Part shown: positions 1 through 64,000 of the stretch, piece after piece
Layout of the letters: each line of letters begins with the position of its first letter
Position numbering within the stretch: the stretch's first letter is position 1
The notes under the pieces: model-generated
The model's input: the letters and a program-made list of their open reading frames with translations, nothing else
Databases searched by the model: none
What the model was told of the DNA's origin: nothing
Origin: Thermodesulfobacteriota bacterium
GTDB lineage: Bacteria > Desulfobacterota_D > UBA1144 > Nemesobacterales > JAJCZQ01
Length of the DNA stretch: 64,000 nucleotides
Reading direction: 5' to 3'
Assembly: GCA_965215275.1 (NCBI GenBank)
Contig: OZ244044.1
Span: 1,600,001 to 1,664,000, forward strand
Position numbers and translations under genes: made by a program

Positions 1-62
1 CTGATCTGTTCTTTCAGAGTACAGAGACGTTGCACCATTCTTTTTATCATTATATTTAACTC

Positions 63-938
63 TTGAATAGCATGAGAGAAGTTGGTGAAAAAGAATTTTT
101 TTGCCAAGGCATAAAACATTTTTTGCCAGGGCATAGAAAACTAGTTCTTTTAGCTCTTTTTTTGAGTCTTTTCATCTCTTCCTGTGCAAAGGTACCGATT
201 ACCGGGCGCAGCCAGCTCCTGCTTGTATCACAGGAATATGAGCAAAAGCTGGGACTGGTTGCTTTTCAGGAAGTGGTCCGAAATGAAAAGATATCATACG
301 ACCCGGTTTATAATGCCGCGGTTGGTCGCGTGGTCAGCAGGATCGCCGGAGTTTCCAACCGTCCTGATTTTAACTGGGAATATACGGTCTTTGATGATGA
401 CAACAATATAAACGCCTTTGCCCTGCCGGGTGGTATAGTAGGGATCTATACCGGTATTTTAAAGATAGCTGAAACCGAAGCAGGACTTGCCACCATTGTA
501 AGCCATGAAGTCGCTCATGCAGTTGCAAGACACGGTGGAGAAAGATTCTCACGAGGACTCATTTTTCAGACACTCGCAGTGGGACTGGATGTCCTGCTTC
601 AAGGTCTGGAAGTTAATTCAAATCTGACTTATGGTATAATGCAGGCGTATGGGATCGGTGTTGGTGTTGGGGTAGTTCTGCCTTTTAACAGGAAGCAGGA
701 ATCTGAAGCGGATAGAATAGGGCTGGTATACATGGCACGTGCGGGATATGACCCAAGAGAAGCCATAAATTTCTGGCAAAAAATGGCAGAGTTTGAAGGA
801 CACGACAAAGCTCCGGAGTTCTTCTTAACTCATCCTCATGCTGAAACGAGGGTCATTAACCTCCAAAAATATCTTCCTGAAGCACTTGAGATATATGAAA
901 GATCCGATAAAGCTCCCAACTATCGGATTACGAAGTAG
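63..938 (+). CDS. M48 family metallopeptidase, predicted lipoprotein
   Basis: NAFALPGG, HEVAH zinc motif, E-x-EAD, FLTHP; lipobox ISSC. Start may be ATG 72. Confidence 0.9.
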   Translation: MNSMREVGEKEFFCQGIKHFLPGHRKLVLLALFLSLFISSCAKVPITGRSQLLLVSQEYEQKLGLVAFQEVVRNEKISYDPVYNAAVGRVVSRIAGVSNRPDFNWEYTVFDDDNNINAFALPGGIVGIYTGILKIAETEAGLATIVSHEVAHAVARHGGERFSRGLIFQTLAVGLDVLLQGLEVNSNLTYGIMQAYGIGVGVGVVLPFNRKQESEADRIGLVYMARAGYDPREAINFWQKMAEFEGHDKAPEFFLTHPHAETRVINLQKYLPEALEIYERSDKAPNYRITK

Positions 939-1073
939 CATTCTTTTCAGCAAGTTCCATAGGGCAAGAGGCAAAATTATAAAAGGAGATCCTTTTATAA
1001 AAGAGGTTAATGATCAAAGGGAGTTATTGGATTTTTCTCGGCTTTCCTGTATAGTGCCCTTTTTGCGAATAGT

Positions 1074-1976
1074 ATGAGAAAAATTGTTAGAAAAGAGGTT
1101 TTCTGCCAAGGCATAAAACCGACTGTTTTAGCTCTTTTTTTGAGTTTTTTCATCTCTTCCTGTGTAAAGGTACCAATATCCGCACCCAGACATGAAGACA
1201 ATGAAAAAACGATGGAGAAAGATGAGAAACGGCAAACTTCATCAACATCCACACCCGAGCGTGAATACAATAAAAAACCGGCTGAACCCAATGCCGGGCA
1301 CAGCCAGAACCAGACTGCATCACGGGAAGTTGCTTTTCAGGAAGCAGTTGACCACGTGATCAACAGGGTCGTCAGAGTTTCCAACCGTCCTGATTTTGAC
1401 TGGAAATATGAGGTCATTGATGATGACCATCAGATAAACGCCTTTGCCTTGCCAAGTGGTACAATAGGGATCTATACAGGTATTTTACATATAGCTGAAA
1501 CCGAAGCGGAACTTGCCGTCATTTTAGGCCATGAAGTCGCTCATGTGGTTGCAGGACACGGTGAGAAAAGAGTATCATCACGGGAACGCTCTGATTACCT
1601 ATGTGGAGGAGGGGTACTGGGTGTCATTAGAAGAAGAGGTCTGAGCGTTAGATCAATTGTAGTTTCCGGTATAATGTTAGCAGCGTGTAAGTTCGGAGTT
1701 GATGTTGGACTTGTCAAGCCTTTCAGCAGAAAACAGGAAGCTGAAGCAGATAGAATGGGGCTGGCATACATGGCACGTGCGGGATATGACCCAAGAGAAG
1801 CCATAAATGTCTGGCAAAAAATGGCAGAGTTTGAAAGACGTGACAAAGCTCCGGAGTTTTTATTAACTCATCCTCATGCTGAAACGAGGATCATGAACCT
1901 CCAGAAATATCTTCCTGAAGCACTTGAGATATATGAAAGATCTTATAAAGCTTCTAATTATCGGATCACGAAGTAG
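1074..1976 (+). CDS. M48 family metallopeptidase, tandem paralog of 63..938
   Basis: HEVAH, NAFALP and lipobox ISSC; C-terminal third nearly identical in DNA to the upstream gene; polar linker after the lipobox. Confidence 0.88.
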   Translation: MRKIVRKEVFCQGIKPTVLALFLSFFISSCVKVPISAPRHEDNEKTMEKDEKRQTSSTSTPEREYNKKPAEPNAGHSQNQTASREVAFQEAVDHVINRVVRVSNRPDFDWKYEVIDDDHQINAFALPSGTIGIYTGILHIAETEAELAVILGHEVAHVVAGHGEKRVSSRERSDYLCGGGVLGVIRRRGLSVRSIVVSGIMLAACKFGVDVGLVKPFSRKQEAEADRMGLAYMARAGYDPREAINVWQKMAEFERRDKAPEFLLTHPHAETRIMNLQKYLPEALEIYERSYKASNYRITK

Positions 1977-2168
1977 CATTCTGTTCAGCAAATTCTGTTA
2001 TGACACTGGGTAAAGGGTAAAAATTACAGAAGGAAAAATATTATCCTCTTCCTGCCAGAGAATGCACATCGGGAAATGGAAATAAAGAACGGCTCCCCGG
2101 CCCTTCAAAGGTCTGTAAAGACGTCATTTATCAGAAGGACCTGGTCGATTTAGGCATATAGGTTTTTA

Positions 2169-2207
2169 TTAACTATAAATTCATTGTTTATTAATGTTAT
2201 TTTAACA
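2169..2207 (+). promoter_or_regulatory. Putative Pho box upstream of pstS
   Basis: Four hexamers at exact 11-bp period: TTAACT 2169, TTCATT 2180, TTAATG 2191, TTAACA 2202. Confidence 0.55.
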
Positions 2208-2255
2208 AGTTCCTTTGACAATATATACCTAATTTGTTAAAGGAGGTTTTAAGCG

Positions 2256-3221
2256 ATGAGAATTTTTCTTACGCTCTTGGTATTTTCTTTATTTTTAAGT
2301 TTAAACGACGGTTTTGCTCAAACTGTTAAAGTTGATCCTTCATTGCCAACCTATAAGAAAGTAAGTGGTGTTTCTGGTAACATTAACAGTGTAGGGTCGG
2401 ACACTATGAATAATCTGATGACGCTTTGGTGTGAAGGATTTAACAGGTATTATCCAAACGTAAGGTGTCAGATAGAAGGTAAGGGGTCAAGTACCGCTCC
2501 ACCTTCTTTAATTGAAGGGACTTCCCAGTTTGGCCCGATGTCAAGGGCGATGAAGGGAAAAGAGACCGATGCTTTTGAAAAGGCCAAAGGTTACAAGCCT
2601 ACTTCCATACCGACCTCGATCGATACGCTGGCAGTTTACGTCAACAAGGATAATCCGATAAACTGTCTTACCGTTAAGCAGGTGGATGCTATATTCTCCA
2701 AAACGAGAAATTGCGGTCGTGCCAGGGATATAAGCGTCTGGGACAAGTTGGTCATTGACTATAACTGGAGGAATAAACCGATCAGTATATATGGCAGGAA
2801 CTCTGCTTCTGGTACATATGGTTATTTCAAGAAGAAAGCTCTTTGCAAAGGTGACTACAAAGACACTGTAAAAGAGCAACCTGGTTCCGCTTCGGTCGTG
2901 CAAGGTATAACAGAAGACCTTGCCGGAATTGGGTATAGTGGTATAGGTTACAAGACTTCTGGTGTAAAAGCGGTTCAACTTGCCAAGAGGGTTGGACGGT
3001 GTGCGGCGCCCAGTCTTGAAAACGTTGTCAGTGGCAGGTATCCACTTGGAAGATATCTATATCTTTACGTTAATAAACAGCCAAACAAGAGCCTTGACCC
3101 TTTAAGGAAGGAGTTTTTGTTTTACGTGCTGAGCAAGGAAGGTCAGCGGATCGTTGTTAAAGACGGTTATCTGCCTCTTCCAGCCGGCAAGGTGGCTGAA
3201 CTTAGAGCCAAGATCAACTGA
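2256..3221 (+). CDS. pstS: Phosphate ABC transporter substrate-binding protein
   Basis: Signal peptide; GSDTM, GKGSSTA and GRNSASGT motifs; first gene of pst operon. Confidence 0.95.
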   Translation: MRIFLTLLVFSLFLSLNDGFAQTVKVDPSLPTYKKVSGVSGNINSVGSDTMNNLMTLWCEGFNRYYPNVRCQIEGKGSSTAPPSLIEGTSQFGPMSRAMKGKETDAFEKAKGYKPTSIPTSIDTLAVYVNKDNPINCLTVKQVDAIFSKTRNCGRARDISVWDKLVIDYNWRNKPISIYGRNSASGTYGYFKKKALCKGDYKDTVKEQPGSASVVQGITEDLAGIGYSGIGYKTSGVKAVQLAKRVGRCAAPSLENVVSGRYPLGRYLYLYVNKQPNKSLDPLRKEFLFYVLSKEGQRIVVKDGYLPLPAGKVAELRAKIN

Positions 3222-3272
3222 TGAGAAATCCCTTGATGGTTTTAGATTTGAATCTATAATTGACTGTATCAG

Positions 3273-3306
3273 GCACTTCGGAAGCTGTAACTTCCGAAGT
3301 GCTTTT
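3273..3306 (+). terminator. Stem-loop/intrinsic terminator between pstS and pstC
   Basis: GCACTTCGGAAG-ctgtaa-CTTCCGAAGTGC, perfect 12-bp stem followed by a T run. Confidence 0.8.
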
Positions 3307-3345
3307 TAATATCCGTTATGAAAGAGGTAAAACCAGGCCGGTCCA

Positions 3346-5622
3346 GTGAATAAGTTAGAAGACAGTTCTCAAAAAGAAAAAGCAATAAACAGGAGAAAGA
3401 TCTATGACAGATTGTCCTCCCTGGTCGTTACGTCGGGAGGTATTACGATAATCCTGTCTATAATCGCCATGTTGCTGTTTATAGGGATCGAGATAGTTCC
3501 GCTTTGGCAAAAACCTCAAACGTCCCTTATAAATAACTTTTCTGTCACGGACCCTTTGTCTGGTGCAGCCGGCAAAGATGAGATCCTGCTGGTTGGAACG
3601 GAAGAGTACCGAGAGATCGCTTTTCTGCTTGATAAGAACGGGATTGCAAGTTTCATCCGTCTGGACGATGGGTCTGTAATTAGCGAAGAAGACATTATGA
3701 CCGGCGAAATCGGCAAGGTGTCTTCCGTATATGTTATGGAGATGAACAGATCCTATGCGGTCGCTACCGATAAAGGATGGATACTGCCTTTTCAGATCAA
3801 ATACGGCGTTACTTATGATGATGAGAATTTAAGAAAAATAACCCCTCGTATAGTTAAGTTCGATCCGGTCAACGTGGCTGACGGTAAAGTGAAGAAGTTC
3901 GCCTTCCAGAAAGAGGATTTTGAAGATCCTGACGGTTCCTATGTGGCTGCTTTTCTCACTGATGCGAACCAGTTCGGAATTCAGAGCGTTGAAGTATCGG
4001 AGGATGATTTTTTCGGCCCTTCTGCGCCCGTGGAAAGCACAGCAGATTTATCAGATAGAACAGATACAAGCCGTATAATGGAGATAGAAATTGATTCTTT
4101 TTTGCACAATCTGTACGTGGGGACGTCAGATGGACGGATACTGCACTGGAGCATCAAAGATAAATCCTCTCCTGTTCTGATGGAAAAAATAACTGCCACG
4201 AGCAGTTCTGATATCGGTGTTTCCTCACTTGGTTTTCTGATCGGGAACAAGTCCGTTGTCGTTGGCAGCACGGACGGCGATCTAAGTGTATGGTTCCCTG
4301 TAAAGAACGAAGAAGGTGAAGGGGTACTGACCAGGGTACACGTCTTGCCAGGAATGAATGGAAGCATCTCGGGGTTTTCCAAATCCATAAGGGACAGGGG
4401 TTTTATAGTAAGTGACACGACGGGGAACGTGGGAGTTTATCATGCAACCTCAAATACTCTTTATGCCAGTTTGAAAGGTGATAATAAGAACTATGTCTCC
4501 ATCTCATTTGCACCGAGGGCGGACGGTATAGTCGCCGTGGACGTTGAAGGAAGGGTAAAGCACTGGCTCGTTGATAACCCGCACCCGGAGACCAACCTGA
4601 GAACGCTTTTTGGAAAAGTGTGGTACGAGGGCTACTCGGAGCCTGCATACGTCTGGCAGTCTACCGGGGGAACCGATGAATTCGAGACAAAACTGAGCCT
4701 TACGCCGTTAATTTACGGAACGTTAAAAGGTGCGTTCTATGCACTTTTATTTGCCATACCGCTTGCCGTTCTCAGTGCGATCTGCGTGTCTCAGTTCATG
4801 CATCCGAGCCATAGAAATGTCATCAAACCTATTATAGAGATCATGGCTGCACTTCCAAGCGTGGTACTTGGTTTTTTTGCCGGACTTTGGATGGCTCCAA
4901 AGATCGAGAAGATATTTCCTGCTGTTATGGCAATGTTCGTGGTCATTCCGGTCTTTGCGATCATATCCGTTTATTTATGGAACAAACTGCCCGTCAGGTT
5001 TACAAAGAGCTTCAGGGTTGGCACGGAACTGTTCCTTCTGATCCCCGTAATAATTGCGGCTGTGCTTTTATGCCTTGAGTTTAATTCAACTCTGGAAAAT
5101 GCCGTTTTTGCCGGTGATTACAAAGCATGGTTTTACAGTGTTATGGGACTTCAATACGATCAGCGCAACTCTCTTGTGGTCGGGTTTGCCATGGGCTTTG
5201 CCGTTATTCCTATCATTTTTACGATTTCGGAGGATGCACTTTCAAGCGTGCCTAAGATCCTGACTTCTGGTTCTCTTGCACTGGGTGCCAGCAGATGGCA
5301 GACGGCGACCAGGATCGTGCTGCCTTCTGCAAGTCCCGGGATTTTTTCTGCCGTTATGATAGGGCTTGGAAGAGCCGTTGGTGAGACGATGATCGTACTT
5401 ATGGCCACGGGTAACACTCCTGTGATGGACTGGAGTTTCTTTAATGGGTTCAGGGCCCTTTCTGCAAATATTGCCGTTGAACTTCCCGAGGCTCCTCATG
5501 GAGGCACGCTTTACAGGGTACTTTTTCTTGCTGCAATGCTTTTATTCCTGTTTACGTTCGTTGTGAATACTCTTGCTGAAATTATAAGACAGAGGTTGAG
5601 AAAAAAATACGGGCAGTTGTGA
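3346..5622 (+). CDS. pstC: Phosphate ABC transporter permease PstC, long form with periplasmic beta-propeller-like domain
   Basis: C-terminal permease with LGASRWQT and GRAVGETM motifs; operon context. Confidence 0.92.
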   Translation: MNKLEDSSQKEKAINRRKIYDRLSSLVVTSGGITIILSIIAMLLFIGIEIVPLWQKPQTSLINNFSVTDPLSGAAGKDEILLVGTEEYREIAFLLDKNGIASFIRLDDGSVISEEDIMTGEIGKVSSVYVMEMNRSYAVATDKGWILPFQIKYGVTYDDENLRKITPRIVKFDPVNVADGKVKKFAFQKEDFEDPDGSYVAAFLTDANQFGIQSVEVSEDDFFGPSAPVESTADLSDRTDTSRIMEIEIDSFLHNLYVGTSDGRILHWSIKDKSSPVLMEKITATSSSDIGVSSLGFLIGNKSVVVGSTDGDLSVWFPVKNEEGEGVLTRVHVLPGMNGSISGFSKSIRDRGFIVSDTTGNVGVYHATSNTLYASLKGDNKNYVSISFAPRADGIVAVDVEGRVKHWLVDNPHPETNLRTLFGKVWYEGYSEPAYVWQSTGGTDEFETKLSLTPLIYGTLKGAFYALLFAIPLAVLSAICVSQFMHPSHRNVIKPIIEIMAALPSVVLGFFAGLWMAPKIEKIFPAVMAMFVVIPVFAIISVYLWNKLPVRFTKSFRVGTELFLLIPVIIAAVLLCLEFNSTLENAVFAGDYKAWFYSVMGLQYDQRNSLVVGFAMGFAVIPIIFTISEDALSSVPKILTSGSLALGASRWQTATRIVLPSASPGIFSAVMIGLGRAVGETMIVLMATGNTPVMDWSFFNGFRALSANIAVELPEAPHGGTLYRVLFLAAMLLFLFTFVVNTLAEIIRQRLRKKYGQL

Positions 5623-7253
5623 TCCGGTCGTTAATAATGAAAAAAATGTTTAAAAACGGAGATGTTCTTATATGGATGACCGGTGTGTCACTTATATGCA
5701 GCCTTCTTATGATAATCGGGCTGATCTTCCTGATCGCGACAAAGGGACTTGGTTTTTTCTGGCCCCATAACGTGGTAGAGCTCAGAATGAAAGATGATCG
5801 TGTGTATCTCGGTCAGCTTGCAGGAGAGGAGGTCATTCCTCAGCGGAGGGACACGGACGTAAAAGAGTACAGGACCAGGCTCAAGATCGGCAATAGGGAT
5901 ATTTACGGACTGGACTTTACATGGGTTAACAACAAAATGGCAGAAAAAAAGTCCCTTCCAAAGGATGCTGTAGTGCTCGAGAGGCGTGAGTGGGGTAATT
6001 TCTACGGTTTTTTAAAGGCGATAGAAATAGACGGCAGAACTATAGACGGAGGAGACAGGGAAGCTTTTTCGTCTTTACAGGGATTGATCTCCCGTGCGAG
6101 AAAGATCAGCGCGGAGATCACCGAGATCGAGAAAGGTGAGATCGGAGATATAAACTACAATATAGAAAAACTGAGGCTGAAAATAAGGCGCATAGAGCTT
6201 TCAGGGGAAGAGGACCTTTCGGCGATCGCCGAATTAAAAAATAAAATAAAAGCGGAAGAAGCGAAATATATAGAGAGAGAAGAGGAACTTGATCAGCTCT
6301 ATGGTCAGCTGGTAGCGGACAGCGTCGTTGTGAGATCGGTTGAAGGAACGGAAAAGCATCTTCACGCCGGACTGATCGTCAGGGCTTTTAAGCCAAACTC
6401 AATGGGATTTTTTGCCAAACTCAGACACTACGTTTCCAAGCTCTGGGAGTTCGTTGCTGATAATCCAAGAGAAGCCAATACAGAGGGGGGAGTGTTCCCG
6501 GCGATCTTTGGAACTGTTCTTATGGTGCTTATAATGAGCATAGTCGTAATGCCGCTTGGGGTGCTTGCAGCTTTATACCTTAGAGAGTATGCAAAGCAGG
6601 GCTGGATGGTGCGTATAGTAAGAATATGCGTTAATAACCTGGCGGGAGTTCCTTCGATCGTGTTCGGTGTTTTTGGAGTGGGTTTCTTTCTGTATAGCGT
6701 CGGAGGAACGATAGATACCTTGTTCTACAGCGAATCACTTCCCAACCCGACGTTCGGAACGGGCGGGATACTGTGGGCTTCGTTAACTCTGGCACTGTTA
6801 ACCGTACCCGTTGTCATCGTTGCCACTGAGGAAGGACTTGCCGCCGTACCCAGGAACATAAAAGAGGGTTCTCTGGCGCTTGGTGCCACAAAGTTTGAGA
6901 CCGTCTGTAAGGTTATTATTCCAAGTGCGCTGCCTGCCATATTAACCGGTCTGATACTTGCTATTGCCAGGGCGACGGGTGAAGTTGCACCCCTTATGAT
7001 CACAGGGGTTGTGAAACTGGCTCCCGATCTTCCAATAGATGGTTATTTTCCGTTTATCCATCTTGAAAGAAAATTTATGCATCTTGGCTTTCATATATAT
7101 GACGTTGGTTTTCAGTCGCCTAACGTGGAGGCTGCAAAACCAATGGTTTACACGACGGCGTTCTTACTGATACTGATAGTGGTTATTTTAAACCTGACTG
7201 CTATAATCATAAGAAACAGATTAAAGAAAAAATATATGTCATCGGCAGTATGA
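5619..7253 (+). CDS. pstA: Phosphate ABC transporter permease PstA, long form
   Basis: LAGVPSIVFG, EGSLALGATK and ARATGEVAPL motifs. Confidence 0.93.
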   Translation: MIRSLIMKKMFKNGDVLIWMTGVSLICSLLMIIGLIFLIATKGLGFFWPHNVVELRMKDDRVYLGQLAGEEVIPQRRDTDVKEYRTRLKIGNRDIYGLDFTWVNNKMAEKKSLPKDAVVLERREWGNFYGFLKAIEIDGRTIDGGDREAFSSLQGLISRARKISAEITEIEKGEIGDINYNIEKLRLKIRRIELSGEEDLSAIAELKNKIKAEEAKYIEREEELDQLYGQLVADSVVVRSVEGTEKHLHAGLIVRAFKPNSMGFFAKLRHYVSKLWEFVADNPREANTEGGVFPAIFGTVLMVLIMSIVVMPLGVLAALYLREYAKQGWMVRIVRICVNNLAGVPSIVFGVFGVGFFLYSVGGTIDTLFYSESLPNPTFGTGGILWASLTLALLTVPVVIVATEEGLAAVPRNIKEGSLALGATKFETVCKVIIPSALPAILTGLILAIARATGEVAPLMITGVVKLAPDLPIDGYFPFIHLERKFMHLGFHIYDVGFQSPNVEAAKPMVYTTAFLLILIVVILNLTAIIIRNRLKKKYMSSAV

Positions 7254-7283
7254 TCTAATTCTGTTTTTAAGGAGATCTGTAAA

Positions 7284-8147
7284 TTGCAAACAGCAAATTT
7301 TGAGCAGATAAACGAAACCGTGGATAAAGTAAATAAACAAACAGAGCTTCCCAACGAGATAAAAAGCGACCCTTCGGTGATCCGTGAGGTTCATGACCCC
7401 GTTGTTGAGGTGCAGAACCTGCACTTAAGCTACGGTTCCCAGGAAGCACTGACCGATATCTGTGTTTCCATACCGAAAAATAAAGCCACGGCCTTTATTG
7501 GTCCCTCAGGGTGTGGAAAGTCAACTCTTCTCAGATGTTTTAACAGATTGAACGACCTTATAGATGATTGTCACATCAGAGGTGAGATCAGGATCAACGG
7601 AGAGAATATATACACGTCGACCATTGACATTACGGATCTCAGAAAAAGGGTCGGGATGGTCTTTCAGAAATCCAATCCATTCCCGAAGTCGATCTATGAG
7701 AACGTTGCGTATGGTGCACGAATAGCAGGTATAACAAAAAATGAAATTATAGATGAAATAGTGGAGAGGAGTCTCAAGGGTGCCGCCCTCTGGGATGAGG
7801 TGAAAGACAGATTGAACGATAGTGCTCTCGGAATATCAGGAGGACAGCAACAGAGGCTGTGTATAGCAAGAGCGATTGCGGTTGAACCTGAAGTCCTGCT
7901 GATGGATGAACCGTGTTCCGCTCTTGACCCGATCGCAACGGGCAAAATTGAAGATCTTGTAACTAAATTAAAAGAAAAATACACGATCGTTATAGTTACT
8001 CACAATATGCAGCAGGCTTCCCGGGTATCCGATTACACGGCTTTTATGTATTTAGGGGAGTTAATAGAGTACGATAAGACCGAGAATATATTTCTTAATC
8101 CTTCGGTAAAACAGACGGAAGATTACGTCTCTGGAAAATTTGGCTGA
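7284..8147 (+). CDS. pstB: Phosphate ABC transporter ATPase
   Basis: [31 protein letters not shown]; ends [10 protein letters not shown]. Confidence 0.96.
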
Positions 8148-8153
8148 TGACTG

Positions 8154-8558
8154 ATGAAGAAGGCAGTTTTGTTCCTGTGTACTCATAACTCTTCAAGATC
8201 ACAAATGGCCGAGGGGATTATGAACCATTACCTTGGTGAAAGGTACCAGGCTTTCAGTGCGGGGACCCGGCCGAAAGGGGTGAACAGGTTTGCGGTGGAG
8301 GCAATGACGGATATTGGAATAGATATAAGAGGTCATTACTCAAAGGACGTGGATGAGCTTAGAGACAGGGAATTCAGCTGTGTTGTCACCGTTTGTGACG
8401 GTGCTCGGGAAGTCTGTCCGGTCTTTGAAGGTACAAGCGTTATTCACAAGGGATTTGCGGACCCGACTTTACCGGCGGGAACGGATGAAGACAAACTGGC
8501 CTGTTTCAAAAATATAAGGGATCAGATAAAAGACTGGATATTAAGCAGTTTCAGTTGA
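8154..8558 (+). CDS. arsC: Arsenate reductase, thioredoxin-dependent LMW-PTP fold
   Basis: CTHNSSRSQMAE P-loop plus TVCD..CP resolving cysteines. Confidence 0.85.
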   Translation: MKKAVLFLCTHNSSRSQMAEGIMNHYLGERYQAFSAGTRPKGVNRFAVEAMTDIGIDIRGHYSKDVDELRDREFSCVVTVCDGAREVCPVFEGTSVIHKGFADPTLPAGTDEDKLACFKNIRDQIKDWILSSFS

Positions 8559-8580
8559 ATACGCAAAGAATAAAAGCACT

Positions 8581-9246
8581 ATGATCAGATTTGAAGAGGA
8601 ACTGATAGAACTGAACAAGATGATCTCCGAGATCGGTTCGGAAGTTGAGGACATGATAGCAAGAAGTATAAAGTCCCTGATCGATAAGAACATGATAATG
8701 GCACAGGAGGTCATAAACAACGATAAAAAGATCAACACCATGGAGATCGCCATAGATAATCAGGCTATTAAGGTCCTTGGGCTGTATCAGCCTGAGGCCA
8801 AGGACCTGAGGATCATTACAATGATCATGAAGATCAACAATGACCTGGAACGAATAGGTGATCATTCCGTGAGCATTGCAAAACTTTCTCTGTATCTTTC
8901 GGAACAGCCTGCTATCAAACCTTTGATAGATATACCAAGGATGGCGGATAAATCCATGGAAATGCTAAGAGATGCTCTGAACTGTTTTATAAACAGGGAC
9001 GCTGAAACTGCAGTTCTTGTGTGTAAGAAAGATGATGAGGTGGATAATCTGGAAACGCAGATAGTGAGAGAACTGATGACCTACATTATGTCCGACCCTA
9101 AGATCCTTGATAGAGCGTTCAGGTTGATATTTGTTGCCAGGCATCTGGAAAGAGTAGCGGACCTGGCTACCAATATAGCCGAGGGTGCCTATTACGTTGC
9201 AACGGGTAAGGTCCTTAAACATCATCACACCTCGGAGATGAACTGA
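8581..9246 (+). CDS. phoU: Phosphate signalling protein PhoU
   Basis: QPEAKDLR, DLERIGDH and LERVADLATNIAE repeats. Confidence 0.95.
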   Translation: MIRFEEELIELNKMISEIGSEVEDMIARSIKSLIDKNMIMAQEVINNDKKINTMEIAIDNQAIKVLGLYQPEAKDLRIITMIMKINNDLERIGDHSVSIAKLSLYLSEQPAIKPLIDIPRMADKSMEMLRDALNCFINRDAETAVLVCKKDDEVDNLETQIVRELMTYIMSDPKILDRAFRLIFVARHLERVADLATNIAEGAYYVATGKVLKHHHTSEMN

Positions 9247-9310
9247 CGGTTGTAGGTCATGCAGCTGGTATAGTTCATATGGTTATGAAAGCAGGACCAA
9301 CGAACAACGG

Positions 9311-10102
9311 TCACTCGCCTTCAAAGATCGGTTTTCTTCCTTCTTCAAATGCACTTCTGCCTTCTTTGTAGTCTTTACTGCTTTGTACTTTCTGGAACAG
9401 CTTTTTTATTAATTCCTCATCCTCTGGTGCAATGTTCTGATCTTTTTGCCAAACGTTGATCAGTTTCTTCATTGTGCTCAGAGAAAGCGGGGCGTTACGT
9501 GATATTCCAACTGCCAGGTCGTTTGTGAACTTCTCGATTTCATTTTTACTTATAACGTGGTTGACCAGTCCTGTTTTCTCGGCCCTTGCCGCGTTTATGG
9601 TATTTCCGGTCAGAAAGAGTTCCTTGGTATTAGCGATGCCGATCAGGTTCAGGAATTTTTTTGTTCCGGAATACGAATAAACCAGTCCCAGCTTTGCAGG
9701 TGGAATGCCCATTTTTGCCGTGTTAACGCACACCCGTATGTCGCAGGTGACGGCTAATTCAAGCCCGGCACCGAAGGTGTGACCATTCATCATTGCGATC
9801 ACCGGATACGGAAAGTCCTCTATTGCACCGAGACATTCCTCAAGTGGATGTCCTTTTCTGAATTCCCTCGTCATATCGTCGTCCCGTATCAATGTAATGT
9901 CGTAGCCGGAAGAAAAGATATTGTTTCCCATGCCCTTTATGATCGCACATCTTGTACCTTCGATAAGCTCCTTCTGTGTCAGTGCTTCTCTTATCTCGCT
10001 TAGCATAACGGGAGACAGGGCATTTCTCTTGTTCGGATTGTTAAGAGCGATGGTAATGACCGCTCCTGCTTTGGTGAAAGCTATTTCCTTGAAATCCATC
10101 AT
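9311..10102 (-). CDS. Enoyl-CoA hydratase/isomerase family protein
   Basis: NPNKRNAL, FSSGYDI, GAGLELAVTCDIR crotonase motifs. Confidence 0.9.
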   Translation of the reverse strand: MMDFKEIAFTKAGAVITIALNNPNKRNALSPVMLSEIREALTQKELIEGTRCAIIKGMGNNIFSSGYDITLIRDDDMTREFRKGHPLEECLGAIEDFPYPVIAMMNGHTFGAGLELAVTCDIRVCVNTAKMGIPPAKLGLVYSYSGTKKFLNLIGIANTKELFLTGNTINAARAEKTGLVNHVISKNEIEKFTNDLAVGISRNAPLSLSTMKKLINVWQKDQNIAPEDEELIKKLFQKVQSSKDYKEGRSAFEEGRKPIFEGE

Positions 10103-10313
10103 ACTCTGATACCTGAGGGTGTTAATAAAGAGAAACTGAAGTAACTAGCACAGGGAAATGACCGCGGGTCGTCAGCAGGTCTTCTTTACACGGTATATCT
10201 CTGCAGTTCCCGTTTGCCTTTCAATGTTTTCGTAATTTTGTTTCATAATTAAGATTTTGGAAATATATATTTAACTGTGCGAAAATAAAGTATAACCTTT
10301 GTATATTTATCAA

Positions 10314-10342
10314 TTGACATCACAGCAGAGCAGAAGTAAAAT
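10314..10342 (+). promoter_or_regulatory. Sigma70-type promoter of surface-protein locus 1
   Basis: TTGACA-17-TAAAAT, ATG at 10352; homologous to promoters at 49074 and 50314. Confidence 0.65.
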
Positions 10343-10388
10343 ATCAATGTTATGAAAATACCAAACATAAAAACGTGTAGTTCCATTA

Positions 10389-10397
10389 CCCCCCCCC
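10389..10397 (+). repeat. Poly-C tract (C9), first tract in the 5' region of the 1325-aa surface protein
   Basis: attaCCCCCCCCCgtg inside the short ORF from ATG 10352. Confidence 0.85.
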
Positions 10398-10458
10398 GTG
10401 TATACCTGAACTTTCAGTTATATATAAGTGTTTTGTAAGAACAATGTTTAAGATAATA

Positions 10459-10467
10459 CCCCCCCCC
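10459..10467 (+). repeat. Poly-C tract (C9), second tract, frameshifts the signal peptide
   Basis: ATG10444 ttt aag ata ata C9 atc taa; C8 or C11 would join PSKSLLTLVFILLIIMVIAAKG in the main frame. Confidence 0.85.
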
Positions 10468-10510
10468 ATCTAAGTCATTACTAACTTTAGTCTTTATTCT
10501 TCTGATTATT

Positions 10511-13500
10511 ATGGTCATAGCTGCAAAAGGAGAGAGCAGATTAGAAGACCAGTTATCTGAATGCAGAGATATCAGTGCAGACACGGAAGACCCGTTATAC
10601 GGATGTCAGTGGCATCTGAAGAACACGGGGCAGTTTATTTATTCAGGAAAGGAAATAACGGCAGGAGAAGATATAAACATAGAGGGTGTGTGGAACGAAG
10701 ACGTATACGGTTCTGGAATTAACGTAGCAGTTGTAAGTGATGGTATCGACCTTTCACATGAGGACCTTTCTGCAAACGTTGATCCTGGACTGAGCTATAA
10801 CTATTCCGAGAGCGTTGACCTTTCCGACAGTTCATCCTTTACCGGAACACGAGCAGCAGGAGTAATAGCAGCTACTGGATATAACGGACTGGGAGTAAGA
10901 GGAGTTGCACCCGGTGCAAGTATATACAGTAATGAGTTAACTGGTGATAACAGGGAAGTTGCCGCAGGGGATGCAATGGTCCGTAATAAGGAAATAACAG
11001 CAGTATCTGTTAACGACTGGGGACCGGAAGATAAATATTCTCTTGCTCAGGCATCAACTGTCTGGGAAGAAGGATTGGAACTTGGAATAAGTAAAGGGTT
11101 TTATGGTAAAGGTGTGTTTTACGTCCGGGGAGCAGGGGACGGGCATGAAAGAGGAGATCAGGCTAATTTTAATGAATATTCCAGCTATTACGGAGTAACA
11201 GCCGTTTGTTCAACGGACGGTTATGGAAAAAAGAGTATTTTTTCAGAAGAGGGAGTAAATCTATGGGTATGTGCACCTGGTTCTGATATTGTAACCACAG
11301 ATAACAACAACGATTACGTTGTAACTTCCGGAACTGTTCTATCAGCTTCACAGGCTGGAGGAGTGGCAGCACTGCTGAGAGAGATAAATGTAGATCTGAG
11401 CTGGAGGGATATAAAGCTTATACTTGCGGGTTCAGCACGGCAGAACGATTTTTCTGACGTGAGCTGGGAGACTGGAGCTGTTAAATACGGTTCTGATACG
11501 GAAAGATATAAATATAATCCTAAGTATGGTTTTGGCGTGGTAGACGCAGAAGCAGCCGCAGAACTTGCAAAAAGCTGGAAAGGCGTTGGTGAAATGAGGA
11601 CCGTTACAGCTTCTTCAGATAATGAACTGACAATCCCTGATAGAGATGGAGAAGCAGATGGGGTCCTTGTCTCCAGACTTATGATACCGGACCTGGAGGT
11701 AACATTTACGGAATTCGTTGAGGTAGAACTTGTTTTTTCTCATGACCGCTTACAGGACCTTGATATACAGATAACCTCTCCTTCCGGAACAACGTCTGAG
11801 CTTGTAAGGGAGTTTTCAGTTGAGGAAGAAGACGCTGAGATCAGTTATGTAAGAAGAACACATCGTTTCGGGTCGGCTAAGCACCTCGGAGAAGACCCTT
11901 CCGGAGAATGGATTCTCAATATAGCCGATACTGCTTCCGGAGATGAAGAAGATGGAGAAGAAGTGGGGACCTTACACTCCTGGAGCATTAAGGTATACGG
12001 GAATAAGAAGGGGGATACCGCTGCAGACCTTGCTAAGGAGATAACTCCTAAGGCTTTAACCTTCGGTGGTGCGACAGTTCAGGATCAGGTGTACAGAGCA
12101 GGAACTCAGATAACACCATTAGTACTGCCTGAGGCGACCGGGGCAGAAGGAATAACGTACAGTATAAGACCTGCTCCACCTGCTGGACTGAATTATAACG
12201 ATAATACCAGAACTATAAGCGGAACACCAACTGCTTCGCAGTCTAATATCCGTTATCAACATATTGCCAGAGACAAAGATGGGAAGACGACGAGTGTAGC
12301 GTTCCATATCAGGGTAAGGTTCCGTAACTCCACAACGCCGAGTTTCAGAGAGACTATCCCGGATCAGAACTATGTAACGGGGAGATCAATAACGCCACTG
12401 GTGTTCCCTCGTGCAACAGGAGGGGATGGTCAGCTAAGTTACAGTTTTGACGGCACTTTAAATAACTTACCAGGTGGATTGAGCCTTACCAGCAATCCGT
12501 TTAGGATAATTGGAACACCAAGTAATGCGGGGACAAGTACCTGGCAATGGACCGCTACTGACGCAGACGGGGATACGGCTACACTTGAGTTCAGGATAAG
12601 GATAAGAGCTGCAGCTGACGTTCCGGACTTCGGCGATACGCAGGTGAGGGATCAGACGTTTGGTAACGGCAGAACAATAAGTCTGGGAATGCCTGTGGCA
12701 GATGGAGGTAATGGAACTTTAAATTACAGTATAACTCCTGCCTTGCCTAATGGATTGACCTATACCAGTAACAACCGACAGATAAATGGAACGATCAACG
12801 TCTCTGGACAACTTCCTGTAACTACTACTTATACCTACAAGGTAACTGACTCTGATACAGATACTGATGACGGTGATTCTGATACTCTGACTTTCTCTTT
12901 TACGATAGAAGCTAATTCAGTGCCAAACTTCGGCAGTCAGACGGTAGAGGGTCAGGTGTATGCTACTGGGCAACAGGTAACGTTGACTCTGCCTCTTGCA
13001 ACGGGAGGGAATGGAAATTTAAGTTACAGTATAATCGGTGCTCTACCTTCCGGATTGAGTTTTAACCCAACCACCCGGGAGATAAGTGGAACACCAACTA
13101 CCGTAAAGTCTGCGAGGACTTATACATATAGAGCAAGGGACGATGATCTGGACACGGATACTATCACCTTCTCTATTACGATAACGGCCCTGTCCTTTGA
13201 CGGGCAGGTACCTTCTTCTCCTGTTTTGTACTCAGCAGAAAGACGAATAACACCAGTAACGCTGCCTGTGGCAACGGGAGGAGGTACTGCTCCATATACT
13301 TACAGTTTAACCCCTCGTTTACCTGATGGATTGAGTTTTAACCCAACCACCCGGGTTATAAGTGGAACACCGACTGCTGCGACGCCTTTGAATACTTATA
13401 CGTATACCGTTACAGACAGTAACGGAGTTACGGTGGAGATGACGTTCGATATTGCTGTAAGAGCACACTTTTCAGGCCTTACGATACAAAGTAAGGTGTA

Positions 13501-14488
13501 TACAGTCGGGACGGCAGTAATGGAAATGCTGCCTGAGGCAACTGGACATAATGGAACGGTAACATACAGTTTAACTCCTGAATTACCTTCCGGACTGGAT
13601 TTTACCCCTGCTACACGAGTGATAAGCGGAAGACCGACTGCTACACAGAATACGAGGCTTTATACGTATACTGATACTACCGGTACAGGTGGACCTGCTC
13701 GAACTTTGGTGTTCCATATCACGGTAAGAACAGAACCCAACACAATGCCGACCTTCGGCAGTGAAACTATAGATAATAAGGTGTATATAAACGGAGAAGC
13801 AGTAAATGAAACACTGCCTGAAGCAACGTCAGGGAATGCACCATTAACTTACAGCTTAAGTACTAATTTAGCAGGAGGTCGGCTAATTAACGGATTAAGT
13901 TTTAACAGAAACACCAGAGTATTAAGTGGAACACCTGATCTCAATCCAGTTCCACTTCCTGTAACTGTGAATCATACATATAAAGTAAGAGACAATGATG
14001 GAGATACAGCAGAGATAACGTTCAGTATAACAGTAGAAGAAGACAGCGAACCGGACTTCAGCGGTGTGACAATACCAGATCGTGTGTACACGGGTAGAAC
14101 AATAGAGCTGCCAGAGGCAGCGGGAGGGAATTTACCGGTTACATACAGTATAACGCCTGGTTTACCAGCGGGATTGAGTTTTAACGGTAGTACCAGAAGG
14201 ATAAGTGGGACACCCAGGAGTGCATCGACAAGAACTTACACGTATACGGCAACGGACAGGAATGGAGATATGGACACATTGGATTTCATGTTCAGTGTAG
14301 AGGTTACTTCTTCTCCACCACCACCAAATCCAAGACCAGCACCAGATACTGAAGCTGGTGGAGGAGGATGTGCGGTCTCAGAGCAGAGCAGCGTTGCTTC
14401 TGATATTCTCGGAGTAATGACATGTCTGATACTTATACCTGTATCTGTAACGATAAGAAGAAAGAGAAGATCTCATATAAAGACGTAG
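10511..14488 (+). CDS. Large surface protein: degenerate S8 (kexin-like) domain, P-domain, 8 Ig-like (He_PIG-type) repeats, GGGC-TM-basic tail; true 5' end lies upstream across poly-C tracts
   Basis: QWHLKNTGQ, LSWRDIKLIL, YGFGVVDA, GEWILNIAD; repeated LP.GL.FN..TR.ISGTP units; C-terminal GGGGCAV plus hydrophobic segment plus RRKRR. Confidence 0.85.
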   Translation: MVIAAKGESRLEDQLSECRDISADTEDPLYGCQWHLKNTGQFIYSGKEITAGEDINIEGVWNEDVYGSGINVAVVSDGIDLSHEDLSANVDPGLSYNYSESVDLSDSSSFTGTRAAGVIAATGYNGLGVRGVAPGASIYSNELTGDNREVAAGDAMVRNKEITAVSVNDWGPEDKYSLAQASTVWEEGLELGISKGFYGKGVFYVRGAGDGHERGDQANFNEYSSYYGVTAVCSTDGYGKKSIFSEEGVNLWVCAPGSDIVTTDNNNDYVVTSGTVLSASQAGGVAALLREINVDLSWRDIKLILAGSARQNDFSDVSWETGAVKYGSDTERYKYNPKYGFGVVDAEAAAELAKSWKGVGEMRTVTASSDNELTIPDRDGEADGVLVSRLMIPDLEVTFTEFVEVELVFSHDRLQDLDIQITSPSGTTSELVREFSVEEEDAEISYVRRTHRFGSAKHLGEDPSGEWILNIADTASGDEEDGEEVGTLHSWSIKVYGNKKGDTAADLAKEITPKALTFGGATVQDQVYRAGTQITPLVLPEATGAEGITYSIRPAPPAGLNYNDNTRTISGTPTASQSNIRYQHIARDKDGKTTSVAFHIRVRFRNSTTPSFRETIPDQNYVTGRSITPLVFPRATGGDGQLSYSFDGTLNNLPGGLSLTSNPFRIIGTPSNAGTSTWQWTATDADGDTATLEFRIRIRAAADVPDFGDTQVRDQTFGNGRTISLGMPVADGGNGTLNYSITPALPNGLTYTSNNRQINGTINVSGQLPVTTTYTYKVTDSDTDTDDGDSDTLTFSFTIEANSVPNFGSQTVEGQVYATGQQVTLTLPLATGGNGNLSYSIIGALPSGLSFNPTTREISGTPTTVKSARTYTYRARDDDLDTDTITFSITITALSFDGQVPSSPVLYSAERRITPVTLPVATGGGTAPYTYSLTPRLPDGLSFNPTTRVISGTPTAATPLNTYTYTVTDSNGVTVEMTFDIAVRAHFSGLTIQSKVYTVGTAVMEMLPEATGHNGTVTYSLTPELPSGLDFTPATRVISGRPTATQNTRLYTYTDTTGTGGPARTLVFHITVRTEPNTMPTFGSETIDNKVYINGEAVNETLPEATSGNAPLTYSLSTNLAGGRLINGLSFNRNTRVLSGTPDLNPVPLPVTVNHTYKVRDNDGDTAEITFSITVEEDSEPDFSGVTIPDRVYTGRTIELPEAAGGNLPVTYSITPGLPAGLSFNGSTRRISGTPRSASTRTYTYTATDRNGDMDTLDFMFSVEVTSSPPPPNPRPAPDTEAGGGGCAVSEQSSVASDILGVMTCLILIPVSVTIRRKRRSHIKT
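12055..14305 (+). repeat. Eight tandem ~90-100-aa Ig-like repeats
   Basis: Recurring F...T..D.VY..G...LPEATGG...TYS..P.LP.GL.F...TR.ISGTP...YTY..TD motif; boundaries approximate. Confidence 0.85.
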
Positions 14489-14792
14489 CAATGAGGTCCT
14501 TTCAAAGGCATTGAACTGACTGATATCTTTCCCGTCAGAATACCTGCTGGCTGCTTACGGAAAAAGAAACGGTATCTCTCCGTTAAAGTCCTGTTTTTTT
14601 GTCTTCAATGTTCTTATTACCTCAAAGGTCTGACTACAAGGTCTTTCACCCGATATGAATATGCGCCTGTTAAAAACGTCTTTTTTATTCATTTGGAGTA
14701 GTTCCTGTATAATTCCCTAATATTTTTAATTAGCTTCTATGGTTTATACAGGAATAGCTGTTATACTATATAAACTTGTAACGGAGAAAACA

Positions 14793-15287
14793 ATGCCTCT
14801 TTACGAATATGAATGCGATAGCTGTATGCAGAATTACAATGACGATATAGATGTCCTCGTTCAGAAACTGAACAAGACGAATGCGTCCAGGGTCATAAAG
14901 AAAAATCCTAATATTTCCTTTATTGAGGTTAAGGAAGAAGGAAAGAACGGTTTTTCGATCGGTAAGAAAAACACACCGAGCATACGAAGGTTCATACATA
15001 AGATAAATAAAAAGATACTGTATATGGAACTTAAAAACTTTCGCTTTAGTGAACTTATAACAGAAAAGGGTGATGAAAAAGATCTTGTGTGTCCGCTGTG
15101 CAAGGACGGCAGATCCATCCGAAGGGTCTTTTCAACGTTCAAGGCAATATTTGATGATAAGAACAAAAGAGCTCCCAGACCCGGAGACGATATAAAGTTC
15201 CACATGGACTATAAGGTCCAGAAAGATGAAGAGATGAGAAATGACTGGGTGGGACAGGACCATCTGAATCAGTACTTCAACAGATAG
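14793..15287 (+). CDS. FmdB-like zinc-ribbon protein with internal insertion
   Basis: MPLYEYECDSC ... CPLC...RRVFS; GGAG RBS before ATG 14793 (ORF track starts at 14739). Confidence 0.65.
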   Translation: MPLYEYECDSCMQNYNDDIDVLVQKLNKTNASRVIKKNPNISFIEVKEEGKNGFSIGKKNTPSIRRFIHKINKKILYMELKNFRFSELITEKGDEKDLVCPLCKDGRSIRRVFSTFKAIFDDKNKRAPRPGDDIKFHMDYKVQKDEEMRNDWVGQDHLNQYFNR

Positions 15288-15297
15288 GAAAAAAACA

Positions 15298-15780
15298 ATG
15301 CCTCTTTACGAGTTTGAATGTATAAAATGCAGGAACAATGTTGAGAGTTCCTTAAAGGTCTTAAAAAAGAAAAGAGATAAGAAAACTGTCGCAGGCCTTA
15401 TTGATAAACATAAGAACATTAATGCCATTGAGGTCGTGGACCTGAATAAGAACAAGATCATTGCCAGGCACGGCAAAAGAGGTGACGGTTCAGTTTTTAT
15501 GGATTTTTATCAGGATGAAGGCGAGGTGCTTGTACTCGTTAATATCAGACCTTACAGATTCTCCGAGTTGATCTACGAACCGGAGGATGAGAAAAAAATA
15601 AAATGCCGCTGTGGTGAAAAAAAGAAAGTGGAAAAAGTAATATCAGGATTTGCATTTACAAAGGATCTTTCCACTAATATGCCAAAGCCCGACCTGTCCA
15701 ATCTGCCCGCTTCGGTCAGGGACAGGACGTACATTGGGGATTATATAGAGGAAAAGGACAGACCAAAGAAGAACAGATAG
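15298..15780 (+). CDS. FmdB-like zinc-ribbon protein with internal insertion, paralog
   Basis: MPLYEFECIKC ... RFSELI...CRCG...EKVIS. Confidence 0.65.
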   Translation: MPLYEFECIKCRNNVESSLKVLKKKRDKKTVAGLIDKHKNINAIEVVDLNKNKIIARHGKRGDGSVFMDFYQDEGEVLVLVNIRPYRFSELIYEPEDEKKIKCRCGEKKKVEKVISGFAFTKDLSTNMPKPDLSNLPASVRDRTYIGDYIEEKDRPKKNR

Positions 15781-15792
15781 CAGGTCAGTCCT

Positions 15793-16443
15793 CTAATCCA
15801 TGGTGTAATCGGTTTTCTTTTTACCAAATCTTCTTTCCAGTTCTGTGTTTATGTCCTGCGGACCCAGTTCCAGCTCAGAAAGCAGTACAAGTGAGTGAAA
15901 CCATAGATCGGTGACCTCGTATATAAGTTCTTTTTTGCTCCTGTTCTTGCCTGCTATTATTGTCTCTCCTGCTTCTTCTCCGATCTTTTTCAATATTTTA
16001 TCCATACCGTCACTGAAGAGGCTGCTTACGTAAGATCCCTTGACGGGGTTCTTCTTTCTATCCTCTATGACCTTAAAAACTTTATATATTGCAGGGTCGG
16101 TAAACACGGGAGACAGTTCCTTAGTGGAGTCTGTCCGGGTGTGAAAACAGCTTTGTTCTCCTGTGTGACAGGCCACCCTTGTCTGATCGACCATGATCAG
16201 CAACGTGTCCTTATCACAATCTATGTAGATCTGTCTGACTTTCTGAACGTTCCCTGACTCTTCACCCTTTTTCCATATTTTTTTTCTGGATCTGCTCCAA
16301 AAATGCGTAAAACCCGTTTCAATGGTCAGTTTAACTGTCTCAGCGTTTGCATAAGCGAGCATGAGAACCTGTCCAGTTGTATTATCCTGTATTATTGTGG
16401 GGATTAGCCCATCTTTGTTGAATTTCAGTTCGTTAAGGTCCAT
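15793..16443 (-). CDS. hisIE: Bifunctional phosphoribosyl-AMP cyclohydrolase/phosphoribosyl-ATP pyrophosphatase
   Basis: [36 protein letters not shown]. Confidence 0.96.
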
Positions 16444-16479
16444 GCCTTCTCCCTTTATAAAATGAATACTTTTAAGATA

Positions 16480-16612
16480 GGGAATTATATACTGAATTAG
16501 ACATGATCAGCATACTGTTCTGCAAGCAGGTTTCCTCTAACCCTGTAACCTTTTGGCACTAACGAGTACTCAGCTTGCATCGGGAGACTTTCGTCCTTAT
16601 TCCCACCCGATA
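16480..16612 (-). ncRNA. Predicted omegaRNA scaffold of element A
   Basis: AUCGGG/CCCGAU stem, GAC-GAAA-GUC hairpin, UGCAAGC/GCUUGCA stem, terminal hairpin with the TIR; covaries with B and C; 5' end uncertain. Confidence 0.7.
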
Positions 16613-17954
16613 AAGAGGATAAACCTCTTTTAAGCATGTTCTTCGCAGCATTTGTATCAGCATGTTCCGTATGAGCACAGAAAATACCGACGCATTTAAA
16701 CAGCTCTCCTTTTCTATTTTCTTTATCTATCCATCCACAACGAGAACAGGTTTGTGACGTGTATTGAGCAGGTATCTTATGCAACTTGCCACCAGTGCTT
16801 AAAACCTTGTAATCAAGCTGATTAACAACCTTACCCAATTGCTGTTCTATTAAGGACCTGTTTAATCCTGATTTCTGCTTAATATTCTTACCAGGATCTT
16901 CCACAGTTCCTTTTGCAGATTTAGTCATATTCTTTAATTTTAAATCTTCCGCCATAATGAAATTATGCTTCCTTGAAAGTTCAGTAGTTATTTCGTGTAT
17001 CATGTAATGTTCTCTTTCTGCGACCCTTGCATATTCTTTTGCAAGTATTTGAACTTTCTTCTTTCTGCTGGCAGAACCTTTTACAGCTCTTGAAAGAATC
17101 TTTTGCTTTCTTTTAAGTTCTTTTCTATCCGTTTTTATACCTTTATAAAATGATCCATCTGATAAAGCGATCCTGTTATTTACTCCAAGATCTATCCCTA
17201 TCGGTCTGTCCATACCTCTGTCAACCCCAACTATCGCTTCATAAATAAACTGAATTTCTACTCTTAAAGCCGTTTGCACTATCCTTATATATCTTGTTCC
17301 TTCAGGTATCCTTCCCTTGAAGGAAACCCTGCCAATTCCTTTTATATACAACGAAGTCCTTCTTTCCTGCTTTCTGATCTTGCTTAACAGACGAGTTTCA
17401 AACGACCTGACCTTTCTGGAACTCTTCTTAAATCTCGGATGTCCACCTCGACTGAAAAACCTGTCATACGCACTATCTAATCTTTTTAAAACGGACAATT
17501 GAATCTGACGAAGAACTTTATTAAAAACAGGTTCTTCTTCTCTTATTTCAGTTAATGATTTTGATTGATCCTCATAACTGACCGACTTCTTTTTTAAATC
17601 TTCTTCAGGTAACATCTTCCAGTTTAAAGGATCATCACAAGGTTGAATGTCACTTTTAACACTATTCAACGCTTTATAAACAATGTTCAAATTCTTAACG
17701 GTATTTCCCTTATTATAAGAAATACCCGACTTCCAGTGTGGATAGAAATAAACCCTTAATCTATCTTCTGACAAACCCCATCTCTTCAGCTTCTTGTATT
17801 TTTCATATGCTTCCTTTCTTTCTTCTAAAGCACAGTTATACAAATAAGTTAATTGATCTAAAGTCCTGTCCAGACCTTCATGAGCAGATATATTCAACCC
17901 AGCCGCTCTACGGTCTGTTCTCATCTGTTTTATAATTTTAGTTTCACTATCCAT
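16497..17954 (-). CDS. tnpB: RNA-guided endonuclease TnpB (element A)
   Basis: RuvC GIDLG / AEDL / ADTNAA; Zn finger [30 protein letters not shown] motif. Confidence 0.93.
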
Positions 17955-18122
17955 CGTCTACAACACAACAACCGATCTATTAACTGCTTTCAAATTCGTC
18001 TCCTGTCTAATTAAGTATATAATTCCCTTAAGATATTATAATTGGGAATAATATACTTTAGTAAACAAAAGACAGGCAAATAGCTTTGATAGTGCTGTAA
18101 AATTAGGGAATTATATATAGAT

Positions 18123-19577
18123 ATGGATAGTGAAGGAAGTGTGATCAGAAAGACGAGAGTAGACCTCAGGGCGGTTAAGTTGGATCCGTCTGCTCATAAG
18201 AAACTGGAATCTATGTTAAACCAGCTTACCTATCTTTATAACCGAGCTCGTGAAGAAAGGATAAGATCATATGATAAATATGAGAAACTGATGAAATGGG
18301 GTTTATCAGAAAAGAGATTTAAGACGTATTTCTATCCCCACTGGAAGTCTGGACTTTCTTATAATAAAGGTAATACAGTTAAACATATAGACAAGGTATA
18401 TATAGCTCTTAACAGGGTTAGAAGTGAAGTCCGACCTTGTAACGACCCGTTAAACTGGAGAGAGTTATCAGAAAAAGAAATAGGAAAGAAGTCGATCAGT
18501 TACGAAGATCAGGCAAGATCACTGACGGAAATAAGGAACGACCTTTTACTGTCTGATGAGTTTAGTAAGGTTGACGCTCAAGCGCAACAGCGGACGTTAC
18601 AAAGACTGGATAAGGCTTATAAAGAATATCTAAAAGGGATACGTGGTCGTCCGAGATATAAGAACAGTAGCAGAAAGATAAAAAGTTTTGAAACTTACCA
18701 ATGGAGTAGAGTTAAGAAACAAGACAGAAGAACTTCCTTGTCCGTAAAAGGAGCAGGCAGGATGAGTTTCAAAGGCAGGATACCGGAAGGAACTAAATAC
18801 ATAAGGATAGTAAGAACTGCTTTAAGAGTAGAGATACAGTTTGTATATGAAACAGTTGCAGGAGTGGACAGAGGGTCAGACAGACCGATAGGGATAGATC
18901 TCGGAGTGAAGAACAGAATTACCTTATCGGATGGAACTTTCTATAAAGGAACAGAAATAGACAGGAAGGAACTTAAAAGAAAGCAAAGAGCAATAAGCAG
19001 AGCTGAAAAAGGTTCTAACAACAGAAACAAGAAGAAAACAGCTTATGCCAAAGAACGTGCAAGGACCACTGAAAGGGAACATAATAAAATACATGAATTA
19101 ACTACAGGGATAGTAAAGGGTCATGGTAATCATTTTATAGTAGAAGATCTGAAGTTAAAGAACATGACAAAGTCCGCTAAGGGGACCGTGAAAGATCCTG
19201 GCAAGAAAGTAAAGCAGAAATCGGGATTGAACAGGTCTATACAGGAGCAGCAATTGGGAAAGGTCATTAGTCAGCTTACTTACAAGGTTGAGAGCACTGG
19301 AGGTAAGATAATAAGAGTTCCATCCCGATACACAAGCCAGACCTGTTCTGCATGCGGATATGCAGCTAAAAAGAACAGAAAAGGAGAGTTATTTAAGTGC
19401 ATGTCCTGTGGTTATAAAGGCCATGCTGACTTAAACGCAGCTAATAACGTTCTCAAAAGAGGTTTATTCTTTTTGTCGGGTGGGAATAAGGACGAGAGTC
19501 TCCCGGTGCAAGCTGGGAACGTTATATCAAAAGAGAACGGGGTCAGAGGGACTCTGCTTGCAGAACAGTATATTTAG
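18123..19577 (+). CDS. tnpB: RNA-guided endonuclease TnpB (element B)
   Basis: GIDLG / VEDL / ADLNAA; CSAC..CMSC; clear paralog of the element A protein. Confidence 0.93.
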   Translation: MDSEGSVIRKTRVDLRAVKLDPSAHKKLESMLNQLTYLYNRAREERIRSYDKYEKLMKWGLSEKRFKTYFYPHWKSGLSYNKGNTVKHIDKVYIALNRVRSEVRPCNDPLNWRELSEKEIGKKSISYEDQARSLTEIRNDLLLSDEFSKVDAQAQQRTLQRLDKAYKEYLKGIRGRPRYKNSSRKIKSFETYQWSRVKKQDRRTSLSVKGAGRMSFKGRIPEGTKYIRIVRTALRVEIQFVYETVAGVDRGSDRPIGIDLGVKNRITLSDGTFYKGTEIDRKELKRKQRAISRAEKGSNNRNKKKTAYAKERARTTEREHNKIHELTTGIVKGHGNHFIVEDLKLKNMTKSAKGTVKDPGKKVKQKSGLNRSIQEQQLGKVISQLTYKVESTGGKIIRVPSRYTSQTCSACGYAAKKNRKGELFKCMSCGYKGHADLNAANNVLKRGLFFLSGGNKDESLPVQAGNVISKENGVRGTLLAEQYI

Positions 19578-19604
19578 TATTTGTTTACTAAATGTATAAT
19601 TCCC
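19475..19604 (+). ncRNA. Predicted omegaRNA scaffold of element B
   Basis: GUCGGG/CCCGGU, GAC-GAGA-GUC, UGCAAGC/GCUUGCA, and 12-bp terminal hairpin GUAUAUUUAGUA/UACUAAAUGUAU. Confidence 0.7.
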
Positions 19605-19656
19605 TTATAGTTTGTGTATCATATAAAAGAAATTAAATTATATTTCAGGAGTCGTT

Positions 19657-19866
19657 ATGGCAAGAGTAACCATAGAAGATTGTTTGGAAAAAGTGGAAAA
19701 CCGCTTTGCACTTTCGGTAGCAGCTATGAAAAGGGCAAAACAGGTGGTTAATGGTGCAATGCCTCTGGCATCGGAAAAAGATAATAAACACGTCGTTATT
19801 GCTCTCAGGGAGATAGCAGAAGGGAAAGTCAACGTGATCTATCCTGATGCACCTGGAAAATATTAG
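19657..19866 (+). CDS. rpoZ: RNA polymerase omega subunit
   Basis: [17 protein letters not shown]...[10 protein letters not shown]. Confidence 0.96.
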
Positions 19867-19890
19867 AGCTACTTACCTGATCTATATAAG

Positions 19891-21867
19891 ATGTACCTTC
19901 TAGGTATCGACACGGGCGGGACCTTTACCGACTTTGTGCTTTATGACGGAAAAGATTATAAGGTCCATAAGATCTCCTCAACGCCTGATGACCCTTCCAC
20001 GGCTATATGTGACGGGGTTAATTACTTCAATGAAGTTTCGTTTCGGTATCTGACCTTAGTTCATGGGACAACCGTTGCAACGAACACCCTCCTTGAACGA
20101 AAAGGTGCCAGGGTACTGCTGTTGACCACTAAGGGTTTTGAAGACGTTATTGAGATCGGCAGACAGAACCGCGGTAAACTATACGATCTTTTCTGGACGA
20201 AAAAACCTGCCTTAGTACCGAAACGGGACAGGATAGGTATATCCGAAAGGGTTAATTCCAAAGGTATGGTCTTAAAGGAATTAGACGGTGATGAAGTACG
20301 CACGCTTATGCAAAGTTCAAACTTTGAGGAATTTGAAGCGGTTGCCGTCTGCTTTATTAACTCTTACGTTAATCCTGTACATGAGATCAAAGTTCAGAAC
20401 GTTCTAAGTTCCCTGGATATCCCGGTTTCAATATCGTACGAGGTTATACCTGAATTCAGGGAATATGAACGAACTTCAACCACCGTGGTGAATTCATATC
20501 TCATTCCCAAGGTCAGGGGATATATGCATTCCCTGAACAAAAAACTAAAAGGGGCGGGTATTTACGTTATGCAGTCGAACGGAGGCGTTATAACCCCCGA
20601 GCAGGCGGCAAATGAACCGGTAAAGGTAATTGCCTCGGGTCCGGCTGGCGGAGTGGTCGGGGCTTACAAGATCGCCCGTCAGACAGGGATCGATAAGGTA
20701 ATAACTTACGACATGGGGGGAACTTCCACGGACCTTTCCGTGTGTGATGGTGAATTGAAGTTTACAACGGAGACCGTAATTGATGATGTCCCGATAAAGA
20801 TCCCAATGATGGACATTCTTACCATCGGATCGGGTGGAGGGTCAATTGCGTACGCGGATTCCGGAGGGGTATTGAAAGTAGGGCCTGAAAGTGCAGGTGC
20901 AGACCCGGGACCAGCGTGCTATGGAAAGGGAAAATATCCTACGGTAACCGATGCAAACCTTATGCTTGGAAGAATGCAGGCAGAGAATTTTCTGGGTGGC
21001 AGGATGAAGGTCGACCCCAAGCTGTCAGAAAGTTCCATCAAGACCTTAAACAACGGTTTTGGAATTGATCCCCTTAAACTGGCCGAGATGATAATAAAAG
21101 TTGCAAATTCCAACATGGAACGTGCTGTTAAGGTCATTTCGGTCGAGAAAGGATACGACCCCAGGGAGTTCTCGCTCATCAGTTTCGGTGGGGCAGGGGG
21201 ATTACATGCCTGCGAATTGGCAAGGAGCATCGGCCTTAAAAGAGTGATATTTCCGGTTAACCCGGGAGTTCTTTCTGCGCTGGGTATGCTGTTTGCCGAT
21301 TCGTTCAAAGATTACAGTAAAGGGTTTTTTCTGAACTGTAAGGACGCGGACCTCAGCGTACTTGAACTCCAGTATGGTGAACTGGAGCAGAAAGCGGTCA
21401 GGGATATTCAAGGCGTGGAACAAAACGCTTCATGTTCAAAGGAAGATACAGAGTTTTTAAGGTCAATGGACGTCCGATATAAAAGACAGTCACATGAGCT
21501 GACAATTCCGTACAGCCGTGACTTCATAGATGATTTTCATAAAAAGCATCTCAAAAGGTACGGTTTTAACGGCGTTGATAACGCTGTTGAAATAGTGGCG
21601 TTAAGGGTCCGTGCCGTGATCAGCCGTTCCGTGTTCGAGCTGCCTGAGCTGAAAACAAAAAGATCGGAAATTACAGGAACTGGTTCTCTGGTCTATATAA
21701 ATGGTGAATGGACCGATATAGTTCGTTATGACAGGAGCCGGTTTTATAACGGCTTTGTTTTTAAAGGGCCTTCGATCATTAACGAGGATACGTCAACTAT
21801 TTTCATACCTGAAGGTTTCAGATGCGTTGTGGACCGGTTTGGAAATATAGTTTCAGAAGGGTGTTGA
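19891..21867 (+). CDS. Hydantoinase A/5-oxoprolinase family protein
   Basis: GIDTGGTFTD, HGTTVATN, SGPAGG, DMGGTSTD, GPESAGADPGPACYG. Confidence 0.92.
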   Translation: MYLLGIDTGGTFTDFVLYDGKDYKVHKISSTPDDPSTAICDGVNYFNEVSFRYLTLVHGTTVATNTLLERKGARVLLLTTKGFEDVIEIGRQNRGKLYDLFWTKKPALVPKRDRIGISERVNSKGMVLKELDGDEVRTLMQSSNFEEFEAVAVCFINSYVNPVHEIKVQNVLSSLDIPVSISYEVIPEFREYERTSTTVVNSYLIPKVRGYMHSLNKKLKGAGIYVMQSNGGVITPEQAANEPVKVIASGPAGGVVGAYKIARQTGIDKVITYDMGGTSTDLSVCDGELKFTTETVIDDVPIKIPMMDILTIGSGGGSIAYADSGGVLKVGPESAGADPGPACYGKGKYPTVTDANLMLGRMQAENFLGGRMKVDPKLSESSIKTLNNGFGIDPLKLAEMIIKVANSNMERAVKVISVEKGYDPREFSLISFGGAGGLHACELARSIGLKRVIFPVNPGVLSALGMLFADSFKDYSKGFFLNCKDADLSVLELQYGELEQKAVRDIQGVEQNASCSKEDTEFLRSMDVRYKRQSHELTIPYSRDFIDDFHKKHLKRYGFNGVDNAVEIVALRVRAVISRSVFELPELKTKRSEITGTGSLVYINGEWTDIVRYDRSRFYNGFVFKGPSIINEDTSTIFIPEGFRCVVDRFGNIVSEGC

Positions 21868-21878
21868 GGTTTACCATA

Positions 21879-23186
21879 ATGTCCAAAAATATCATTATAG
21901 GTGGTGGTGTGACGGGGCTTGCCGCGGGTCTGACCTCAGACGTTAAGATATATGAAGCAAAACAGGTTCCCGGAGGTATCTGCTCGTCGTATTATATCCG
22001 TCCCGGTGATAAGCGACCTGAGGCTGCACAACCTGAAGATCAAGAAGCCTACAGGTTCGAGTTAGGTGGTGGACACTGGATCTTTGGTGGAAAGCCCAAA
22101 GTATTGGATTTTATAAGATCACTGACCCCGGTAAAAGAATATACAAGAAAGTCCTCGGTTTACTTCCCGGATACGGAGTTGTATGTTCCGTATCCAATTC
22201 AGAACAATTTGAGATACTTAGGTAAAGACGTGGCAGACAGGGTGTTAGCGGAGATCAGGAACTCTACTGATATGATACCAGACACTATGGAGCAGTGGCT
22301 TGAAAAAAGCTTCGGAAAGACACTTGTAAAGATGTTCTTTGGTCCGTTCCATGAGCTGTATACCGCGGGGCTCTGGACAAGGATCGCACCCCAGGACGCT
22401 TATAAATCTCCCGTGAACGTTGAAGCGGTTAAAAAAGGTGCTTATGGAGACAGGACGGACGCTGTGGGTTACAACGTTAAGTATCTGTACCCTTCAGAGG
22501 GACTTGATGTCCTTGCAGGTAAAATGGCGGGAAGATGTAATATCTCATACGACAAGAAGGTTGAGGAAATAAATCTGGATAAAAAAGAAGTACTTTTTTC
22601 AGATGGGTCAGGAGACAGATACGATAGACTTTTATCAACTCTGCCGCTGAACAAGGCACTGGACTGTTCAGGTCTTACCGTTGATGAATACCGTGATGAC
22701 TACACCTCCGTCCTGGTCCTTAATATCGGTGCTACAAGAGGTGACAGATGTCCTGATGATCACTGGATATACGTGCCTGACAGCAGGTCCAAGTTCCATA
22801 GAGTTGGTTTTTACAGTAACGTTGACAGTTCTTTCCTGCCATTATCGTCCAGAAAGGATATGGACAGGGTCAGTATTTATGTTGAAAGGGCATTTCCAAA
22901 CGGCAGGAAGCCCTCTGACAGTGAGATAAGTTCTTATTCCGGATCAGTAGTTGATGAGTTAAAGGACTGGAAGTTCATTGATGAAGCTGAGACCGTTCAT
23001 CCAACCTGGATAGAGGTTGCCTATACCTGGTCAAAGCCGGGTTCAAGCTGGAGAATGAAAGCATTGAACCTTCTTGCGAAGCAGAACGTCGTTCAGGCAG
23101 GCAGATACGGCAGGTGGAAGTTTCAGGGGATCGCGGAGTCCCTGGAAGATGGTTTTATGGCCGGTAATGATCATCTCTTGTCATGA
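21879..23186 (+). CDS. FAD-dependent oxidoreductase (protoporphyrinogen oxidase/UDP-galactopyranose mutase-like)
   Basis: IIGGGVTGLAAG Rossmann motif at ATG 21879; GGHW; GRYGRW; adjacent to glycan genes. Confidence 0.75.
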   Translation: MSKNIIIGGGVTGLAAGLTSDVKIYEAKQVPGGICSSYYIRPGDKRPEAAQPEDQEAYRFELGGGHWIFGGKPKVLDFIRSLTPVKEYTRKSSVYFPDTELYVPYPIQNNLRYLGKDVADRVLAEIRNSTDMIPDTMEQWLEKSFGKTLVKMFFGPFHELYTAGLWTRIAPQDAYKSPVNVEAVKKGAYGDRTDAVGYNVKYLYPSEGLDVLAGKMAGRCNISYDKKVEEINLDKKEVLFSDGSGDRYDRLLSTLPLNKALDCSGLTVDEYRDDYTSVLVLNIGATRGDRCPDDHWIYVPDSRSKFHRVGFYSNVDSSFLPLSSRKDMDRVSIYVERAFPNGRKPSDSEISSYSGSVVDELKDWKFIDEAETVHPTWIEVAYTWSKPGSSWRMKALNLLAKQNVVQAGRYGRWKFQGIAESLEDGFMAGNDHLLS

Positions 23187-23201
23187 AGTACTCAAGGCTG
23201 A

Positions 23202-24272
23202 TCAGCAAGCTATTATTTCCATCATTCGTTCAACCCTGTTCTTTAAGCTGTGGTCTTTCTTTATTCTTTTATATGAAGCCATGGCTATCTCTTCTCTTTC
23301 TTTTTCGTTCTTTAGGTAGTATTGCACTTTATCTCTCAGTTCTTTTTTATCTTTAAAAGTTATGATCTCTTCTCCTATCCTGAAATAATCCCCTATACTT
23401 TTTTTATCGTCCACGATCTGGAACGTTTTTGACGCGGGGATCTCAAAGAGTCGGTAATTCCCCCCGCTGACCTCAAATTCCCGATGGATATTGACCCCTA
23501 TTTTAGCTGACTTCATCACTTTTATCAGATCGTCACCATATACCACGCCTCTGTAGTTTGATCCAAGGGGCGTTTGATGATCACTGAAGTTCCAGCTCCA
23601 TATACCCAGTCCCAGGTCGGAGATATGTTCTAAAAAATTTTTTCTCCTTTCATCGTACATTCCCGAGAAACAGATATTGACCTTGTTGTCTTTAATAAAG
23701 TCACTGTCAGGATTAATTGAGTCATAGTAGGAAACGCTGCATCCAAGTGGTAATGTCTGCGTGTTTGTGATATTAAGTTCCTCTTCGTAGTATTTAACGT
23801 ATGATCTGTCATAAATAAAAGTGTGGTCGCAGTTTTTGAGTATTTTGTGTACGCCAGGCGACACTTTTGACGGATGTAATCCGAGCCATGTCACCACTTT
23901 TATCCCTTCTTTTTTAAGGTTTTTTATTAAACTTGATAAGTTATAGGTATTTATAAGATATATGAACAGTACGTCGGGGTTGAAGTCCTTTACCTCTTCT
24001 GAGATCTGCTGTGACAGATACAGATCATTTGGGTAATCAGCGATGAACCCGAAGTGTTTTCTGAATGTAAGATACTCTTCACTAAAGCTGTTTCTTATCG
24101 TCCTGTCTTTTCTTAAATGGTCTAACAGGACTGGCATCTTTGTATCGGTGGTTTGCAGTACCTTTACTTCATGTCCCAGACCTGCTGCCTCCCGGGACAG
24201 ATGAACCATATATGTACTTATAAAGAACGTTGTATCGTCAAACGTGATGGGAGCCGCGAAAAGAATTTTCAT
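23202..24272 (-). CDS. Glycosyltransferase, CgeB/YkvP-like GT-B
   Basis: KIGVNIH...NYRLFEIPA...F.IGEEI..F C-terminal domain. Confidence 0.8.
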   Translation of the reverse strand: MKILFAAPITFDDTTFFISTYMVHLSREAAGLGHEVKVLQTTDTKMPVLLDHLRKDRTIRNSFSEEYLTFRKHFGFIADYPNDLYLSQQISEEVKDFNPDVLFIYLINTYNLSSLIKNLKKEGIKVVTWLGLHPSKVSPGVHKILKNCDHTFIYDRSYVKYYEEELNITNTQTLPLGCSVSYYDSINPDSDFIKDNKVNICFSGMYDERRKNFLEHISDLGLGIWSWNFSDHQTPLGSNYRGVVYGDDLIKVMKSAKIGVNIHREFEVSGGNYRLFEIPASKTFQIVDDKKSIGDYFRIGEEIITFKDKKELRDKVQYYLKNEKEREEIAMASYKRIKKDHSLKNRVERMMEIIAC

Positions 24273-24457
24273 TAATTAACGTTGATCTCTTTCAGCTTTT
24301 TTTTTGTAAACAGGAAATACAGTCTTTCAAAAGCAACTAACAGATGGATGGTTATAAAAAAAGAGAGTGATAAGATGAACTTAAAACCATGTATGTATTT
24401 ATTTTTAGTGCTGCGACCTGAACGGTTCATATCCTTCATTATATGAATAGCAGACAA
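24272..24457 (-). CDS. Small hypothetical membrane protein or gene remnant
   Basis: Stop overlaps the start of the next gene (TAATG); one hydrophobic segment; start uncertain. Confidence 0.35.
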   Translation of the reverse strand: MSAIHIMKDMNRSGRSTKNKYIHGFKFILSLSFFITIHLLVAFERLYFLFTKKKLKEINVN

Positions 24458-24474
24458 GATCTTTTATAATATTA

Positions 24475-24637
24475 GGGAATAATATACTTTAGTAAACAAA
24501 AGACAAGCAAATAGCTTTGATAATACTGTAAAATTGGGGAATTATATATAAATATGAGAAACTGATAAAATGGGGTTTGTCAGAAAAAAAGGTTTAAGAC
24601 GTATTTCTACCCACACTGGAAGTCTGGGATTTCTTAC
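24475..24637 (+). pseudogene. Remnant of an element-B-like copy: left end plus deleted tnpB 5' fragment
   Basis: Near-identical to 18044-18125 joined to 18283-18361; no right end seen. Confidence 0.85.
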
Positions 24638-24686
24638 CATATAGCTGTTAAGGTTAAAATTCTCATTGCAATGCTTTGATAATTAA

Positions 24687-24817
24687 GGGAATTATAAAGG
24701 AAAGTTGACAAACTTACCCATACTGTTCTGAGTGCAGAGTTCCTCTATCCCTGTTCTCTTTTGATCTGATACTCTTAGCACTCATCGGGAGTATTTCTAC
24801 CTTATTCCCACCCGATA
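24687..24817 (-). ncRNA. Predicted omegaRNA scaffold of element C
   Basis: AUCGGG/CCCGAU, GUA-GAAA-UAC, UGAGUGC/GCACUCA; compensatory changes relative to A and B. Confidence 0.7.
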
Positions 24818-25937
24818 TGAAGTCTCCTTCATTAAGAGTATTGATATTTTTACCTGCATTTATATCCCTGTTTTCTGAATAACCGCAATATATACAGTTA
24901 AATACTCTTTCAGACAGAGGCAGTTTTGGATTTATCTTTCCGCATTCAGAACAGGCTCTTGTTGTATAATGAGCTTTAACTAAAACCAGCTTGCCTCCAG
25001 CTATCTCGGCTTTGTAGTCAAGTTGATGTTTGATCTTACCCCATTGCTGTTCTGTTATGGATTTAGCAAGATGATGGTTCTTTACCATTCCTTGTATATT
25101 CAAATCCTCTAATTTTATATGATTACACTTCTTTACTATATTGGTAGTCATTCTGTGTATAGCGTTATTTTCACGATCGGTAGTTCGTTCCCATTCCTTT
25201 GCTAACAATAAAACTTTCTTCTTTCTGCTGTCAGAACCTTTTACCGCTCTTGAAACAATTCTCTGCTTTCTTTTCAGTTCCTTCCTGTCTATCCTGATAC
25301 CGGGAACTTTAGTTCCATCTGAAAAAGCTAATCTGTTTGTTATTCCAAGATCTATCCCTATGGAATTATCCAAAGGTCTCTTCTTCTCATTTGTAAACTC
25401 ACACAGAAACTGGAGCTTAATTCTTAACGAACTCCTGATTATTCTTATTATTGTTTTAGGTTGCTTTAATACAACTCCGTCAGGTATAGAACCTTTGAAG
25501 GATAATCTGCCTATTCCCTTAACAGTTAAATATGTTCTTCTGCCTATCTTCTCAATGTTTTTATAATTGTTTGTTTCAAAACTCCTTACAGGTCTGTTTG
25601 GACCTTTATATTTAGGTCTGCCAACCTTCCTTACCTTCTTGCCTGCTTTCTTGTTCCTTAAATAGTTCAAATACGGTCTATATGCATTATCCAGTCTTTC
25701 CAGAACGCTTCTTTGAGCTGTAACATTAAACTTTTCAAATTCCTTGTCTTGCTCTCGGACCTCAGTTAGTTCGTTAAACTGTTCGTATTTAGAGATAGTT
25801 CTTCCATACCAATCCCAGGATTTTAACCTATGGTACAAGGCACTGTTATACAGATCGGTAAGCTGATTTAAGAATTTATCCAGCCTTTTATGAAAACCAC
25901 TATCTGCCTTTACAGTTCTTGTAATCGTTCTAACCAT
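24714..25937 (-). CDS. tnpB: RNA-guided endonuclease TnpB (element C)
   Basis: GIDLG / LEDLN / RDINAG; CSEC..CIYC; 407 aa. Confidence 0.93.
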   Translation of the reverse strand: MVRTITRTVKADSGFHKRLDKFLNQLTDLYNSALYHRLKSWDWYGRTISKYEQFNELTEVREQDKEFEKFNVTAQRSVLERLDNAYRPYLNYLRNKKAGKKVRKVGRPKYKGPNRPVRSFETNNYKNIEKIGRRTYLTVKGIGRLSFKGSIPDGVVLKQPKTIIRIIRSSLRIKLQFLCEFTNEKKRPLDNSIGIDLGITNRLAFSDGTKVPGIRIDRKELKRKQRIVSRAVKGSDSRKKKVLLLAKEWERTTDRENNAIHRMTTNIVKKCNHIKLEDLNIQGMVKNHHLAKSITEQQWGKIKHQLDYKAEIAGGKLVLVKAHYTTRACSECGKINPKLPLSERVFNCIYCGYSENRDINAGKNINTLNEGDFISGGNKVEILPMSAKSIRSKENRDRGTLHSEQYG

Positions 25938-25943
25938 TTAATA

Positions 25944-25972
25944 ACATTACCTTTTTATATTCTGTTTGTCAA
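25944..25972 (-). promoter_or_regulatory. Putative tnpB promoter in element C
   Basis: Minus strand TTGACA-17-TAATGT, 6 nt before the ATG. Confidence 0.45.
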
Positions 25973-26008
25973 TTTATTTTTGTCAACTTTTCTTTATAAT
26001 TCCCATAA

Positions 26009-26923
26009 TTAACAGTTTCTGGGTTCAAAACCGAGCAGCAGCCTGAAGCTCTCATACACCCGAACGTAATTAAGTAAAACACGAATAATAACAATTTTTA
26101 ATTTGTTACCGTTTCTTTTGATTTTTGGACTTACATAATTGTGATTTTTTAATGGTTTCCGGATATATGTGACAGGGAGTAAATTCGATAAGGTTAGACG
26201 AAACCAGAATAATGATGAATATCCCCTTTTTTTATAATAAAGATATTCTCCCCCGGTAATCCTTAAATTTTTTCTTATTAAGTCCTTTAAAGTATTATGT
26301 GCAGGATGCTTTACAATCACGTTTCTTCCATAAATGATCTTGGAGCCTGTGATAATAGCCCTGTCTCCCCATTCTCTGTCGCCGCCGCTTCTGAATGAAC
26401 CATCAAAAATTCCAACGTCTGATAGCGTGGATTTAGAGGTAAATAAATTTGCTGTTACAGAAAAATTTAACTTGTTAATAAATCTCTCCTGGTTGAACGC
26501 AAACAGCATTTCATATTGTTCAACTGCGTTCAGATGGTCCTTGTTTTTATATGTTAATTCGATCCTGCCACCAACAACGCCATAGTAGTTGAGTATTTTT
26601 AAATTGTTTACTCCCGTTTCTATCCAGTTCGGGTAGGGTATGCAATCTGAATCAGTGAAGGCAATAATACTTCCTTTTGCTTGTTGTAATCCTTTGTTTC
26701 TGGCGGCATAGGAACCGCTTTTTTGTTCTTTAAGCAGGATTATCTTGTATAATGATTTTAACTTGAGCAGTTTTTTCCAGTGAAATTCGCTTGAATCATT
26801 ATCAACAACTATTACTTCATACAGTCTTTTATCATAACTTTGATCGTTAAGTGACTTTAGGCACAGACCTAATCTGTCAGAGTCGTTCAAATGTGGAATT
26901 ATTACTGAAACAAATTTCTTCAT
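26009..26923 (-). CDS. Glycosyltransferase family 2
   Basis: VSVIIP, VVDNDS, AARNKG, FTDSDC; AT-rich relative to neighbours. Confidence 0.9.
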   Translation of the reverse strand: MKKFVSVIIPHLNDSDRLGLCLKSLNDQSYDKRLYEVIVVDNDSSEFHWKKLLKLKSLYKIILLKEQKSGSYAARNKGLQQAKGSIIAFTDSDCIPYPNWIETGVNNLKILNYYGVVGGRIELTYKNKDHLNAVEQYEMLFAFNQERFINKLNFSVTANLFTSKSTLSDVGIFDGSFRSGGDREWGDRAIITGSKIIYGRNVIVKHPAHNTLKDLIRKNLRITGGEYLYYKKRGYSSLFWFRLTLSNLLPVTYIRKPLKNHNYVSPKIKRNGNKLKIVIIRVLLNYVRVYESFRLLLGFEPRNC

Positions 26924-27160
26924 AATGCGTTTTGAATCCCGGTAAATGTATTGCCATTTCGTCTGTTTCTGAGAGTTTGCTGGGAATTAAATACACAAGT
27001 TTAATATCTGATAAAAACCTTTTCATACTTTTGACCGGTCCTGTTATTGCTGTTTGTTACCTTCTGTCTGTTTTATATCACGGCTTGTGTTCAAGTCGTA
27101 AAAAGGATACAAACCCTTATCCATAATAGAAATGCTGCATTGCTGATAACCTTATGGGTT

Positions 27161-27913
27161 TTATGAGCTGATGCTTTGTTGATCTTCCGTTCCTGATTCT
27201 TCCACTCTTTCAATACTGCCCTTATTGATATAATAAACGCGGTCGGTCAACTGTATGAGCCTCTCAAGACTGTGACTGACTATAACAAATGTCTTTTTAT
27301 CGTTTTTCATTATCTGGTCTATCTTTAGCTCGCATTTACTGACAAAATATGCATCACCCACTGCCAATGTTTCATCCAGGAGAAAGATATCTACATCGCT
27401 GTGTATGGCAACTGAAAAACCTAACCTTGCGAGCATACCGGAAGAATATTTTTTCACGGGAGTGTCCAGGAATTTATTTTCCAGTTCCGAAAATCCCAGG
27501 ATCTGTTCTTCAAGGCTTTTTATCTTCTCCACCGACATGCCGAGTATTATACCGTTGATGTAAATGTTCTCTTTTCCTGTCAGGTCGGGATGAAATCCGA
27601 CGCCTAATGAGATTAACGGTGCCACTCTGCCTTTCACCATGACTTCACCCTTGGTTGGGGAGGTAACGTTGGCAAGGAGTTTTATGATCGTTGTTTTTCC
27701 TGAACCGTTTGGCCCGTAGATCCCGATCGATTCTCCCTCTTCAACCCTGATGTTAATATCTTTAAGCGCCCAGAACTCGCTGCTGTCTATCTCCCCTGTT
27801 TTCTTGCTGGAGAAAAGAAGTTCGAGTCTCTCTCGTAACGTGTTATGGTAGCCCTTTCCGATCGTAAATTTCTTCCAGACGTTTTTGATCTCTATGATGG
27901 TGTTAGATGACAT
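27161..27913 (-). CDS. wzt: Polysaccharide ABC exporter ATPase
   Basis: FWALKDI, GPNGSGKTT, YSSGMLARLGFS, LDETLAVGD. Confidence 0.88.
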   Translation of the reverse strand: MSSNTIIEIKNVWKKFTIGKGYHNTLRERLELLFSSKKTGEIDSSEFWALKDINIRVEEGESIGIYGPNGSGKTTIIKLLANVTSPTKGEVMVKGRVAPLISLGVGFHPDLTGKENIYINGIILGMSVEKIKSLEEQILGFSELENKFLDTPVKKYSSGMLARLGFSVAIHSDVDIFLLDETLAVGDAYFVSKCELKIDQIMKNDKKTFVIVSHSLERLIQLTDRVYYINKGSIERVEESGTEDQQSISS

Positions 27914-28682
27914 CGGCGAACTTTGTTTCTATCTTGGCAAATAGTCTTTGTGCTAAATAAAACAGTATTATTATAAGGAAAAATACTACGATCAACTGCC
28001 ACAGTACGACGTTCCTTCCTTCCAGCATGCACCTTCTCATGTTTTCGATTATAAACGTGAGAGGGTTCAGGAAGAGCAACAATTTTAGTTCTATATTTAT
28101 ACTGTCTATCGAGTAAAGAATAGGAGAACCAAAGAACATGAGTTGCAAGATAAACCTGGTGAGAAGGGCAACGTCCTTGTAATAGACGTTCAGACTGGCA
28201 AGTATTAATGATACTGACAGGGTGAATATAACAAGCACCAGTATTAACGGGATTAACCACAGGATTGTGAAGGTGATCTGGATCTTGAAATACAGCATCA
28301 TTACAAAAAACAGAAGGCTGGCAATGATCATATCGATAAACGCCACCGCAATGCCCGACAGAGGAAAGACCTCTCTGGGGAAATATATACTTGTTATAAG
28401 TTGCTGGTTTGATGAAAGGCTGTTTATGGAATAGTTGACCGATGAGGAAAAAAAGGTCCAGGGAAGCAGTGCACTGTAATAAAATACGGGTCGCGGATAG
28501 TTTCCAATGTCTATAGTTAAGATGAACGTAAAAACGAATGTAAAGACCAGCATCAGGCTCAGCGGTTGAAGCACTGCCCACATGATGCCCAGAAGGCTGT
28601 TTTTGTACCTTATGTTGAACTCCCTCCATGCTAACATGTAAATGAGGTCTTTATAGGGCAACAATCTTGATATAGGGTTCAC
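27903..28682 (-). CDS. wzm: Polysaccharide ABC exporter permease
   Basis: RYKNSLLG.MWAVLQP, IYFPRE, LNPL ABC-2 motifs. Confidence 0.88.
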   Translation of the reverse strand: MNPISRLLPYKDLIYMLAWREFNIRYKNSLLGIMWAVLQPLSLMLVFTFVFTFILTIDIGNYPRPVFYYSALLPWTFFSSSVNYSINSLSSNQQLITSIYFPREVFPLSGIAVAFIDMIIASLLFFVMMLYFKIQITFTILWLIPLILVLVIFTLSVSLILASLNVYYKDVALLTRFILQLMFFGSPILYSIDSINIELKLLLFLNPLTFIIENMRRCMLEGRNVVLWQLIVVFFLIIILFYLAQRLFAKIETKFADVI

Positions 28683-28690
28683 GTTGAGAT

Positions 28691-29593
28691 TTACCTGTAG
28701 TCCACTTTTTTGTTTATTACGCCGTAGAAGATCCCTATCAGGAATCCCATGCTGAACCTGAACTGATTCTTATATTTCTCATTAAACTGTAAAACACCAA
28801 GAGGTAAATACCTGCAGCCGTTCATAAGTAACAAGATCCATATGGCAAAAGGATATTTATCTTTTAATCCGTAGTAGGAAAGCCCTACGGCTGCTGATTT
28901 ATTATAGCTTTGCTGGATTAACGGAGGATGATAATAAACTAATTCCGGACTTTTTACCAGTTTTTTATTTCCTATACTGAGCCTTATCGTAAGTTCCACG
29001 TCTTCCTGCCCGATTATCTTTGAATTAAATCCTTTTAGTTCGATCAGGGTTTTTCTCGAATACGCCATACATTTATTGGCGGGGAAGAAAAGATCATGAA
29101 ACTGGTATTTACTCCTGCTGAGACAAAAGCTGGGACGGCCCATTGGAATTACTCCATCTGGCTTTTTTTGTTCAAACGTTTCAAGCAGCAGGGTCAGGAA
29201 GTTACTTTGCAGAATTACCGTGTCATCGTCCAAAAAAAGTATGTATTTTCCCCTGGAAGAAAGTATTCCTGCGTTTCTGGAGTAACCCATAATTCCGAAA
29301 TTTTTCTTTAAAGGCATGTAGGTTATGTTCAGGCAGTCGGAAAATTCCTTTGCCGTCTCACTTCCTTCGGATGTTCCGTTCCTGTCTTCTACCAGCAGGA
29401 CTTCGAACCTGCTCTTGTTAATATCCTGTTCTTTCAGGCAGGACAGGATGTTCCTCAGGGACCCGGTCCTTCCATAGAAGTTAATTACGCAGGATATATC
29501 GCAGGTTACCCGTTCATCGATCGCTGCGTCTCCATGGACGGGTATGGGGAACGGTTTATTGAGAAGAGTTAGAATTTTGGATCTGAATCCCAT
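28691..29593 (-). CDS. Glycosyltransferase family 2
   Basis: SRNAG, FLDDD, GQED. Confidence 0.85.
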   Translation of the reverse strand: MGFRSKILTLLNKPFPIPVHGDAAIDERVTCDISCVINFYGRTGSLRNILSCLKEQDINKSRFEVLLVEDRNGTSEGSETAKEFSDCLNITYMPLKKNFGIMGYSRNAGILSSRGKYILFLDDDTVILQSNFLTLLLETFEQKKPDGVIPMGRPSFCLSRSKYQFHDLFFPANKCMAYSRKTLIELKGFNSKIIGQEDVELTIRLSIGNKKLVKSPELVYYHPPLIQQSYNKSAAVGLSYYGLKDKYPFAIWILLLMNGCRYLPLGVLQFNEKYKNQFRFSMGFLIGIFYGVINKKVDYR

Positions 29594-29671
29594 AAAATTT
29601 TTCAGCTTTATGATTTTTTAAATATAATTCAGGTAGTTTCACAATATTGAAAGAAATGGTTTACATCTGCC

Positions 29672-30250
29672 TTGAATAAAGATCTGCTTTACGACCTGGA
29701 GAGGTATTATAGATCCAAAGTTCCCAAAAGGGAAATAGGTAAGAGGGATTATGTCCATGCATCTGTTGCTGTGATTTTAAACAGGGACCTGGATATTCTG
29801 TTCATTAAAAGAACTGAAAGATCTGATGACCCTTACTCGGGACACGTGGCTTTCCCGGGCGGCAAAAAGAAAGAAGAGGAGGATATAAAGTTCACTGCCG
29901 TCAGGGAGGTTAACGAAGAGGTTGGGATTGATCTTGAACGTGATGCAAGGGTCATTGGTGAAATGGACTCCATACATCCGCTGAACCCGCAAGGTCCCAG
30001 ATATATCGTCACACCGTTTGTCGCAGTTCTGGAAAGGGCAAAGGACCCTGTTATAAGTGAAGAAGTCGACCGGTGTATATGGATCCCGTTATTTCATTTT
30101 TTTAACGCCGATAACATGAGACTCAGGATCAAAGAGAGAAACGGTGTTCGCACAGAGGATTTTGTGTATAGATACGGAGAATTTATTATTTGGGGAATGA
30201 CGGGGAAGATAGTAAACTTGTTTGTAAACAACGTTTCTGTTATTCTCTAA
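29672..30250 (+). CDS. Nudix hydrolase, CoA pyrophosphatase-like
   Basis: [19 protein letters not shown]udix box, IWGMT. Confidence 0.88.
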
Positions 30251-30299
30251 TGCCAGTAAATCAGACTTCCATAACGGAGATTTTGCACGGGAGATAAAA

Positions 30300-30767
30300 A
30301 TGTCGGTCAATAAAGCTATCTTAATAGGTCATCTTGGTGATAAGCCGCAAGTGCGTTACACTGGAAGTGGTCAGTCGGTCGCAAACTTCTCTATGGCTAC
30401 CAATGAAGTTTTTAATGATAAGGAAGGTAACAGGCAGGAGCGTACCACTTGGCATAGAATAGTAGCCTGGGGCAGACTTGCGGATATATGTGATAAATAT
30501 CTCAATAAAGGTAATATGGTTTATATCGAAGGTACAATTCAGCACAGATCATGGGAAGATAAAGAAGGTAATAAGAGATGGAGCACCGAAATAGTAGCAA
30601 GACAAATGCAGATGCTTGGGCAAGCTGGAGAAAGACCGGAGCATGGGCATACGGGGGGTGAGCATGCTTTTTCAGATCAGGGTCCTTCTGAAAAAGAAGG
30701 TGAAGATGCTCCTGGTATGAACTTTAACGAAGAATCAGTAAGCACTGATGATGATATTCCCTTCTAA
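30300..30767 (+). CDS. ssb: Single-stranded DNA-binding protein
   Basis: [17 protein letters not shown]-terminal DDDIPF. Confidence 0.97.
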
Positions 30768-30824
30768 TATCGGACGATTTGTGGTCAAAGGGACTTCCTT
30801 CATTATGAAGCCAAGGATACGTCG

Positions 30825-32204
30825 ATGTCCCTGGCTGCCTTAGTTCTTGCAGCAGGCAAGGGGAGCAGGATGAAGTCGGACCTGCCGAAGGTCATTCATC
30901 CCATTCTCGGCAAGCCTATGATAGGTTACGTTCTGAACGCGGTCAGGTCTGCAGGTCCCGACAGGATATGCGTTGTCTTAGGGTATAAGGGAGACGTAAT
31001 AAGAAACTATTTAGATGGGTTGTCCTCGGGCGTTGAGTATATTGTTCAAAGCCGTCAGCTTGGAACTGGTCACGCTGTTTCCATGGCAGGATCACACCTC
31101 AGATCATATAAAGGAAATATCCTTATAATAAACGGGGACTCTCCTGCGGTTACGGGAGGTACGTTGAAAAAATTGATCAGAGGGCATGTAAAAAGCCGTT
31201 CCGTACTTTCCTTTATATCTTCTGAACTGGAGTGTCCAGGTGGGTACGGGCGTGTAGTTCGGGACGAGAATAAAATACTGAAGTATGTCGTTGAGGAAAA
31301 AGATGCCTCTGTCAAAGAAAGACGGATCAGAGAGGTCAACGCGGGAATATACTGTGTCAGGGGGGATCTTCTCTGGGATGCGTTAAAGCACCTGAGATCG
31401 GACAACAGACAGCGGGAGTACTATCTGCCCGATATAATTGGTTACGCCGTTAAAAAAGGTTTTAAGACCTCAGTTCATAGAGTTACCGACCCGGATGAAA
31501 TACTTGGAATAAACGACAGGTCGGAACTTGTGAACGTGGAGAGTTATCTGAAGGAAAGAATATTAAAAGATCTTCTTGCAAGAGGCGTGACCATAACGGA
31601 CCCCGTGTCGACCTTTATTGCTCCCGACGTTAAAATTGGAAAAGATACTGTAATATATCCAGGCACTTATATATACGGAAATACAAAAATTGGCAGGTCG
31701 TGCACGATAGGTCCAAACGTGTATATGGAGAATTCAACTTTAGGTAACGATGTCAGTGTAAAATTTTCTTCTCATCTGGAAGGATGTGCCGTAAAAAATA
31801 ACGTTACGGTCGGTCCGTTCGCACGATTAAGACCGGAAGTACGCATAGGAAGTAACTCAAAGATAGGGAATTTTGTGGAGATAAAGAAATCGGACATTGG
31901 TAATGGCAGCAAAGTTCCGCATCTGTCGTACGTGGGGGATGCGACCGTGGGAAAAAAGGTCAATATAGGAGCTGGCACCATTACCTGTAATTATGACGGG
32001 GTCAGCAAAAACCAGACCGTTATAGAGGACAACGTTTTTATAGGTAGCGACAGCATGCTCGTTGCTCCTGTTAAAATAGGCAGAGGGTCCGTTACCGCCG
32101 CGGGGTCTGCAATAACAAAAGACGTTGAAAAAGATTCTCTTGCTATTGAAAGAAGCCGGCAGAAGACGATAAAAGGGTGGGCCAAGAGAAAAAAAAGAGA
32201 ATAA
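30825..32204 (+). CDS. glmU: Bifunctional UDP-GlcNAc pyrophosphorylase/acetyltransferase
   Basis: LAAGKGSRMKS.LPK, EYYLPD, HLSYVGD, GTITCNYDG. Confidence 0.97.
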   Translation: MSLAALVLAAGKGSRMKSDLPKVIHPILGKPMIGYVLNAVRSAGPDRICVVLGYKGDVIRNYLDGLSSGVEYIVQSRQLGTGHAVSMAGSHLRSYKGNILIINGDSPAVTGGTLKKLIRGHVKSRSVLSFISSELECPGGYGRVVRDENKILKYVVEEKDASVKERRIREVNAGIYCVRGDLLWDALKHLRSDNRQREYYLPDIIGYAVKKGFKTSVHRVTDPDEILGINDRSELVNVESYLKERILKDLLARGVTITDPVSTFIAPDVKIGKDTVIYPGTYIYGNTKIGRSCTIGPNVYMENSTLGNDVSVKFSSHLEGCAVKNNVTVGPFARLRPEVRIGSNSKIGNFVEIKKSDIGNGSKVPHLSYVGDATVGKKVNIGAGTITCNYDGVSKNQTVIEDNVFIGSDSMLVAPVKIGRGSVTAAGSAITKDVEKDSLAIERSRQKTIKGWAKRKKRE

Positions 32205-32205
32205 G

Positions 32206-34038
32206 ATGTGTGGCATAATGGGTTATATCGGCGATCCTGGAAGTACCGTGGACGTGCTGTACGACGGTCTTAGATCTCTTGAGTACAGGGGCTATGACTC
32301 TTCAGGTATCTGCGTTCTGGGCGAAAGTGGCCGGTCTGTCATAAAAAGTGAAGGCAATCTTGATAATTTAAAGGTCAAGCTGAAAGCTGAGACGGTCTCC
32401 GGTAAGGTCGGTATAGGTCACACCCGCTGGGCAACTCACGGTAAACCAACGGAGCAGAACGCCCATCCTCACGTATCGGGACGTATAAGTATCGTTCACA
32501 ATGGCATAATTGAGAACTTTGCAGAGTTGAGGGACGATCTGATATCGAATGGACACGAGTTTTATTCCGATACCGACACTGAAGTAGTTGCTCATTTAGT
32601 GGAGTATTTTATTCAGCTTGGTAATTCGTTCGAGGGATCCGTAAGGAAAGCATTCTCAAAAGTTGAAGGTTCTTATGCAGCAGCGGTACTTTTTAATGAC
32701 GAGCCTGAAAAAATTATTGCCATTAGAAAGTTCTCCCCTCTCTTGATCGCTGAAAATAAAGGTGAGAAATTCCTGGCTTCGGATTTGCAGGCCGTACTGC
32801 CTCATTCAAAAAGTATAATATTTCTGGAAGATGGGGATGTTGCCGTTATCACTCCCGGCCTTGTTAAGATTACAGACGCTGAAGGAAAAGAGGTTAAAAG
32901 GGTCCCTAAGACCATTAACTGGGACCCGGTATCGGTCGAGAAAGAAGGGTACCGGCACTTTATGCTGAAAGAGATATATGAACAGCCAATGGCGCTGCTG
33001 AGCACTATGAGAGAAAGGTTCGGAAGTGAACGGTGCTCGGTGTATTTTAACGAATTAAGCTCTCTTGAGATTGATGAGATCGTAAAAGTACTGATTCTCG
33101 GATGTGGCACTTCATACTACGCCGCACTTATTGGGAAATACATTATGGAATCCCTTGCACGTATACCGGTGGAAGTTGACCTGGCCTCTGAATTTCGCTA
33201 CAGGGATCATATTATTGATAAAAACACGTTAGTTATTGCAGTTTCTCAATCTGGAGAGACCGCGGATACTTCTGAGGCCTTGCTGGCTGCAAGGAAAGAG
33301 GGTGCCAGGACCATAGGTCTTACGAACGTTGAGATGAGCAAGATAGCAAGGGATTCCCATTATTCGATCTATACCAAGGCAGGTCCGGAAATAGGCGTGG
33401 CCTCTACCAAAGCTTTTACAACTCAGGTGATCAACTTTTATTTACTTTCCATCTTTTTAGGTATTAAAAAAGCCAATATAAAAAATGACAAGGCCGAGCA
33501 CCTGATCAGGGAGGTTATTTCCATTCCGAAGATCCAGAACTTGGCTTTACAACTGAACGACGAGATAAAAGTTCTGGCGAAGGAGTTTTACAACTATAAA
33601 AATTTTATATATCTTGGTCGAGGGGTCAACTATCCAGTGGCACTTGAAGGTGCACTTAAACTGAAGGAAATTTCATACGTTCATGCCGAAGGTTATGCCG
33701 CGGGTGAAATGAAACACGGTCCAATAGCATTAATTGATGAAAGTATGCCCGTTGTTGTTATTGCCCCGAAAGATGAAGTCTACTTTCAGAAGATCCTCGG
33801 GAACTTGCAGGAAATAAAAGCCAGGGGTGGCAGGATAATAGTTATTACTTCGGAAAAAAAATTGATAGATCTGGTCGATAAGAACGACAGGGTAGTCATC
33901 ATTCCAAGATGCAGCGAGTTCCTGTCCCCCTTGATCACAGTTGTGCCTTTACAGTTCCTTGCATATCATATTGCCAATACGCTGGGGACGGATATTGACC
34001 AGCCGCGAAACCTTGCCAAAGTCGTTACGGTGGAATAA
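32206..34038 (+). CDS. glmS: Glutamine--fructose-6-phosphate aminotransferase
   Basis: MCGI, GHTRWATHG, SQSGETAD, PRNLAKVVTVE. Confidence 0.98.
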   Translation: MCGIMGYIGDPGSTVDVLYDGLRSLEYRGYDSSGICVLGESGRSVIKSEGNLDNLKVKLKAETVSGKVGIGHTRWATHGKPTEQNAHPHVSGRISIVHNGIIENFAELRDDLISNGHEFYSDTDTEVVAHLVEYFIQLGNSFEGSVRKAFSKVEGSYAAAVLFNDEPEKIIAIRKFSPLLIAENKGEKFLASDLQAVLPHSKSIIFLEDGDVAVITPGLVKITDAEGKEVKRVPKTINWDPVSVEKEGYRHFMLKEIYEQPMALLSTMRERFGSERCSVYFNELSSLEIDEIVKVLILGCGTSYYAALIGKYIMESLARIPVEVDLASEFRYRDHIIDKNTLVIAVSQSGETADTSEALLAARKEGARTIGLTNVEMSKIARDSHYSIYTKAGPEIGVASTKAFTTQVINFYLLSIFLGIKKANIKNDKAEHLIREVISIPKIQNLALQLNDEIKVLAKEFYNYKNFIYLGRGVNYPVALEGALKLKEISYVHAEGYAAGEMKHGPIALIDESMPVVVIAPKDEVYFQKILGNLQEIKARGGRIIVITSEKKLIDLVDKNDRVVIIPRCSEFLSPLITVVPLQFLAYHIANTLGTDIDQPRNLAKVVTVE

Positions 34039-34344
34039 GCCGTTGTTGCCTGTAGGTGCCCTTAAGCCAGCTAAAGACGTGACAGTTATCTTAACTTTTT
34101 AAGTTAAGTGGATCATATTAACAGCTGTCTTTCTCTTACGACCTTCATGCTGTTACACAAGACAGTACTATGATGATCAGAACTGCCTGCCGCCCTGATA
34201 TTTTATAACACAACGAATTTTCAGGTATCCTTGACCGAGTTTTAATTCATGTTTATACGTTTCAATGTGTATCTGAATAACCAGCAGATTCTATGATAAA
34301 ATATATCCTGTTAAGTTCTGACCTTACCCGGTATTGAAAATAAA

Positions 34345-35280
34345 ATGGAAATAATTTACAACCCTGAAGAACCATTAGCTTTTTCAACATCAGTGGCAAT
34401 AGGGAACTTTGACGGAGTTCACTTAGGACACAGGTACGTTATTGATTTTTTACGGAAGGTCTCCTCGGCAAGATCTTCAAAGTTGTGCGTCGTTACGTTC
34501 GACCCTCATCCGCAAAAAGTTCTATCAAGAAAGGAAGTAGCTCTTATTATGCCGTTTCGGGAAAAGATCAAACTACTTGAAAGCCTGGGCGTTGACGTGA
34601 CGGTTTGTTTGAGCTTTACACGGAAGTTGTCAGAAATGACCGCTGAGGATTTTGTAAAAAAAATACTGGTCGACTTACTGCGGATCAGAGACATCATCGT
34701 TGGTCCGGGTTTTATGTTCGGAAATAAAAGACTGGGAAATACTGGGCTTCTGAGCAGTCTTGGCGAAGTATACGGTTATGATACCACCGTTTTACAGCCA
34801 AAGGTTATGAACGATGAAAAAATAAGCAGCAGCCTGCTCCGCAGACACCTGCTGGATGGAAACGTTCAGGTAGCCAACGGGCTTCTGGGATATACGTTCT
34901 TTATAGAGGGAGTTGTGGTCGAAGGAGAGAAACGAGGAAGAAAGATCGGCTTTCCAACCACTAATGTCAGGACCGATTGGGAACTGCTCCCAAGGCCGGG
35001 AGTATATGCAACTTATGCGGTTATTAAGGGCAGACGTTTTAAAAGTATTACTAATATAGGCTATCGGCCGACTTTCGGTGAAAGTGACCTCCTTGTTGAA
35101 ACGTACATATTTGATTTCTCGGAGGATGTTTACGGTGCCGTCATCAGGGTTGAGTTCGTTAAAAGATTAAGGGACGAGAAGAAGTTCAACAGCGTGAACG
35201 ACTTGATTTCCAGGATAGAACTTGACGTAAAAGAAGTTAGGGACATTTTAGAAAAAGACGGCGAGGAACGTTCTTTATAA
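34345..35280 (+). CDS. ribF: Riboflavin kinase/FAD synthetase
   Basis: GNFDGVHLGH, GFPT.N, NIGYRPTF. Confidence 0.96.
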   Translation: MEIIYNPEEPLAFSTSVAIGNFDGVHLGHRYVIDFLRKVSSARSSKLCVVTFDPHPQKVLSRKEVALIMPFREKIKLLESLGVDVTVCLSFTRKLSEMTAEDFVKKILVDLLRIRDIIVGPGFMFGNKRLGNTGLLSSLGEVYGYDTTVLQPKVMNDEKISSSLLRRHLLDGNVQVANGLLGYTFFIEGVVVEGEKRGRKIGFPTTNVRTDWELLPRPGVYATYAVIKGRRFKSITNIGYRPTFGESDLLVETYIFDFSEDVYGAVIRVEFVKRLRDEKKFNSVNDLISRIELDVKEVRDILEKDGEERSL

Positions 35281-35286
35281 CAGATC

Positions 35287-36162
35287 ATGTCGGATATGAA
35301 TATAAGTTCCACTACAAGGACCTATGCAATATTTGGACATCCGGTCAAGCACAGTCTGTCGCCCGTGATGCATAATGCAGCATTCAAAGAGCTTGACATG
35401 GACGGTGTTTACGTTGCATTTGACGTAGCACCCGAAAACATAGGAATGGCCATAAACGGGATCAGGTCTCTTGGCATATCGGGTGTAAATATAACTATCC
35501 CTCACAAGGAAAGCGTAATGAACCACCTTGATGAGATCTCTGATGATGCAAAACTCGTAGGGGCGGTCAACACTATAAGCAACGAAAGGGGCAGACTGAT
35601 CGGCTACAACACGGACGTGAACGGGCTGCTGAGGGCGATCAGAGACGTTCTGAACTTTACCCCCGACGAAAAAAAGGTCCTTCTGATCGGTGCTGGCGGA
35701 GCGGCAAGGGCGGTCATAGCTGGATTGGGGCGGTCTGGCGCTTCGGAAATAGTCATTGTGAACAGAACGTTGCTCAAGGCCGAACGTCTTGCAGATGAGT
35801 TCAGTGGCCATTTCTCAAAAGTAGATATAAAGGCAGTAATGCTCGAGGACGATAAGGAGGTCAGACGGCATATACAGGAATGCGACATCCTTATAAATGC
35901 CTCTTCTGCCGGTATGAAGGAAAAAAATTTGCTGAAACTTCCTTTGCACCTGCTTTGCAGAACTGCCGTGGTGTATGATCTTGTTTATGACCCGAGAGAT
36001 ACCCAGCTTGTAAAGGACGCGAGAGAGATAGGTATTTCAGCAAGCTCAGGACTGAGCATGCTTCTTTTTCAAGGTGCCGAGGCATTTGAGATATGGAACG
36101 GGGTGCCTGCCCCGCTTAAAGCGATGAGAAAGGTCCTGGATGGAGGAAAGGATATATCATGA
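35287..36162 (+). CDS. aroE: Shikimate dehydrogenase
   Basis: HSLSPVMHN, NITIPHK, GAVNT, GAGGAARA. Confidence 0.96.
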   Translation: MSDMNISSTTRTYAIFGHPVKHSLSPVMHNAAFKELDMDGVYVAFDVAPENIGMAINGIRSLGISGVNITIPHKESVMNHLDEISDDAKLVGAVNTISNERGRLIGYNTDVNGLLRAIRDVLNFTPDEKKVLLIGAGGAARAVIAGLGRSGASEIVIVNRTLLKAERLADEFSGHFSKVDIKAVMLEDDKEVRRHIQECDILINASSAGMKEKNLLKLPLHLLCRTAVVYDLVYDPRDTQLVKDAREIGISASSGLSMLLFQGAEAFEIWNGVPAPLKAMRKVLDGGKDIS

Positions 36163-36356
36163 AAGTCGTAAGTCCTGCCGGAGAATTTGAGATCACGGTA
36201 AATGAATCAAGCGTTGAAGATGGCAAGATAGTTATTAAGGGTCAGATGGGCGTTTGGGATTCCAGTATATACATGGAGACCTCTGACGTTATTAAATTCA
36301 CAAGGATATTCCTGAACCCGAGAGTTATATGGTATCTGCTTAGATCTTTGTTCTGA
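36159..36356 (+). CDS. Small hypothetical protein
   Basis: ATGA overlap with the aroE stop, AGGA RBS. Confidence 0.6.
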   Translation: MKVVSPAGEFEITVNESSVEDGKIVIKGQMGVWDSSIYMETSDVIKFTRIFLNPRVIWYLLRSLF

Positions 36357-36427
36357 TCTTGGTCTGCGGTATTACATGTCAGGCTACGTGCATTAAGGGA
36401 AAAAAGCCCAGAAGTGCAGATCTGGCC

Positions 36428-36910
36428 TTAGTTCTCAATAAAGTCCAGTGCGGCGGAATTTATACAGTATCTTTTTCCAGTGGGTTTGGGACCATCGTTA
36501 AAAACGTGCCCAAGGTGTTCTCCACACCTGCTTGATACGATCTCCCACCTCAGGTATCCAAGTTCACGATCAGGGAGCAGTTTAACTGCATCTTCTGAAA
36601 TAGGTTGCCAGAAACTGGGCCAGCCCGTTCCGGAGTCGTACTTGTGTTCAGAGTGAAAAACGGGCTGCTTGCATCCCGCGGTTACGTAAATCCCATCTTT
36701 CTTGTTGTTAAGCAGGTCGCCGGTGTATGGCCATTCAGTGCCTTTTTCCCATAGGACCTTGTATTCCAGAGGGGTTAGCTTTTCTTTCCACTCTTTCTTG
36801 CTTAAACCCATCACACCTTCGGGCAGTTTACTATTGCTGTCGTCGCTCAAAAGGTTCTTCATGGAAAAGGAAGCAAGTACTATAACCAGGATAAAAACGT
36901 ATTTTTTCAT
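36428..36910 (-). CDS. msrB: Methionine-R-sulfoxide reductase with N-terminal signal peptide
   Basis: KYDSGTGWPSF, HLGHVF.DGP, RYCINS; start at MKKYVF chosen (ORF extends to 36970). Confidence 0.93.
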   Translation of the reverse strand: MKKYVFILVIVLASFSMKNLLSDDSNSKLPEGVMGLSKKEWKEKLTPLEYKVLWEKGTEWPYTGDLLNNKKDGIYVTAGCKQPVFHSEHKYDSGTGWPSFWQPISEDAVKLLPDRELGYLRWEIVSSRCGEHLGHVFNDGPKPTGKRYCINSAALDFIEN

Positions 36911-37061
36911 TTTTAACTTATACGACCTGTCCAGTATATTGCTCTTAAATATATTACATAACGGGATCAATTCAAATTCATCTGCTGGTCATATATCTCG
37001 ATCTTGGGTTTTATTACAGCATTTATGATCGTGTAAATATACAGAGATAAAGGAGAGCAAA

Positions 37062-38456
37062 ATGCCAAAAAAATTAAAAGTTCTGACAGCGTACGACGAG
37101 AAGGTCATAAAGGAGCTGCCTTATGATAGTGCAAAGAAAGCAGAAAGAGCTCTTGCTGCCGCGAGAAGTCTTGCGGACGACAGGAGCAGATGGCTGACCG
37201 GTGCTGAGAGGATCAAGATACTTGAAAAGGCAAAATCCATAGTCGGGCAAAGGTACGACGAGATCGTAAAGACCTCATCAATGGAAGGGGGCAAACCTCT
37301 GATCGACACGAGGGCTGAACTTACAAGAGCAATAAACGGGATACAGGTAGCAATAGAGGAGGTCAGCAGGCTGACCGGCAGGGAGATAGCCATGAACATA
37401 AATGCTGCTTCGATGAACCGTATGGCATATACGTTCAGAGAACCGATCGGAGTGGTGTTTGCGATCTGTGCGTTCAATCATCCATTCAATCTCTGCATTC
37501 ATCAGGTAATAACCGCCGTTGCAACTGGATGTCCTGTTATTATCAAGCCTGCCAGTACAACCCCACTGTCGGCTGTTACACTGGTGGAAATACTGCACGA
37601 GAGCGGACTGCCGAAAGAATGGGCACAGGTACTGATCCTGGAGGACCGTATTGCTGAAAAACTGGCAACTGACAGAAGAGTCAACTACTTGACTTTTATC
37701 GGTTCTGCAAGGGTCGGATGGTATCTCAGGTCCAGGCTGGCACCTGGTACGAGGTGTGCACTTGAACATGGCGGGTCAGCACCTGTAATCTTTGAAGCCG
37801 ACGCGGACATCGATAAGGCCTTGCCGCTGCTTGCCAAAGGTGGATTTTATCACGCTGGCCAGGTCTGCGTTTCTGTTCAGAGGATATTTGCTCATCAGGA
37901 TGTTGCACGCAGAGTTGTCAGGGGTCTGGCAAAGATCGCAAAAAAGCTGAAGGTGGGTGACCCGCTGGATGGCAGGGTTGATGTTGGACCGTTGATATTG
38001 CCAAAGGAAGTTAACAGGGTTCACAGATGGGTCGGAGAAGCCGTAAGCAGGGGAGGGGAGCTTATCTGCGGCGGCAGGAAATTAAGCAGGACCTGCTATG
38101 AACCGACCGTCATACTTAATCCTCCACAGAACGTTAAGGTCTCGCGTGAGGAAATATTCGGTCCCGTGATCGCCGTCTACAGCTATAAAGACCGCAGAGA
38201 CGCCATCAAGCTGGCGAACGGTATCCCGTCTTCGTTTCAGGCAGCGATATTTACCAAGGACATTGACGCAGCGCTCGACACGGTTAAAAAGATAAACGCC
38301 TCAGCTGTTATGGTAAACGACCACACTGCTTTCAGGGTCGACTGGATGCCTTTCAGAGGTGCAAAGGAGTCCGGTATCGGAACGGGTGGTATACCTTATA
38401 CCATGCACGAAATGACGGAAGAGAAGCTAATGGTCATCAGGTCAGAGGTATTATAG
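37062..38456 (+). CDS. Aldehyde dehydrogenase family protein
   Basis: FNHP, LEHGG, GQVCVS, EEIFGP. Confidence 0.92.
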   Translation: MPKKLKVLTAYDEKVIKELPYDSAKKAERALAAARSLADDRSRWLTGAERIKILEKAKSIVGQRYDEIVKTSSMEGGKPLIDTRAELTRAINGIQVAIEEVSRLTGREIAMNINAASMNRMAYTFREPIGVVFAICAFNHPFNLCIHQVITAVATGCPVIIKPASTTPLSAVTLVEILHESGLPKEWAQVLILEDRIAEKLATDRRVNYLTFIGSARVGWYLRSRLAPGTRCALEHGGSAPVIFEADADIDKALPLLAKGGFYHAGQVCVSVQRIFAHQDVARRVVRGLAKIAKKLKVGDPLDGRVDVGPLILPKEVNRVHRWVGEAVSRGGELICGGRKLSRTCYEPTVILNPPQNVKVSREEIFGPVIAVYSYKDRRDAIKLANGIPSSFQAAIFTKDIDAALDTVKKINASAVMVNDHTAFRVDWMPFRGAKESGIGTGGIPYTMHEMTEEKLMVIRSEVL

Positions 38457-38543
38457 GGGTCCGGTCCGCTGTTAGCAGCTGCATATGACGTTCTGTCTGC
38501 TTCGGACCGTTCAGGAGGAGTAACGTCAGCAGTATTTTGCAGG

Positions 38544-38852
38544 TCAGAACATACCGAGACTTTCCTTTGCGTCGTCGCTCATCATGCTGGGTTCCCAGGG
38601 TGGGTCCCATACTATTTCTATATTTGCCCCGGATACTTCCGGCAGGTCTTCAAGAAGCAGTTTTGCTTCAGTTACTATCTGCGTGGCCGCGGGACAGCCG
38701 GGAGACGTCATGGTCATGTTCACGTTGACGACGTCGTTCTGTATTTCCACTCCATAAACCAGACCGAGGTTAACTATATCTACTGGTATCTCGGGGTCGT
38801 ATATATCACTTAATGTCTCATATACTTTTTTTTCGGTTACAGGTGATTTCAC
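38544..38852 (-). CDS. DUF59/SufT-like Fe-S cluster assembly protein
   Basis: DPEIPVDIVNLGLVY, TSPGCP, PPW. Confidence 0.9.
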   Translation of the reverse strand: MKSPVTEKKVYETLSDIYDPEIPVDIVNLGLVYGVEIQNDVVNVNMTMTSPGCPAATQIVTEAKLLLEDLPEVSGANIEIVWDPPWEPSMMSDDAKESLGMF

Positions 38853-38919
38853 TTTTTCCCTCTTTGCTGTACAATCGCTTAATGATCCGTTCTCATGTCT
38901 TGAGTACCGGTTGCTAAAA

Positions 38920-39435
38920 TTATATCAGGGATTTTACAACGTCCAAAACCGCACGGTAATCTGGTTCCTCGGATATCTCCTTTACATATTCGGCGTACCT
39001 TACGACGTTGTCTTTATCAACAACGAATATAGCCCTTGCCAGTAAGCGATTTTCCTTGATCAGCACTCCATAGGATTCTCCGAACGAGGCATGCATATAG
39101 TCAGAGATATTCCTTAAATTTTTAATCGAAGCACTGTTGCAGTATCTGTTTTGTGCAAAAGGCAGGTCCATGGAAACGGTCAGTATCTCAACGTCGTCCG
39201 GCAGGGTTGCGGATTCATCATTGAACCTCCTGGTCTGAACGTCACATACCGGTGTATCGATCGAGATTACCACGTTAAAAACCTTTACCTTGTTTTTAAA
39301 AGTGGAAAGTGATACAAAGTTGCCAAGACCTTCCACTGCTTTAAAATCAGGTGCCTTATCCCCTGCCTTGATCTCCTTTCCGATCAAGGTTAACGGATTG
39401 TTCTTCAGTGTCACGGCTGATGGTCTTTCTTCCAT
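38920..39435 (-). CDS. tpx: Thiol peroxidase
   Basis: SIDTPVC, SMDLPFAQ.RYC. Confidence 0.93.
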   Translation of the reverse strand: MEERPSAVTLKNNPLTLIGKEIKAGDKAPDFKAVEGLGNFVSLSTFKNKVKVFNVVISIDTPVCDVQTRRFNDESATLPDDVEILTVSMDLPFAQNRYCNSASIKNLRNISDYMHASFGESYGVLIKENRLLARAIFVVDKDNVVRYAEYVKEISEEPDYRAVLDVVKSLI

Positions 39436-39455
39436 AATGGTTAAACCTCCTTAAC

Positions 39456-39779
39456 TTATATTTTCTTGTTGGTTTCTTCATTTATCCTGTCGGCATTTTG
39501 TTTAGCGTCAACGATCGAGTACACCCATAGTATAGCCCCTGCTATAAAATACCCGACGAACACGATCATTGTAGGGCGACTTACGCTTTGAGCATCCTCT
39601 ATCACGGCTGCTAATGGCTCCCTTATCAGAAAGTTTATTAACATGTTAAGACCGATGAAAAAGAGTCCCTTTTTTACCTCGGAGTTATATACCTGTCCAA
39701 GTCCTGGAAGAAGGGCGGACAGCACGATCGCAACGGTCGGGTTCTTTACCTTTTTATTTCCATTGCCGTCTTTGTTCAT
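39456..39779 (-). CDS. Small membrane protein (TM2/DUF5683-like)
   Basis: LSALLPGLGQVYN and W.YSIVDA. Confidence 0.7.
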   Translation of the reverse strand: MNKDGNGNKKVKNPTVAIVLSALLPGLGQVYNSEVKKGLFFIGLNMLINFLIREPLAAVIEDAQSVSRPTMIVFVGYFIAGAILWVYSIVDAKQNADRINEETNKKI

Positions 39780-39785
39780 CAGTAC

Positions 39786-40580
39786 CTATATCCCCGCTCT
39801 TACGTTATGGATAAACTCTCCAAGTCTGTTACCGGGACTTGAAGAGCTCATGAAAGTTTCTCCGATCAGAAAGGTACTTATACCAAGCCTCATCAGATCT
39901 CTGACCTGATAGGGATCGTTTATACCGCTTTCGCTTATCACGTGGACGTTATCCGGGACATATTTGATCAGATCCTCTGTTGTACCTGTATTTACCTCAA
40001 AAGTTTTCAGATCTCTGTTGTTTATACCGATGATCCGGCTTTCCGCCTTGATGGCTTTCTTGGTAAGTTCTTCTCTGTCGTGCACTTCAACTACTGCACT
40101 CATTCCAAGTTGATGGGTAACGTCCAGAAGTTCGGTTATCTGGGACAGCTCAAGTAACGAAGCGATCAGCAGTATTACGTCCGCACCATATAACCGTGCT
40201 TCGTAAACATGATAAGGGTCGATGGTAAAATCCTTTCTCAGAAGCGGCAGGTCTGTTCTTTCCCTTATACTTTGCAGATAGTCCAGCCTGCCTCCGAAAA
40301 ACCTTTCGTCGGTTAATACTGATAGTGCAAAAGCACCATTGCTTTTATAGGACATGGCGATCTTTACAGGATCAAAGTCACGACAGATAGTTCCCTTTGA
40401 GGGAGATCTTTTCTTGATCTCTGATATGATCTTCAGATCTTCATCTTCTGACATGAGGCCGTAGAAGTCCCTAGGGGGTGGAAGCTTTTTTATTTCTTTT
40501 TCTATCTCTGTCAGGGTATGCAGCTGCACCGAGCGTTTAAGTTCGGACCTCTTATGCTCAATAATGTCGTCAAGGATCAT
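39786..40580 (-). CDS. trpC: Indole-3-glycerol phosphate synthase
   Basis: EIKKRSPSKG, LRKDF, GINNRDL, SESGI. Confidence 0.96.
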   Translation of the reverse strand: MILDDIIEHKRSELKRSVQLHTLTEIEKEIKKLPPPRDFYGLMSEDEDLKIISEIKKRSPSKGTICRDFDPVKIAMSYKSNGAFALSVLTDERFFGGRLDYLQSIRERTDLPLLRKDFTIDPYHVYEARLYGADVILLIASLLELSQITELLDVTHQLGMSAVVEVHDREELTKKAIKAESRIIGINNRDLKTFEVNTGTTEDLIKYVPDNVHVISESGINDPYQVRDLMRLGISTFLIGETFMSSSSPGNRLGEFIHNVRAGI

Positions 40581-40585
40581 TTGTA

Positions 40586-41611
40586 TTACTGTTTCCAGTC
40601 GTTTGTGAATTTCACCAGAGCTTCCAGTTTTTTCATGGCACTGCCGCTGTCGATCGACTCTTTTGCAAGATCGACCGCTTCACTGAACTCTGAAACCGTA
40701 TCGGATACAAAGACAGCAGCGGCTGCGTTCAGCAGAGCGGCGTCTCTTTTAGCTCCTTTGTCTTTGCCGTTCAGAACGTCCAGGAGTATATCTGCGTTCT
40801 CTTTGCTGGTTTTGCCTCCAAGGACCTCTGACAGTTTATGTTTTTTGAAATTGAACTCCCTTGGGTCAAGCAGTTTTGTTTTAACTATACCGTCTTTTAA
40901 CTCCGCAATCGACGTGGAACCGGTAACGGTGATCTCGTCCATGGAATCGGTTCCATGAACAACGAGTACGTGCCTGGAACCTAAGTTCCTCAGCACTTTG
41001 GCAACGGGTTCGATCAGAAATTCATCATACACCCCTATGATCTGATGTTTAACGCTTGCGGGATTTATAATTGGTCCGATCAGGTTAAAGACGGTTCTGA
41101 TACCTATCTCTTTTCTTACTTTAGCGACGTTTTTCATTGCCGGGTGATAGACAGGGGCGAACAGGAACGTGATCCCCGTTTCCTGAAGACATTTTTCCGC
41201 TCCGGCAGGGCTTATATCGATCTTTACACCGAGTTCTTCAAGTACGTCGGCACTGCCTACATAGCTGGAAACGGACCTGTTGCCGTGCTTGGCTACCGGA
41301 ACCCCGGCACCTGCAGCCACGAACGAAGCTGCGGTTGAAATATTGAACGTTCCCTGGGTATCTCCTCCCGTTCCGCATAGGTCGACGACATTGTCGTATG
41401 AATGATCGATCTTGACTGCCTTATCTGTCATGACCTTTGCGATGCCTGTGATCTCCTGTATGGTCTCTCCCTTGATCCTCAGGGCAACGAGGAATGCCGC
41501 GATCTGACTATCGGTCAGTTCGCCGTTCATCATCCGTTCAAATATAGGTGAGATCTCAGATTCTTCTATATCCAGCCTGTTCACCAACGCTGATATCGTC
41601 TCACTTATCAT
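40586..41611 (-). CDS. trpD: Anthranilate phosphoribosyltransferase
   Basis: GTGGD..TFNIST, KHGNRS, GSADVLE; start 41611 or 41632. Confidence 0.96.
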   Translation of the reverse strand: MISETISALVNRLDIEESEISPIFERMMNGELTDSQIAAFLVALRIKGETIQEITGIAKVMTDKAVKIDHSYDNVVDLCGTGGDTQGTFNISTAASFVAAGAGVPVAKHGNRSVSSYVGSADVLEELGVKIDISPAGAEKCLQETGITFLFAPVYHPAMKNVAKVRKEIGIRTVFNLIGPIINPASVKHQIIGVYDEFLIEPVAKVLRNLGSRHVLVVHGTDSMDEITVTGSTSIAELKDGIVKTKLLDPREFNFKKHKLSEVLGGKTSKENADILLDVLNGKDKGAKRDAALLNAAAAVFVSDTVSEFSEAVDLAKESIDSGSAMKKLEALVKFTNDWKQ

Positions 41612-42056
41612 TTTGCTGTTCTCCTTGTTCAAATGCCAGTTTAACCTTGTCTATAACCCCGTTGATAAACGAGCCCGATTCGCCGGTCCCGTATTTTTTA
41701 GCGATATCCACTGCCTCGTTTATTGTAACGGCGTAAGGTATGTTGCTCATCTCGGTCATTTCATAGACGGCGATCCTTAAAACGTTCCGGTCTATCCTGG
41801 ACATCCTGGATATTTTCCAGTTATCTGAATGCTGTGAAATGATCTTATCAATGCGTTCAATGTTCGCACACACGCCCTTTACCAGAAAGACCATAAATTC
41901 TTTTATATCTTTATCAGCAGGGAGGTTATCTATAATAGAAAAGTTTTTTAACTCTCCATCAACGTCTAATTTCTGTTTATTTTTATCACGTGAAAGGATA
42001 TCTATCTGATAAAGAAATTTCAGTGCTTGTTCTCTGGCAAGCCTTCGTTTTCCCAT
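41601..42056 (-). CDS. nusB: Transcription antitermination factor NusB
   Basis: RRLAREQAL, DRNVLR, INEAV, FINGVID. Confidence 0.95.
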   Translation of the reverse strand: MGKRRLAREQALKFLYQIDILSRDKNKQKLDVDGELKNFSIIDNLPADKDIKEFMVFLVKGVCANIERIDKIISQHSDNWKISRMSRIDRNVLRIAVYEMTEMSNIPYAVTINEAVDIAKKYGTGESGSFINGVIDKVKLAFEQGEQQNDK

Positions 42057-42065
42057 TGTGGATGG

Positions 42066-42527
42066 TTATAACGATCTGGCAAGATTTGCCATCTCGATTG
42101 CCGATAAAGCGGCGTCACTTCCTCTGTTACCCCCTTTGACTCCTGCTCTGTCGATCGCCTCTTCAACGCTTCCTGTTGTGAGAACACCAAGGGCCACCGG
42201 AACCTCGACGTCCAGAGCTACCCTGGCAAGATCGCTTGTAACCTGAGCGGCAAGGACCTCATAATGTATCGTCTGTCCTTTTATAATGGAACCAATGGCG
42301 ATCACGGCCTCATATTTTTTTGTATTAGCTGCTTTCAGAACGGCAAGTGGCAGCTCGAACGATCCGGGGACCCTTATGAGGTCAATGTCGGATTCCAGAG
42401 CACCGTGTCTTAGCAGCGTACTGTTCGCACCCTCTACGAGCTGCTTGGTTATCAGTTCGTTAACTCTGCTTGCCACTATGGCGAACCTGAGTCCTTCTGC
42501 GTTTAATGAGCCTTCTTTTATGTTCAT
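42066..42527 (-). CDS. ribH: Lumazine synthase
   Basis: VPGSFELP, GVLTT, KGGNRG. Confidence 0.93.
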   Translation of the reverse strand: MNIKEGSLNAEGLRFAIVASRVNELITKQLVEGANSTLLRHGALESDIDLIRVPGSFELPLAVLKAANTKKYEAVIAIGSIIKGQTIHYEVLAAQVTSDLARVALDVEVPVALGVLTTGSVEEAIDRAGVKGGNRGSDAALSAIEMANLARSL

Positions 42528-42576
42528 ACGTTCGTCGTTACCCCTTTTTTATCCAGATAATAACTGAATAAAATAT

Positions 42577-43749
42577 TTATCCGCTTATTTTCTTCAGTTC
42601 AATAAAGTTATATTCCCCTTCAGACGTCATAATGGGAACCCTCTCCACTATCTTTATACCGAACCCTTCCAGACCTTTGACCTTCATCGGATTATTTGTC
42701 AGAAGTCTGATCTTCTTTACGTTCAGGTCACGCAGGATCTGTGCACCGATCCCGTAGTTCCTCAGTTCGTTCTTAAGTTCGTGATGATTTTTACCATTTA
42801 GCGGATCGGGTATCGTTCCGTTCTCTGCATGGTTTTTTACCTTGTTAACAAGACCGTTACTGTAGCTCTCGGACCTTATGTAGAGTATGACTCCCGTGCC
42901 TTCGTCTTCCATCATCTTCATGGCACTGGTCAGCTTTGGTTTATCATCAAAGTTCAGGGCGTTAAAAACGTCGCTGATAAGACACTCGGAATGAACTCTG
43001 ACAAGTATTTCTCTGTCAGGGTCTATATCCCCTTTCACAAGAGCAACGTGATGGGCACGATTGATCTCACTTTCATAAACCATTGATTTGAAGGTCCCGC
43101 ACTCGGTAAGCAGTTCCGTCTGTGCGACCTTATTGACCAGGGTTTCATTCTCCAGTCTGTAGCTGATTATGTCCGCAATGGTCGCGATCTTTATATCGTG
43201 CTTTTTTGCAAATCTTTTAAGGTCTTCAAGTCTTGCCATATTACCGTCATCTTTCATGATCTCACATATGACGGATGCCGGCTTGAGTCCCGCGATCCTT
43301 GCCAGGTCCACCGACCCTTCAGTATGTCCGGCTCTGACGAGTACTCCACCTTTTCTTGCTATTAGAGGGAAAACATGGCCGGGTCTTATGAAGTCCTGAG
43401 GCTTTGACCCTTCCGAAATAGCAAGCTCAACGGTTAATGCTCTGTCGAAAGCGGAGATGCCCGTTGTAACGCCTCGTACGGCATCTATTGGTACGGTAAA
43501 CGCCGTATATTCTGATATATTACTGTTCTCTGGCTTGATAAGCTGCAGAGAAAGTCTGTCGGCGTTCTCCTTGGTCATGGTGAGACAGATCAGTCCCCTG
43601 CCGTGCGTTGCCATAAAGTTAATGACTTCTGCCGTTGCATATTCTGCTGCAACTACAAGGTCGCCTTCGTTCTCCCGGTCTTCGTCGTCGACCAGTATCA
43701 CTACCTTGCCATTTTTAATATCTTCGATTGCTTTTTTTATATCCACCAT
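42577..43749 (-). CDS. ribBA: DHBP synthase fused to a degenerate GTP cyclohydrolase II domain (RibBA/RibBX)
   Basis: DDEDRENEGD, RAGHTE, ICEI; RVHSEC present but CDC and QEGRG motifs lost. Confidence 0.88.
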   Translation of the reverse strand: MVDIKKAIEDIKNGKVVILVDDEDRENEGDLVVAAEYATAEVINFMATHGRGLICLTMTKENADRLSLQLIKPENSNISEYTAFTVPIDAVRGVTTGISAFDRALTVELAISEGSKPQDFIRPGHVFPLIARKGGVLVRAGHTEGSVDLARIAGLKPASVICEIMKDDGNMARLEDLKRFAKKHDIKIATIADIISYRLENETLVNKVAQTELLTECGTFKSMVYESEINRAHHVALVKGDIDPDREILVRVHSECLISDVFNALNFDDKPKLTSAMKMMEDEGTGVILYIRSESYSNGLVNKVKNHAENGTIPDPLNGKNHHELKNELRNYGIGAQILRDLNVKKIRLLTNNPMKVKGLEGFGIKIVERVPIMTSEGEYNFIELKKISG

Positions 43750-43999
43750 TTTTTCTTGGTTTTTCCACTGTGTTCCCGCGTCTTGCCTGAAGCGGTTTTA
43801 CACGGTAAAAGATAAATTGTAATACACCTAAATGATATTGTATGCTGAAGTTTTGTCAATTATTTCTGACTTCTTGCAATAATCAGATCTTTCTTTGCAG
43901 AAGCGTTCATTCAGTCGGTGGTTTTACAGATGGGATTTCTCTTGACATCTTTTTCCGTAGATGTATCGTTTGTGTAGTTTTACTTACGGAGCGTGAAAA

Positions 44000-44182
44000 A
44001 TGTCAGATGAATTCCATTTTATTCAGTTTGTTCAGGAAGAGGAAACGGATCATGAAGAGGGTTTCTACGAGGACGTTGATGATCTTTTAGGGGAGGAGGG
44101 TTTCGAGTATGAAGACTGGGACGAAGGTCCTGAACTCGAAGATGATGCAGTAAAGGAAGAGCAGGAAATACTGCTTCATTAG
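44000..44182 (+). CDS. Small highly acidic hypothetical protein
   Basis: GGAG RBS; TTGACA at 43942; 26 of 60 residues are D/E. Confidence 0.5.
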   Translation: MSDEFHFIQFVQEEETDHEEGFYEDVDDLLGEEGFEYEDWDEGPELEDDAVKEEQEILLH

Positions 44183-44251
44183 TCAGAACGTTCTCTCATC
44201 GATCACTCTGTTCCCATCCGAAACTCGACCTGTATTTCCGTGTTGAAAGAC

Positions 44252-45721
44252 CTACCTTTGCCCCATTATATAGTTCATTATCGTTCTTACTCCAAAGCCT
44301 GTACCTCCTGAAGGATAGACCTCGTTCCCGTCATTTAAATACGCGGGTCCGGCGATATCCATATGTATCCAGTGCTTTTGTGAGACGAAATGTTCTAGAA
44401 ATAACGCTGCCGTGATTGCCCCGCCCCATCTGCTGCCGACGTGTTTTACATCTGCGATCTTGCTTTTGAGCTCTTTTTTCAATTCATCATCAAGGGGCAG
44501 TTGCCACATTTTCTCACCCACGTTTTCCGCTGCTTTTAAAACGTCATCGATGAACGGCTGGTTATTTCCCATAACTCCAGCTGTGTAGCTTCCAAGGCCA
44601 ACGATACATGCCCCGGTCAACGTTGCCATATCTATTATCTCGTCCGCCTTTAGTTTTTTTACCGCGTAACTCAGAGCGTCGGACAGGATCAATCTGCCCT
44701 CTGCGTCCGTGTTTATTACCTCAATTGACTTACCGTTCATAGCATAGATCACGTCGTCCGGCTTATAGGCGTCACCTCCCGTCATGTTCTCCGTTGTGGG
44801 AACGAGCCCGTGGACCTTTATCTTTGGCCGCAGTTTAGATACGGCTTTCATTATCCCTATGACCGCTGCCGCTCCCGCCATGTCCATTTTCATCGTAAGC
44901 ATTGAATCTGCCGGTTTGAGGCACAGACCGCCTGAGTCAAAGGTAATCCCCTTGCCTACAACTGCCAGGGTTTTTGAATATTTCGGTGGTGAGTAGGTCA
45001 TACTTATGAACTTGGGAGGCTGGGTACTTCCGCGGGACACGGCGTACAGTGCTCCCATTTTCATCTCCAGGATCTCCTCTTTGTTGTATATCTTCACTTC
45101 GATATTCCCCTCTTCAGCCAACGATTCTGCAATTTCTGCCAGCCTGGAGGGGGTCAGATATACAGGTGGTTCGTTGACAACGTTCCTTGCCAGGCTTACC
45201 GAATCGGACATTTCAGCGGCAAACGCTCTTTCCCTTTCAAAGGTTTTGGGATTGAGGGTCTTTGAATATATATAAGTATTTCTTATGAGGGCCGTTTTAT
45301 CTGCAGTTTTATATTTACTGAACTTATAGCTTCCCTGAATAAGTCCTTCAATGGCAGATGATAGAACGTTCCTTCTGTTCGGCAGTTCATACACGACTTT
45401 AATATCGGTATCTTTTGCCAGCAGTTTTTTTCCAACGGAGGCGAACGACCTGTAACAGGAACTTATGGAGAATTCTTTACTTGATCCCAGACCTGCCACG
45501 AGGATGGACCTGGATCTCAGGGTTCCGATGGTATCCAGGGTCAGGATAGTTCCTTTTTCTCCTTTGAACTCGGTGGCTTTGGCTTTTTTTGATATTGCAC
45601 TTCCAATCCTGTTGTCTGTTTTTTTCAGTTCGCCTGAAAATGGTTTATCGGAAAATTTAGTGAAGATCAGCACGTCGCTGTCATAGTTTAGATATCCCTC
45701 TTTTTTTAGAGAAAGGTTCAT
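44252..45721 (-). CDS. pepA: Leucyl aminopeptidase (M17)
   Basis: GKGITFDSGG, MKMDMAG, NTDAEGRL. Confidence 0.95.
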   Translation of the reverse strand: MNLSLKKEGYLNYDSDVLIFTKFSDKPFSGELKKTDNRIGSAISKKAKATEFKGEKGTILTLDTIGTLRSRSILVAGLGSSKEFSISSCYRSFASVGKKLLAKDTDIKVVYELPNRRNVLSSAIEGLIQGSYKFSKYKTADKTALIRNTYIYSKTLNPKTFERERAFAAEMSDSVSLARNVVNEPPVYLTPSRLAEIAESLAEEGNIEVKIYNKEEILEMKMGALYAVSRGSTQPPKFISMTYSPPKYSKTLAVVGKGITFDSGGLCLKPADSMLTMKMDMAGAAAVIGIMKAVSKLRPKIKVHGLVPTTENMTGGDAYKPDDVIYAMNGKSIEVINTDAEGRLILSDALSYAVKKLKADEIIDMATLTGACIVGLGSYTAGVMGNNQPFIDDVLKAAENVGEKMWQLPLDDELKKELKSKIADVKHVGSRWGGAITAALFLEHFVSQKHWIHMDIAGPAYLNDGNEVYPSGGTGFGVRTIMNYIMGQR

Positions 45722-45998
45722 TTGTGGACCTCCTGAATTTGTTATTTCGCAGATTTTGAACGTTATGGTTTTCCGCGATATTCTGTTCTTCTGCAGCTGC
45801 TTTTTATTACTTAAAGTATAACCGTAATGTTGCCTTGATGATATTTATAATCCGCAAAGGAACGATTATAATATTTTCACGAAGGACAGAGATAGGGATA
45901 GACAAAGAGCGTATGTACGAACTGCTTACGGTTAACACTGGACGGGTTTTACAGAAGTGCATATATAGTTCTGAAGACGTTAAAACTGAACGCCGCTT

Positions 45999-46376
45999 AT
46001 GGTTAAGAGAAAAAGGGCATTAATACTGATAGATCACGGCAGTAAAGTAAGAGAGGCCAACGACCTGCTTGTAAAGGTCAGGGAAAAGCTTCTGAGCAGT
46101 CCGGCCTGTAAATTCGATATTGTGGAACACTGTCACATGGAGCTTGCCTCTCCCACTTTGGAAGACGCTTTTTCAGTTTGCGTCAGTTCAGGTGCGGAGG
46201 AGATAGTGGTACATCCGTATTTTCTGGCACCGGGCAGGCATTCAAAGACCGATATACCAGAAATGGTAAAAGAAGCTTTGATCAAGTTCCCGGACGTTGA
46301 GTGTAAAATAACGGAGCCGCTGGGGTTACATGATAAAATTATAGAAGTTATCATTCAGCGTGCCGACCTTTGCTGA
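45999..46376 (+). CDS. CbiX/SirB-type chelatase, short form
   Basis: IDHGS, MELASP, PYFLAPGRH. Confidence 0.85.
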   Translation: MVKRKRALILIDHGSKVREANDLLVKVREKLLSSPACKFDIVEHCHMELASPTLEDAFSVCVSSGAEEIVVHPYFLAPGRHSKTDIPEMVKEALIKFPDVECKITEPLGLHDKIIEVIIQRADLC

Positions 46377-46390
46377 TATACGGTTTTATA

Positions 46391-47128
46391 ATGAAAAAGT
46401 ACTCAGACGTTATATTCGATCTTTTTGACACGCTGATATTGTTTCGGCCTGAACTCCTCCCAAAGATTGAAGTTAACGGCAGGGAGAGTTTTTCAACGGG
46501 TAAAGACGTTTACAGGATCTTCACGAGATATTTTAAAAACTACGGATTTAATGAGTTTTACGACCATTTTGTAAGGAGCTATCAAAAGTTTCAGGAACTA
46601 AAGAACGCGGACAACAGAGAATATCCTACAAGAAAAAGATTTGAGATCATGCTTGGAGGTATGGACGTTCCTGGTTATGATACTGACGTTCTGCAGGAAC
46701 TTGTCGTTTCTCATATGAGGTCACTTTCGCGTTCCATGGTATTTCCACAAGGATACAAAGCTGTTCTCTCTGAGCTTGCAAAGAGGGGTTACAGACTTTC
46801 CATACTGTCTAATTTCGATTGTTCCAGAACGGCTTATGACTTGCTGAAGCTGTACAAGATGATCCACCACTTTGACCATATATTTATTTCAGAGGATATA
46901 GGATGGAGAAAGCCGAGTCCCAGGGCATTTGAGCACGTTACCAGGACCCTGAACGTTCGTGTGGAAGATGCAGTATATATAGGGGATGATTATGAACGCG
47001 ACATCATTGGTGCCTGCAGGTCTAATATCGACAGCATATTGATCGATCCAGACAACAGAAGGGTATCGTGTTCACCTGCGTTTGCTTCGGTAACCCGGTT
47101 CGATCAGATCCTGAACGTGTTGCCCTGA
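46391..47128 (+). CDS. HAD-superfamily hydrolase
   Basis: FDLFDTL, LSN, RKP, IGDD..RD (ORF track starts at 46370). Confidence 0.88.
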   Translation: MKKYSDVIFDLFDTLILFRPELLPKIEVNGRESFSTGKDVYRIFTRYFKNYGFNEFYDHFVRSYQKFQELKNADNREYPTRKRFEIMLGGMDVPGYDTDVLQELVVSHMRSLSRSMVFPQGYKAVLSELAKRGYRLSILSNFDCSRTAYDLLKLYKMIHHFDHIFISEDIGWRKPSPRAFEHVTRTLNVRVEDAVYIGDDYERDIIGACRSNIDSILIDPDNRRVSCSPAFASVTRFDQILNVLP

Positions 47129-47221
47129 TGTCTGAGAGATACCGCCTTAAAGATTTGAAAATTTATTTATGGAAGTATGGATAAATTGTAATATCTTAAT
47201 GATGATCATAAGATTTTAAAA

Positions 47222-48925
47222 ATGGGCCGGATATTTTTAATCACTATATATGCTTCGTTGATCTTTTTATGTACCGCAGAATATAAAAGCGTTAATACTG
47301 CGGCCGCTCCTGCGGAAAAAACGCTGTCAGCGGAACTGCGTGTTTTATTGAACGATTCCCTTGAAAGCAAAAATATAACCTTTGGGGATAAGGTCTATCA
47401 GGCGTCTCCGCTGCTGAACAAACTCTATAAGTCCCGGCAGTACAACCTCATCTGGTTTAAGGAGGATATGAGTTCCGGTGAGTACCTGTCTCCAGGCAGG
47501 CACCTGTTCTCTTATCTGGAGGTACTGAGGGATTCAAAACTGGAAGGTCTGGATCCGAATTTCTACGATATTGAAAGTATTGAGAAAAATATCAATGAGA
47601 TGAAAGACCTGGAAGGGGACATCTTAAGATCAAGGGCGGTCCAGGTCGATCTGCTGATCTCTAACTCCAATATTTCCTATTTTATTGACCTTCTGTACGG
47701 GAGGTACGAGGTAGCCAGTAATTTTATAGAAAGAGACTACTTTGAATCCTATATAGATATTATTGCACTGATCGACAGGGCAGTATCGGAAAATAATTTT
47801 TCTGGTGCCGTAAGGGCACTGTTGCCTGACAGTTATTTCTACCATGCCCTGAAGAGATCTTTGATCAGATATGAAAATATAAAGGAAAATGGCGGATTGC
47901 ACCCCATACCTTTAGGTGAGAATTTACAACTTGGAGTATATGACGTCAGGGTCGTCTTCTTAAAGCATCGCTTATATACAACTGGAGACATTGATTTCAA
48001 ATTGAACGAGGAAGGGAAGCGGTATCTTAACGACCCGTTGTTCGATTACCGTTTGATTAAAGCAGTGAAACGCTTTCAAAGACGTCATGGGTTAAAAGCG
48101 GACAGCGTGGTTGGTGAAAATACTATTGCGGCAATGAACGTTCCGCTGAGTGAAAAGATAGACTCTATAAAAAGAAATCTGGATATATGGAGAAAACTGC
48201 CTCGGAATTTTGGAGATAGATATGTTATGGTCAACATTCCCGTGTTCAGGCTTTTTGCCGTTAAGGACAATACGCCCGTTTTGGAGATGAGTGCCATAGT
48301 GGGTACTCCCGACTGGAATACTCCCGTGTTGATCGATGATATAGAGTATGTGGCGATCAACCCTTACTGGAACATTCCAAAAAGCATATTTTCAGAGGAG
48401 GTATTACCCATTATCCGTAGTGACCCGAGCTATTTGGCAAAGGCAAATTTAGAAGTTCTTTCACTTGAAACTGACATAGTGCAGAAGGACTATTCGTGGG
48501 ACTGGTCCGAGGTTGATCCGGAGAATTTTAACTACAGGTTAAGACAGTTGCCGGGAGGTACGAACCCGCTTGGCAAGTTGAAGTTCCTTTTTCCCAATAA
48601 ATACAATGTGTACCTGCATGACACACCACACAGGCAGTTTTTTGACCAGCTTGATAAGAAACTGAGCCATGGGTGCATCAGGGTCGAAAAACCTGTCCAG
48701 CTGGCAGAGTTTATATTTGATTATGACAGCGAGTGGAATGCCGAAGTTATAAGGTCTCAGATCGACTCCGGACAGTCGTGGGAGATTCAGTTAGATCGGT
48801 CTGTGCCGGTGTACATAGTGTATTTTACGACCTGGGTGGGAGATGATGGTCTGACCTATTTCAGTGACGATTTCTATAATTTCTTAACCCCTGTCCAGGA
48901 AGTCCAAGAAGTCCAGGAAAATTAA
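47222..48925 (+). CDS. L,D-transpeptidase, YcbB/LdtD-like, with peptidoglycan-binding domain
   Basis: AVKRFQRRHGL, NPYWNIP, VYLHDTP, SHGCIRV. Confidence 0.92.
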   Translation: MGRIFLITIYASLIFLCTAEYKSVNTAAAPAEKTLSAELRVLLNDSLESKNITFGDKVYQASPLLNKLYKSRQYNLIWFKEDMSSGEYLSPGRHLFSYLEVLRDSKLEGLDPNFYDIESIEKNINEMKDLEGDILRSRAVQVDLLISNSNISYFIDLLYGRYEVASNFIERDYFESYIDIIALIDRAVSENNFSGAVRALLPDSYFYHALKRSLIRYENIKENGGLHPIPLGENLQLGVYDVRVVFLKHRLYTTGDIDFKLNEEGKRYLNDPLFDYRLIKAVKRFQRRHGLKADSVVGENTIAAMNVPLSEKIDSIKRNLDIWRKLPRNFGDRYVMVNIPVFRLFAVKDNTPVLEMSAIVGTPDWNTPVLIDDIEYVAINPYWNIPKSIFSEEVLPIIRSDPSYLAKANLEVLSLETDIVQKDYSWDWSEVDPENFNYRLRQLPGGTNPLGKLKFLFPNKYNVYLHDTPHRQFFDQLDKKLSHGCIRVEKPVQLAEFIFDYDSEWNAEVIRSQIDSGQSWEIQLDRSVPVYIVYFTTWVGDDGLTYFSDDFYNFLTPVQEVQEVQEN

Positions 48926-49231
48926 AAAAAGGTTTCCTGTCTTTTTATAAACACCTTGGAAGAAACTGCTGTTTAATGAATGGGGATCATCTGCTTGATT
49001 ACCCAGAAATTTAAATTACTTCTCTGCACTGACCTTGAAGTTTTGACCGGGTCGTTCAGCAAGGAAATTATTCTTGACATTCATTCAGGATACAAAGTAG
49101 AATAAAATAGTTATGAACATGTTATTCAGAGCAATACCCCCCCCCCTTATAATTCAGTAATTCCCCTTTTCTTTCTTCTTTGCCTTGTATCCGTTGAGGC
49201 ATATGGCCAGATTAATAATTGTGACTCCAGT
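48846..49231 (+). repeat. Duplicated segment copy 1 (3' end of Ldt gene, promoter, signal-peptide region); copy 2 at about 50105-50474
   Basis: High nucleotide similarity from ATGGTCTGACCTATTTCAGTGA to GAGGCATATGG.CAGAT.AATAA.TGTGAC. Confidence 0.9.
49137..49146 (+). repeat. Poly-C tract (C10) frameshifting the signal peptide of locus 2
   Basis: ATG49113 MNMLFRAIPPPLIIQ*; C11 or C8 gives ...PYNSVIPLFFLLCLVSVEAYG-QINNCD in frame with 49265..50050. Confidence 0.85.
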
Positions 49232-49264
49232 GCAGATATTGAAGCTACGCTGCAACTGGACGGA

Positions 49265-50050
49265 ATGGAAAGTCGCTATACTTTAGCAGATGCCAATGAC
49301 CTGGATTATTTTCAGATAGAGGTAACAGGTTCTGTTATGGTAGATATAGAGGTAGTCATGGTAGTTGCGGCTTTACCGACAGACTACAGGTTACAGTTGT
49401 GTGACAGCAATGATGATCTGATAGCCAGTGATACTGATGATTTAATTCTGAACGTTATGGATCAGCTTGAACCGGGAACGTACTATATCGTTATGGGAAA
49501 CAGCAGAGGTGTCGCATTATACGATATTGCAGTAATGGGTACCATAATTAATCCACCTGATCCTGACCCTAACATACCAACCTTTGGCAGTGAAACGATA
49601 GATGATCAGGATTACATAGCAGGGAATCCAATAACACCAGTAACTCTGCCTGCTGCAACGGGAGGGGATGGAGCATTAACATACAGCCTGACTCCTGCAT
49701 TACCAACCGGACTGGATTTTAACGCAGGTACTCGAGAGATAAGCGGGACACCCACTACTGTAACGAGCAGGACTACTTATACATATACTGTAACAGACGA
49801 TGACGGAGATACGGATGATTTGAACTTCAGGATCAGTGTAGAGGTTCCTCCTGCTCCGCCACCGCCAGGACCGACACCAACACCACGAAGACCGACAACA
49901 TCAGGTACTGATACAGGCGGAGGTGGAGGATGTGCGGTCTCCGATCAGAGCAACGTTGTTCCTGATCTGCTCGGAGCAGTGGCATGTCTGATGCTTATAC
50001 CCGTGTCAGTAGTGATCAGAAGGAAGATAATGTCTCAGATAAATATGTAG
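49265..50050 (+). CDS. Surface protein with a PPC-like beta domain, one Ig-like repeat and GGGC-TM-basic tail; true start probably 49113 across the poly-C tract
   Basis: DLDYFQIEV...LEPGTYYI; LPTGLDFN..TREISGTP; GGGGGCAVSDQS...RRK. Confidence 0.78.
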   Translation: MESRYTLADANDLDYFQIEVTGSVMVDIEVVMVVAALPTDYRLQLCDSNDDLIASDTDDLILNVMDQLEPGTYYIVMGNSRGVALYDIAVMGTIINPPDPDPNIPTFGSETIDDQDYIAGNPITPVTLPAATGGDGALTYSLTPALPTGLDFNAGTREISGTPTTVTSRTTYTYTVTDDDGDTDDLNFRISVEVPPAPPPPGPTPTPRRPTTSGTDTGGGGGCAVSDQSNVVPDLLGAVACLMLIPVSVVIRRKIMSQINM

Positions 50051-50104
50051 CAACGCGGTCTTTTCCAGGATGTTAAACTAACTAATATTTTTCCCATCAG
50101 AATA

Positions 50105-50474
50105 ATGGTCTGACCTATTTCAGTGAAGATTTCTATAATTTCTTAACCCCTGTCCAGGAAGATTAAAACGGTCTCCTGTCGTTTTATGATCACCTTAGGA
50201 AGAAGTTGCTGTTTAATGAATGGGAATTATCTGCCTGATTACCTGAAAACTTAGATTACTTCTCTGCACTGACCTTGAAGTTTTGAACGGGTCGTTTAGC
50301 AAAGAAATTATTCTTGACATTCGGTCAGGGTACAAAGTAGAATAGAAAAGTTATGAACATATCTTTTAGAGTAATACCCCCCCCTTTCTATCTAAGTTAG
50401 TAATTCCCTTTTTCTTTCTTCTGTGCCTTGTATCCATTGAGGCATATGGACAGATCAATAACTGTGACACCAGT
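50105..50474 (+). repeat. Duplicated segment copy 2
   Basis: Paralog of 48846-49231, includes TTGACA(50314)-18-TAGAAT and ATG 50353. Confidence 0.9.
50377..50384 (+). repeat. Poly-C tract (C8) frameshifting the signal peptide of locus 3
   Basis: ATG50353 MNISFRVIPPPFYLS*; C9 gives ...PFLSKLVIPFFFLLCLVSIEAYG-QINNCD...QWHLKNTG in frame with 50616..52106. Confidence 0.85.
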
Positions 50475-50615
50475 ACCACCGATCTCAATGATCCCTTATA
50501 CGGCTGTCAGTGGCATCTGAAAAATACAGGACAGCTTGGGGCTGTAACTACCTCTGGAGAAGATATAAACATAGAAGGGGTATGGGATGATAATGTATTC
50601 GGTGCTGGAATTAAT

Positions 50616-52106
50616 GTGGCGGTGGTAGATTATGGTATGCAAACCGGTCACGAGGACCTTGCTGATAATGTAAATACCAGCCTGAATCATGATTATTCAG
50701 GAAGCAGTAACATATACGACCCTTCAGAAACTCGTGGTACACGTGTATCGGGAGTTATAGCAGCAGTGGGAGATAACAGCCTTGGGGTAAGAGGCGTGGC
50801 ACCACAGGCAGGCATCTATAGTTATAATTTAGCTGGCAACTTCAGCGGTGCCAACGCAAAGGATGCCATGGTCCGTAACAGAGATACAACGGCTGTATCC
50901 GTCAACAACTGGGGACCGAATGACCTGCCTCTTCTCAGAGAGGCTTCATCAGATTGGGAAGAAGGAGTGGGAACGGGTATAAGTGAAGGGTTTGGTGGTA
51001 AAGGGGTATTTTATGTGTGGGCGGCCGGGGACGGAGATAAAAGGGCAGATCAGGCTAATTTTGATGAGTATTCCAGCTACTACGCTGTAACTGCCGTATG
51101 TTCGGTAGATGGAGAAGGGAACAAGAGTTCTTTTTCAGAAGAAGGAGTAAATCTTTGGGTATGTGCTCCAGGAGAAAATATTACAACTACTGATAATAAC
51201 AATGAATATATTTTTGATGCAAGTGGAACAGCATATTCAGCAGCACAGGTTGCAGGTGTGGCGGCACTGATGAGGGAGGTAAACGGTGACCTTAGCTGGA
51301 GAGACCTTAAACTGATACTTGCAACTTCAGCTCGTAAGAACGACGCTTCTGACACAAGCTGGGAGACGGGAGCACAGAAGTACGGTTCTGGTTCAGAAAA
51401 TTATAATTACAATCCTAAGTATGGTTTTGGTGTGGTAGATGCAGAAGCAGCAGCAGGACTTGCTGAAAGCTGGACTAATGTTCCAAGGATGAGAACTCAG
51501 ACCGTTTCCTCCGGGACTATTGATATGGCAATCATCGACCACGATGACATAACCGGAGTAGACGGAGAAACTATTTCCAGACTGACAATACCGGATACTT
51601 CTCTTTCTTTTACAGAGTTTGTAGAGGTTGAGTTTAATTTCTCTCACACGTTCTTGCCAGATCTGGAAATACAGATAACCTCCCCTGACGGTACTGTGTC
51701 ACAGCTTACTGAGGAATATACAGCAGGAGCGATATTACTCGTACTTAACACTTCACTCACTTCAAGTGACTTTGATTACACGAACAAAACTCATCGTTTT
51801 GGTTCAGCCAGGCACCTTGGAGAAGACCTTGCCGGAGAATGGATTTTGAAAATAACTGATCATCATAATGGAGGTTCAGGGATTTTACACTCGTGGAGCA
51901 TTAAAGTTTATGGTCACGGGAGGGAAGATACAGTTGCACCACCGCCACAAGGTCCAGTGTCAGATAGTGATACAGGTGGAGGAGGATGTGTGGTCTCTGA
52001 TCAGAACGAAGTTGTTTCGAATCTGCTTGGAGTAATGGCATGTCTGATGCTTATACCTGTATCAGCAGTGATCAGAAGAAAGATAAGGTCTCAGATAAAT
52101 ATGTAG
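50616..52106 (+). CDS. Degenerate S8 (kexin-like) plus P-domain surface protein with GGGC-TM-basic tail; true start probably 50353 across the poly-C tract
   Basis: Paralog of the N-terminal part of 10511..14488; frame open upstream to the C tract. Confidence 0.85.
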   Translation: MAVVDYGMQTGHEDLADNVNTSLNHDYSGSSNIYDPSETRGTRVSGVIAAVGDNSLGVRGVAPQAGIYSYNLAGNFSGANAKDAMVRNRDTTAVSVNNWGPNDLPLLREASSDWEEGVGTGISEGFGGKGVFYVWAAGDGDKRADQANFDEYSSYYAVTAVCSVDGEGNKSSFSEEGVNLWVCAPGENITTTDNNNEYIFDASGTAYSAAQVAGVAALMREVNGDLSWRDLKLILATSARKNDASDTSWETGAQKYGSGSENYNYNPKYGFGVVDAEAAAGLAESWTNVPRMRTQTVSSGTIDMAIIDHDDITGVDGETISRLTIPDTSLSFTEFVEVEFNFSHTFLPDLEIQITSPDGTVSQLTEEYTAGAILLVLNTSLTSSDFDYTNKTHRFGSARHLGEDLAGEWILKITDHHNGGSGILHSWSIKVYGHGREDTVAPPPQGPVSDSDTGGGGCVVSDQNEVVSNLLGVMACLMLIPVSAVIRRKIRSQINM

Positions 52107-52242
52107 CAACGCGGTCTTTTCCAGGACACTTAACTAACTAATATTTTCCCCATCAGAATATCTGCTGGCTGCGATACCTGTTCTTTAATATCAGGCAACA
52201 GAGCATGTAACGCCCGGTTTTTTTAATTAAAGGGCCGTCTGA

Positions 52243-52317
52243 TGGAGCCAACGAGGGGAGTCGAACCCCTGACCTGATCATTACGAGTGAACTGCTCTAC
52301 CACTGAGCTACGTTGGC
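52243..52317 (-). tRNA. tRNA-Thr(CGT)
   Basis: GCCAACGTAGCTCAGTGGTAGAGC...ctCGTaa...GGTTCGACTCCCCTCGTTGGCTCCA cloverleaf with encoded CCA. Confidence 0.96.
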
Positions 52318-52448
52318 TTTGCAAGAAAATTTAAAAGATCCATACGATCTGTAATCGTTACGGTTAAACAGTATACAGTAAAGTGCCTGTTTACTAAATC
52401 ATGCGGGAGATATTGGTTTAACATTAAACGCACCGGCAAATTTCGCTG

Positions 52449-53855
52449 TTATGTTTCGGACGACGCACCGGTCAAAATAAGGTCTGCGGCTTTTTGTCCG
52501 CTTTTAATGCAATCTGGTATTCCTATACCGTCATACGCGTTACCCGCAACTGCTACGGTTCCCAGACCCGCCGTTATATGATCTATCTTTTTGATCAGGT
52601 CTGAATGTCCTAAATTGTATTGAGGTATAGCGTTAAGGTATTTTTTTATTCTGACGAACAGGGGTTTTATATCTGTGTTCAGTATCAGTCTGAACTCGTC
52701 GATAAGCAGATCGGTTATTTCATGTTCATTTTTACGGGTCAGGTTCAGATTAAGCGTTCCGCCGGCAAAACATCTGACCGTTTCGTACCCTTCTTTACTC
52801 ATATACGGGAATTTACGACTTGTGAAAGAGCACGCCAGTATGTTCATTTTTTCTGAAGGAGGAACAACGATACCTATGCCTTCGGGAAAATCCTTCAGGT
52901 CTTTTCTTGAAACTGCCATGTTGACGACGACCGAGGACGCACATTCGATCTTTCCCAGCGTACTGGACAGACCAGCGTCTATGCCTTTAGCAAGTTCAGA
53001 CGCGGTATCAGGGGGAACTGCAAGAACGACCGCGTCAGCAATGTACGTGTTATTTCTCGTGTCCTTTAGTATCCAGCCGTTACCTTCTCTGGAAATTGAC
53101 GTTACCTCACGTCCATAATGAAAATTAACCCCGCTTATAGCTTTAACAAGGCCGTCGACCAGTCTGCTCATACCTCCCTGAAGAGATAAGAACAGGCCAT
53201 ATCTTGCTCCGCTTTCAGCTTTTGAAGGTGAATACTTTTCCTGCAACCCTTTGATCACGCTACCGAATTTTTTCTCCATTGATATAAATTCGGGTAAGAC
53301 GGAGGCAGCGCTCAGCTTTTTTGTATCCCCGGTATAGATCCCTCCGAGCAGGGGTTTGGCGGCTTTTTCCAGAAGGGCGTTCCCAAATCTCCTTTTAACG
53401 AACTCATCCACGCTCTCTTCCTCTTCGGTCTCTTTTACCGGGACGTGCTGTTCGTATAATATCCTTTCCTTTTCCTCCACGGAGAAAAAATCGCTCATCA
53501 TAAATGAATTTAAATCTGAAGGGGACATGAGAAAAAAACCATCTGGCAGGGCTTTCAGTTTGCCACCCAGATATACAAAGCATTTTCTGTTGTTCGTGTT
53601 GACGGGGATCAGCTCGGGTCCTAATCCTACCTCCCTGCTTATCTCCAGTGCCCAGGGCTTTGAAGTAATAAAGGAATCGGCTCCTTCTTCAACTATAAAT
53701 CCGTCTTCTTTTAAGGTGGAGATCGTTCCTCCCGGCGTGTTGCTTTTCTCTATTATATCTATCTCCAGAGCCGCTCCGAGTTCTTCGGTAAGTTTACTCA
53801 GATGGTATGCACTGCTTAAACCGGAGATGCCGGCACCAATTATTGCGATCTTCAT
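52449..53855 (-). CDS. hemY: Protoporphyrinogen/coproporphyrinogen oxidase, HemY family
   Basis: IIGAGISGL, EEGADSF, IPQY..GH, GIGIPDCI. Confidence 0.9.
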   Translation of the reverse strand: MKIAIIGAGISGLSSAYHLSKLTEELGAALEIDIIEKSNTPGGTISTLKEDGFIVEEGADSFITSKPWALEISREVGLGPELIPVNTNNRKCFVYLGGKLKALPDGFFLMSPSDLNSFMMSDFFSVEEKERILYEQHVPVKETEEEESVDEFVKRRFGNALLEKAAKPLLGGIYTGDTKKLSAASVLPEFISMEKKFGSVIKGLQEKYSPSKAESGARYGLFLSLQGGMSRLVDGLVKAISGVNFHYGREVTSISREGNGWILKDTRNNTYIADAVVLAVPPDTASELAKGIDAGLSSTLGKIECASSVVVNMAVSRKDLKDFPEGIGIVVPPSEKMNILACSFTSRKFPYMSKEGYETVRCFAGGTLNLNLTRKNEHEITDLLIDEFRLILNTDIKPLFVRIKKYLNAIPQYNLGHSDLIKKIDHITAGLGTVAVAGNAYDGIGIPDCIKSGQKAADLILTGASSET

Positions 53856-53864
53856 CGGGTAGCT

Positions 53865-54824
53865 CTATTGACGTGGCATGTGTCTTACGACCTCGTCACG
53901 GATAGCTCTGATGAACAGGTCATTGTCGTTGACGGTCTTGGCAACGTGTAAGTTCACTCCGGCTTTTTCCGCGGTTTCGCGGGCCTCTATGCCGATGTCG
54001 AAAAGCACTTCAACGTGGTCACACATAAATCCTATTGCCTGTATCACTATGTTCTTTATTCCCTTGTTCCCCAGTTCCTCTATAACGTCGCAGACGTCAG
54101 GTTCAAGCCAGGGAGTATCGGGAGAACCACTTCTGCTCTGGTAGGCGGTCATCCAGTTCCTGTGCTGCAGGTTTTCCGCAACTAATCTGGCTGATCTTTC
54201 GAACTGTGTAGCATAAGGTGAGGCTTCGGCCATTTTTACGGGGATACTGTGTGCCGTAAATATTAGTTTTGTGTTTTCCAGCTCCGGACCGTTTATTTTC
54301 TCAAGACATTTTCTGATCTGAGCGCTGCTGCTCTCTATGAACAGGGGATTATCAAAAAGTGGCTCGGTATAAACGAACTCTATATCAGCCCCTGACCTTG
54401 CAACTGCCTCGCTGACGTCCCTTTGATATCTTTGCCAGCTGGCGTCGCACTGGTGCAGAGCCATTATCACGCCTATTGCCCTGCTGACCCCCAGGTCCGC
54501 TATCTTTTTTACGCTGTCGTATATAAAAGGATGCCAGTTCCTCATACCGATAAACACCGGGACCTCGTATCCGTCTTCTGATAACATATCCTCTAATTTT
54601 TCTGCCTGCTTTCTCGTCAGGTCGTTCAGAGGTGATCTGCCGCCAATGAGCTTATAATGATGTGCCACTTCTTTTAACCTGTCTTCAGGTATTGAAAATC
54701 CACTGGCTACGTTTTTAAGAAAGGGGATCACGTCTTCGGGTTTTTCAGGACCTCCGTACCCTATGAGCAGCACCGCTGTATTTTGAGGTTCGTTCTTGAG
54801 CCTGGTTGCTGTGTTCTTATTCAC
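53865..54824 (-). CDS. hemH: Ferrochelatase
   Basis: GGRSPL, GMRNWHP, FTAHSIP, WLEPD, DHVEVLFD. Confidence 0.94.
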   Translation of the reverse strand: MNKNTATRLKNEPQNTAVLLIGYGGPEKPEDVIPFLKNVASGFSIPEDRLKEVAHHYKLIGGRSPLNDLTRKQAEKLEDMLSEDGYEVPVFIGMRNWHPFIYDSVKKIADLGVSRAIGVIMALHQCDASWQRYQRDVSEAVARSGADIEFVYTEPLFDNPLFIESSSAQIRKCLEKINGPELENTKLIFTAHSIPVKMAEASPYATQFERSARLVAENLQHRNWMTAYQSRSGSPDTPWLEPDVCDVIEELGNKGIKNIVIQAIGFMCDHVEVLFDIGIEARETAEKAGVNLHVAKTVNDNDLFIRAIRDEVVRHMPRQ

Positions 54825-54901
54825 TGAGGTCAGTACTATATAAGTTCAAATTGGAATTTACTGCGAGTTATTATACCACCGGTCTCTGCGTCTTGCGTCC
54901 C

Positions 54902-56860
54902 TTACTTGTTTTTGTTCATTTTATACGAATGCTCATGGACGGTGTCAACTAAGGACAGAACGTTGTCCACGGGAGTGTTGGGCAATATGCCGTGACCAAG
55001 ATTAAAGATATGTCCCGGTCTGCCGCCTGCCTCGTTAAGTATCCTCTTTGCCTCCTCATTGACCCGTGACCGGGTGGAAAGCAGGACTACCGGGTCCATA
55101 TTACCCTGTATTGCCTTGTTGTAACCTATCTGCTTCCATGCTGTTTTTATACTGACCTTCCAGTCAACGCCCACGACCCCGCAGCCTGTCCTGGCGATCT
55201 GCTTCAGGAGCGATGACGTGTCCGTGCCAAAAAGGATCACCGGCACGTTCCTGTCTATCATGCTCACAAGTTTTTTTGTATACGGAAAAACAAACTCCCT
55301 GTAGTCTCCGGGAGATAGGCAGCCGACCCAGCTGTCGAATATCTGAACGGCGTCTGCACCTGCTTCGATCTGTCCGTTCAGATAGGCCGCGGTGGCATCG
55401 GTAAGTCCGTTCATAAGCAGGTCCCATGATTCGGGGTCCTGAAGCATCAAGGTCTTGGTTTTTGCATAATTTTTGGACCCGCTTCCCTCGATCGCGTAAG
55501 ACGCAAGTGTGAAAGGAGCTCCGGAAAAACCTATTAATGCTTTCCCGGGGTCTAAGGCCTTTCTGGTCAGCCTGATGGCGTCGTAGACGAACTTCATCGA
55601 ATCCGGCTCGAACTCGGGAAGTGAACTGATCGACGATGAGGAGCCGAGTTTCTTACTTATCCTCGGTCCGTCGTTTGTTTGATATTCCAGGTCGAGCCCG
55701 AACGATTCCAGTATAAGCAGAATATCTGAAAATATTATAGCAGCGTCTACGTTCAGCTTTTCAGCCGCCATGAGAGTGACCTCAGCGGCAAGGTCACGGG
55801 TCTTGCACATCTCTGTAAAGGAGACCTTTGATCTGATCTGTCTGTACTCCCTAAGGAAACGTCCAGCCTGTCTCATGATCCAGACGGGTGTATAATCCGT
55901 TGTCTCAAGGTTGCAGGCTTTCAGAAAGACCGGATCTCGTTTTGCATTTTTAGGTCGAGGACCCTGAACGTTTTCCCATACCATGTCGGTCCTTTTCCAG
56001 TTAACGGTCTTTATTCCAAGACCTCGTGCCTTTCTTTTTTTGGTTAAAAGCCTGTTTGCCGTTCTGGCGAGTTCTCTGACCAGGTTTCCCATCCTGGGAT
56101 CGTTTGGTTCGTAATCTGCCGAGATCCCGTATTTTTTCAGGGTTTCCGTTGTAGTTGGCCCTATGGAGCCGATCACGACGTTGGATAATCCTTCATATAG
56201 ATCGTTCTTTGATCCCAGGTCAGAAGCAAGGCTGACGAGATTTACGACCTGTTGTGAACTTGTGAACAGAACAACGTCTTCATCCTTGCTGTGTATCGAC
56301 CGTATTGCAGTTTTAAGGGGCTGCAGGTCATCAGGGAAACCCCACTTGTACACGGTTATGGTCTTTACCTTTGCTCCTCTGTCCTCAAGGTTTTTTAGAA
56401 ATTCCCTGTTCTTGGCACCGTATTCCTGGACATAAATGGTTTTATTTTTAATTTCTAACTCCGAGTCCATGGTAGACAGAACGTCTTTCCATGTGTTTGG
56501 TGAGGGGATCGTTATATCAGGCTTTATACTTATCTCCCTCAGTGCCGCAACGGGTTTTGGACCTCTTGTGACCACGGTGACGTTCTGCAAAGCCGTAGTG
56601 TACTTTTCAAAACCGTCTTTCTTTGTCATAAGGTCAGACAGCATTCGTGTTCCGACCCCGGTGAATAAAACAAGGATATGGACCTTATTGCCGTAAAGGT
56701 CCTTGGCAAAACCGGATATGTCCTTTGACTGTACCGGTACTTCCTTCATGGACGGGGACACTCTGGGAACGCCGTTGTGATAGATGATCAGCCTTTCCAT
56801 TACATTTGAAAGACGGCTTTCAAATGAAGTGACCTTCAGTTTGTTAAAGTGTTCTGTCAT
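54902..56860 (-). CDS. hemE: Uroporphyrinogen-III synthase (HemD)-uroporphyrinogen decarboxylase (HemE) fusion
   Basis: N-terminal RGPKP, VYKW, FTSS, SIGPTT (HemD); C-terminal PVWIMRQAGR, FSDIL, FNLGHG (HemE). Confidence 0.9.
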   Translation of the reverse strand: MTEHFNKLKVTSFESRLSNVMERLIIYHNGVPRVSPSMKEVPVQSKDISGFAKDLYGNKVHILVLFTGVGTRMLSDLMTKKDGFEKYTTALQNVTVVTRGPKPVAALREISIKPDITIPSPNTWKDVLSTMDSELEIKNKTIYVQEYGAKNREFLKNLEDRGAKVKTITVYKWGFPDDLQPLKTAIRSIHSKDEDVVLFTSSQQVVNLVSLASDLGSKNDLYEGLSNVVIGSIGPTTTETLKKYGISADYEPNDPRMGNLVRELARTANRLLTKKRKARGLGIKTVNWKRTDMVWENVQGPRPKNAKRDPVFLKACNLETTDYTPVWIMRQAGRFLREYRQIRSKVSFTEMCKTRDLAAEVTLMAAEKLNVDAAIIFSDILLILESFGLDLEYQTNDGPRISKKLGSSSSISSLPEFEPDSMKFVYDAIRLTRKALDPGKALIGFSGAPFTLASYAIEGSGSKNYAKTKTLMLQDPESWDLLMNGLTDATAAYLNGQIEAGADAVQIFDSWVGCLSPGDYREFVFPYTKKLVSMIDRNVPVILFGTDTSSLLKQIARTGCGVVGVDWKVSIKTAWKQIGYNKAIQGNMDPVVLLSTRSRVNEEAKRILNEAGGRPGHIFNLGHGILPNTPVDNVLSLVDTVHEHSYKMNKNK

Positions 56861-56980
56861 GCAGGTAACCTGTTATGAACTGTACGTAACTGCTCACCTA
56901 ATTTATCCGTTATAATTGATTTTTCTAATTATTGTTGAGATACTTTTAGCAGATTATCTTTTTTTACTGGAATTATTTCA

Positions 56981-58249
56981 TTGTCATTTTCCGTCTACTA
57001 TAAGAACGATGAGCTTTATATGGAGGGCGTTCCCGTCAGGGAAGTTGCCGAAAGCGTTGGGACCCCGTGTTTTCTTTACAGTCACAGGTCGATAGTGGAC
57101 AGCTTTAACGGCTACTCGAAGGCCCTTTCAGATATAGATCACGTGATCTGTTTTTCGGTCAAAGCCAATTCCAATATTGCGGTCCTCAGGCTGTTTGCCG
57201 ATATGGACGCCGGCTTTGATATAGTGTCCGCTGGAGAATTAAGCCGCGTTATCAAAGCAGGTGGCGATATGGCTAAAGTAGTTTTTTCAGGCGTTGGCAA
57301 GAAGGAAGCGGAGATAGCGGCTGCCATAGACGCTGGAATACTTTTTTTTAACGTTGAGTCCGTCGAGGAACTTAACTGCATTAACGAGACCGGTATGAAA
57401 ATGGGAAGGAAAGCCCCGGTCGCCCTGAGGGTCAATCCGGATATAAATCCCAGAACGCACCGTTATATCTCCACGGGTTTTAAAAAGAGTAAATTCGGAA
57501 TTCAGCTGGACAGGTCCGTTCAGATATATAAAAATGCTTCAAAAATGGAAGGGATAGAGATAGTTGGAATAGATGCACATATCGGATCTCAGATATTCGA
57601 CCTGTCCTCATTTACCGATTCTGTGGAAAGACTGGTCTTGCTTGCTGACACGTTAAAAGGTGAAGGTATTGATATCAGATATATGGATATAGGGGGTGGG
57701 CTGGCCATAAATTATAAAGCGGACGAGACGCCTCCTTCTGTCGTTGAGTACGCCGAGGTCATTAAAAAGGTCATATCTGAAAAAAGCCCTTATACAGTAA
57801 TAGTTGAACCGGGACGTTCATTAATTGGCAATTCAGGTATAATGGTAACGGAGGTCCTGTATAACAAAGAAGGGACTTCTAAAGATTTTGTTATTGTTGA
57901 TGCTGCTATGAACGACTTGATAAGGCCTGCTTTTTACGACGCTCACCATGAGATCGTTCCGGTTAATATATCAAATTCCGGAACCTGCAAGGTTGATGTA
58001 GTGGGTCCGATCTGCGAGTCTGGGGATTTCCTGGCAACTGATCGAGAACTCCCTGCCGTTTCAAGAGGGGATTACCTGTCGGTGCTAAGTGCCGGAGCCT
58101 ATGGATTTGTTATGTCCTCTAATTACAACTCAAGAACGAGGGCACCTGAAGTAATGGTAAAAGAAAACGAATTTGAGATAATAAAACAAAGAGAGACGTT
58201 TGATGATCTGATCAAAGGAGAAAGGATACCGGGGTTTTTTAAGAGTTAA
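56981..58249 (+). CDS. lysA: Diaminopimelate decarboxylase
   Basis: VKANSN, HIGSQ, EPGRS, GPICESGD, MSSNYNSR. Confidence 0.96.
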   Translation: MSFSVYYKNDELYMEGVPVREVAESVGTPCFLYSHRSIVDSFNGYSKALSDIDHVICFSVKANSNIAVLRLFADMDAGFDIVSAGELSRVIKAGGDMAKVVFSGVGKKEAEIAAAIDAGILFFNVESVEELNCINETGMKMGRKAPVALRVNPDINPRTHRYISTGFKKSKFGIQLDRSVQIYKNASKMEGIEIVGIDAHIGSQIFDLSSFTDSVERLVLLADTLKGEGIDIRYMDIGGGLAINYKADETPPSVVEYAEVIKKVISEKSPYTVIVEPGRSLIGNSGIMVTEVLYNKEGTSKDFVIVDAAMNDLIRPAFYDAHHEIVPVNISNSGTCKVDVVGPICESGDFLATDRELPAVSRGDYLSVLSAGAYGFVMSSNYNSRTRAPEVMVKENEFEIIKQRETFDDLIKGERIPGFFKS

Positions 58250-58313
58250 GGGATCTACGACCTTAATTATCTTTCATGTAATAAAAAACTAATAAAGTAA
58301 TCAGGAGATACAA

Positions 58314-58952
58314 ATGGACATTGTTAGCTCATTTGCCGAACTGGCACATAAAACGGGTGTATTTATATACCCACTTCTTCTATGTTCCGTAATAGGAGTT
58401 GCAGTCTTTCTTGAAAAATACTGGCAGCTGAGAGATAAGAACATCCTTCCGGGTGCTTTTCTTGGCAGATTATACGACCTGCTGGGTAAGGGCAAGATCG
58501 AAGATGCCAGGGATTTCTGTAACGGGGATGACTCTGTGATCTCCAGGATAGCCGTCGTCGCGATAGAATCACGTGACTTTACAAAAGATCACAGAATGGA
58601 GGAACTGGAAAGAGTTGGACATAACGAAGTGTTTAATTTAGGCAGGCACATAGAGATCCTGGGCGTTATCAGTACCATAAGCACTCTGCTTGGGCTGCTC
58701 GGGACGATCTCCGGTATGATAAAGATCTTCAGCGTGATCTCTTCGCAGGACGTTGTAAATCCGCCGGCGTTGGCAGGGGGAATATCAGAGGCACTGTACA
58801 CGACCGCTGTGGGGCTTTCCATAGCGATCCTTACCTTTCTTGCCTACAAATACATATCGGCAAAGTACGAAGAGTTCGTTATCCTGCTTGAGCAAGAGGG
58901 CGTGAGGATCATGGAAGTTATTTTGGAATCCCAGAACGCCCCATCTAAATGA
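58314..58952 (+). CDS. exbB: MotA/TolQ/ExbB proton channel protein
   Basis: LLGLLGTISGM, GISEALYTTA.GL. Confidence 0.85.
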   Translation: MDIVSSFAELAHKTGVFIYPLLLCSVIGVAVFLEKYWQLRDKNILPGAFLGRLYDLLGKGKIEDARDFCNGDDSVISRIAVVAIESRDFTKDHRMEELERVGHNEVFNLGRHIEILGVISTISTLLGLLGTISGMIKIFSVISSQDVVNPPALAGGISEALYTTAVGLSIAILTFLAYKYISAKYEEFVILLEQEGVRIMEVILESQNAPSK

Positions 58953-59362
58953 TCATGAAATTCAGACGCAGTAAAGCAGAAACGGTTTCATCATTAACCC
59001 TTGATATAACTCCACTGGTGGACGTTGTGTTCAATATGCTTATATTCTTTGCACTGACCTTGAACTTTGCGATGTCGGACAGTATTAAGGTCAACCTCCC
59101 TGCCTCTTCTGCAAAAGCCAGTAAACCACCAGCGGAAAGTATAAAAATAAGTATAGACAAAGATGGGACCGTATTTTACAACGAAGACACGGCTTCCTTA
59201 AAAGAGGTCAGACAGTATCTGAGGTCCACAGGTGACAAGAGATCAGTTGTTATTATAAGGGCGGATACCCAGGTGCTGCACGGAAAAGTGGTACAGATCA
59301 TGGATATGGCAAAATCTGAAGGATTTTCAAAACTTTCCATAGCGGTTGAAAGAAAGAACTGA
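58949..59362 (+). CDS. exbD: ExbD/TolR biopolymer transport protein
   Basis: ITPLVDVVF.MLIFF, IRAD. Confidence 0.88.
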   Translation: MIMKFRRSKAETVSSLTLDITPLVDVVFNMLIFFALTLNFAMSDSIKVNLPASSAKASKPPAESIKISIDKDGTVFYNEDTASLKEVRQYLRSTGDKRSVVIIRADTQVLHGKVVQIMDMAKSEGFSKLSIAVERKN

Positions 59363-59442
59363 TTTGCAGTTTAAGGATAAAATGACAGAATTACCAATAA
59401 TTTTATAGAGTTTCAAGAACTTGGAAGGAGGTTGAGAAAAAA

Positions 59443-59943
59443 TTGAGTAAGACAAGAAGTGATGAACATTTTTATGTAGGTAAAGGAGGAGAACATTTGG
59501 TATGTAGTGAACTTTTATTTCACAAATTCGACGCAAGCATAATGAGCGTTGATACGGGAATAGACATTGCTGTTGTTAAAGACAATAGGTTTTTTGGTAT
59601 TCAGGTTAAAACATCCCAACCTCGTAAAAAAACCAAGTTCTCCACCAATTACAGCTGGACTATTTCAAGAAGTTCTATGGAGAAGCACAATAAAAGTAAT
59701 ATTTTTTACATCTTTGTTTTGATAGATGGTCTAAAGAAAGATTGTTTAATTTTACCGTTAACTGAAATGGAGAAACGCATCGACCAAGGAATAATCAAGG
59801 TTGTAAATCAAAACAGTGATAAATATAAATCTTCATATTCAATAGCAGTAAAATTTAAAAATGACAAATATTATCTTGGTCGTGGTACCACTCACGAAAA
59901 CGAAATGACTTACTTCTTAAATAACTGGGATATTATTAAATAA
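59443..59943 (+). CDS. PD-(D/E)xK-superfamily nuclease-like protein
   Basis: GE.LV.SEL...D.GID...IQVKT; AAGGAGG RBS; AT-rich. Confidence 0.7.
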   Translation: MSKTRSDEHFYVGKGGEHLVCSELLFHKFDASIMSVDTGIDIAVVKDNRFFGIQVKTSQPRKKTKFSTNYSWTISRSSMEKHNKSNIFYIFVLIDGLKKDCLILPLTEMEKRIDQGIIKVVNQNSDKYKSSYSIAVKFKNDKYYLGRGTTHENEMTYFLNNWDIIK

Positions 59944-60299
59944 GGGATTATATATGCCTAATTACTAAAGAAACTTTAACTCAAATATGGTATTGCTCTA
60001 ACTAAAATATCAACAATGATTTTCTCTTATTTCAAGTTATTTATATGATTTTCGTTTCTTTAGTTCGTTAAAGTTCAATAAGTTTTCATTCGAGCTTGGT
60101 CCACTTCTTTTTTACTGATTTGAAATCACCGGTCGTATCCCTGTATCTGATATTGTTACCTTCCTGAATGGTCATGATCTGTACCCGTGACCCGTTCTGC
60201 GTACCGGGTTCTTTCGGGATAGTTTTATCCGGATGGTCTGGATGAATCCTTAATTTTGGTTTAAACTAATATAATCGACAATAATAAGGTAAGCAGATA

Positions 60300-62015
60300 A
60301 TGAAAAAAACACCCCGAACTAAACCAAAGGACTTAATGCACACGGTCAGCTATAAGAGAGAAAACGGGAAGTTTGACGTTGAGTGGTACCTGAAGGAGGA
60401 TATGACTGGATGGGTGCTTCCTGAAATACTGAAAAAGCAGGCAAAGGAACTGGGGAAAAAGCCGTTCTTACAGTTTGGATATAACAGGCCTGTAAGCTTT
60501 TACCAGACGAACCAGCTTGCCAACAGGATTGCGAACGGATTGATGGAACTGGGCGTTAAAAAGCAGGAAAAGGTCGCGGTATATATGCCAAACTCCGACG
60601 ACTACGTTATTACATGGTTTGGCATACTTAAGATGTGTGCCGTTATGGTACCGATCAACACGGCGTACGTTATGGACTTTCTTCAGTACATTATTGAAAG
60701 CTCTGATGCAAAGGTCCTTTTTATAGACGAGAACTACCTTGACAGACTTCGTCCGATAGCCCGGAAGCTCCCTCAGCTTGAAAGCGTAATAGTATGGAAA
60801 AAAGACGGGACACTTAAACCTAAGAAAAGCGGTTTTAAATTTAAGAACATGGTGTCTTATTCGGATTTTATATCCTCTCAGAGTGCAAAAGAACCCAGAG
60901 TTGAGATCACCTTTATGGATTATGCAAGGCTGATGTACACTTCGGGAACTACAGGAAGGTCAAAAGGCGTTATGAGACCGTCAGCTGCCGATTACAGCAG
61001 TGCAAGGAACTACATCGAGATAATGGACATCGGCCCGGATGACGTCTGTTTTACGTGCCTGCCTTTATTTCATTCAAATGCAATGGTCATGACCGTTTAT
61101 CCCGCTCTGATAAGAGGTGCGAAGGCTGTCGTGGAAGAAAAATACAGTGCACGCAACTTCTGGAAATGGATAGTTGACCACAAGGTGACGAAGTTTAATC
61201 TCGTTGGCACGATATGCTATTTTATCTGGAATACCCCTCCCGTGCCCGAGGAGAAGCAGCATTGTGTGAAGCTGGTTCTGGGTTCGCCTGCACCACACGA
61301 TATTATAGAAGAATTTATGGAAAGGTTTAACATAAGGTTTATGGAGGGTTATGGATTGACGGAGATCGGTCAGTGCACCTGGATGAGGCCTGGTGAACCT
61401 TTTAGGGTCGGGTCTTGCGGAAAAGAAGCTCCGAATTATGAAATAAAGGTCGTTGATCCTGAAACGGACCTGGAAGTTTCAAGGGGTGACATAGGAGAAA
61501 TAGTGGTAAGACCGAGGATCTCTAATATAATGCTTCACTATTACCATAAAATGCCTGAAAAGACGGTACAGGATTTCAGGAATTTCTGGTTTCACACGGG
61601 TGATGCGGGAAGGATGGATAAGGACGGGTATATATATTTTGTTGACCGCGTGAAGGATTACATAAGGAGAAGAGGGGAAAATATAAGTTCATTTGAGGTT
61701 GAAAAGATCGTTAATTCATATCCGGATATAGAAGAATCCGCCGTAATAGGCGTTAAGGCGGAAGAAGGCAGGTACGCTGAAAATGAGATCATGATAGTTG
61801 TGATCCCGAAAGGGAATAAAACTGTGGACCCCGTGGACCTGATAAAGTTCCTTGAACCAAAGATGCCTGCTTTTATGATTCCCAGGTACGTCAGATCTGT
61901 AAAGGACCTTCCCAAAACCGGAACGCAGAGAACGCAGAAGAACAAGATCAGAGAGCAGGGGATTACAAAAGATACCTGGGACAGAGAGAGATCTGGTTAC
62001 AAATTAAAGAAATAA
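60300..62015 (+). CDS. AMP-dependent acyl-CoA ligase, CaiC-like
   Basis: YTSGTTGRSKG, YGLTE, FHTGD, RRRGENISSFEVE. Confidence 0.9.
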   Translation: MKKTPRTKPKDLMHTVSYKRENGKFDVEWYLKEDMTGWVLPEILKKQAKELGKKPFLQFGYNRPVSFYQTNQLANRIANGLMELGVKKQEKVAVYMPNSDDYVITWFGILKMCAVMVPINTAYVMDFLQYIIESSDAKVLFIDENYLDRLRPIARKLPQLESVIVWKKDGTLKPKKSGFKFKNMVSYSDFISSQSAKEPRVEITFMDYARLMYTSGTTGRSKGVMRPSAADYSSARNYIEIMDIGPDDVCFTCLPLFHSNAMVMTVYPALIRGAKAVVEEKYSARNFWKWIVDHKVTKFNLVGTICYFIWNTPPVPEEKQHCVKLVLGSPAPHDIIEEFMERFNIRFMEGYGLTEIGQCTWMRPGEPFRVGSCGKEAPNYEIKVVDPETDLEVSRGDIGEIVVRPRISNIMLHYYHKMPEKTVQDFRNFWFHTGDAGRMDKDGYIYFVDRVKDYIRRRGENISSFEVEKIVNSYPDIEESAVIGVKAEEGRYAENEIMIVVIPKGNKTVDPVDLIKFLEPKMPAFMIPRYVRSVKDLPKTGTQRTQKNKIREQGITKDTWDRERSGYKLKK

Positions 62016-62190
62016 AAACAGTTTTCAGGGGGATATGGTCATAACGCGTGGGAACGGCAGATCAGATGGGATTTGCTTTGCCTGTTTCACAATGCCGATG
62101 TGAACGGTTATTCGTCCTTGAAAACAGTTAAAATGGTTGATAACCTTTAATTAATTTGAGTTGTGTAGTTTAAGGTTCAGGAGGTATCGG

Positions 62191-62901
62191 ATGAGTAAAG
62201 TGAAAGTATTTATGGTTGTTACTGCTGTACTGATAGCGGGATTCTACACTTATGGTTGTGTTTCCAAGGTACAAAAGAAATTATCTGACACCCAGGCTGC
62301 TTTGATATCAGCGAAAGAAGCGGGGGCAGAAGGTACCTCACTGTATAAGAACGTGGAAGACCTGATCGCAAAAGCGAATGAACTTATGGCCGAAGGGAAA
62401 CAGGACGAGGCGGTCGATCTTTTGGAGGAAGCGAGAACCAAGGCTATTGTAGCAAAAGGGGAGATAATCGAGACGGATTACATGGAGATGAGATCCGATG
62501 CCGAGTTACAAGAGGAAGCCGCCAGACTGAAAGTTCAGAAATTCGAGGCTTCAAGTATGCTTCAGGATGTGTTTTTTGACTTTGACAGTGCTAAAATAAC
62601 GCCTGCTTCAAGGCAGGTACTTGATAAAAGTATAAAATATCTTATGAAAGATCCGGAAAGTTCGAAGGTCGTTGTTGTAGAGGGTTATTGCGACGTGCGG
62701 GGAACGGAAGAATATAACCTTGCACTTGCACAGCGAAGGGCCGACACCGTGAAGTTCTATATGATCGGAAGGGGCGTACCCAGTTCAATGATCAGGGCGG
62801 TAGGTAAAGGTGAGACTGACCGATGGGGTGCCGGTACGTCGGATTATCAATACAGTCAGAACAGACGGGCACGTTTTATCGTTGAACGGATCAGTGAGTA
62901 A
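62191..62901 (+). CDS. OmpA/Pal-family lipoprotein with helical N-terminal extension
   Basis: Lipobox YGC; VFFDFD, EGYCD.RGT.EYN..L..RRA, NRR. Confidence 0.85.
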   Translation: MSKVKVFMVVTAVLIAGFYTYGCVSKVQKKLSDTQAALISAKEAGAEGTSLYKNVEDLIAKANELMAEGKQDEAVDLLEEARTKAIVAKGEIIETDYMEMRSDAELQEEAARLKVQKFEASSMLQDVFFDFDSAKITPASRQVLDKSIKYLMKDPESSKVVVVEGYCDVRGTEEYNLALAQRRADTVKFYMIGRGVPSSMIRAVGKGETDRWGAGTSDYQYSQNRRARFIVERISE

Positions 62902-62905
62902 ACGG

Positions 62906-63742
62906 ATGAATTTTTTGTTATTTTCAATAATCGTTCCGGTTTTGCTTCTTGTCTCGGCCTGTGTGGCAACGCAGGATGACGTAGGTGGCATCTATGCCAG
63001 ACAGAACAGGATCGAGGCCAAAGTGAAACAGCTGTCGGACAAGCTGGACTCAATAGACGGCGGGGCAGGTGAACTGAACACGGCCCCGAATATCGCAGAT
63101 CAGGTTTTTCAGCTTGAGGTAAAGGTCTACGACGTTGAACAGAAACTGTCACTGTTTGAAAAACAACTTAACACGATTATAAAGAACGGGGAAATAGAGT
63201 CTTTTCAACTGCCGAGATTTCCTGACCTTCAAAATAAGGATGATACACATGCCCTGCCTGGTTCGCTTCAGGATAATGCGAAAAAACAGGTTAAGGGAAG
63301 GGTAAAACAAGTAGTAAGAACAAGATCAGAGCAAAAGGAAAAGTCAGGAACAAAAAGCGAAAAAAATCCCGAAGCCGAGTTAAAAGATGCTTACAGAGAT
63401 ACTAACTTAGGCAAGTATGCAAGTGCCAGGAGAAAGTTCCGGAGTTTTATGAGGGAGTATCCCGGTTCGCAGCGAGGTGCTGACGCGGCTTTTATGATAG
63501 CGGATTCCTATTACAAGGAAGGGCTTTATGAAGAGGCCGTGCTTGAGTATCAGGAGTTTATTGATAAGCACCCGAACGACTCTCGTGTACCCCTGGCATA
63601 TCTGAGACAGCCCTTGAGCTTAATGGAGCTGGGTAAAAAGGAACAGGCAAGGTTGTTTCTGGAGATCCTCATTGACAAGTATCCAAAGTCGCGGGAAGCG
63701 AATGAGGCAAAAAAGTTAATACCAAAACTCAGAAGAAGATAG
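62906..63742 (+). CDS. CpoB/YbgF-like TPR lipoprotein
   Basis: Lipobox VSAC, coiled coil, TPRs; follows Pal; start uncertain (62894 or 62906). Confidence 0.8.
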   Translation: MNFLLFSIIVPVLLLVSACVATQDDVGGIYARQNRIEAKVKQLSDKLDSIDGGAGELNTAPNIADQVFQLEVKVYDVEQKLSLFEKQLNTIIKNGEIESFQLPRFPDLQNKDDTHALPGSLQDNAKKQVKGRVKQVVRTRSEQKEKSGTKSEKNPEAELKDAYRDTNLGKYASARRKFRSFMREYPGSQRGADAAFMIADSYYKEGLYEEAVLEYQEFIDKHPNDSRVPLAYLRQPLSLMELGKKEQARLFLEILIDKYPKSREANEAKKLIPKLRRR

Positions 63743-63856
63743 CTGATCTTGTTCAGTAATACCGTGCTGGTCCGGAGCGTCAGTTTTCTATCGGCTGTAT
63801 TTGAACGGGTATAGGTCCTTCCTCTTCTCCACAGCAAAGTTCAGGAAGTAAGTGTG

Positions 63857-64000
63857 ATGCCTTCTTTTAAAAGATCTGAAAAACTGTTCATTAAGGCCAA
63901 TAAGTATATGGTAGGTGGGGTTAACAGTCCCGTAAGGTCCTTCAGCGCGGTTGGTGGAACACCTGTATTTATTTCAAAAGCAAAAGGCTCGAGGATATCT
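63857..64000 (+). CDS. hemL: Glutamate-1-semialdehyde aminotransferase, 5' part, runs off the window
   Basis: [11 protein letters not shown]...[20 protein letters not shown]. Confidence 0.9.

Follow-up and report, generated by a model that had tools for sequence, protein, structure and literature searches.

Why prokaryotic TnpB keeps to IS200/IS605 and IS607 elements while the Fanzors use many DDE transposons is an open question, as put in the accessible text of two papers (PMC10711439, PMC13565253). The window analysed here, a stretch of 64,000 nucleotides from a Thermodesulfobacteriota bacterium (genome G000), raises this question with three tnpB genes: what kind of element carries them, what moves these elements, and does the nuclease still serve them? 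An earlier note on the window had described three elements, A, B and C, each filled by tnpB and bounded by a pair of terminal inverted repeats (TIRs) starting GGGAAT(T/A)ATA and by 8-bp direct repeats. Coordinates, TIRs and duplications were all as claimed:

16472..16479, target duplication of A, copy at the tnpB 3' end (TTAAGATA), predicted guide start of A
16480..18027, minus strand, element A, non-autonomous IS1595-type cassette, 1548 bp, TIRs 23/24 alike, missing from the empty allele
16497..17954, minus strand, tnpB of A, 485 aa, RuvC D255/E336/D433, zinc finger
18028..18035, target duplication of A, copy at the tnpB 5' end (TTAAGATA)
18036..18043, target duplication of B, 5' copy (TTATAATT)
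18044..19604, plus strand, element B, non-autonomous IS1595-type cassette, 1561 bp
18123..19577, plus strand, tnpB of B, 484 aa, RuvC D259/E341/D436, zinc finger
19605..19612, target duplication of B, 3' copy (TTATAGTT), predicted guide start of B
24679..24686, target duplication of C, copy at the tnpB 3' end (ATAATTAA), predicted guide start of C
24687..26004, minus strand, element C, non-autonomous IS1595-type cassette, 1318 bp, TIRs 23/24 alike
24714..25937, minus strand, tnpB of C, 407 aa, RuvC D196/E277/D358, zinc finger
26005..26012, target duplication of C, copy at the tnpB 5' end (ATAATTAA)

Each element contains one long open reading frame, which encodes TnpB. The TIRs of B are just 15/24 alike in an ungapped comparison, because bases are absent from its right TIR. 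The terminal 10-mer is present in 10 copies in the window, compared to 0.48 expected, a number reached in 0/100 shuffles.

The earlier note had proposed a search of relatives for empty sites with a single 8-mer, and the A+B site was indeed found empty. A contig of run X7, an independent run from another study, connects position 16479 directly to 19605, so that precisely A and B are left out. In a sister species (G001), the A+B flanks are joined and the B 8-mer is present once. The empty site thus found in run X7 and the sister species has a single copy of each 8-mer, demonstrating that the direct repeats are true target duplications, as had been supposed. Mutation of the 5' copy of the B duplication was rejected, since G001 has the 5' version. 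No empty allele was seen for element C, and none was obtained for copies of families C and D.

TIRs and 8-bp duplications set the elements apart from IS200/IS605 and IS607, which have hairpin ends and no duplication. IS200/IS605 membership (including IS1341) was rejected on the basis of the TIRs, the duplications, the empty allele and the lack of such a TnpA, and IS607 membership because TIRs and duplications are present and there was no Resolvase match. The genome, which is 99.87% complete, gave 0 matches to PF00239, representing the serine recombinase (IS607 TnpA). A whole-genome search with the Y1 profile gave one weak match of 26 bits, to a single-copy 274-aa frame that is unlike IS605 TnpA and is also present in 5/5 genomes of genus g10. 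The genome is therefore without a matching TnpA, unlike IS200/IS605 and IS607 systems, and the target is not picked by TnpA pairing. Shared with IS607 and the IS1341-type IS200/IS605 elements are the nuclease family and a predicted RNA that overlaps the tnpB 3' end and takes its guide from the flank.

Non-autonomous or passenger-carrying derivatives of IS1595 are termed tIS or MIC, and the ends seen here may belong to the ISNwi1 subgroup of that family, with whose end consensus ggnnatTAT the earlier note had compared them. The accessible part of PMC8101967 gives IS1595 TIRs that start with GG and are about 24–26 bp long, with 8-bp duplications. Like other IS1595 derivatives, the elements have GG-starting TIRs, 8-bp duplications (in 14/19 tnpB copies of the genome, 9/19 exact and the others with ≤2 mismatches) and ends in common with elements of this genome that encode zinc-finger DDE transposases. 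Unlike autonomous members, they have no transposase; they carry an RNA-guided nuclease, and the TIR forms part of its predicted RNA. The claim that the ends are IS1595-type rather than IS200/IS605/IS607 is borne out by same-ended IS1595 transposases, true duplications and the missing TnpA.

A scan for such transposases, also suggested earlier, gave 28 matches to PF12762 (IS1595 transposase) in the genome, many of which share the terminal motif, and 6/6 transposases tested passed NF033547. The ends of families C and D are 23–25/26 alike to those of transposase-bearing elements (C 23–24, including the IS1595 at G000:C1:1100815; D 23–25). The IS1595 with the ends closest to those of C has a frameshifted transposase; for the D ends, an intact IS1595 transposase is located at G000:C1:1518013-1518993. 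The A and B ends match transposase-bearing ends over the outer part only. In genus g10, such a TIR pair was found within 1.5 kb at just 1/23 IS1595 loci examined. As had been stated, no DDE_Tnp_IS1595 gene lies inside A, B or C, and a six-frame scan of tnpB loci gave no hit. No autonomous element joining transposase and tnpB was found, and the partner enzyme is consequently assigned by the ends alone. Mobilisation in trans by an IS1595 DDE transposase of the same genome is likely.

This single complete genome contains five tnpB cassette families. A generic TIR finder was noisy; a motif-anchored finder gave false calls at two loci (L096 and L102), which were left out. In a scan for TIR pairs with 8-bp repeats, another suggestion of the earlier note, 19/19 near-full-length tnpB loci were found to sit between such TIRs. 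Matching duplications were lacking in 5/19 copies, and a search for reciprocal exchange of flanks between copies of the same TnpB family gave no explanation for this. The predicted guides had no match elsewhere in the genome for 14/19 copies, while 5 matched once or twice with ≤2 mismatches.

Related TnpBs with the same ends span four phyla. A scan of viruses yielded 30 distant TnpBs (29–49%; 13 of them near-identical), and distant viral TnpBs were used as outgroups of the tree; the best plasmid match to a clade II protein was 38%. The TIR-borne TnpBs make up two or more separate groups, the larger of which includes A, B and C, and one group of 45 rows keeps the same layout. The idea that one TnpB lineage had moved to a DDE chassis thus holds for the chassis, which is IS1595-type, but not for the single lineage, since the tree rejected a single clade of TIR-flanked copies.

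Pfam PF07282 and PF01385 match the TnpBs of A, B and C, which score 167–201 bits against NCBIfam NF040570 (cut-off 100) and stay under the IS200- and IS607-specific cut-offs. The four zinc-finger cysteines and the RuvC D-E-D residues are kept in all three, confirming residue by residue what had been reported. The closest solved structures are the ISDra2-type TnpB entries 8bf8 and 8h1j; an AlphaFold model of TnpB B had a mean pLDDT of 50, with the RuvC part alone near 70–85. An N-terminal insertion of ~75 aa is common to the TnpBs of A, B and B2. Fanzor or pro-Fanzor identity, in which the catalytic E lies six residues before the zinc finger, was rejected, as this residue is here 52–67 residues ahead of the first zinc-finger cysteine. 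The dN/dS values were 0.14–0.53, mostly about 0.2 (27 pairs), and the frames are intact in 16/19 copies: the TnpBs are under purifying selection.

We considered the possibility that tnpB is a passive passenger with no role in the element, like the methylase and other IS1595 transporter cargo in this genome. The same ends do flank other passengers, MITEs and composite units, 3/19 tnpB copies are frameshifted, and there are several relics. However, the purifying selection on tnpB, its fixed orientation with the stop codon 5–90 bases from the right end, and the 45-row group with the same layout all argue against this, as do a predicted RNA structure present at the right end only and the flank bias (both below), making passive carriage very improbable.

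The guide-RNA scaffold is predicted to include the right TIR, whose final six bases can pair with a loop lying upstream, in the following arrangement:

16480..16615, minus strand, predicted omegaRNA scaffold of A, with loop 16599-16604 pairable with the six bases at the end of the element
19470..19604, plus strand, predicted omegaRNA scaffold of B, with loop 19482-19487
19568-19597, plus strand, predicted TIR-made terminal hairpin of the B scaffold
19599-19604, plus strand, predicted pseudoknot strand of the B scaffold
24687..24820, minus strand, predicted omegaRNA scaffold of C, with loop 24804-24809

The right-end hairpin beats its left-end mirror in 45/47 distinct ends, with mean folding energies of -8.2 kcal/mol for right ends and -3.0 kcal/mol for left mirrors, compared to -3.4 and -2.3 kcal/mol in 18 IS1595/MITE controls. 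Two-sided changes were seen at 4/6 hairpin pairs. Covariation was 0.203 versus 0.102 in shuffled data and was reached by 0/500 shuffles, although this test overstates the signal, being run on related sequences from which the structure itself was derived. The pseudoknot is of a known design, involving bases that precede the guide (accessible text of PMC10711439). It has 88% of cells paired and a two-sided change at one pair. Its covariation is thin: the TIR dictates the GGG:CCC core, pair 5 is broken in 5/34 rows and pair 6 in 14/34. The whole-region fold of the C scaffold was no better than that of shuffles (z -0.46), and Rfam gave 0 matches for the predicted omegaRNA. In these models the predicted guide RNA seems to have been remodelled on the borrowed TIR, suggesting that the nuclease continues to favour persistence of the element.

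Alternatively, an IS605-type tnpB unit could have landed in an IS1595 MITE, with the scaffold ending at GAACAG and a fixed piece of the element end serving as guide. GAACAG is conserved in clade I, 30–40 bases before the end, and the sequence beyond it varies. However, the variable part makes up the 5' arm of a hairpin covarying with the TIR, the loop corresponds to the terminal bases of the element, and IS605-type relatives have a hairpin-plus-TCAA end that is missing here. A landing of this kind would also leave the flank bias without explanation, and we consider it highly doubtful.

The flank bias consists of a purine one base beyond the 5' duplication, found in 37/38 intact insertions versus 21/38 on the mirror side and in 5/5 further metagenome insertions, compared to 4/9 and 5/9 in IS1595 controls. 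In family C, the base outside the 5' duplication is G in 7/8 copies versus 4/56 control ends, and GT is found there in 7/8 copies versus 0/56; a G, the candidate TAM, lies directly outside the 26005..26012 duplication of element C on the tnpB strand. Two independent TnpB groups show the bias. The G preference of clade I, taken alone, did not reach significance in other genomes (13 vs. 7 of 16 on the mirror side, p 0.07), and the family motifs were read post hoc from 3 to 8 copies each. This family-specific outer base is likely the TAM, judging from the flanking sequences.

Could the bias instead stem from the targets preferred by whichever transposase subfamily mobilises each cassette, with TnpB active but its targeting uncoupled from the site? 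The inner TIR differs between families, each may use its own transposase, and there were few same-subfamily controls with intact duplications. On the other hand, the TIRs of an element are near-identical, which makes a one-sided bias oriented by tnpB hard to obtain from a transposase alone; transposase-bearing elements show no such bias; and it was found in two independent TnpB groups. A preference of the transposase is thus unlikely to be the cause.

Taken together, the sequence data are probably best explained by tnpB-only cassettes with IS1595 ends that are moved in trans by resident IS1595 transposases, while TnpB cuts empty sites and repair restores or spreads the element. The transposase would bind the shared terminal motif and insert the cassette at an AT-rich site with an 8-bp stagger. 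The omegaRNA would begin within the tnpB 3' end and continue through the right TIR, which would provide the last hairpin and the pseudoknot strand; the guide would then consist of the 3' duplication and flank. The putative TAM would span the outer edge of the 5' duplication, reading about TG|T in family C, WA|T in A/B/B2 and TA|A in D, and the last scaffold base may equal the first base of the 3' duplication. A filled site would be immune, having on one side a TAM with ≤8 matching bases and on the other a full match without a TAM, while an empty site, arising by precise loss or in DNA of an element-free strain, would be cut and then converted. Insertions without a TAM would be unaided and lost, leading to the observed one-sided bias. 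The benefit of TnpB is not obvious, since the donor break of a DDE element is already recombinogenic in itself (PMC13565253, section 6.2).

A different origin of the bias would be at integration rather than by later selection, if TnpB or its RNP sampled TAMs and recruited or oriented the IS1595 transpososome. The bias is near complete, TnpB-family-specific and tied to tnpB orientation; pure selection must discard nearly all insertions to yield the GT of family C; recent near-identical copies (dS 0.013) already follow it; and the 75-aa insertion in A, B and B2 is unexplained. The physical link between TnpB and transposase is putative, however, the two genes were not found in one element, and the TnpB nuclease sites are intact. 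Homing selection accounts for the same data with known biology, and we regard steering as improbable. There is similarly only a slim chance that IS1595 ends captured TnpB at least twice, with the guide RNA rebuilt round the TIR each time and TnpB picking insertion site and direction beside its own TAM. If true, this would be a two-part, trans-acting nuclease–transposase partnership far smaller than any CAST.

TnpB on a DDE chassis is not new. The accessible text of Altae-Tran 2023 describes six DDE-associated TnpB branches (DDE-1 to DDE-6) with TIRs, plus solo TnpBs between the same ends (PMC10691335). Like these branches, the elements here have a prokaryotic TnpB between inverted repeats with its 3' end near the element end. 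The branches are defined by an adjacent DDE gene, whereas there is no such gene at the present loci, which in this respect resemble the solo TnpBs, thought to be mobile in trans. That text names IS630 as partner; IS1595 is present there solely in a mobility-HMM list and is not named as a TnpB partner. In the accessible text of a 2026 review that cites this paper, the names given are ISL2, IS630 and IS1031 (PMC13565253). One of the published branches, compared from the text alone, could be IS1595. For DDE-5, Altae-Tran 2023 notes a TA motif located 8 bp upstream of the end, which could agree with the present TIRs. Our literature searches found no paper naming an IS1595–TnpB pairing.

Fanzor1 and Fanzor2* in eukaryotic DDE transposons, as described in the accessible text of Yoon et al. 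2023 (PMC10711439), likewise have the TIR within the RNA scaffold (here predicted), duplication bases in the TAM (here a candidate) and repeated capture by DDE elements. In contrast, the present TnpBs have canonical active-site spacing, a bacterial host and a retained pseudoknot (predicted), and the variable 8-bp duplication is predicted to lie mostly in the guide, not the scaffold.

The IS1595–TnpB system is a natural test of the TnpB–chassis question: a DDE family of bacteria whose duplication is long and variable took up TnpB more than once. The route can be followed in the sequences, with the TIR providing the predicted last RNA hairpin and pseudoknot strand and the TAM seemingly astride the duplication edge. 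With transposases, cassettes of five families, tnpB-free controls and an empty allele in one genome, homing and steering are separable. The nucleases are compact (400–485 aa) and their predicted TAMs short. Solo cassettes would be scored as IS1341-like, and hence missed, by neighbour-based censuses.

Three further features of the window were absent from the earlier reading:

14708-14717, unpaired end
18106..18115, plus strand, second TIR-like motif, 62 bp inward of the B left end and common to the B family
24475..24658, plus strand, B-family left-end relic with an internal deletion and without a right end, adjoining C

The second motif inside B is possibly an older end. The relic is 94% and 84% identical to B positions 1–82 and 223–340, respectively.

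The earlier note had read three genes of the window as TnpB nucleases on IS1595-like elements, and the terminal inverted repeats (TIRs), coordinates and 8-bp direct repeats that it described are all present:

Element A: 16480-18027, minus strand; tnpB between TIRs that begin GGGAAT(T/A)ATA, flanked on each side by an 8-bp repeat
Element B: 18044-19604, plus strand; tnpB between TIRs that begin GGGAAT(T/A)ATA, flanked on each side by an 8-bp repeat
Element C: 24687-26004, minus strand; tnpB between TIRs that begin GGGAAT(T/A)ATA, flanked on each side by an 8-bp repeat

Each element contains one long ORF, identified as TnpB by Pfam and NCBIfam, in which the claimed RuvC D-E-D residues and four zinc-finger cysteines were found. 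The terminal TIR 10-mer occurs 10 times in the window (0.48 expected). Empty sites had been proposed as a check, and the A+B site is indeed empty in related DNA: in a contig from X7, a sequencing run of another study, 16479 is joined straight to 19605 and each 8-mer is kept once, and the sister species G001 has the identical junction. Because of these empty junctions, the 8-bp repeats are true target duplications. The flanking genes of the site also adjoin in three further genomes of the family. Empty alleles were obtained for the A+B site only; none was seen for C.

These elements occur in clusters within AT-rich gaps; the duplications of A and B abut. A deleted left-end relic of the B family (24475-24658) lies about 20 bases from the duplication of C, and an unpaired TIR end of another IS1595-type unit (14708-14717) lies just upstream of two small zinc-ribbon ORFs. 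In B copies (window 18106-18115; G000:C1:735945 and 1094941), a further TIR-like motif is found 62 bases in from the left end. Inner TIRs differ at both ends between copies whose TnpBs are 96-98% identical, which suggests end replacement. The TnpB of A, B and the further family B2 has an N-terminal insertion of about 75 residues (window 18250-18500 and 17560-17830) that C lacks; the model was too poor to place it.

A tblastn search of the source genome, G000 (1.99 Mb, one contig, 99.87% complete), gave 25 clusters, with 19 near-full-length tnpB elements and 7 fragments. TIR pairs enclose all 19 elements, which fall into five families (A, n = 1; B, n = 3; B2, n = 4; C, n = 8; D, n = 3); target duplications are near-exact or better in 14 (exact in 9) and lacking in 5, and the tnpB frame is intact in 16. 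The genome also has 28 DDE_Tnp_IS1595 matches, and all six transposases tested passed NF033547. In a check that the earlier note had proposed, many of these transposases are flanked by TIRs of the same terminal motif and by 8-bp duplications, which, with a zinc-finger DDE transposase, are described as features of the IS1595 family (PMC8101967). They occur alone or with methylase-type passengers, and MITEs and composite units are also present. The ends of family C are alike at 23-24 of 26 positions to those of one IS1595 with a frameshifted transposase, and those of family D at 23-25 of 26 to another whose frame is intact; the ends of A and B agree with transposase-bearing ends chiefly in their outer part. 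No IS1595 gene was found inside the scanned tnpB loci, and we infer that the cassettes are mobilised in trans.

There was no Resolvase match in G000 and one weak Y1_Tnp match, a single-copy 274-aa frame (L011, G000:C1:1883440-1883715) with counterparts in five relatives, all of genus g10 (another family of the same order). It was rejected as an IS605 TnpA, being of unlike size, and may be an HUH protein that has been domesticated. IS1595 elements of 2.5-3.4 kb at G000:C1:675417, 1002026, 1304051, 1516018, 1537614 and 1812584 carry passenger ORFs resembling DNA methylases and restriction-type genes. At G000:C1:17470-21955 and 1898058-1900957, host genes lie between paired MITEs of 420-450 bp whose TIRs are C-like; the former unit has an exact 8-bp duplication and is a composite transposon.

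In every family, tnpB runs toward the same kind of end and stops 5-90 bases short of it. We aligned 34 such right ends (tnpB 3' side) from clade I, the larger TIR-borne group that holds A, B and C. The loop of the first stem starts with GGGAA(T), complementary to the last TIR bases, and the 3' arm of a terminal hairpin is the inner TIR. This hairpin is a feature of the right end specifically. In 45 of the 47 distinct right ends, folding is more favorable than in the mirrored left end (mean -8.2 vs. -3.0 kcal/mol), and 18 IS1595/MITE controls gave -3.4 and -2.3 kcal/mol. Two-sided changes occur in four of six hairpin pairs, and overall covariation (0.203 vs. 0.102 shuffled) was above all slid controls and reached in 0/500 shuffles, although neither kind of control accounts for relatedness and the structure had been derived from these very sequences. 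Evidence for the putative pseudoknot as part of the fold is weaker than for the hairpin: 88% of cells pair, with pair 5 broken in 5/34 rows and pair 6 in 14/34, and GGGAA:TTCCC is replaced by GGGAC:GTCCC in family B2. Whole-region fold z-scores were -2.8 (B), -1.5 (A) and -0.5 (C).

In the published TnpB design, bases before the guide form a pseudoknot with an upstream loop, and in Fanzors the TIRs and duplications enter the RNA scaffold (PMC10711439). From the hairpin, the pseudoknot and this design, we predict that the scaffold of the guide RNA (omegaRNA) ends at the TIR or one base past it, and that the guide consists of the duplication and flank; a guide internal to the element is highly improbable. 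OmegaRNA ends that are decayed or partial and lack a full tnpB occur at G000:C1:794444, 1484935, 1743187, 1790440, 1886978 and 1953757, and some could act as stand-alone guides.

With tnpB setting the orientation of the flanks, the base immediately beyond the 5' duplication is a purine in 37 of 38 intact insertions, compared with 21 of 38 for the mirror position (p = 2e-5). It is also a purine in all five metagenome insertions and, in a later batch, in the one new intact site and one site with 3 mismatches. Transposase-bearing controls had a purine outside the duplication in 4/9 and 5/9. A preference of the transposase is an unlikely source of the flank bias, and steering of insertion by TnpB is improbable as well. 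The base is G in 7/8 family C copies (vs. 4/56 control ends) and A in 8/8 copies of A, B and B2 (vs. 27/56), and the 3' flank begins with T in 16/16 A-C copies and A in 3/3 D copies, motifs read post hoc from few copies at sites perhaps partly shared by descent. The clade I G bias alone in other genomes was 13 vs. 7 of 16 (p = 0.07). tnpB is under purifying selection (dN/dS 0.14-0.53, 27 pairs), and we regard it as very unlikely to be passive cargo.

The reading that we favor, and consider rather probable, is that the tnpB cassette borrows a transposase and that TnpB would cut the empty allele, the target-adjacent motif (TAM) straddling the duplication edge. The filled copy would be the repair template, restoring or spreading the element, and insertions without a TAM would be lost. 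According to a 2026 review, a DDE donor break already invites repair (PMC13565253).

Element B was matched at E 1e-20 or better in 8 of 41 genomes searched. The right TIR is present in 19/19 g10 loci (17 called as pairs, two by eye) at 35-44% protein identity, and both loci from other genera are without it. Among the best 42 of 80 loci from named genomes, after two false TIR calls were dropped, 27 have a TIR (22 pairs, five right ends); most of the other 15 terminate with a hairpin followed by TCAA or TCAC, six adjoining Y1 and one a serine TnpA. Among 120 genomes of the phylum, 15 carry the joint RNA motif and TIR pattern; the reversed control gave one hit. A Mutator-family (IS256-type) transposase at L106:1561-2958 was rejected as partner enzyme, its gene having inserted into a TIR-tnpB cassette and interrupted it.

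The earlier note had proposed a single TnpB lineage on a DDE chassis. In a FastTree tree of 113 rows, one group with 100% support does hold 45 TIR rows, A, B and C among them, with records titled Thermodesulfobacteriota/Dadabacteria, Pseudomonadota, Chloroflexota and Latescibacterota; a pair of Spirochaetia-titled rows falls inside the Thermodesulfobacteriota/Dadabacteria rows and was not taken as a phylum. However, the TIR-borne TnpBs are not a single clade: family D and ten g10 rows lie outside, amid IS605/IS607-type and viral rows, and enforcing one group of 15 TIR rows in a 34-row subset was rejected (p-AU 3e-7, the group being named after seeing the tree and long branches being present). 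It follows that TnpB was captured at least twice.

The tnpB-on-IS1595-ends arrangement in the window is real. Altae-Tran 2023 (PMC10691335) likewise describes TnpB between TIRs, in six DDE-associated branches and as solo copies between the same ends. Its main text does not mention IS1595, which is named a single time in the SI text, in an HMM list. The DDE-5 branch in its SI, with a TA motif 8 bp upstream of the end, could fit the TIRs here, but is grouped with catalytically rearranged, plasmid-rich branches. The 2026 review names ISL2, IS630 and IS1031 as DDE partners and calls the pairing rare (PMC13565253), and our literature searches found no paper on TnpB with IS1595. The window contributes an exact empty allele, evidence that capture happened repeatedly, and sequence-based evidence for incorporation of the borrowed TIR into the RNA.

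At locus L018 (G019:C4), a tnpB (548-1753) related to the second TIR group has no TIR. Right after it (about 530-380, minus strand) are 2.7 copies of a CRISPR-like repeat of 36-39 bases and two spacers (27-30 bases), which may represent a nascent type V system or an orphan array.

Follow-up and report, generated by a model that had tools for sequence, protein, structure and literature searches.

tnpB-only elements with IS1595-type ends, in which the right end is predicted to complete the TnpB guide RNA

We analyzed a 64,000-nucleotide stretch of a Thermodesulfobacteriota genome (contig OZ244044.1, positions 1,600,001 to 1,664,000; hereafter the window) that contains three elements, A, B and C, each of 1.3-1.6 kb, with TIRs of the GGGAATTAT type, 8-bp TSDs and tnpB as the only long ORF. 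On balance we favor, as probable, the reading that these are tnpB-only elements with IS1595 ends, that the right end completes the guide RNA of the encoded TnpB, and that the elements are kept or spread by TnpB homing. The features of the three elements are given below in window coordinates.

16480-18027, minus strand: element A, 1,548 bp; tnpB at 16497-17954, predicted scaffold at 16480-16612
16472-16479 and 18028-18035: the two copies of the TSD of A, both TTAAGATA
18036-18038, minus strand: candidate TAM of A, TAA
18044-19604, plus strand: element B, 1,561 bp; tnpB is its sole gene, with a TIR pair and a TSD matching at 7/8 positions
18033-18035, plus strand: candidate TAM of the B family, ATA, the three bases before the left TSD
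18036-18043, plus strand: left TSD of B, TTATAATT
18044-18068, plus strand: left TIR of B
18106-18118, plus strand: inner TIR-like copy just 5' of the start of B tnpB, preceded by TG and an AT-rich 8-mer
18123-19577, plus strand: tnpB of B, 484 aa; its stop codon lies within the terminal stem
19475-19480 with 19502-19507, plus strand: predicted stem 1, enclosing the loop GGGAAT (19482-19487) and an optional GNRA hairpin (19491-19500)
19508-19562, plus strand: region of predicted stem 2, GCAAGC (19508-19513) with GCTTGC (19556-19561), interior variable
19568-19597, plus strand: predicted terminal stem, internal arm 19568-19579 with TIR arm 19586-19597 (from covariation, folds and tree counts)
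19580-19604, plus strand: right TIR of B; its final ATTCCC (19599-19604) is predicted to form the 3' strand of the pseudoknot and to end the scaffold
19605-19612, plus strand: right TSD of B, TTATAGTT
19605-19620, plus strand: predicted guide of B (right TSD and flank), its start placed by register
24475-24660, plus strand: truncated element of type B, consisting of a left TIR and deleted parts of the tnpB 5' region, adjoining the right end of C
24687-26004, minus strand: element C, 1,318 bp; tnpB at 24714-25937, predicted scaffold at 24687-24817
24679-24686 and 26005-26012: the two copies of the TSD of C, both ATAATTAA
26013-26014, minus strand: candidate TAM of C, TG

No transposase gene lies within A, B or C. 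Elements A and B stand head to head (16472-19612) with abutting TSDs (18028-18035 and 18036-18043), so that the candidate TAM of each falls inside the TSD of the other. The genome as a whole holds four families (A-D) with 16 near-full-length copies between them, at least two of these copies without a full ORF, together with three copies of a distant TnpB (E) that have similar ends; L406, L407, L408, L409 and L410 of the same genome are decayed remnants in which an omegaRNA-plus-TIR end stands with little or no tnpB. ATA precedes the left-TSD position in all three full copies of B. Inside B, the stretch 18096-18118 (TG and TAAAATTA, then the inner TIR-like copy) resembles a C-type left junction, and the inner copy is possibly a relic of nested capture or insertion with TIR exchange when family B arose. 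A scan for promoters and terminators stayed at chance level. Four DNA sequencing runs over 15600-26800 showed no junction that bypasses A, B or C, and hence no empty allele was seen at these sites.

The ends connect these elements to IS1595. Thirty-four loci of the genome, many of them fragmentary, match a 313-317 aa transposase (Pfam DDE_Tnp_IS1595, E 5.5e-36), and seven of the eight tnpB-element TIRs tested are identical at 21-23 of 24 positions to the TIR beside an IS1595 locus (for the left TIR of B, 23/24, next to a transposase fragment). The closest partner transposase of C is split into two ORFs and the partners of A and B are partial matches; the intact IS1595 transposases of this genome have more distant TIRs. 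We take the ends to resemble those of the ISNwi1 subgroup of IS1595. At none of 412 loci do tnpB and an IS1595 transposase occur together. The elements have GG-start TIRs that match those of IS1595 members, and an 8-bp AT-rich TSD such as those that IS1595 members make at their targets (according to the available parts of PMC8101967 and PMC12561309); because the transposase is missing in cis, we class them as non-autonomous IS1595 derivatives rather than full members. Given the identity of the TIRs, they are likely to be mobilized in trans by an IS1595 transposase encoded elsewhere. For one IS1595 member, a circle joined through the 8-bp repeat has been detected by PCR (PMC12561309, available part). 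Orthologous empty sites with a single TSD copy were found in 5/5 genomes for the insertion L032 and at five more sites by an all-against-all scan, the check at L332 being unclean (7, 3 and 8 mismatches in three loci). Autonomous IS1595 elements with cargo occur in the same genomes; at G000:C1:1002026-1005187, 1812584-1815955 and L386, the cargo looks like restriction-modification genes.

The proteins of A, B and C score 167-201 bits against NF040570 (cut-off 100) and lie above the cut-offs of PF07282 and PF01385 as well. TnpB B has the RuvC D-E-D residues, a C4 zinc finger and an insertion of about 70 aa in the REC region. The RuvC-II glutamate, E277, is in the canonical position approximately 50 residues before the zinc finger (C329). 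By sequence, the closest natural relative of solved structure is ISDra2 TnpB (E 2e-56), which is also the best fold match (PDB 8h1j, 8bf8); the AlphaFold model of B has a pLDDT of 65.8 and a pTM of 0.39, with low confidence in the REC insertion. Placed by alignment, this insertion, present in A, B and D, would sit next to the helix that corresponds to the part of ISDra2 whose residues presumably read the TAM. The D-E-D residues are intact in all 107 full-length ORFs (68/68 C-type and 39/39 E-type), a set preselected by length and a CxxC motif and free of broken copies, and dN/dS is 0.10-0.53 in 18/18 pairs; judged from these comparisons, tnpB is under purifying selection.

An earlier note on this DNA had described, at the 3' ends of the three tnpB genes, a covarying omegaRNA scaffold that incorporates the right TIR, and the motifs that it named are present in A, B and C letter for letter: the stems UCGGG/CCCG(A/G) and UGCAAGC/GCUUGCA or UGAGUGC/GCACUCA, the invariant GAACAGUAU, the three TIR hairpins, and the GGGAAT and ATTCCC segments at 19482-19487 and 19599-19604. 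Its GNRA hairpin likewise occurs in all three elements, but it is optional and is absent from many relatives. We compared an unfitted alignment of 72 related C-type 3' ends. Over the 11 pairs of the terminal stem and the pseudoknot, 89.9% are paired, versus 83.0 +/- 0.6% in shuffled alignments, and two-sided changes number 48, versus 14 in shuffles (0/500 shuffles as high in both cases); slid-register controls gave 31-61% pairing. The covariation proposed for the terminal stem is therefore borne out on homologous ends. Terminal-stem pair 3 is AU in 44 ends, GC in 21, GU in four and CG in two, pair 4 is UA in 49, GC in 15 and CG in two, and 49 of the 55 distinct variants form a closed stem. On the TnpB tree, single-side changes at pairs 3 and 4 number 9+7 and 7+9, and joint changes only 10 and 9, with both arms altered together approximately six and seven times; part of the joint changes may reflect recombination or swaps of whole ends. 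The pairs of stem 1 hold in 68-72 of 72 ends, with four Watson-Crick types at two positions, as counted by best-register extraction (a procedure that favors pairing, adopted because of a one-column offset in alignment A4). The upstream scaffold as a whole covaries within the coding region.

The pseudoknot, which the earlier note had drawn between GGGAAU and the terminal AUUCCC, stands in a reduced form: both strands are present and the core is conserved (pairs 1-4 hold in 72/72, 72/72, 71/72 and 68/71 ends), but it comprises four to five base pairs rather than six (pair 5 holds in 53/71 and pair 6 in 37/71), with only five two-sided changes. GGGA/UCCC is found in nearly all rows, family D (GGGAC/GUCCC) and L320 (GGAAA/UUUCC) being two-sided variants, and the 3' strand is also constrained by the transposase. 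In this alignment the pseudoknot is supported by conservation and homology more than by covariation.

Concerning the strand, G-U pairs exceed A-C mismatches on the sense strand by 6:1, 6:0 and 6:2 in the individual stems (18:3 pooled; one of the three tests is significant alone), which favors an RNA read from that strand. Folding of single sequences gave z scores of -2.97, -2.03 and -1.18 for sense and -2.37, -0.82 and -2.63 for antisense, and the minimum-energy fold of B has GGGAAU/AUUCCC as a nested helix that replaces stem 1. Rfam returned no match within 16000-26500. As the single folds are modest and strand-blind and Rfam has no match, the case rests on comparison, and it is on comparative analysis only that these 3' ends appear to be OMEGA RNAs, that is, structured 3'-end RNAs with a terminal pseudoknot. 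Thirty-eight E-type ends share the loop and the terminus and have a different scaffold; they are 96% paired and too alike to reveal covariation (the score is not above shuffles, 68/500, with one modelled pair on a gap column). The RNA model had no matches to TIR-less relatives. L397 and L398 have the same internal arm as B of the window and a different TIR pair, and two copies of this comparison have a less stable terminal stem (-2.6 versus -10.2 kcal/mol), which suggests a TIR exchange ahead of compensation.

Where the guide would begin can be placed by register. ISDra2 pairs -5U to -3C with -103A to -105G, has a non-canonical pair at -2A and an unpaired -1A, and continues with the guide (PMC10097598, available part). 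Two copies of a TIR-less relative, with the loop GGAAC, start to diverge directly after GTTCAC, the same register as in ISDra2; ATTCCC against GGGAAU fits this register (-3C, -2C and -1C), so that the guide would start at base 1 of the right TSD. We infer that the last C is the final base of the scaffold and that the guide consists of the right TSD and its flank. Alternatively, the scaffold might reach beyond the TIR and take in either one base of the right TSD, as in IS607, or all of it, as in Fanzors, with a later guide and a TAM that includes left-TSD bases. Such extension was tested for IS607 TnpB and predicted for Fanzor1/2* (PMC10711439, available part), and it would suit several features of our sites, namely the A at TSD base 1 in 23/23 E-type sites, the T at the same base in 6/6 C sites of this genome, and a CRISPR-like repeat beside an E-type TnpB that ends in ATTCCCAAG. 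Against this, TSD base 1 varies over the 40 C-type sites (A in 21, T in 15 and C in four, with positions 5-8 merely AT-rich) and the sharp signal is at -1, the register of ISDra2 and the TIR-less relative puts the scaffold end at the last C, and a variable 8-mer is hardly usable as a fixed part of a scaffold. We regard the extension as unlikely; the uniform A of the E-type sites makes an extension by one base conceivable mainly for the E lineage.

For the flanks we used sites with TIRs and a TSD matching at 7/8 positions or better: 88 of 240 TnpB-hit loci passed (66 after dropping orthologous insertions), and the other 152 were mostly distant TIR-less relatives, truncated copies and decayed TSDs. 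G stands at position -1 of the left TSD in 38/40 C-type sites, versus 10/40 at the mirror position (p 6e-11), and TG precedes the left TSD in 23/40, versus 6/40 on the mirror side; the copies counted include relatives and are not independent. At autonomous IS1595 sites, a small control set (16) of mixed TIR types drawn largely from this one genome, G is found in 3/16 and 2/16. Later-fetched sites in other phyla fit the G motif (2/2 with a perfect TSD, and two more by eye). Families A, B and D, all of which carry the REC insertion, have A instead of G at -1, and E-type sites have a purine there. We read the one-sided motif 5' of the left TSD as a candidate TAM, G or TG for C-type elements; that of A, B and D is probably TAA/ATA.

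This motif might have been chosen at insertion rather than by later retention, either through a subfamily-specific transposase preference matched by TnpB or through the TnpB complex steering the transposase. Its frequency is 95% even in copies with perfect TSDs; the autonomous element L386, which has a C-type TIR, sits at ATG|A as the tnpB elements do (L382 and L385 do not); the C-type L325 has the flank that goes with its TIR type rather than that of its neighbor in the tree; and the TnpA and TnpB of IS605 have a common motif (bioRxiv 10.1101/2023.03.14.532601, available part). Such a choice is nevertheless improbable in our judgment, given that the autonomous IS1595 sites lack a G bias in either orientation (5/32), that similar TIRs go with different motifs according to the TnpB clade (L204 and L205 have E-like TIRs yet G), and that the C copies of this genome show TG, with a TIR of the GTTGACA type that elsewhere goes with a relaxed -2 position.

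The evidence for the RNA and for the flank motif also bears on whether tnpB is passive cargo, in which case the hairpin would be a sub-terminal repeat at the DNA level and survival of insertions at translation starts would produce the flank bias. A gene start does lie near 12 of the 40 C-type sites and 12 of the 23 E-type ones, start-codon rescue (described below) is real, single-sequence folds pick no strand, and several copies here are broken or reduced. All the same, G is at -1 in 27 of the 28 C-type sites distant from gene starts (background 0.22-0.25), dN/dS is well below 1 with the catalytic residues intact, wobble pairs are in excess on the sense strand, and the upstream scaffold covaries inside the coding region, so that we hold passive cargo to be very improbable. 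The earlier note had likewise argued for covariation of the RNA with the TIR and against TnpB as passive cargo, a position that the joint arm changes, the dN/dS values, the D-E-D residues and the one-sided site motif sustain. Origin from start codons or Shine-Dalgarno sequences was rejected as the main cause of the G bias on the same count of sites away from starts.

Start-codon rescue by the right TIR was observed at L031, L032, L033, L122, L055, L357 and other loci of genus g10. Right TIRs with an ATG 15 nt from the end lie directly after a host start ATG in 8/18 cases, and those without such an ATG in 0/22 (p 6e-4); E-type ends have the ATG at -25, and 5/18 sit one base further on, which is in frame too. 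Through the in-frame ATG of the TIR, the interrupted host gene gains a new start.

Under the homing reading that we prefer, IS1595 transposase would insert loosely into AT-rich 8-mers, and only insertions adjacent to a TAM would be driven to persistence. The tnpB transcript would run through the right TIR and would then be trimmed to the omegaRNA, with the TIR supplying the last stem and the pseudoknot strand of the guide RNA. An empty allele (TAM, TSD and flank) could arise by excision through the TSD or arrive by recombination or on incoming DNA; it would match the guide fully, be cut by TnpB and be repaired from the filled allele. The left junction of a filled site matches over only 8 bp, fewer than the approximately 12 bp needed by ISDra2, and so would escape cutting. 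TnpB is known to cut donor joints and thereby to retain IS605 elements, for which homing has been shown (bioRxiv 10.1101/2023.03.14.532601, available part). Such ends may have captured tnpB because their ATTCCC would complete the pseudoknot. The homing reading assumes a strong loss of TAM-less insertions, which the 95% frequency of the motif requires.

Matching relatives occur in 30 of the 36 genomes of genus g10, which belongs to the same order, and in none of four genomes of the window's own family. Among the matches listed are Candidatus Dadabacteria, Thermodesulfobacteriota, Boseongicola, Paracoccaceae, Gammaproteobacteria, Latescibacterota and Dehalococcoidia; IS1595 transposases are encoded in 5/5 checked genomes from other groups, several with the same TIR type nearby. 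A metagenome scan with a single protein confirmed nothing, a metagenome motif scan gave a TnpB match at 3/120 loci (the rest are probably chance), and none of three loci examined on viral contigs (24 loci in all) was a TIR-bounded copy. The best trees place C-type TnpBs (with A, B and D) and E-type TnpBs in two clades with full support each. Two independent captures, one per clade, were considered and set aside, because a common clade passes the AU test when L008 is part of the data set (p-AU 0.12) and the p of 4e-7 against it was an artefact of omitting L008.

The locus L008/L421 (G019:C4:385-1753, minus strand) encodes an E-type TnpB that is nested among the TnpBs of TIR elements, with no TIR found; it is followed by an E-type scaffold and a mini array of two full 39-nt repeats ending in TATTCCCAAG, one partial repeat and two 27-nt spacers. 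The repeat occurs at this single locus and nowhere else among five genomes of that genus, and the protein family is large (1,058 matches at E 1e-60 or better). L008 is possibly a nascent type V CRISPR system, on this one locus, with a repeat homologous to the TIR-derived RNA end. At L009 (G027:C13), a 597-aa TnpB-like protein is followed by a CRISPR-like array. Positions 10511-14488 of the window and G000:C1:1082243-1085852 encode a large multi-copy protein that is presumably a subtilisin-type protease, with tandem repeats (about 95 aa each) after the protease part and an anchor at the C-terminus. A wider account, which we consider doubtful, would combine these elements of the picture: ATTCCC was pre-adapted to completing the conserved TnpB pseudoknot, TnpBs plugged into IS1595 (perhaps twice) and became RNA-guided, TSD-seeded gene drives with a TAM reduced to one or two bases, the TnpB complex steers the transposase to TAM sites, and one lineage yielded a CRISPR array with a TIR-derived repeat.

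As in ISDra2 TnpB (IS200/IS605), the predicted RNA overlaps the 3' end of the gene and the right end of the element, a GGAA(U) loop forms the predicted pseudoknot with the terminal bases, and the TAM, here a candidate, lies 5' of the element. Unlike ISDra2, the elements have TIRs and 8-bp TSDs instead of Y1 hairpin ends, contain no TnpA, and have a candidate TAM of one to three bases that is not obviously set by the transposase, with the TSD as the predicted guide seed. IS200/IS605 is defined by the lack of TIRs and TSDs, by hairpin ends and by a Y1 transposase (PMC13565253, available part), and elements with TIRs and TSDs, with tnpB alone inside and with NF038281 below its cut-off fall outside it; they also fall outside IS607 (serine recombinase, no TIRs or TSDs), with NF038280 below its cut-off.

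A similar layout is that of the DDE-1 to DDE-6 TnpBs, as far as the available part of Altae-Tran et al. 2023 (PMC10691335) describes them, in which tnpB lies inside inverted repeats and its 3' end is close to the end of the transposon; solo TnpBs whose ends match those of the DDE-associated ones are thought to be mobile in trans. That part of the paper names IS630, has IS1595 only in a table of comparison profiles, and gives no RNA structure, guide boundary or TAM for the DDE branches, and a review names ISL2, IS630 and IS1031 as TnpB-linked DDE families (PMC13565253, available part). Fanzor1 and Fanzor2* (Yoon et al. 2023, PMC10711439, available part) lie in similarly non-autonomous TIR/TSD elements of eukaryotes that carry the nuclease only, with the TIR predicted to be in the scaffold. 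The present elements differ from Fanzors in their bacterial hosts, in the canonical position of the RuvC-II residue (E277 versus C329; the Fanzor glutamate is six residues before the zinc finger), in keeping the pseudoknot, and in that the TSD is apparently guide and not scaffold, and we do not count them as Fanzors. With IS1595 insertion sequences and their passenger forms they share GG-start TIRs and the 8-bp AT-rich TSD (PMC8101967 and PMC12561309, available parts), and they differ from IS1595 members in having no cis transposase, a passenger RNA predicted to be built into the TIR and a one-sided target bias.

DDE-associated TnpBs have been published already, as has the prediction that TIRs form part of Fanzor scaffolds; a search of titles and abstracts, in which subscription journals were thinly covered, found no published paper pairing IS1595 with TnpB. 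The IS1595 identity, the 8-bp TSD, the non-autonomy and the predicted role of the TSD as guide seed go beyond the earlier note.

Reviews ask why bacterial TnpB seldom joins DDE transposons (PMC13565253, available part) and how a guide RNA handles TIRs and variable TSDs (PMC10711439, available part). The elements described here would represent a third solution beside those of IS605 and IS607/Fanzor, in which the TIR is scaffold, the TSD is seed and the TAM lies outside, and many natural copies of it exist. The family also points to compact nucleases (about 400 aa) with a predicted TAM of G or TG which, if active, would be unusually permissive tools for genome editing, and the elements make it possible to test whether homing is sufficient by itself to give a TAM bias to a transposase that has no such preference.

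Follow-up and report, generated by a model that had tools for sequence, protein, structure and literature searches.

Mostly out-of-frame poly-C tracts at the starts of genes for kexin-like proteins, predicted to be surface-anchored and in most cases protease-dead, in an uncultured bacterium

The window analysed here is a stretch of 64,000 nucleotides from a 2-Mb genome that was assembled as a single contig (completeness 99.87%). It hosts three related genes, which we refer to as A (49074-50050), B (50314-52106) and C (10314-14488). Their features, together with the 5′ neighbour of gene A, are the following.

47222..48925, + strand: L,D-transpeptidase gene, 5′ neighbour of gene A (Pfam YkuD, Scaffold, PG_binding_1)
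49074..49103, + strand: gene A predicted sigma-70-like promoter, TTGACA-18-TAGAAT (TTGACA 49074-79, TAGAAT 49098-103)
49113..49146, + strand: gene A ATG, 8-codon leader and C10 (49137-49146), out of frame
49147..49207, + strand: gene A hydrophobic signal-peptide stretch plus AYG cleavage site, sharing the frame of the long ORF
49208..49549, + strand: gene A N-terminal family domain, ~110 aa, small, beta-type (27 tblastn matches in the genome, itself included)
49604..49840, + strand: gene A putative Ig domain (He_PIG, PF05345, E 1e-10)
49916..50050, + strand: gene A sorting-type tail at the C-terminus (Gly run and Cys, then a spacer, a transmembrane segment and an Arg/Lys cluster)
50314..50343, + strand: gene B predicted promoter, TTGACA-18-TAGAAT (TTGACA 50314-19, TAGAAT 50338-43)
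50353..50384, + strand: gene B ATG (50353), leader and C8 (50377-50384), out of frame
50385..50450, + strand: gene B hydrophobic signal-peptide stretch plus AYG cleavage site
50601..51341, + strand: gene B kexin/furin-like S8 (subtilase) domain, predicted to be inactive (Pfam; kexin alignment E 2e-32)
51615..51905, + strand: gene B proprotein-convertase P domain (PF01483)
51975..52106, + strand: gene B C-terminal sorting-type tail
10314..10397, + strand: gene C first cassette, with TTGACA-17-TAAAAT, ATG1 (10352) and tract 1, C9 (10389-10397)
10406..10467, + strand: gene C second cassette, with a decayed promoter copy CTGAAC-17-TGTTTT, ATG2 (10444) and tract 2, C9 (10459-10467), out of frame
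10468..14488, + strand: gene C long ORF, with signal-peptide remainder, S8 domain, P domain, 7 He_PIG repeats and tail (14357-14488)

A first-pass annotation had described genes A and B as poly-C frameshift switches, each with the promoter above, an ATG 9 nt after TAGAAT (49113 in gene A) and an ATA-C(n) element; the coordinates of all of these match. Both tracts put their gene out of frame, as claimed: from ATG to stop gene A (ATA-C10) measures 938 nt and gene B (ATA-C8) 1754 nt, each with a remainder of 2 on division by 3. The signal peptide is likewise where it was proposed to be, in the frame of the long ORF, with its hydrophobic stretch and AYG/Q site one base off the ATG; in in-frame paralogues this type of signal-peptide sequence is complete. 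Gene C had been credited with the same ATA-C(n) feature. There is indeed a C9 after ATG 10444, but the gene carries two C9 tracts (10389 and 10459), and the ATA-C9 is off in the opposite direction. Tract 1 puts ATG1 out of frame with ATG2, and while the distance from ATG 10352 to the stop is divisible by 3, two stops interrupt it.

The promoters of genes A and B are the best sites of their region, each matching at 11/12 positions. The regional count of such sites (11, against 7.0 +/- 2.7 in shuffles) is not significant by itself; the TTGACA/TAGAAT-type geometry is repeated ahead of start codons across the family. The 5′ region of gene B (50152-50474) duplicates 48911-49231 at 86%, and the 3′ end of the L,D-transpeptidase gene is also partly copied ahead of gene B (48861-48902 versus 50120-50161, 97.6%).

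The three genes differ in their domains. Gene A has neither a protease nor a P domain, and consists of a signal peptide, the family domain, one Ig domain and the anchor. We infer a PPC-like fold for the family domain; a Pfam search with it gave no match at E 0.1 and did not confirm PPC, and its weak matches in two other proteins (P0107 and P0021) lie outside the Pfam PPC stretches of those proteins. An S8 domain followed by a P domain is present in genes B and C, and the best solved-structure matches of the S8 domain are kexin and furin. In gene B the catalytic Asp is kept (50628), but His is replaced by Arg (50733), the oxyanion Asn by Asp (51030) and Ser by Ala (51231). In gene C the whole triad is substituted (S,T,V).

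These genes belong to a much larger set. The genome contains 787 C/G runs of length 5, 78 of length 6, none of length 7 and 139 of length 8 or more. From the ratio between lengths 6 and 5, only ~0.85 runs in the class of 8 or more would be expected, and because of this jump in the counts the tracts are not due to chance. Eighty of the 139 are found at the 5′ end of 52 paralogous genes, all of them with C on the coding strand. The family build combines a signal peptide with a kexin-like subtilase, Ig repeats and a membrane anchor that contains Cys. Many of the remaining tracts fall in gene classes common in known phasomes, namely restriction-modification methylases, SAM methyltransferases, glycosyl- and sulfotransferases and TPR proteins; a promoter-spacer filter flagged 1 of these 59 non-family tracts, and is too strict for classifying them. 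Loss of mismatch repair was considered as a cause of the tracts and rejected, as MutS and MutL are intact.

Tract lengths have modes of 9-10 and differ even between copies with identical 14+14-nt flanks, where they span 8-13, for example 9-12 among 8 copies, 9-11 among 6 and 8-9 among 7. The suggestion that all copies are OFF is right for genes A, B and C and fails for the family, in which 6/52 tract-bearing paralogues are in frame. Single-tract genes are in frame in 5/24 cases (p 0.28 versus 1/3; 4/23 in the count that also gave the required shifts) and double-tract genes in 1/28 (p 0.36 versus 1/9). Both fractions fit random states.

Two tracts occur in 28 genes, gene C (10352) included, and have their source in a promoter-start cassette duplicated in tandem. 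Across these genes the second promoter has largely been lost. The inter-tract segment can be read through in the fusion frame in 28/28 genes, compared with 3/28 and 1/28 in the other frames; these segments are related to each other, with 24 distinct sequences. Given the state of the second promoter and a segment that is open in no frame but that of ATG2, it appears that both tracts must be in frame. In four genes (genome positions 1007857, 1102198, 1486505 and 1496582) tract 2 alone is in frame. Double tracts are thus likely an AND gate, which would pass about 1 in 9 states rather than 1 in 3.

A further property of the family is the loss of the protease triad. At least one catalytic-triad residue is missing from 47/48 tract-bearing protease domains, whereas D-H-N-S is retained in 6/6 tract-less ones. 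The six form one clade in a quick tree, so the association between tracts and dead enzymes is not one of independent observations. The tract-bearing family is predicted to be mostly protease-dead. Clostridioides CspC, a pseudoprotease, emerged from a weak match to an NCBIfam non-triad model, and inactivated protease paralogues of the scabies mite are another pseudoprotease family; many dead paralogues alongside few intact ones is the shared pattern. The S8 plus P arrangement resembles the kexin/furin S8B proteases, but the present family is prokaryotic, predicted to be membrane-anchored on an Ig stalk, and homopolymer-gated.

A tripartite tail (a Gly-rich motif ending in Cys, a TM segment and a basic cluster) was found on 59 ORFs with a search motif that includes the Cys, which is therefore invariant by construction. 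The tail of gene A has weak, sub-threshold matches to Cys-containing CTERM models, and across the family the tails score 8.5-15.3 bits against curated CTERM cut-offs of 22.5-29. The genome encodes one CPBP protease, whose best NCBIfam matches are myxosortases (65.4 bits versus 100 for Mrt_core). Its gene adjoins one of ~60 family loci, possibly by chance. MYXO-, JDVT- and Synerg-CTERM signals are reported to be paired with myxosortase-type CPBP proteases (bioRxiv 10.1101/2023.06.07.544157; PMC11980579). The family tails share with these signals a Gly-rich motif with Cys, a TM segment and an Arg-rich end, but differ in a ~12-residue polar spacer between the Cys and the membrane segment. Because every score falls under its curated cut-off, the tail and the CPBP protease are at most a candidate new lineage-specific member of the CTERM/myxosortase group.

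Contigs from sequencing runs bear on whether the tracts are real. Contigs bridging both the A and B tracts have the same lengths, with 0 differences, in 4/4 runs (X1-X4) of study P1, at depths of 14-232 (A) and 17-500 (B); all four runs belong to a single study, the source sample may be among them, and they have no library type recorded. Around the C8 of gene B these contigs cover 50257-50415. Contigs of alternative length at either tract were absent from X1-X4, where contigs drop rare variants. In run X6, from study P3, the orthologous tract of gene A is C9 instead of C10 and also out of frame, on a 96.6% identical contig anchored in the upstream L,D-transpeptidase gene, which serves as the orthology anchor across strains. 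Run X5, from another study, shows no indel at 49137, with no bridging contig listed, and almost no coverage upstream of gene B; runs X8 and X9 are without bridging of the A tract. Neither gene was seen in frame across 8 runs. As the P1 contigs repeat the lengths and the strain in X6 differs by one C, we conclude that the tracts are real and variable. Gene calls in other assemblies give indirect evidence: the orthologue of the in-frame paralogue 1482199 is called without a signal peptide in two (P0282 and P0317), where it is probably out of frame. By the same kind of call, ON/OFF states are shared in 4/5 orthologue comparisons, which speaks against switching. This evidence is weakened because internal start calls also hit tract-less genes (P0277, P0314).

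The best reading of these results is the one first proposed, a family of ON/OFF contingency loci, which extends here to 52 tract-bearing paralogues. We are fairly confident that the C runs are real out-of-frame tracts within signal-peptide codons that likely act as slipped-strand switches for a predicted surface-anchored, mostly protease-dead kexin-like family. A sigma-70-type promoter would give a nearly leaderless mRNA. With the tract in the wrong frame, translation would stop within ~20 codons; a one-C slip during replication would join the ATG to the signal peptide and allow export. The exported protein would be anchored via its Gly-Cys-TM-basic tail, probably processed by the single CPBP/myxosortase-like protease of the genome. 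Each lineage may thereby expose a small share of a pool of binding or decoy proteins; the six tract-less, triad-intact proteases would remain in frame. Switching is probably slow, because the genome has intact MutS and MutL and states are shared between samples.

The same observations could be read as a slow mutational reservoir or decay, in which tracts change over evolutionary time and an over-expanded family drifts towards pseudogenes, without adaptive switching inside a host population. The identical lengths in P1, the lack of an indel in X5, the shared orthologue states and the intact mismatch repair are all consistent with this, as are ~6 loci with additional internal breaks and a remnant leader at genome position 633539. 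However, ORFs of 650-1570 codons remain open in most out-of-frame copies, with dN/dS of 0.30-0.41 compared with 0.40 in the intact group (pairwise values, which reflect old history and not current use). The tract is also held at one position in 52 genes, methylase and glycan genes are targeted too, and the in-frame copies are dispersed over a quick family tree. We regard this account as unlikely.

Recoding is less probable still. Here RNA polymerase would slip, or the ribosome would shift on CCC, so that out-of-frame copies yield a little full-length protein and the tract tunes its level. That most copies are out of frame yet have conserved ORFs would suit such a scheme, and the tract does encode a proline run near the start codon. 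The required shift runs both ways, however, with +1 needed in 12 single-tract genes and -1 in 7, and this disfavours the transcriptional slippage that the first-pass annotation had kept as an alternative. Opposite shifts (+1 then -1) are needed in 8/27 two-tract genes, the DNA tract lengths themselves vary among copies and strains, and the best-known cases of polymerase slippage are on A/T runs.

Homopolymer error in a long-read assembly, with the genes truly in frame, is very improbable and already largely refuted: the genome is a single-contig assembly and the X1-X4 runs share one study, but these four runs agree at depth on out-of-frame lengths, an unrelated study has an out-of-frame C9, orthologues elsewhere are also called without signal peptides, and the assembly is nearly complete with zero runs of 7. 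At the level of contigs, the outcome that the first-pass annotation had named as refuting, uniformly in-frame lengths, did not occur.

The slipped-strand mechanism is textbook, although nearly all documented cases come from cultured pathogens. Repeats lie in signal-peptide codons of the paralogous adhesins of Neisseria (opa) and Helicobacter pylori (hop), and Cpn1054 of Chlamydia pneumoniae is a poly-C family. Neisseria pilC1 is switched ON and OFF by slippage in a poly-G tract (PMC5231331). The present family resembles pilC1, opa and hop in its frame-setting repeat near the start of a surface gene, its paralogues and a working mismatch repair. In the PhasomeIt survey of Campylobacter, poly-G/C lengths peak at 9-10 bases and the targets are methylases, glycan-modifying enzymes and restriction-modification systems (PMC6321876), both much as in the present genome. 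The 139 tracts exceed the counts given there, 5-81 putative phase-variable genes per strain, which is another counting unit, and C on the coding strand in 80/80 family tracts contrasts with 5% of in-ORF tracts in Campylobacter. C. jejuni is without mismatch repair (PMC8355987), whereas the present genome has MutS and MutL. The mechanism is known; the scale and design are unusual.

The favoured lineage from sequence comparison is Dadabacteria. Named RecA matches at 67-69% are to Dadabacteria, bacterium HR37, Desulfobacterota and Deltaproteobacteria, and the nearest named GlmS match (L022, 82%) is titled Spirochaetia. No flagellin was found in the genome. The host may be a sponge, judging from the domain make-up of homologues. 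Complete genomes of the same order have 113-130 tracts each. A gene B query against 30 close-relative genomes showed no expansion, with 1-2 distant matches in 7/30; with the genome from the same genus only 80% complete and split into 190 contigs, this lack of matches does not amount to absence. A genome-collection scan with gene B confirmed 0/41 candidate stretches, and metagenome scans for the family promoter and the signal-peptide junction gave 0 matches each. In the literature, mostly open papers, nothing was found on phase variation or homopolymeric and slipped-strand tracts in sponge symbionts, or on SSR contingency loci in uncultured MAGs; among the Dadabacteria and sponge genome titles listed, none concerned phase variation.

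What is new here is that the tract-bearing protease domains are triad-broken while the tract-less ones are intact, and that the cassettes are duplicated. A broader picture is possible, which we put forward only tentatively: that ~9% of the 2-Mb symbiont genome is a randomly switched, enzyme-dead furin/kexin-like surface library (substrate traps, adhesins or decoys) beside unswitched intact proteases, with two-input cassette logic (an AND gate or, in genes whose second promoter still functions, an OFF/low/high dial), and that large phasomes are a hidden trait of the lineage. If true, this trait would be lost in fragmented assemblies. Metagenome surveys probably miss part of such surface repertoires, because gene callers clip the signal peptides of these genes and fragmented assemblies can lose them. 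The 52 parallel copies allow single- and double-tract logic to be compared within one genome, and the coincidence of switchable expression with lost catalysis points to testable roles of bacterial pseudoproteases in contact with a host or with phage. If the tracts do switch, an uncultured lineage would stand at or above the contingency-locus scale of the best-known pathogens.

The coordinates and frames that the first-pass annotation gave for two genes of the window proved correct, and both genes carry a C tract between the same promoter-like elements and a long ORF.

Gene A: TTGACA-18-TAGAAT, 9 nt, ATG 49113, C10 at 49137; ATG to stop 938 nt.
Gene B: TTGACA-18-TAGAAT as in gene A, ATG 50353, C8 at 50377; ATG to stop 1754 nt.

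Each ATG-to-stop length is one base short, so that C10 and C8 are out of frame as claimed, and the signal-peptide core of both genes does sit in the frame of the long ORF. The third paralogue (gene C, 10352) has the C tract ascribed to it, but in the form of two C9 tracts, off frame in opposite directions, with a second ATG at 10444.

If these lengths were homopolymer assembly errors, other data should show in-frame tracts. Contigs of four out of four sequencing runs (X1-X4, a single study that possibly includes the genome's source, library type not recorded) match with no differences across the tract of gene A (49070-49420; 49070-49670 in X2) and that of gene B (50257-50415), leaving both out of frame. 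A run from a different study, X6, gave a 3592-nt contig over 48800-49762, anchored in the upstream transpeptidase gene, with 33 substitutions and three gaps. One gap removes a base at 49137, giving C9, still out of frame; the remaining two cancel each other. X5 has a depth of 7.1 at 49137 and no indel there, although a bridging contig is not among the pieces listed, and X8 and X9 do not cover this tract. All these comparisons are of contigs, in which rare alleles are invisible. Among the rows listed, the X6 contig has one substitution over 48800-49270 against about 22 in 49274-49524, a patch inside the N-terminal domain of gene A that possibly reflects recombination or gene conversion. At 49740-50415 contig depth in X1, and not in X2-X4, is 454-500 against a single-copy 232-301 (about twofold), which suggests an extra tandem copy of the gene A tail and gene B promoter in that sample.

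A single contig of 1.99 Mb (42.5% G+C, 99.87% complete) makes up the genome, which has 787 C/G runs of length 5, 78 of 6, none of 7 and 139 of at least 8, where extrapolation predicts about 0.85; A/T runs reach 9 at most. The mismatch repair genes are intact (MutS open over 868 codons, MutL over 617). The proposed search for more paralogues was rewarding: 80 of the 139 tracts sit at the 5′ ends of members of a single family. Its 59 ORFs, together about 187 kb or 9.4% of the genome, share a tail of Gly-run, Cys, spacer, transmembrane segment and basic cluster. These tails are strand-skewed across both replichores (45 on +, 14 on -; beyond 800 kb, 28 to 1), while long ORFs overall are near even. 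Outside the family, 38 of the 56 tract ORFs listed were scanned, omitting near-duplicates such as further TPR genes, and 23 had Pfam matches: restriction-modification or DNA methylase (13), SAM methyltransferase (3), glycosyltransferase (2), sulfotransferase, TPR protein and AAA ATPase (one each) and conserved hypothetical families (2). Eight paralogous TPR genes (L176, L177, L194, L204, L205, L207) carry C9-C11 roughly 100 codons inside the ORF, which is in frame in some of them and off in others. Three lipoprotein-like genes (L178, L195; 94069, 1295437, 1301357), with no match in the Pfam scan, have G9-G10 a few bases 5′ of the ATG, which could alter promoter or ribosome-site spacing.

The suggestion that all loci are OFF holds for genes A, B and C but not for the family, where 5/24 single-tract and 1/28 two-tract genes are in frame. 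Taking the ATG 30-46 nt past TTGAC (37-40 in 49/50, partly by construction), 12 of 23 single-tract genes need +1, seven need -1 and four are in frame, as is one of 27 two-tract genes; two genes that the motif search missed were read separately (1533596, single, in frame; 1486505, double, out). These totals are compatible with random states. Seven genes were scored as tract-less, from which 518269 was set aside for G runs on its coding strand, both ahead of the ATG and within the ORF, leaving six.

518331-518958 of the genome (L017:1-628): family member, G11 5 nt before the ATG and an internal G13; G, not C, on the coding strand.

The internal G13 splits the protease domain. Tracts with identical flanks differ in length between copies of the family. 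In five comparisons with proteins of other assemblies, two in-frame genes were also whole, two out-of-frame genes were also clipped, and in-frame 1482199 was clipped in two assemblies, judged indirectly by gene calls that can clip tract-less genes as well.

In all 28 two-tract genes the DNA separating the tracts repeats the spacing of the family promoter (hexamer, 17 nt, hexamer, 9 nt, ATG). A few of these pieces stay close to the consensus (TTGACC-17-TACAAT at 206486), and most have decayed (CTGACC, TATTTT or TGTTTT). The piece lacks stops in the frame of the second ATG in 28/28 cases, and in the other frames in 3/28 and 1/28 (24 distinct, related sequences). From this layout we infer that the promoter-ATG-tract cassette was duplicated in tandem. 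The duplicated cassettes would now form a single leader, with both tracts required to be in frame; if translation can still begin at the second ATG, either from a promoter of its own or through re-initiation past a leader stop 8 nt upstream, three output levels may result. Some single-tract genes (e.g. 652448, 421709) combine the sequence left of tract 1 with that right of tract 2, as expected if the stretch between was deleted.

Gene B encodes an S8 and a P domain, closest among solved structures to kexin and furin, with His to Arg, Ser to Ala and oxyanion Asn to Asp in the active site. Across 54 aligned S8 domains, D-H-N-S is kept in 6/6 tract-less members and a triad residue is absent from 47/48 tract-bearing ones; the sole exception, 427581, has its tract further upstream. 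The tract-less six form one clade in a quick, unrooted tree, and the link between tract and dead enzyme therefore counts as a single event or a few rather than 54. By group, dN/dS is 0.29-0.40, and out-of-frame members taken alone give 0.30-0.41. Gene A, a short member without protease, shares with gene B an upstream block and tail (86% identical), consistent with tandem duplication. One CPBP protease was found, adjoining paralogue 678054; its top models are myxosortase, with a score under the cut-off, and it is matched in 30/40 relatives. By analogy with MYXO-CTERM, we infer that the family proteins are surface-anchored. Also in the window are an IS605-type TnpB gene (18123-19577), a tRNA-Thr(CGT) immediately downstream of gene B (52243-52317) and a HemD-UroD fusion gene (54902-56860).

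Named RecA matches are to Dadabacteria and neighbours. One close record, a GlmS match, is labelled Spirochaetia. A search of the genome for flagellin found none; we favour Dadabacteria. Of the 101 genomes compared within the order, none exceeds this one in runs of at least 9 (133); next come G011 (130), G025 (113) and G072 (75). Runs of exactly 7 number 15 in G011 and 16 in G025; with 84 in G072 and 76 in G005, those two have no length-7 gap. A sample of 42 loci in five relatives includes several tracts placed between TTGAC and a -10-like hexamer; some fall within restriction-modification genes, others within signal-peptide codons. Poly-G in the first position (L109 and L118 in G001, before a paralogous lipoprotein-like family; L133, L146 and L153 in G025 and G011) is a candidate promoter-spacer switch. 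In two genomes from other families of the order, poly-C of 24 (L160, G005) and 11 (L155, G072) occupies the interval from ATG to signal peptide of unrelated secreted proteins.

The family has the tract position, length variation and target class of phase-variable (contingency) genes. Its tracts would work like the translational phase variation of the pilC and opa type. A Campylobacter survey counts 5-81 putative phase-variable genes in each strain and a tract peak at 9-10 bases (PMC6321876). A search of the open-access literature found no paper on such phase variation in sponge symbionts or uncultured genomes. Our verdict is a known mechanism in a newly seen form. New here are the tract lengths confirmed in run contigs, the C10/C9 length difference between strains, the link of dead enzymes to tracts and the proposed origin of the double tract.
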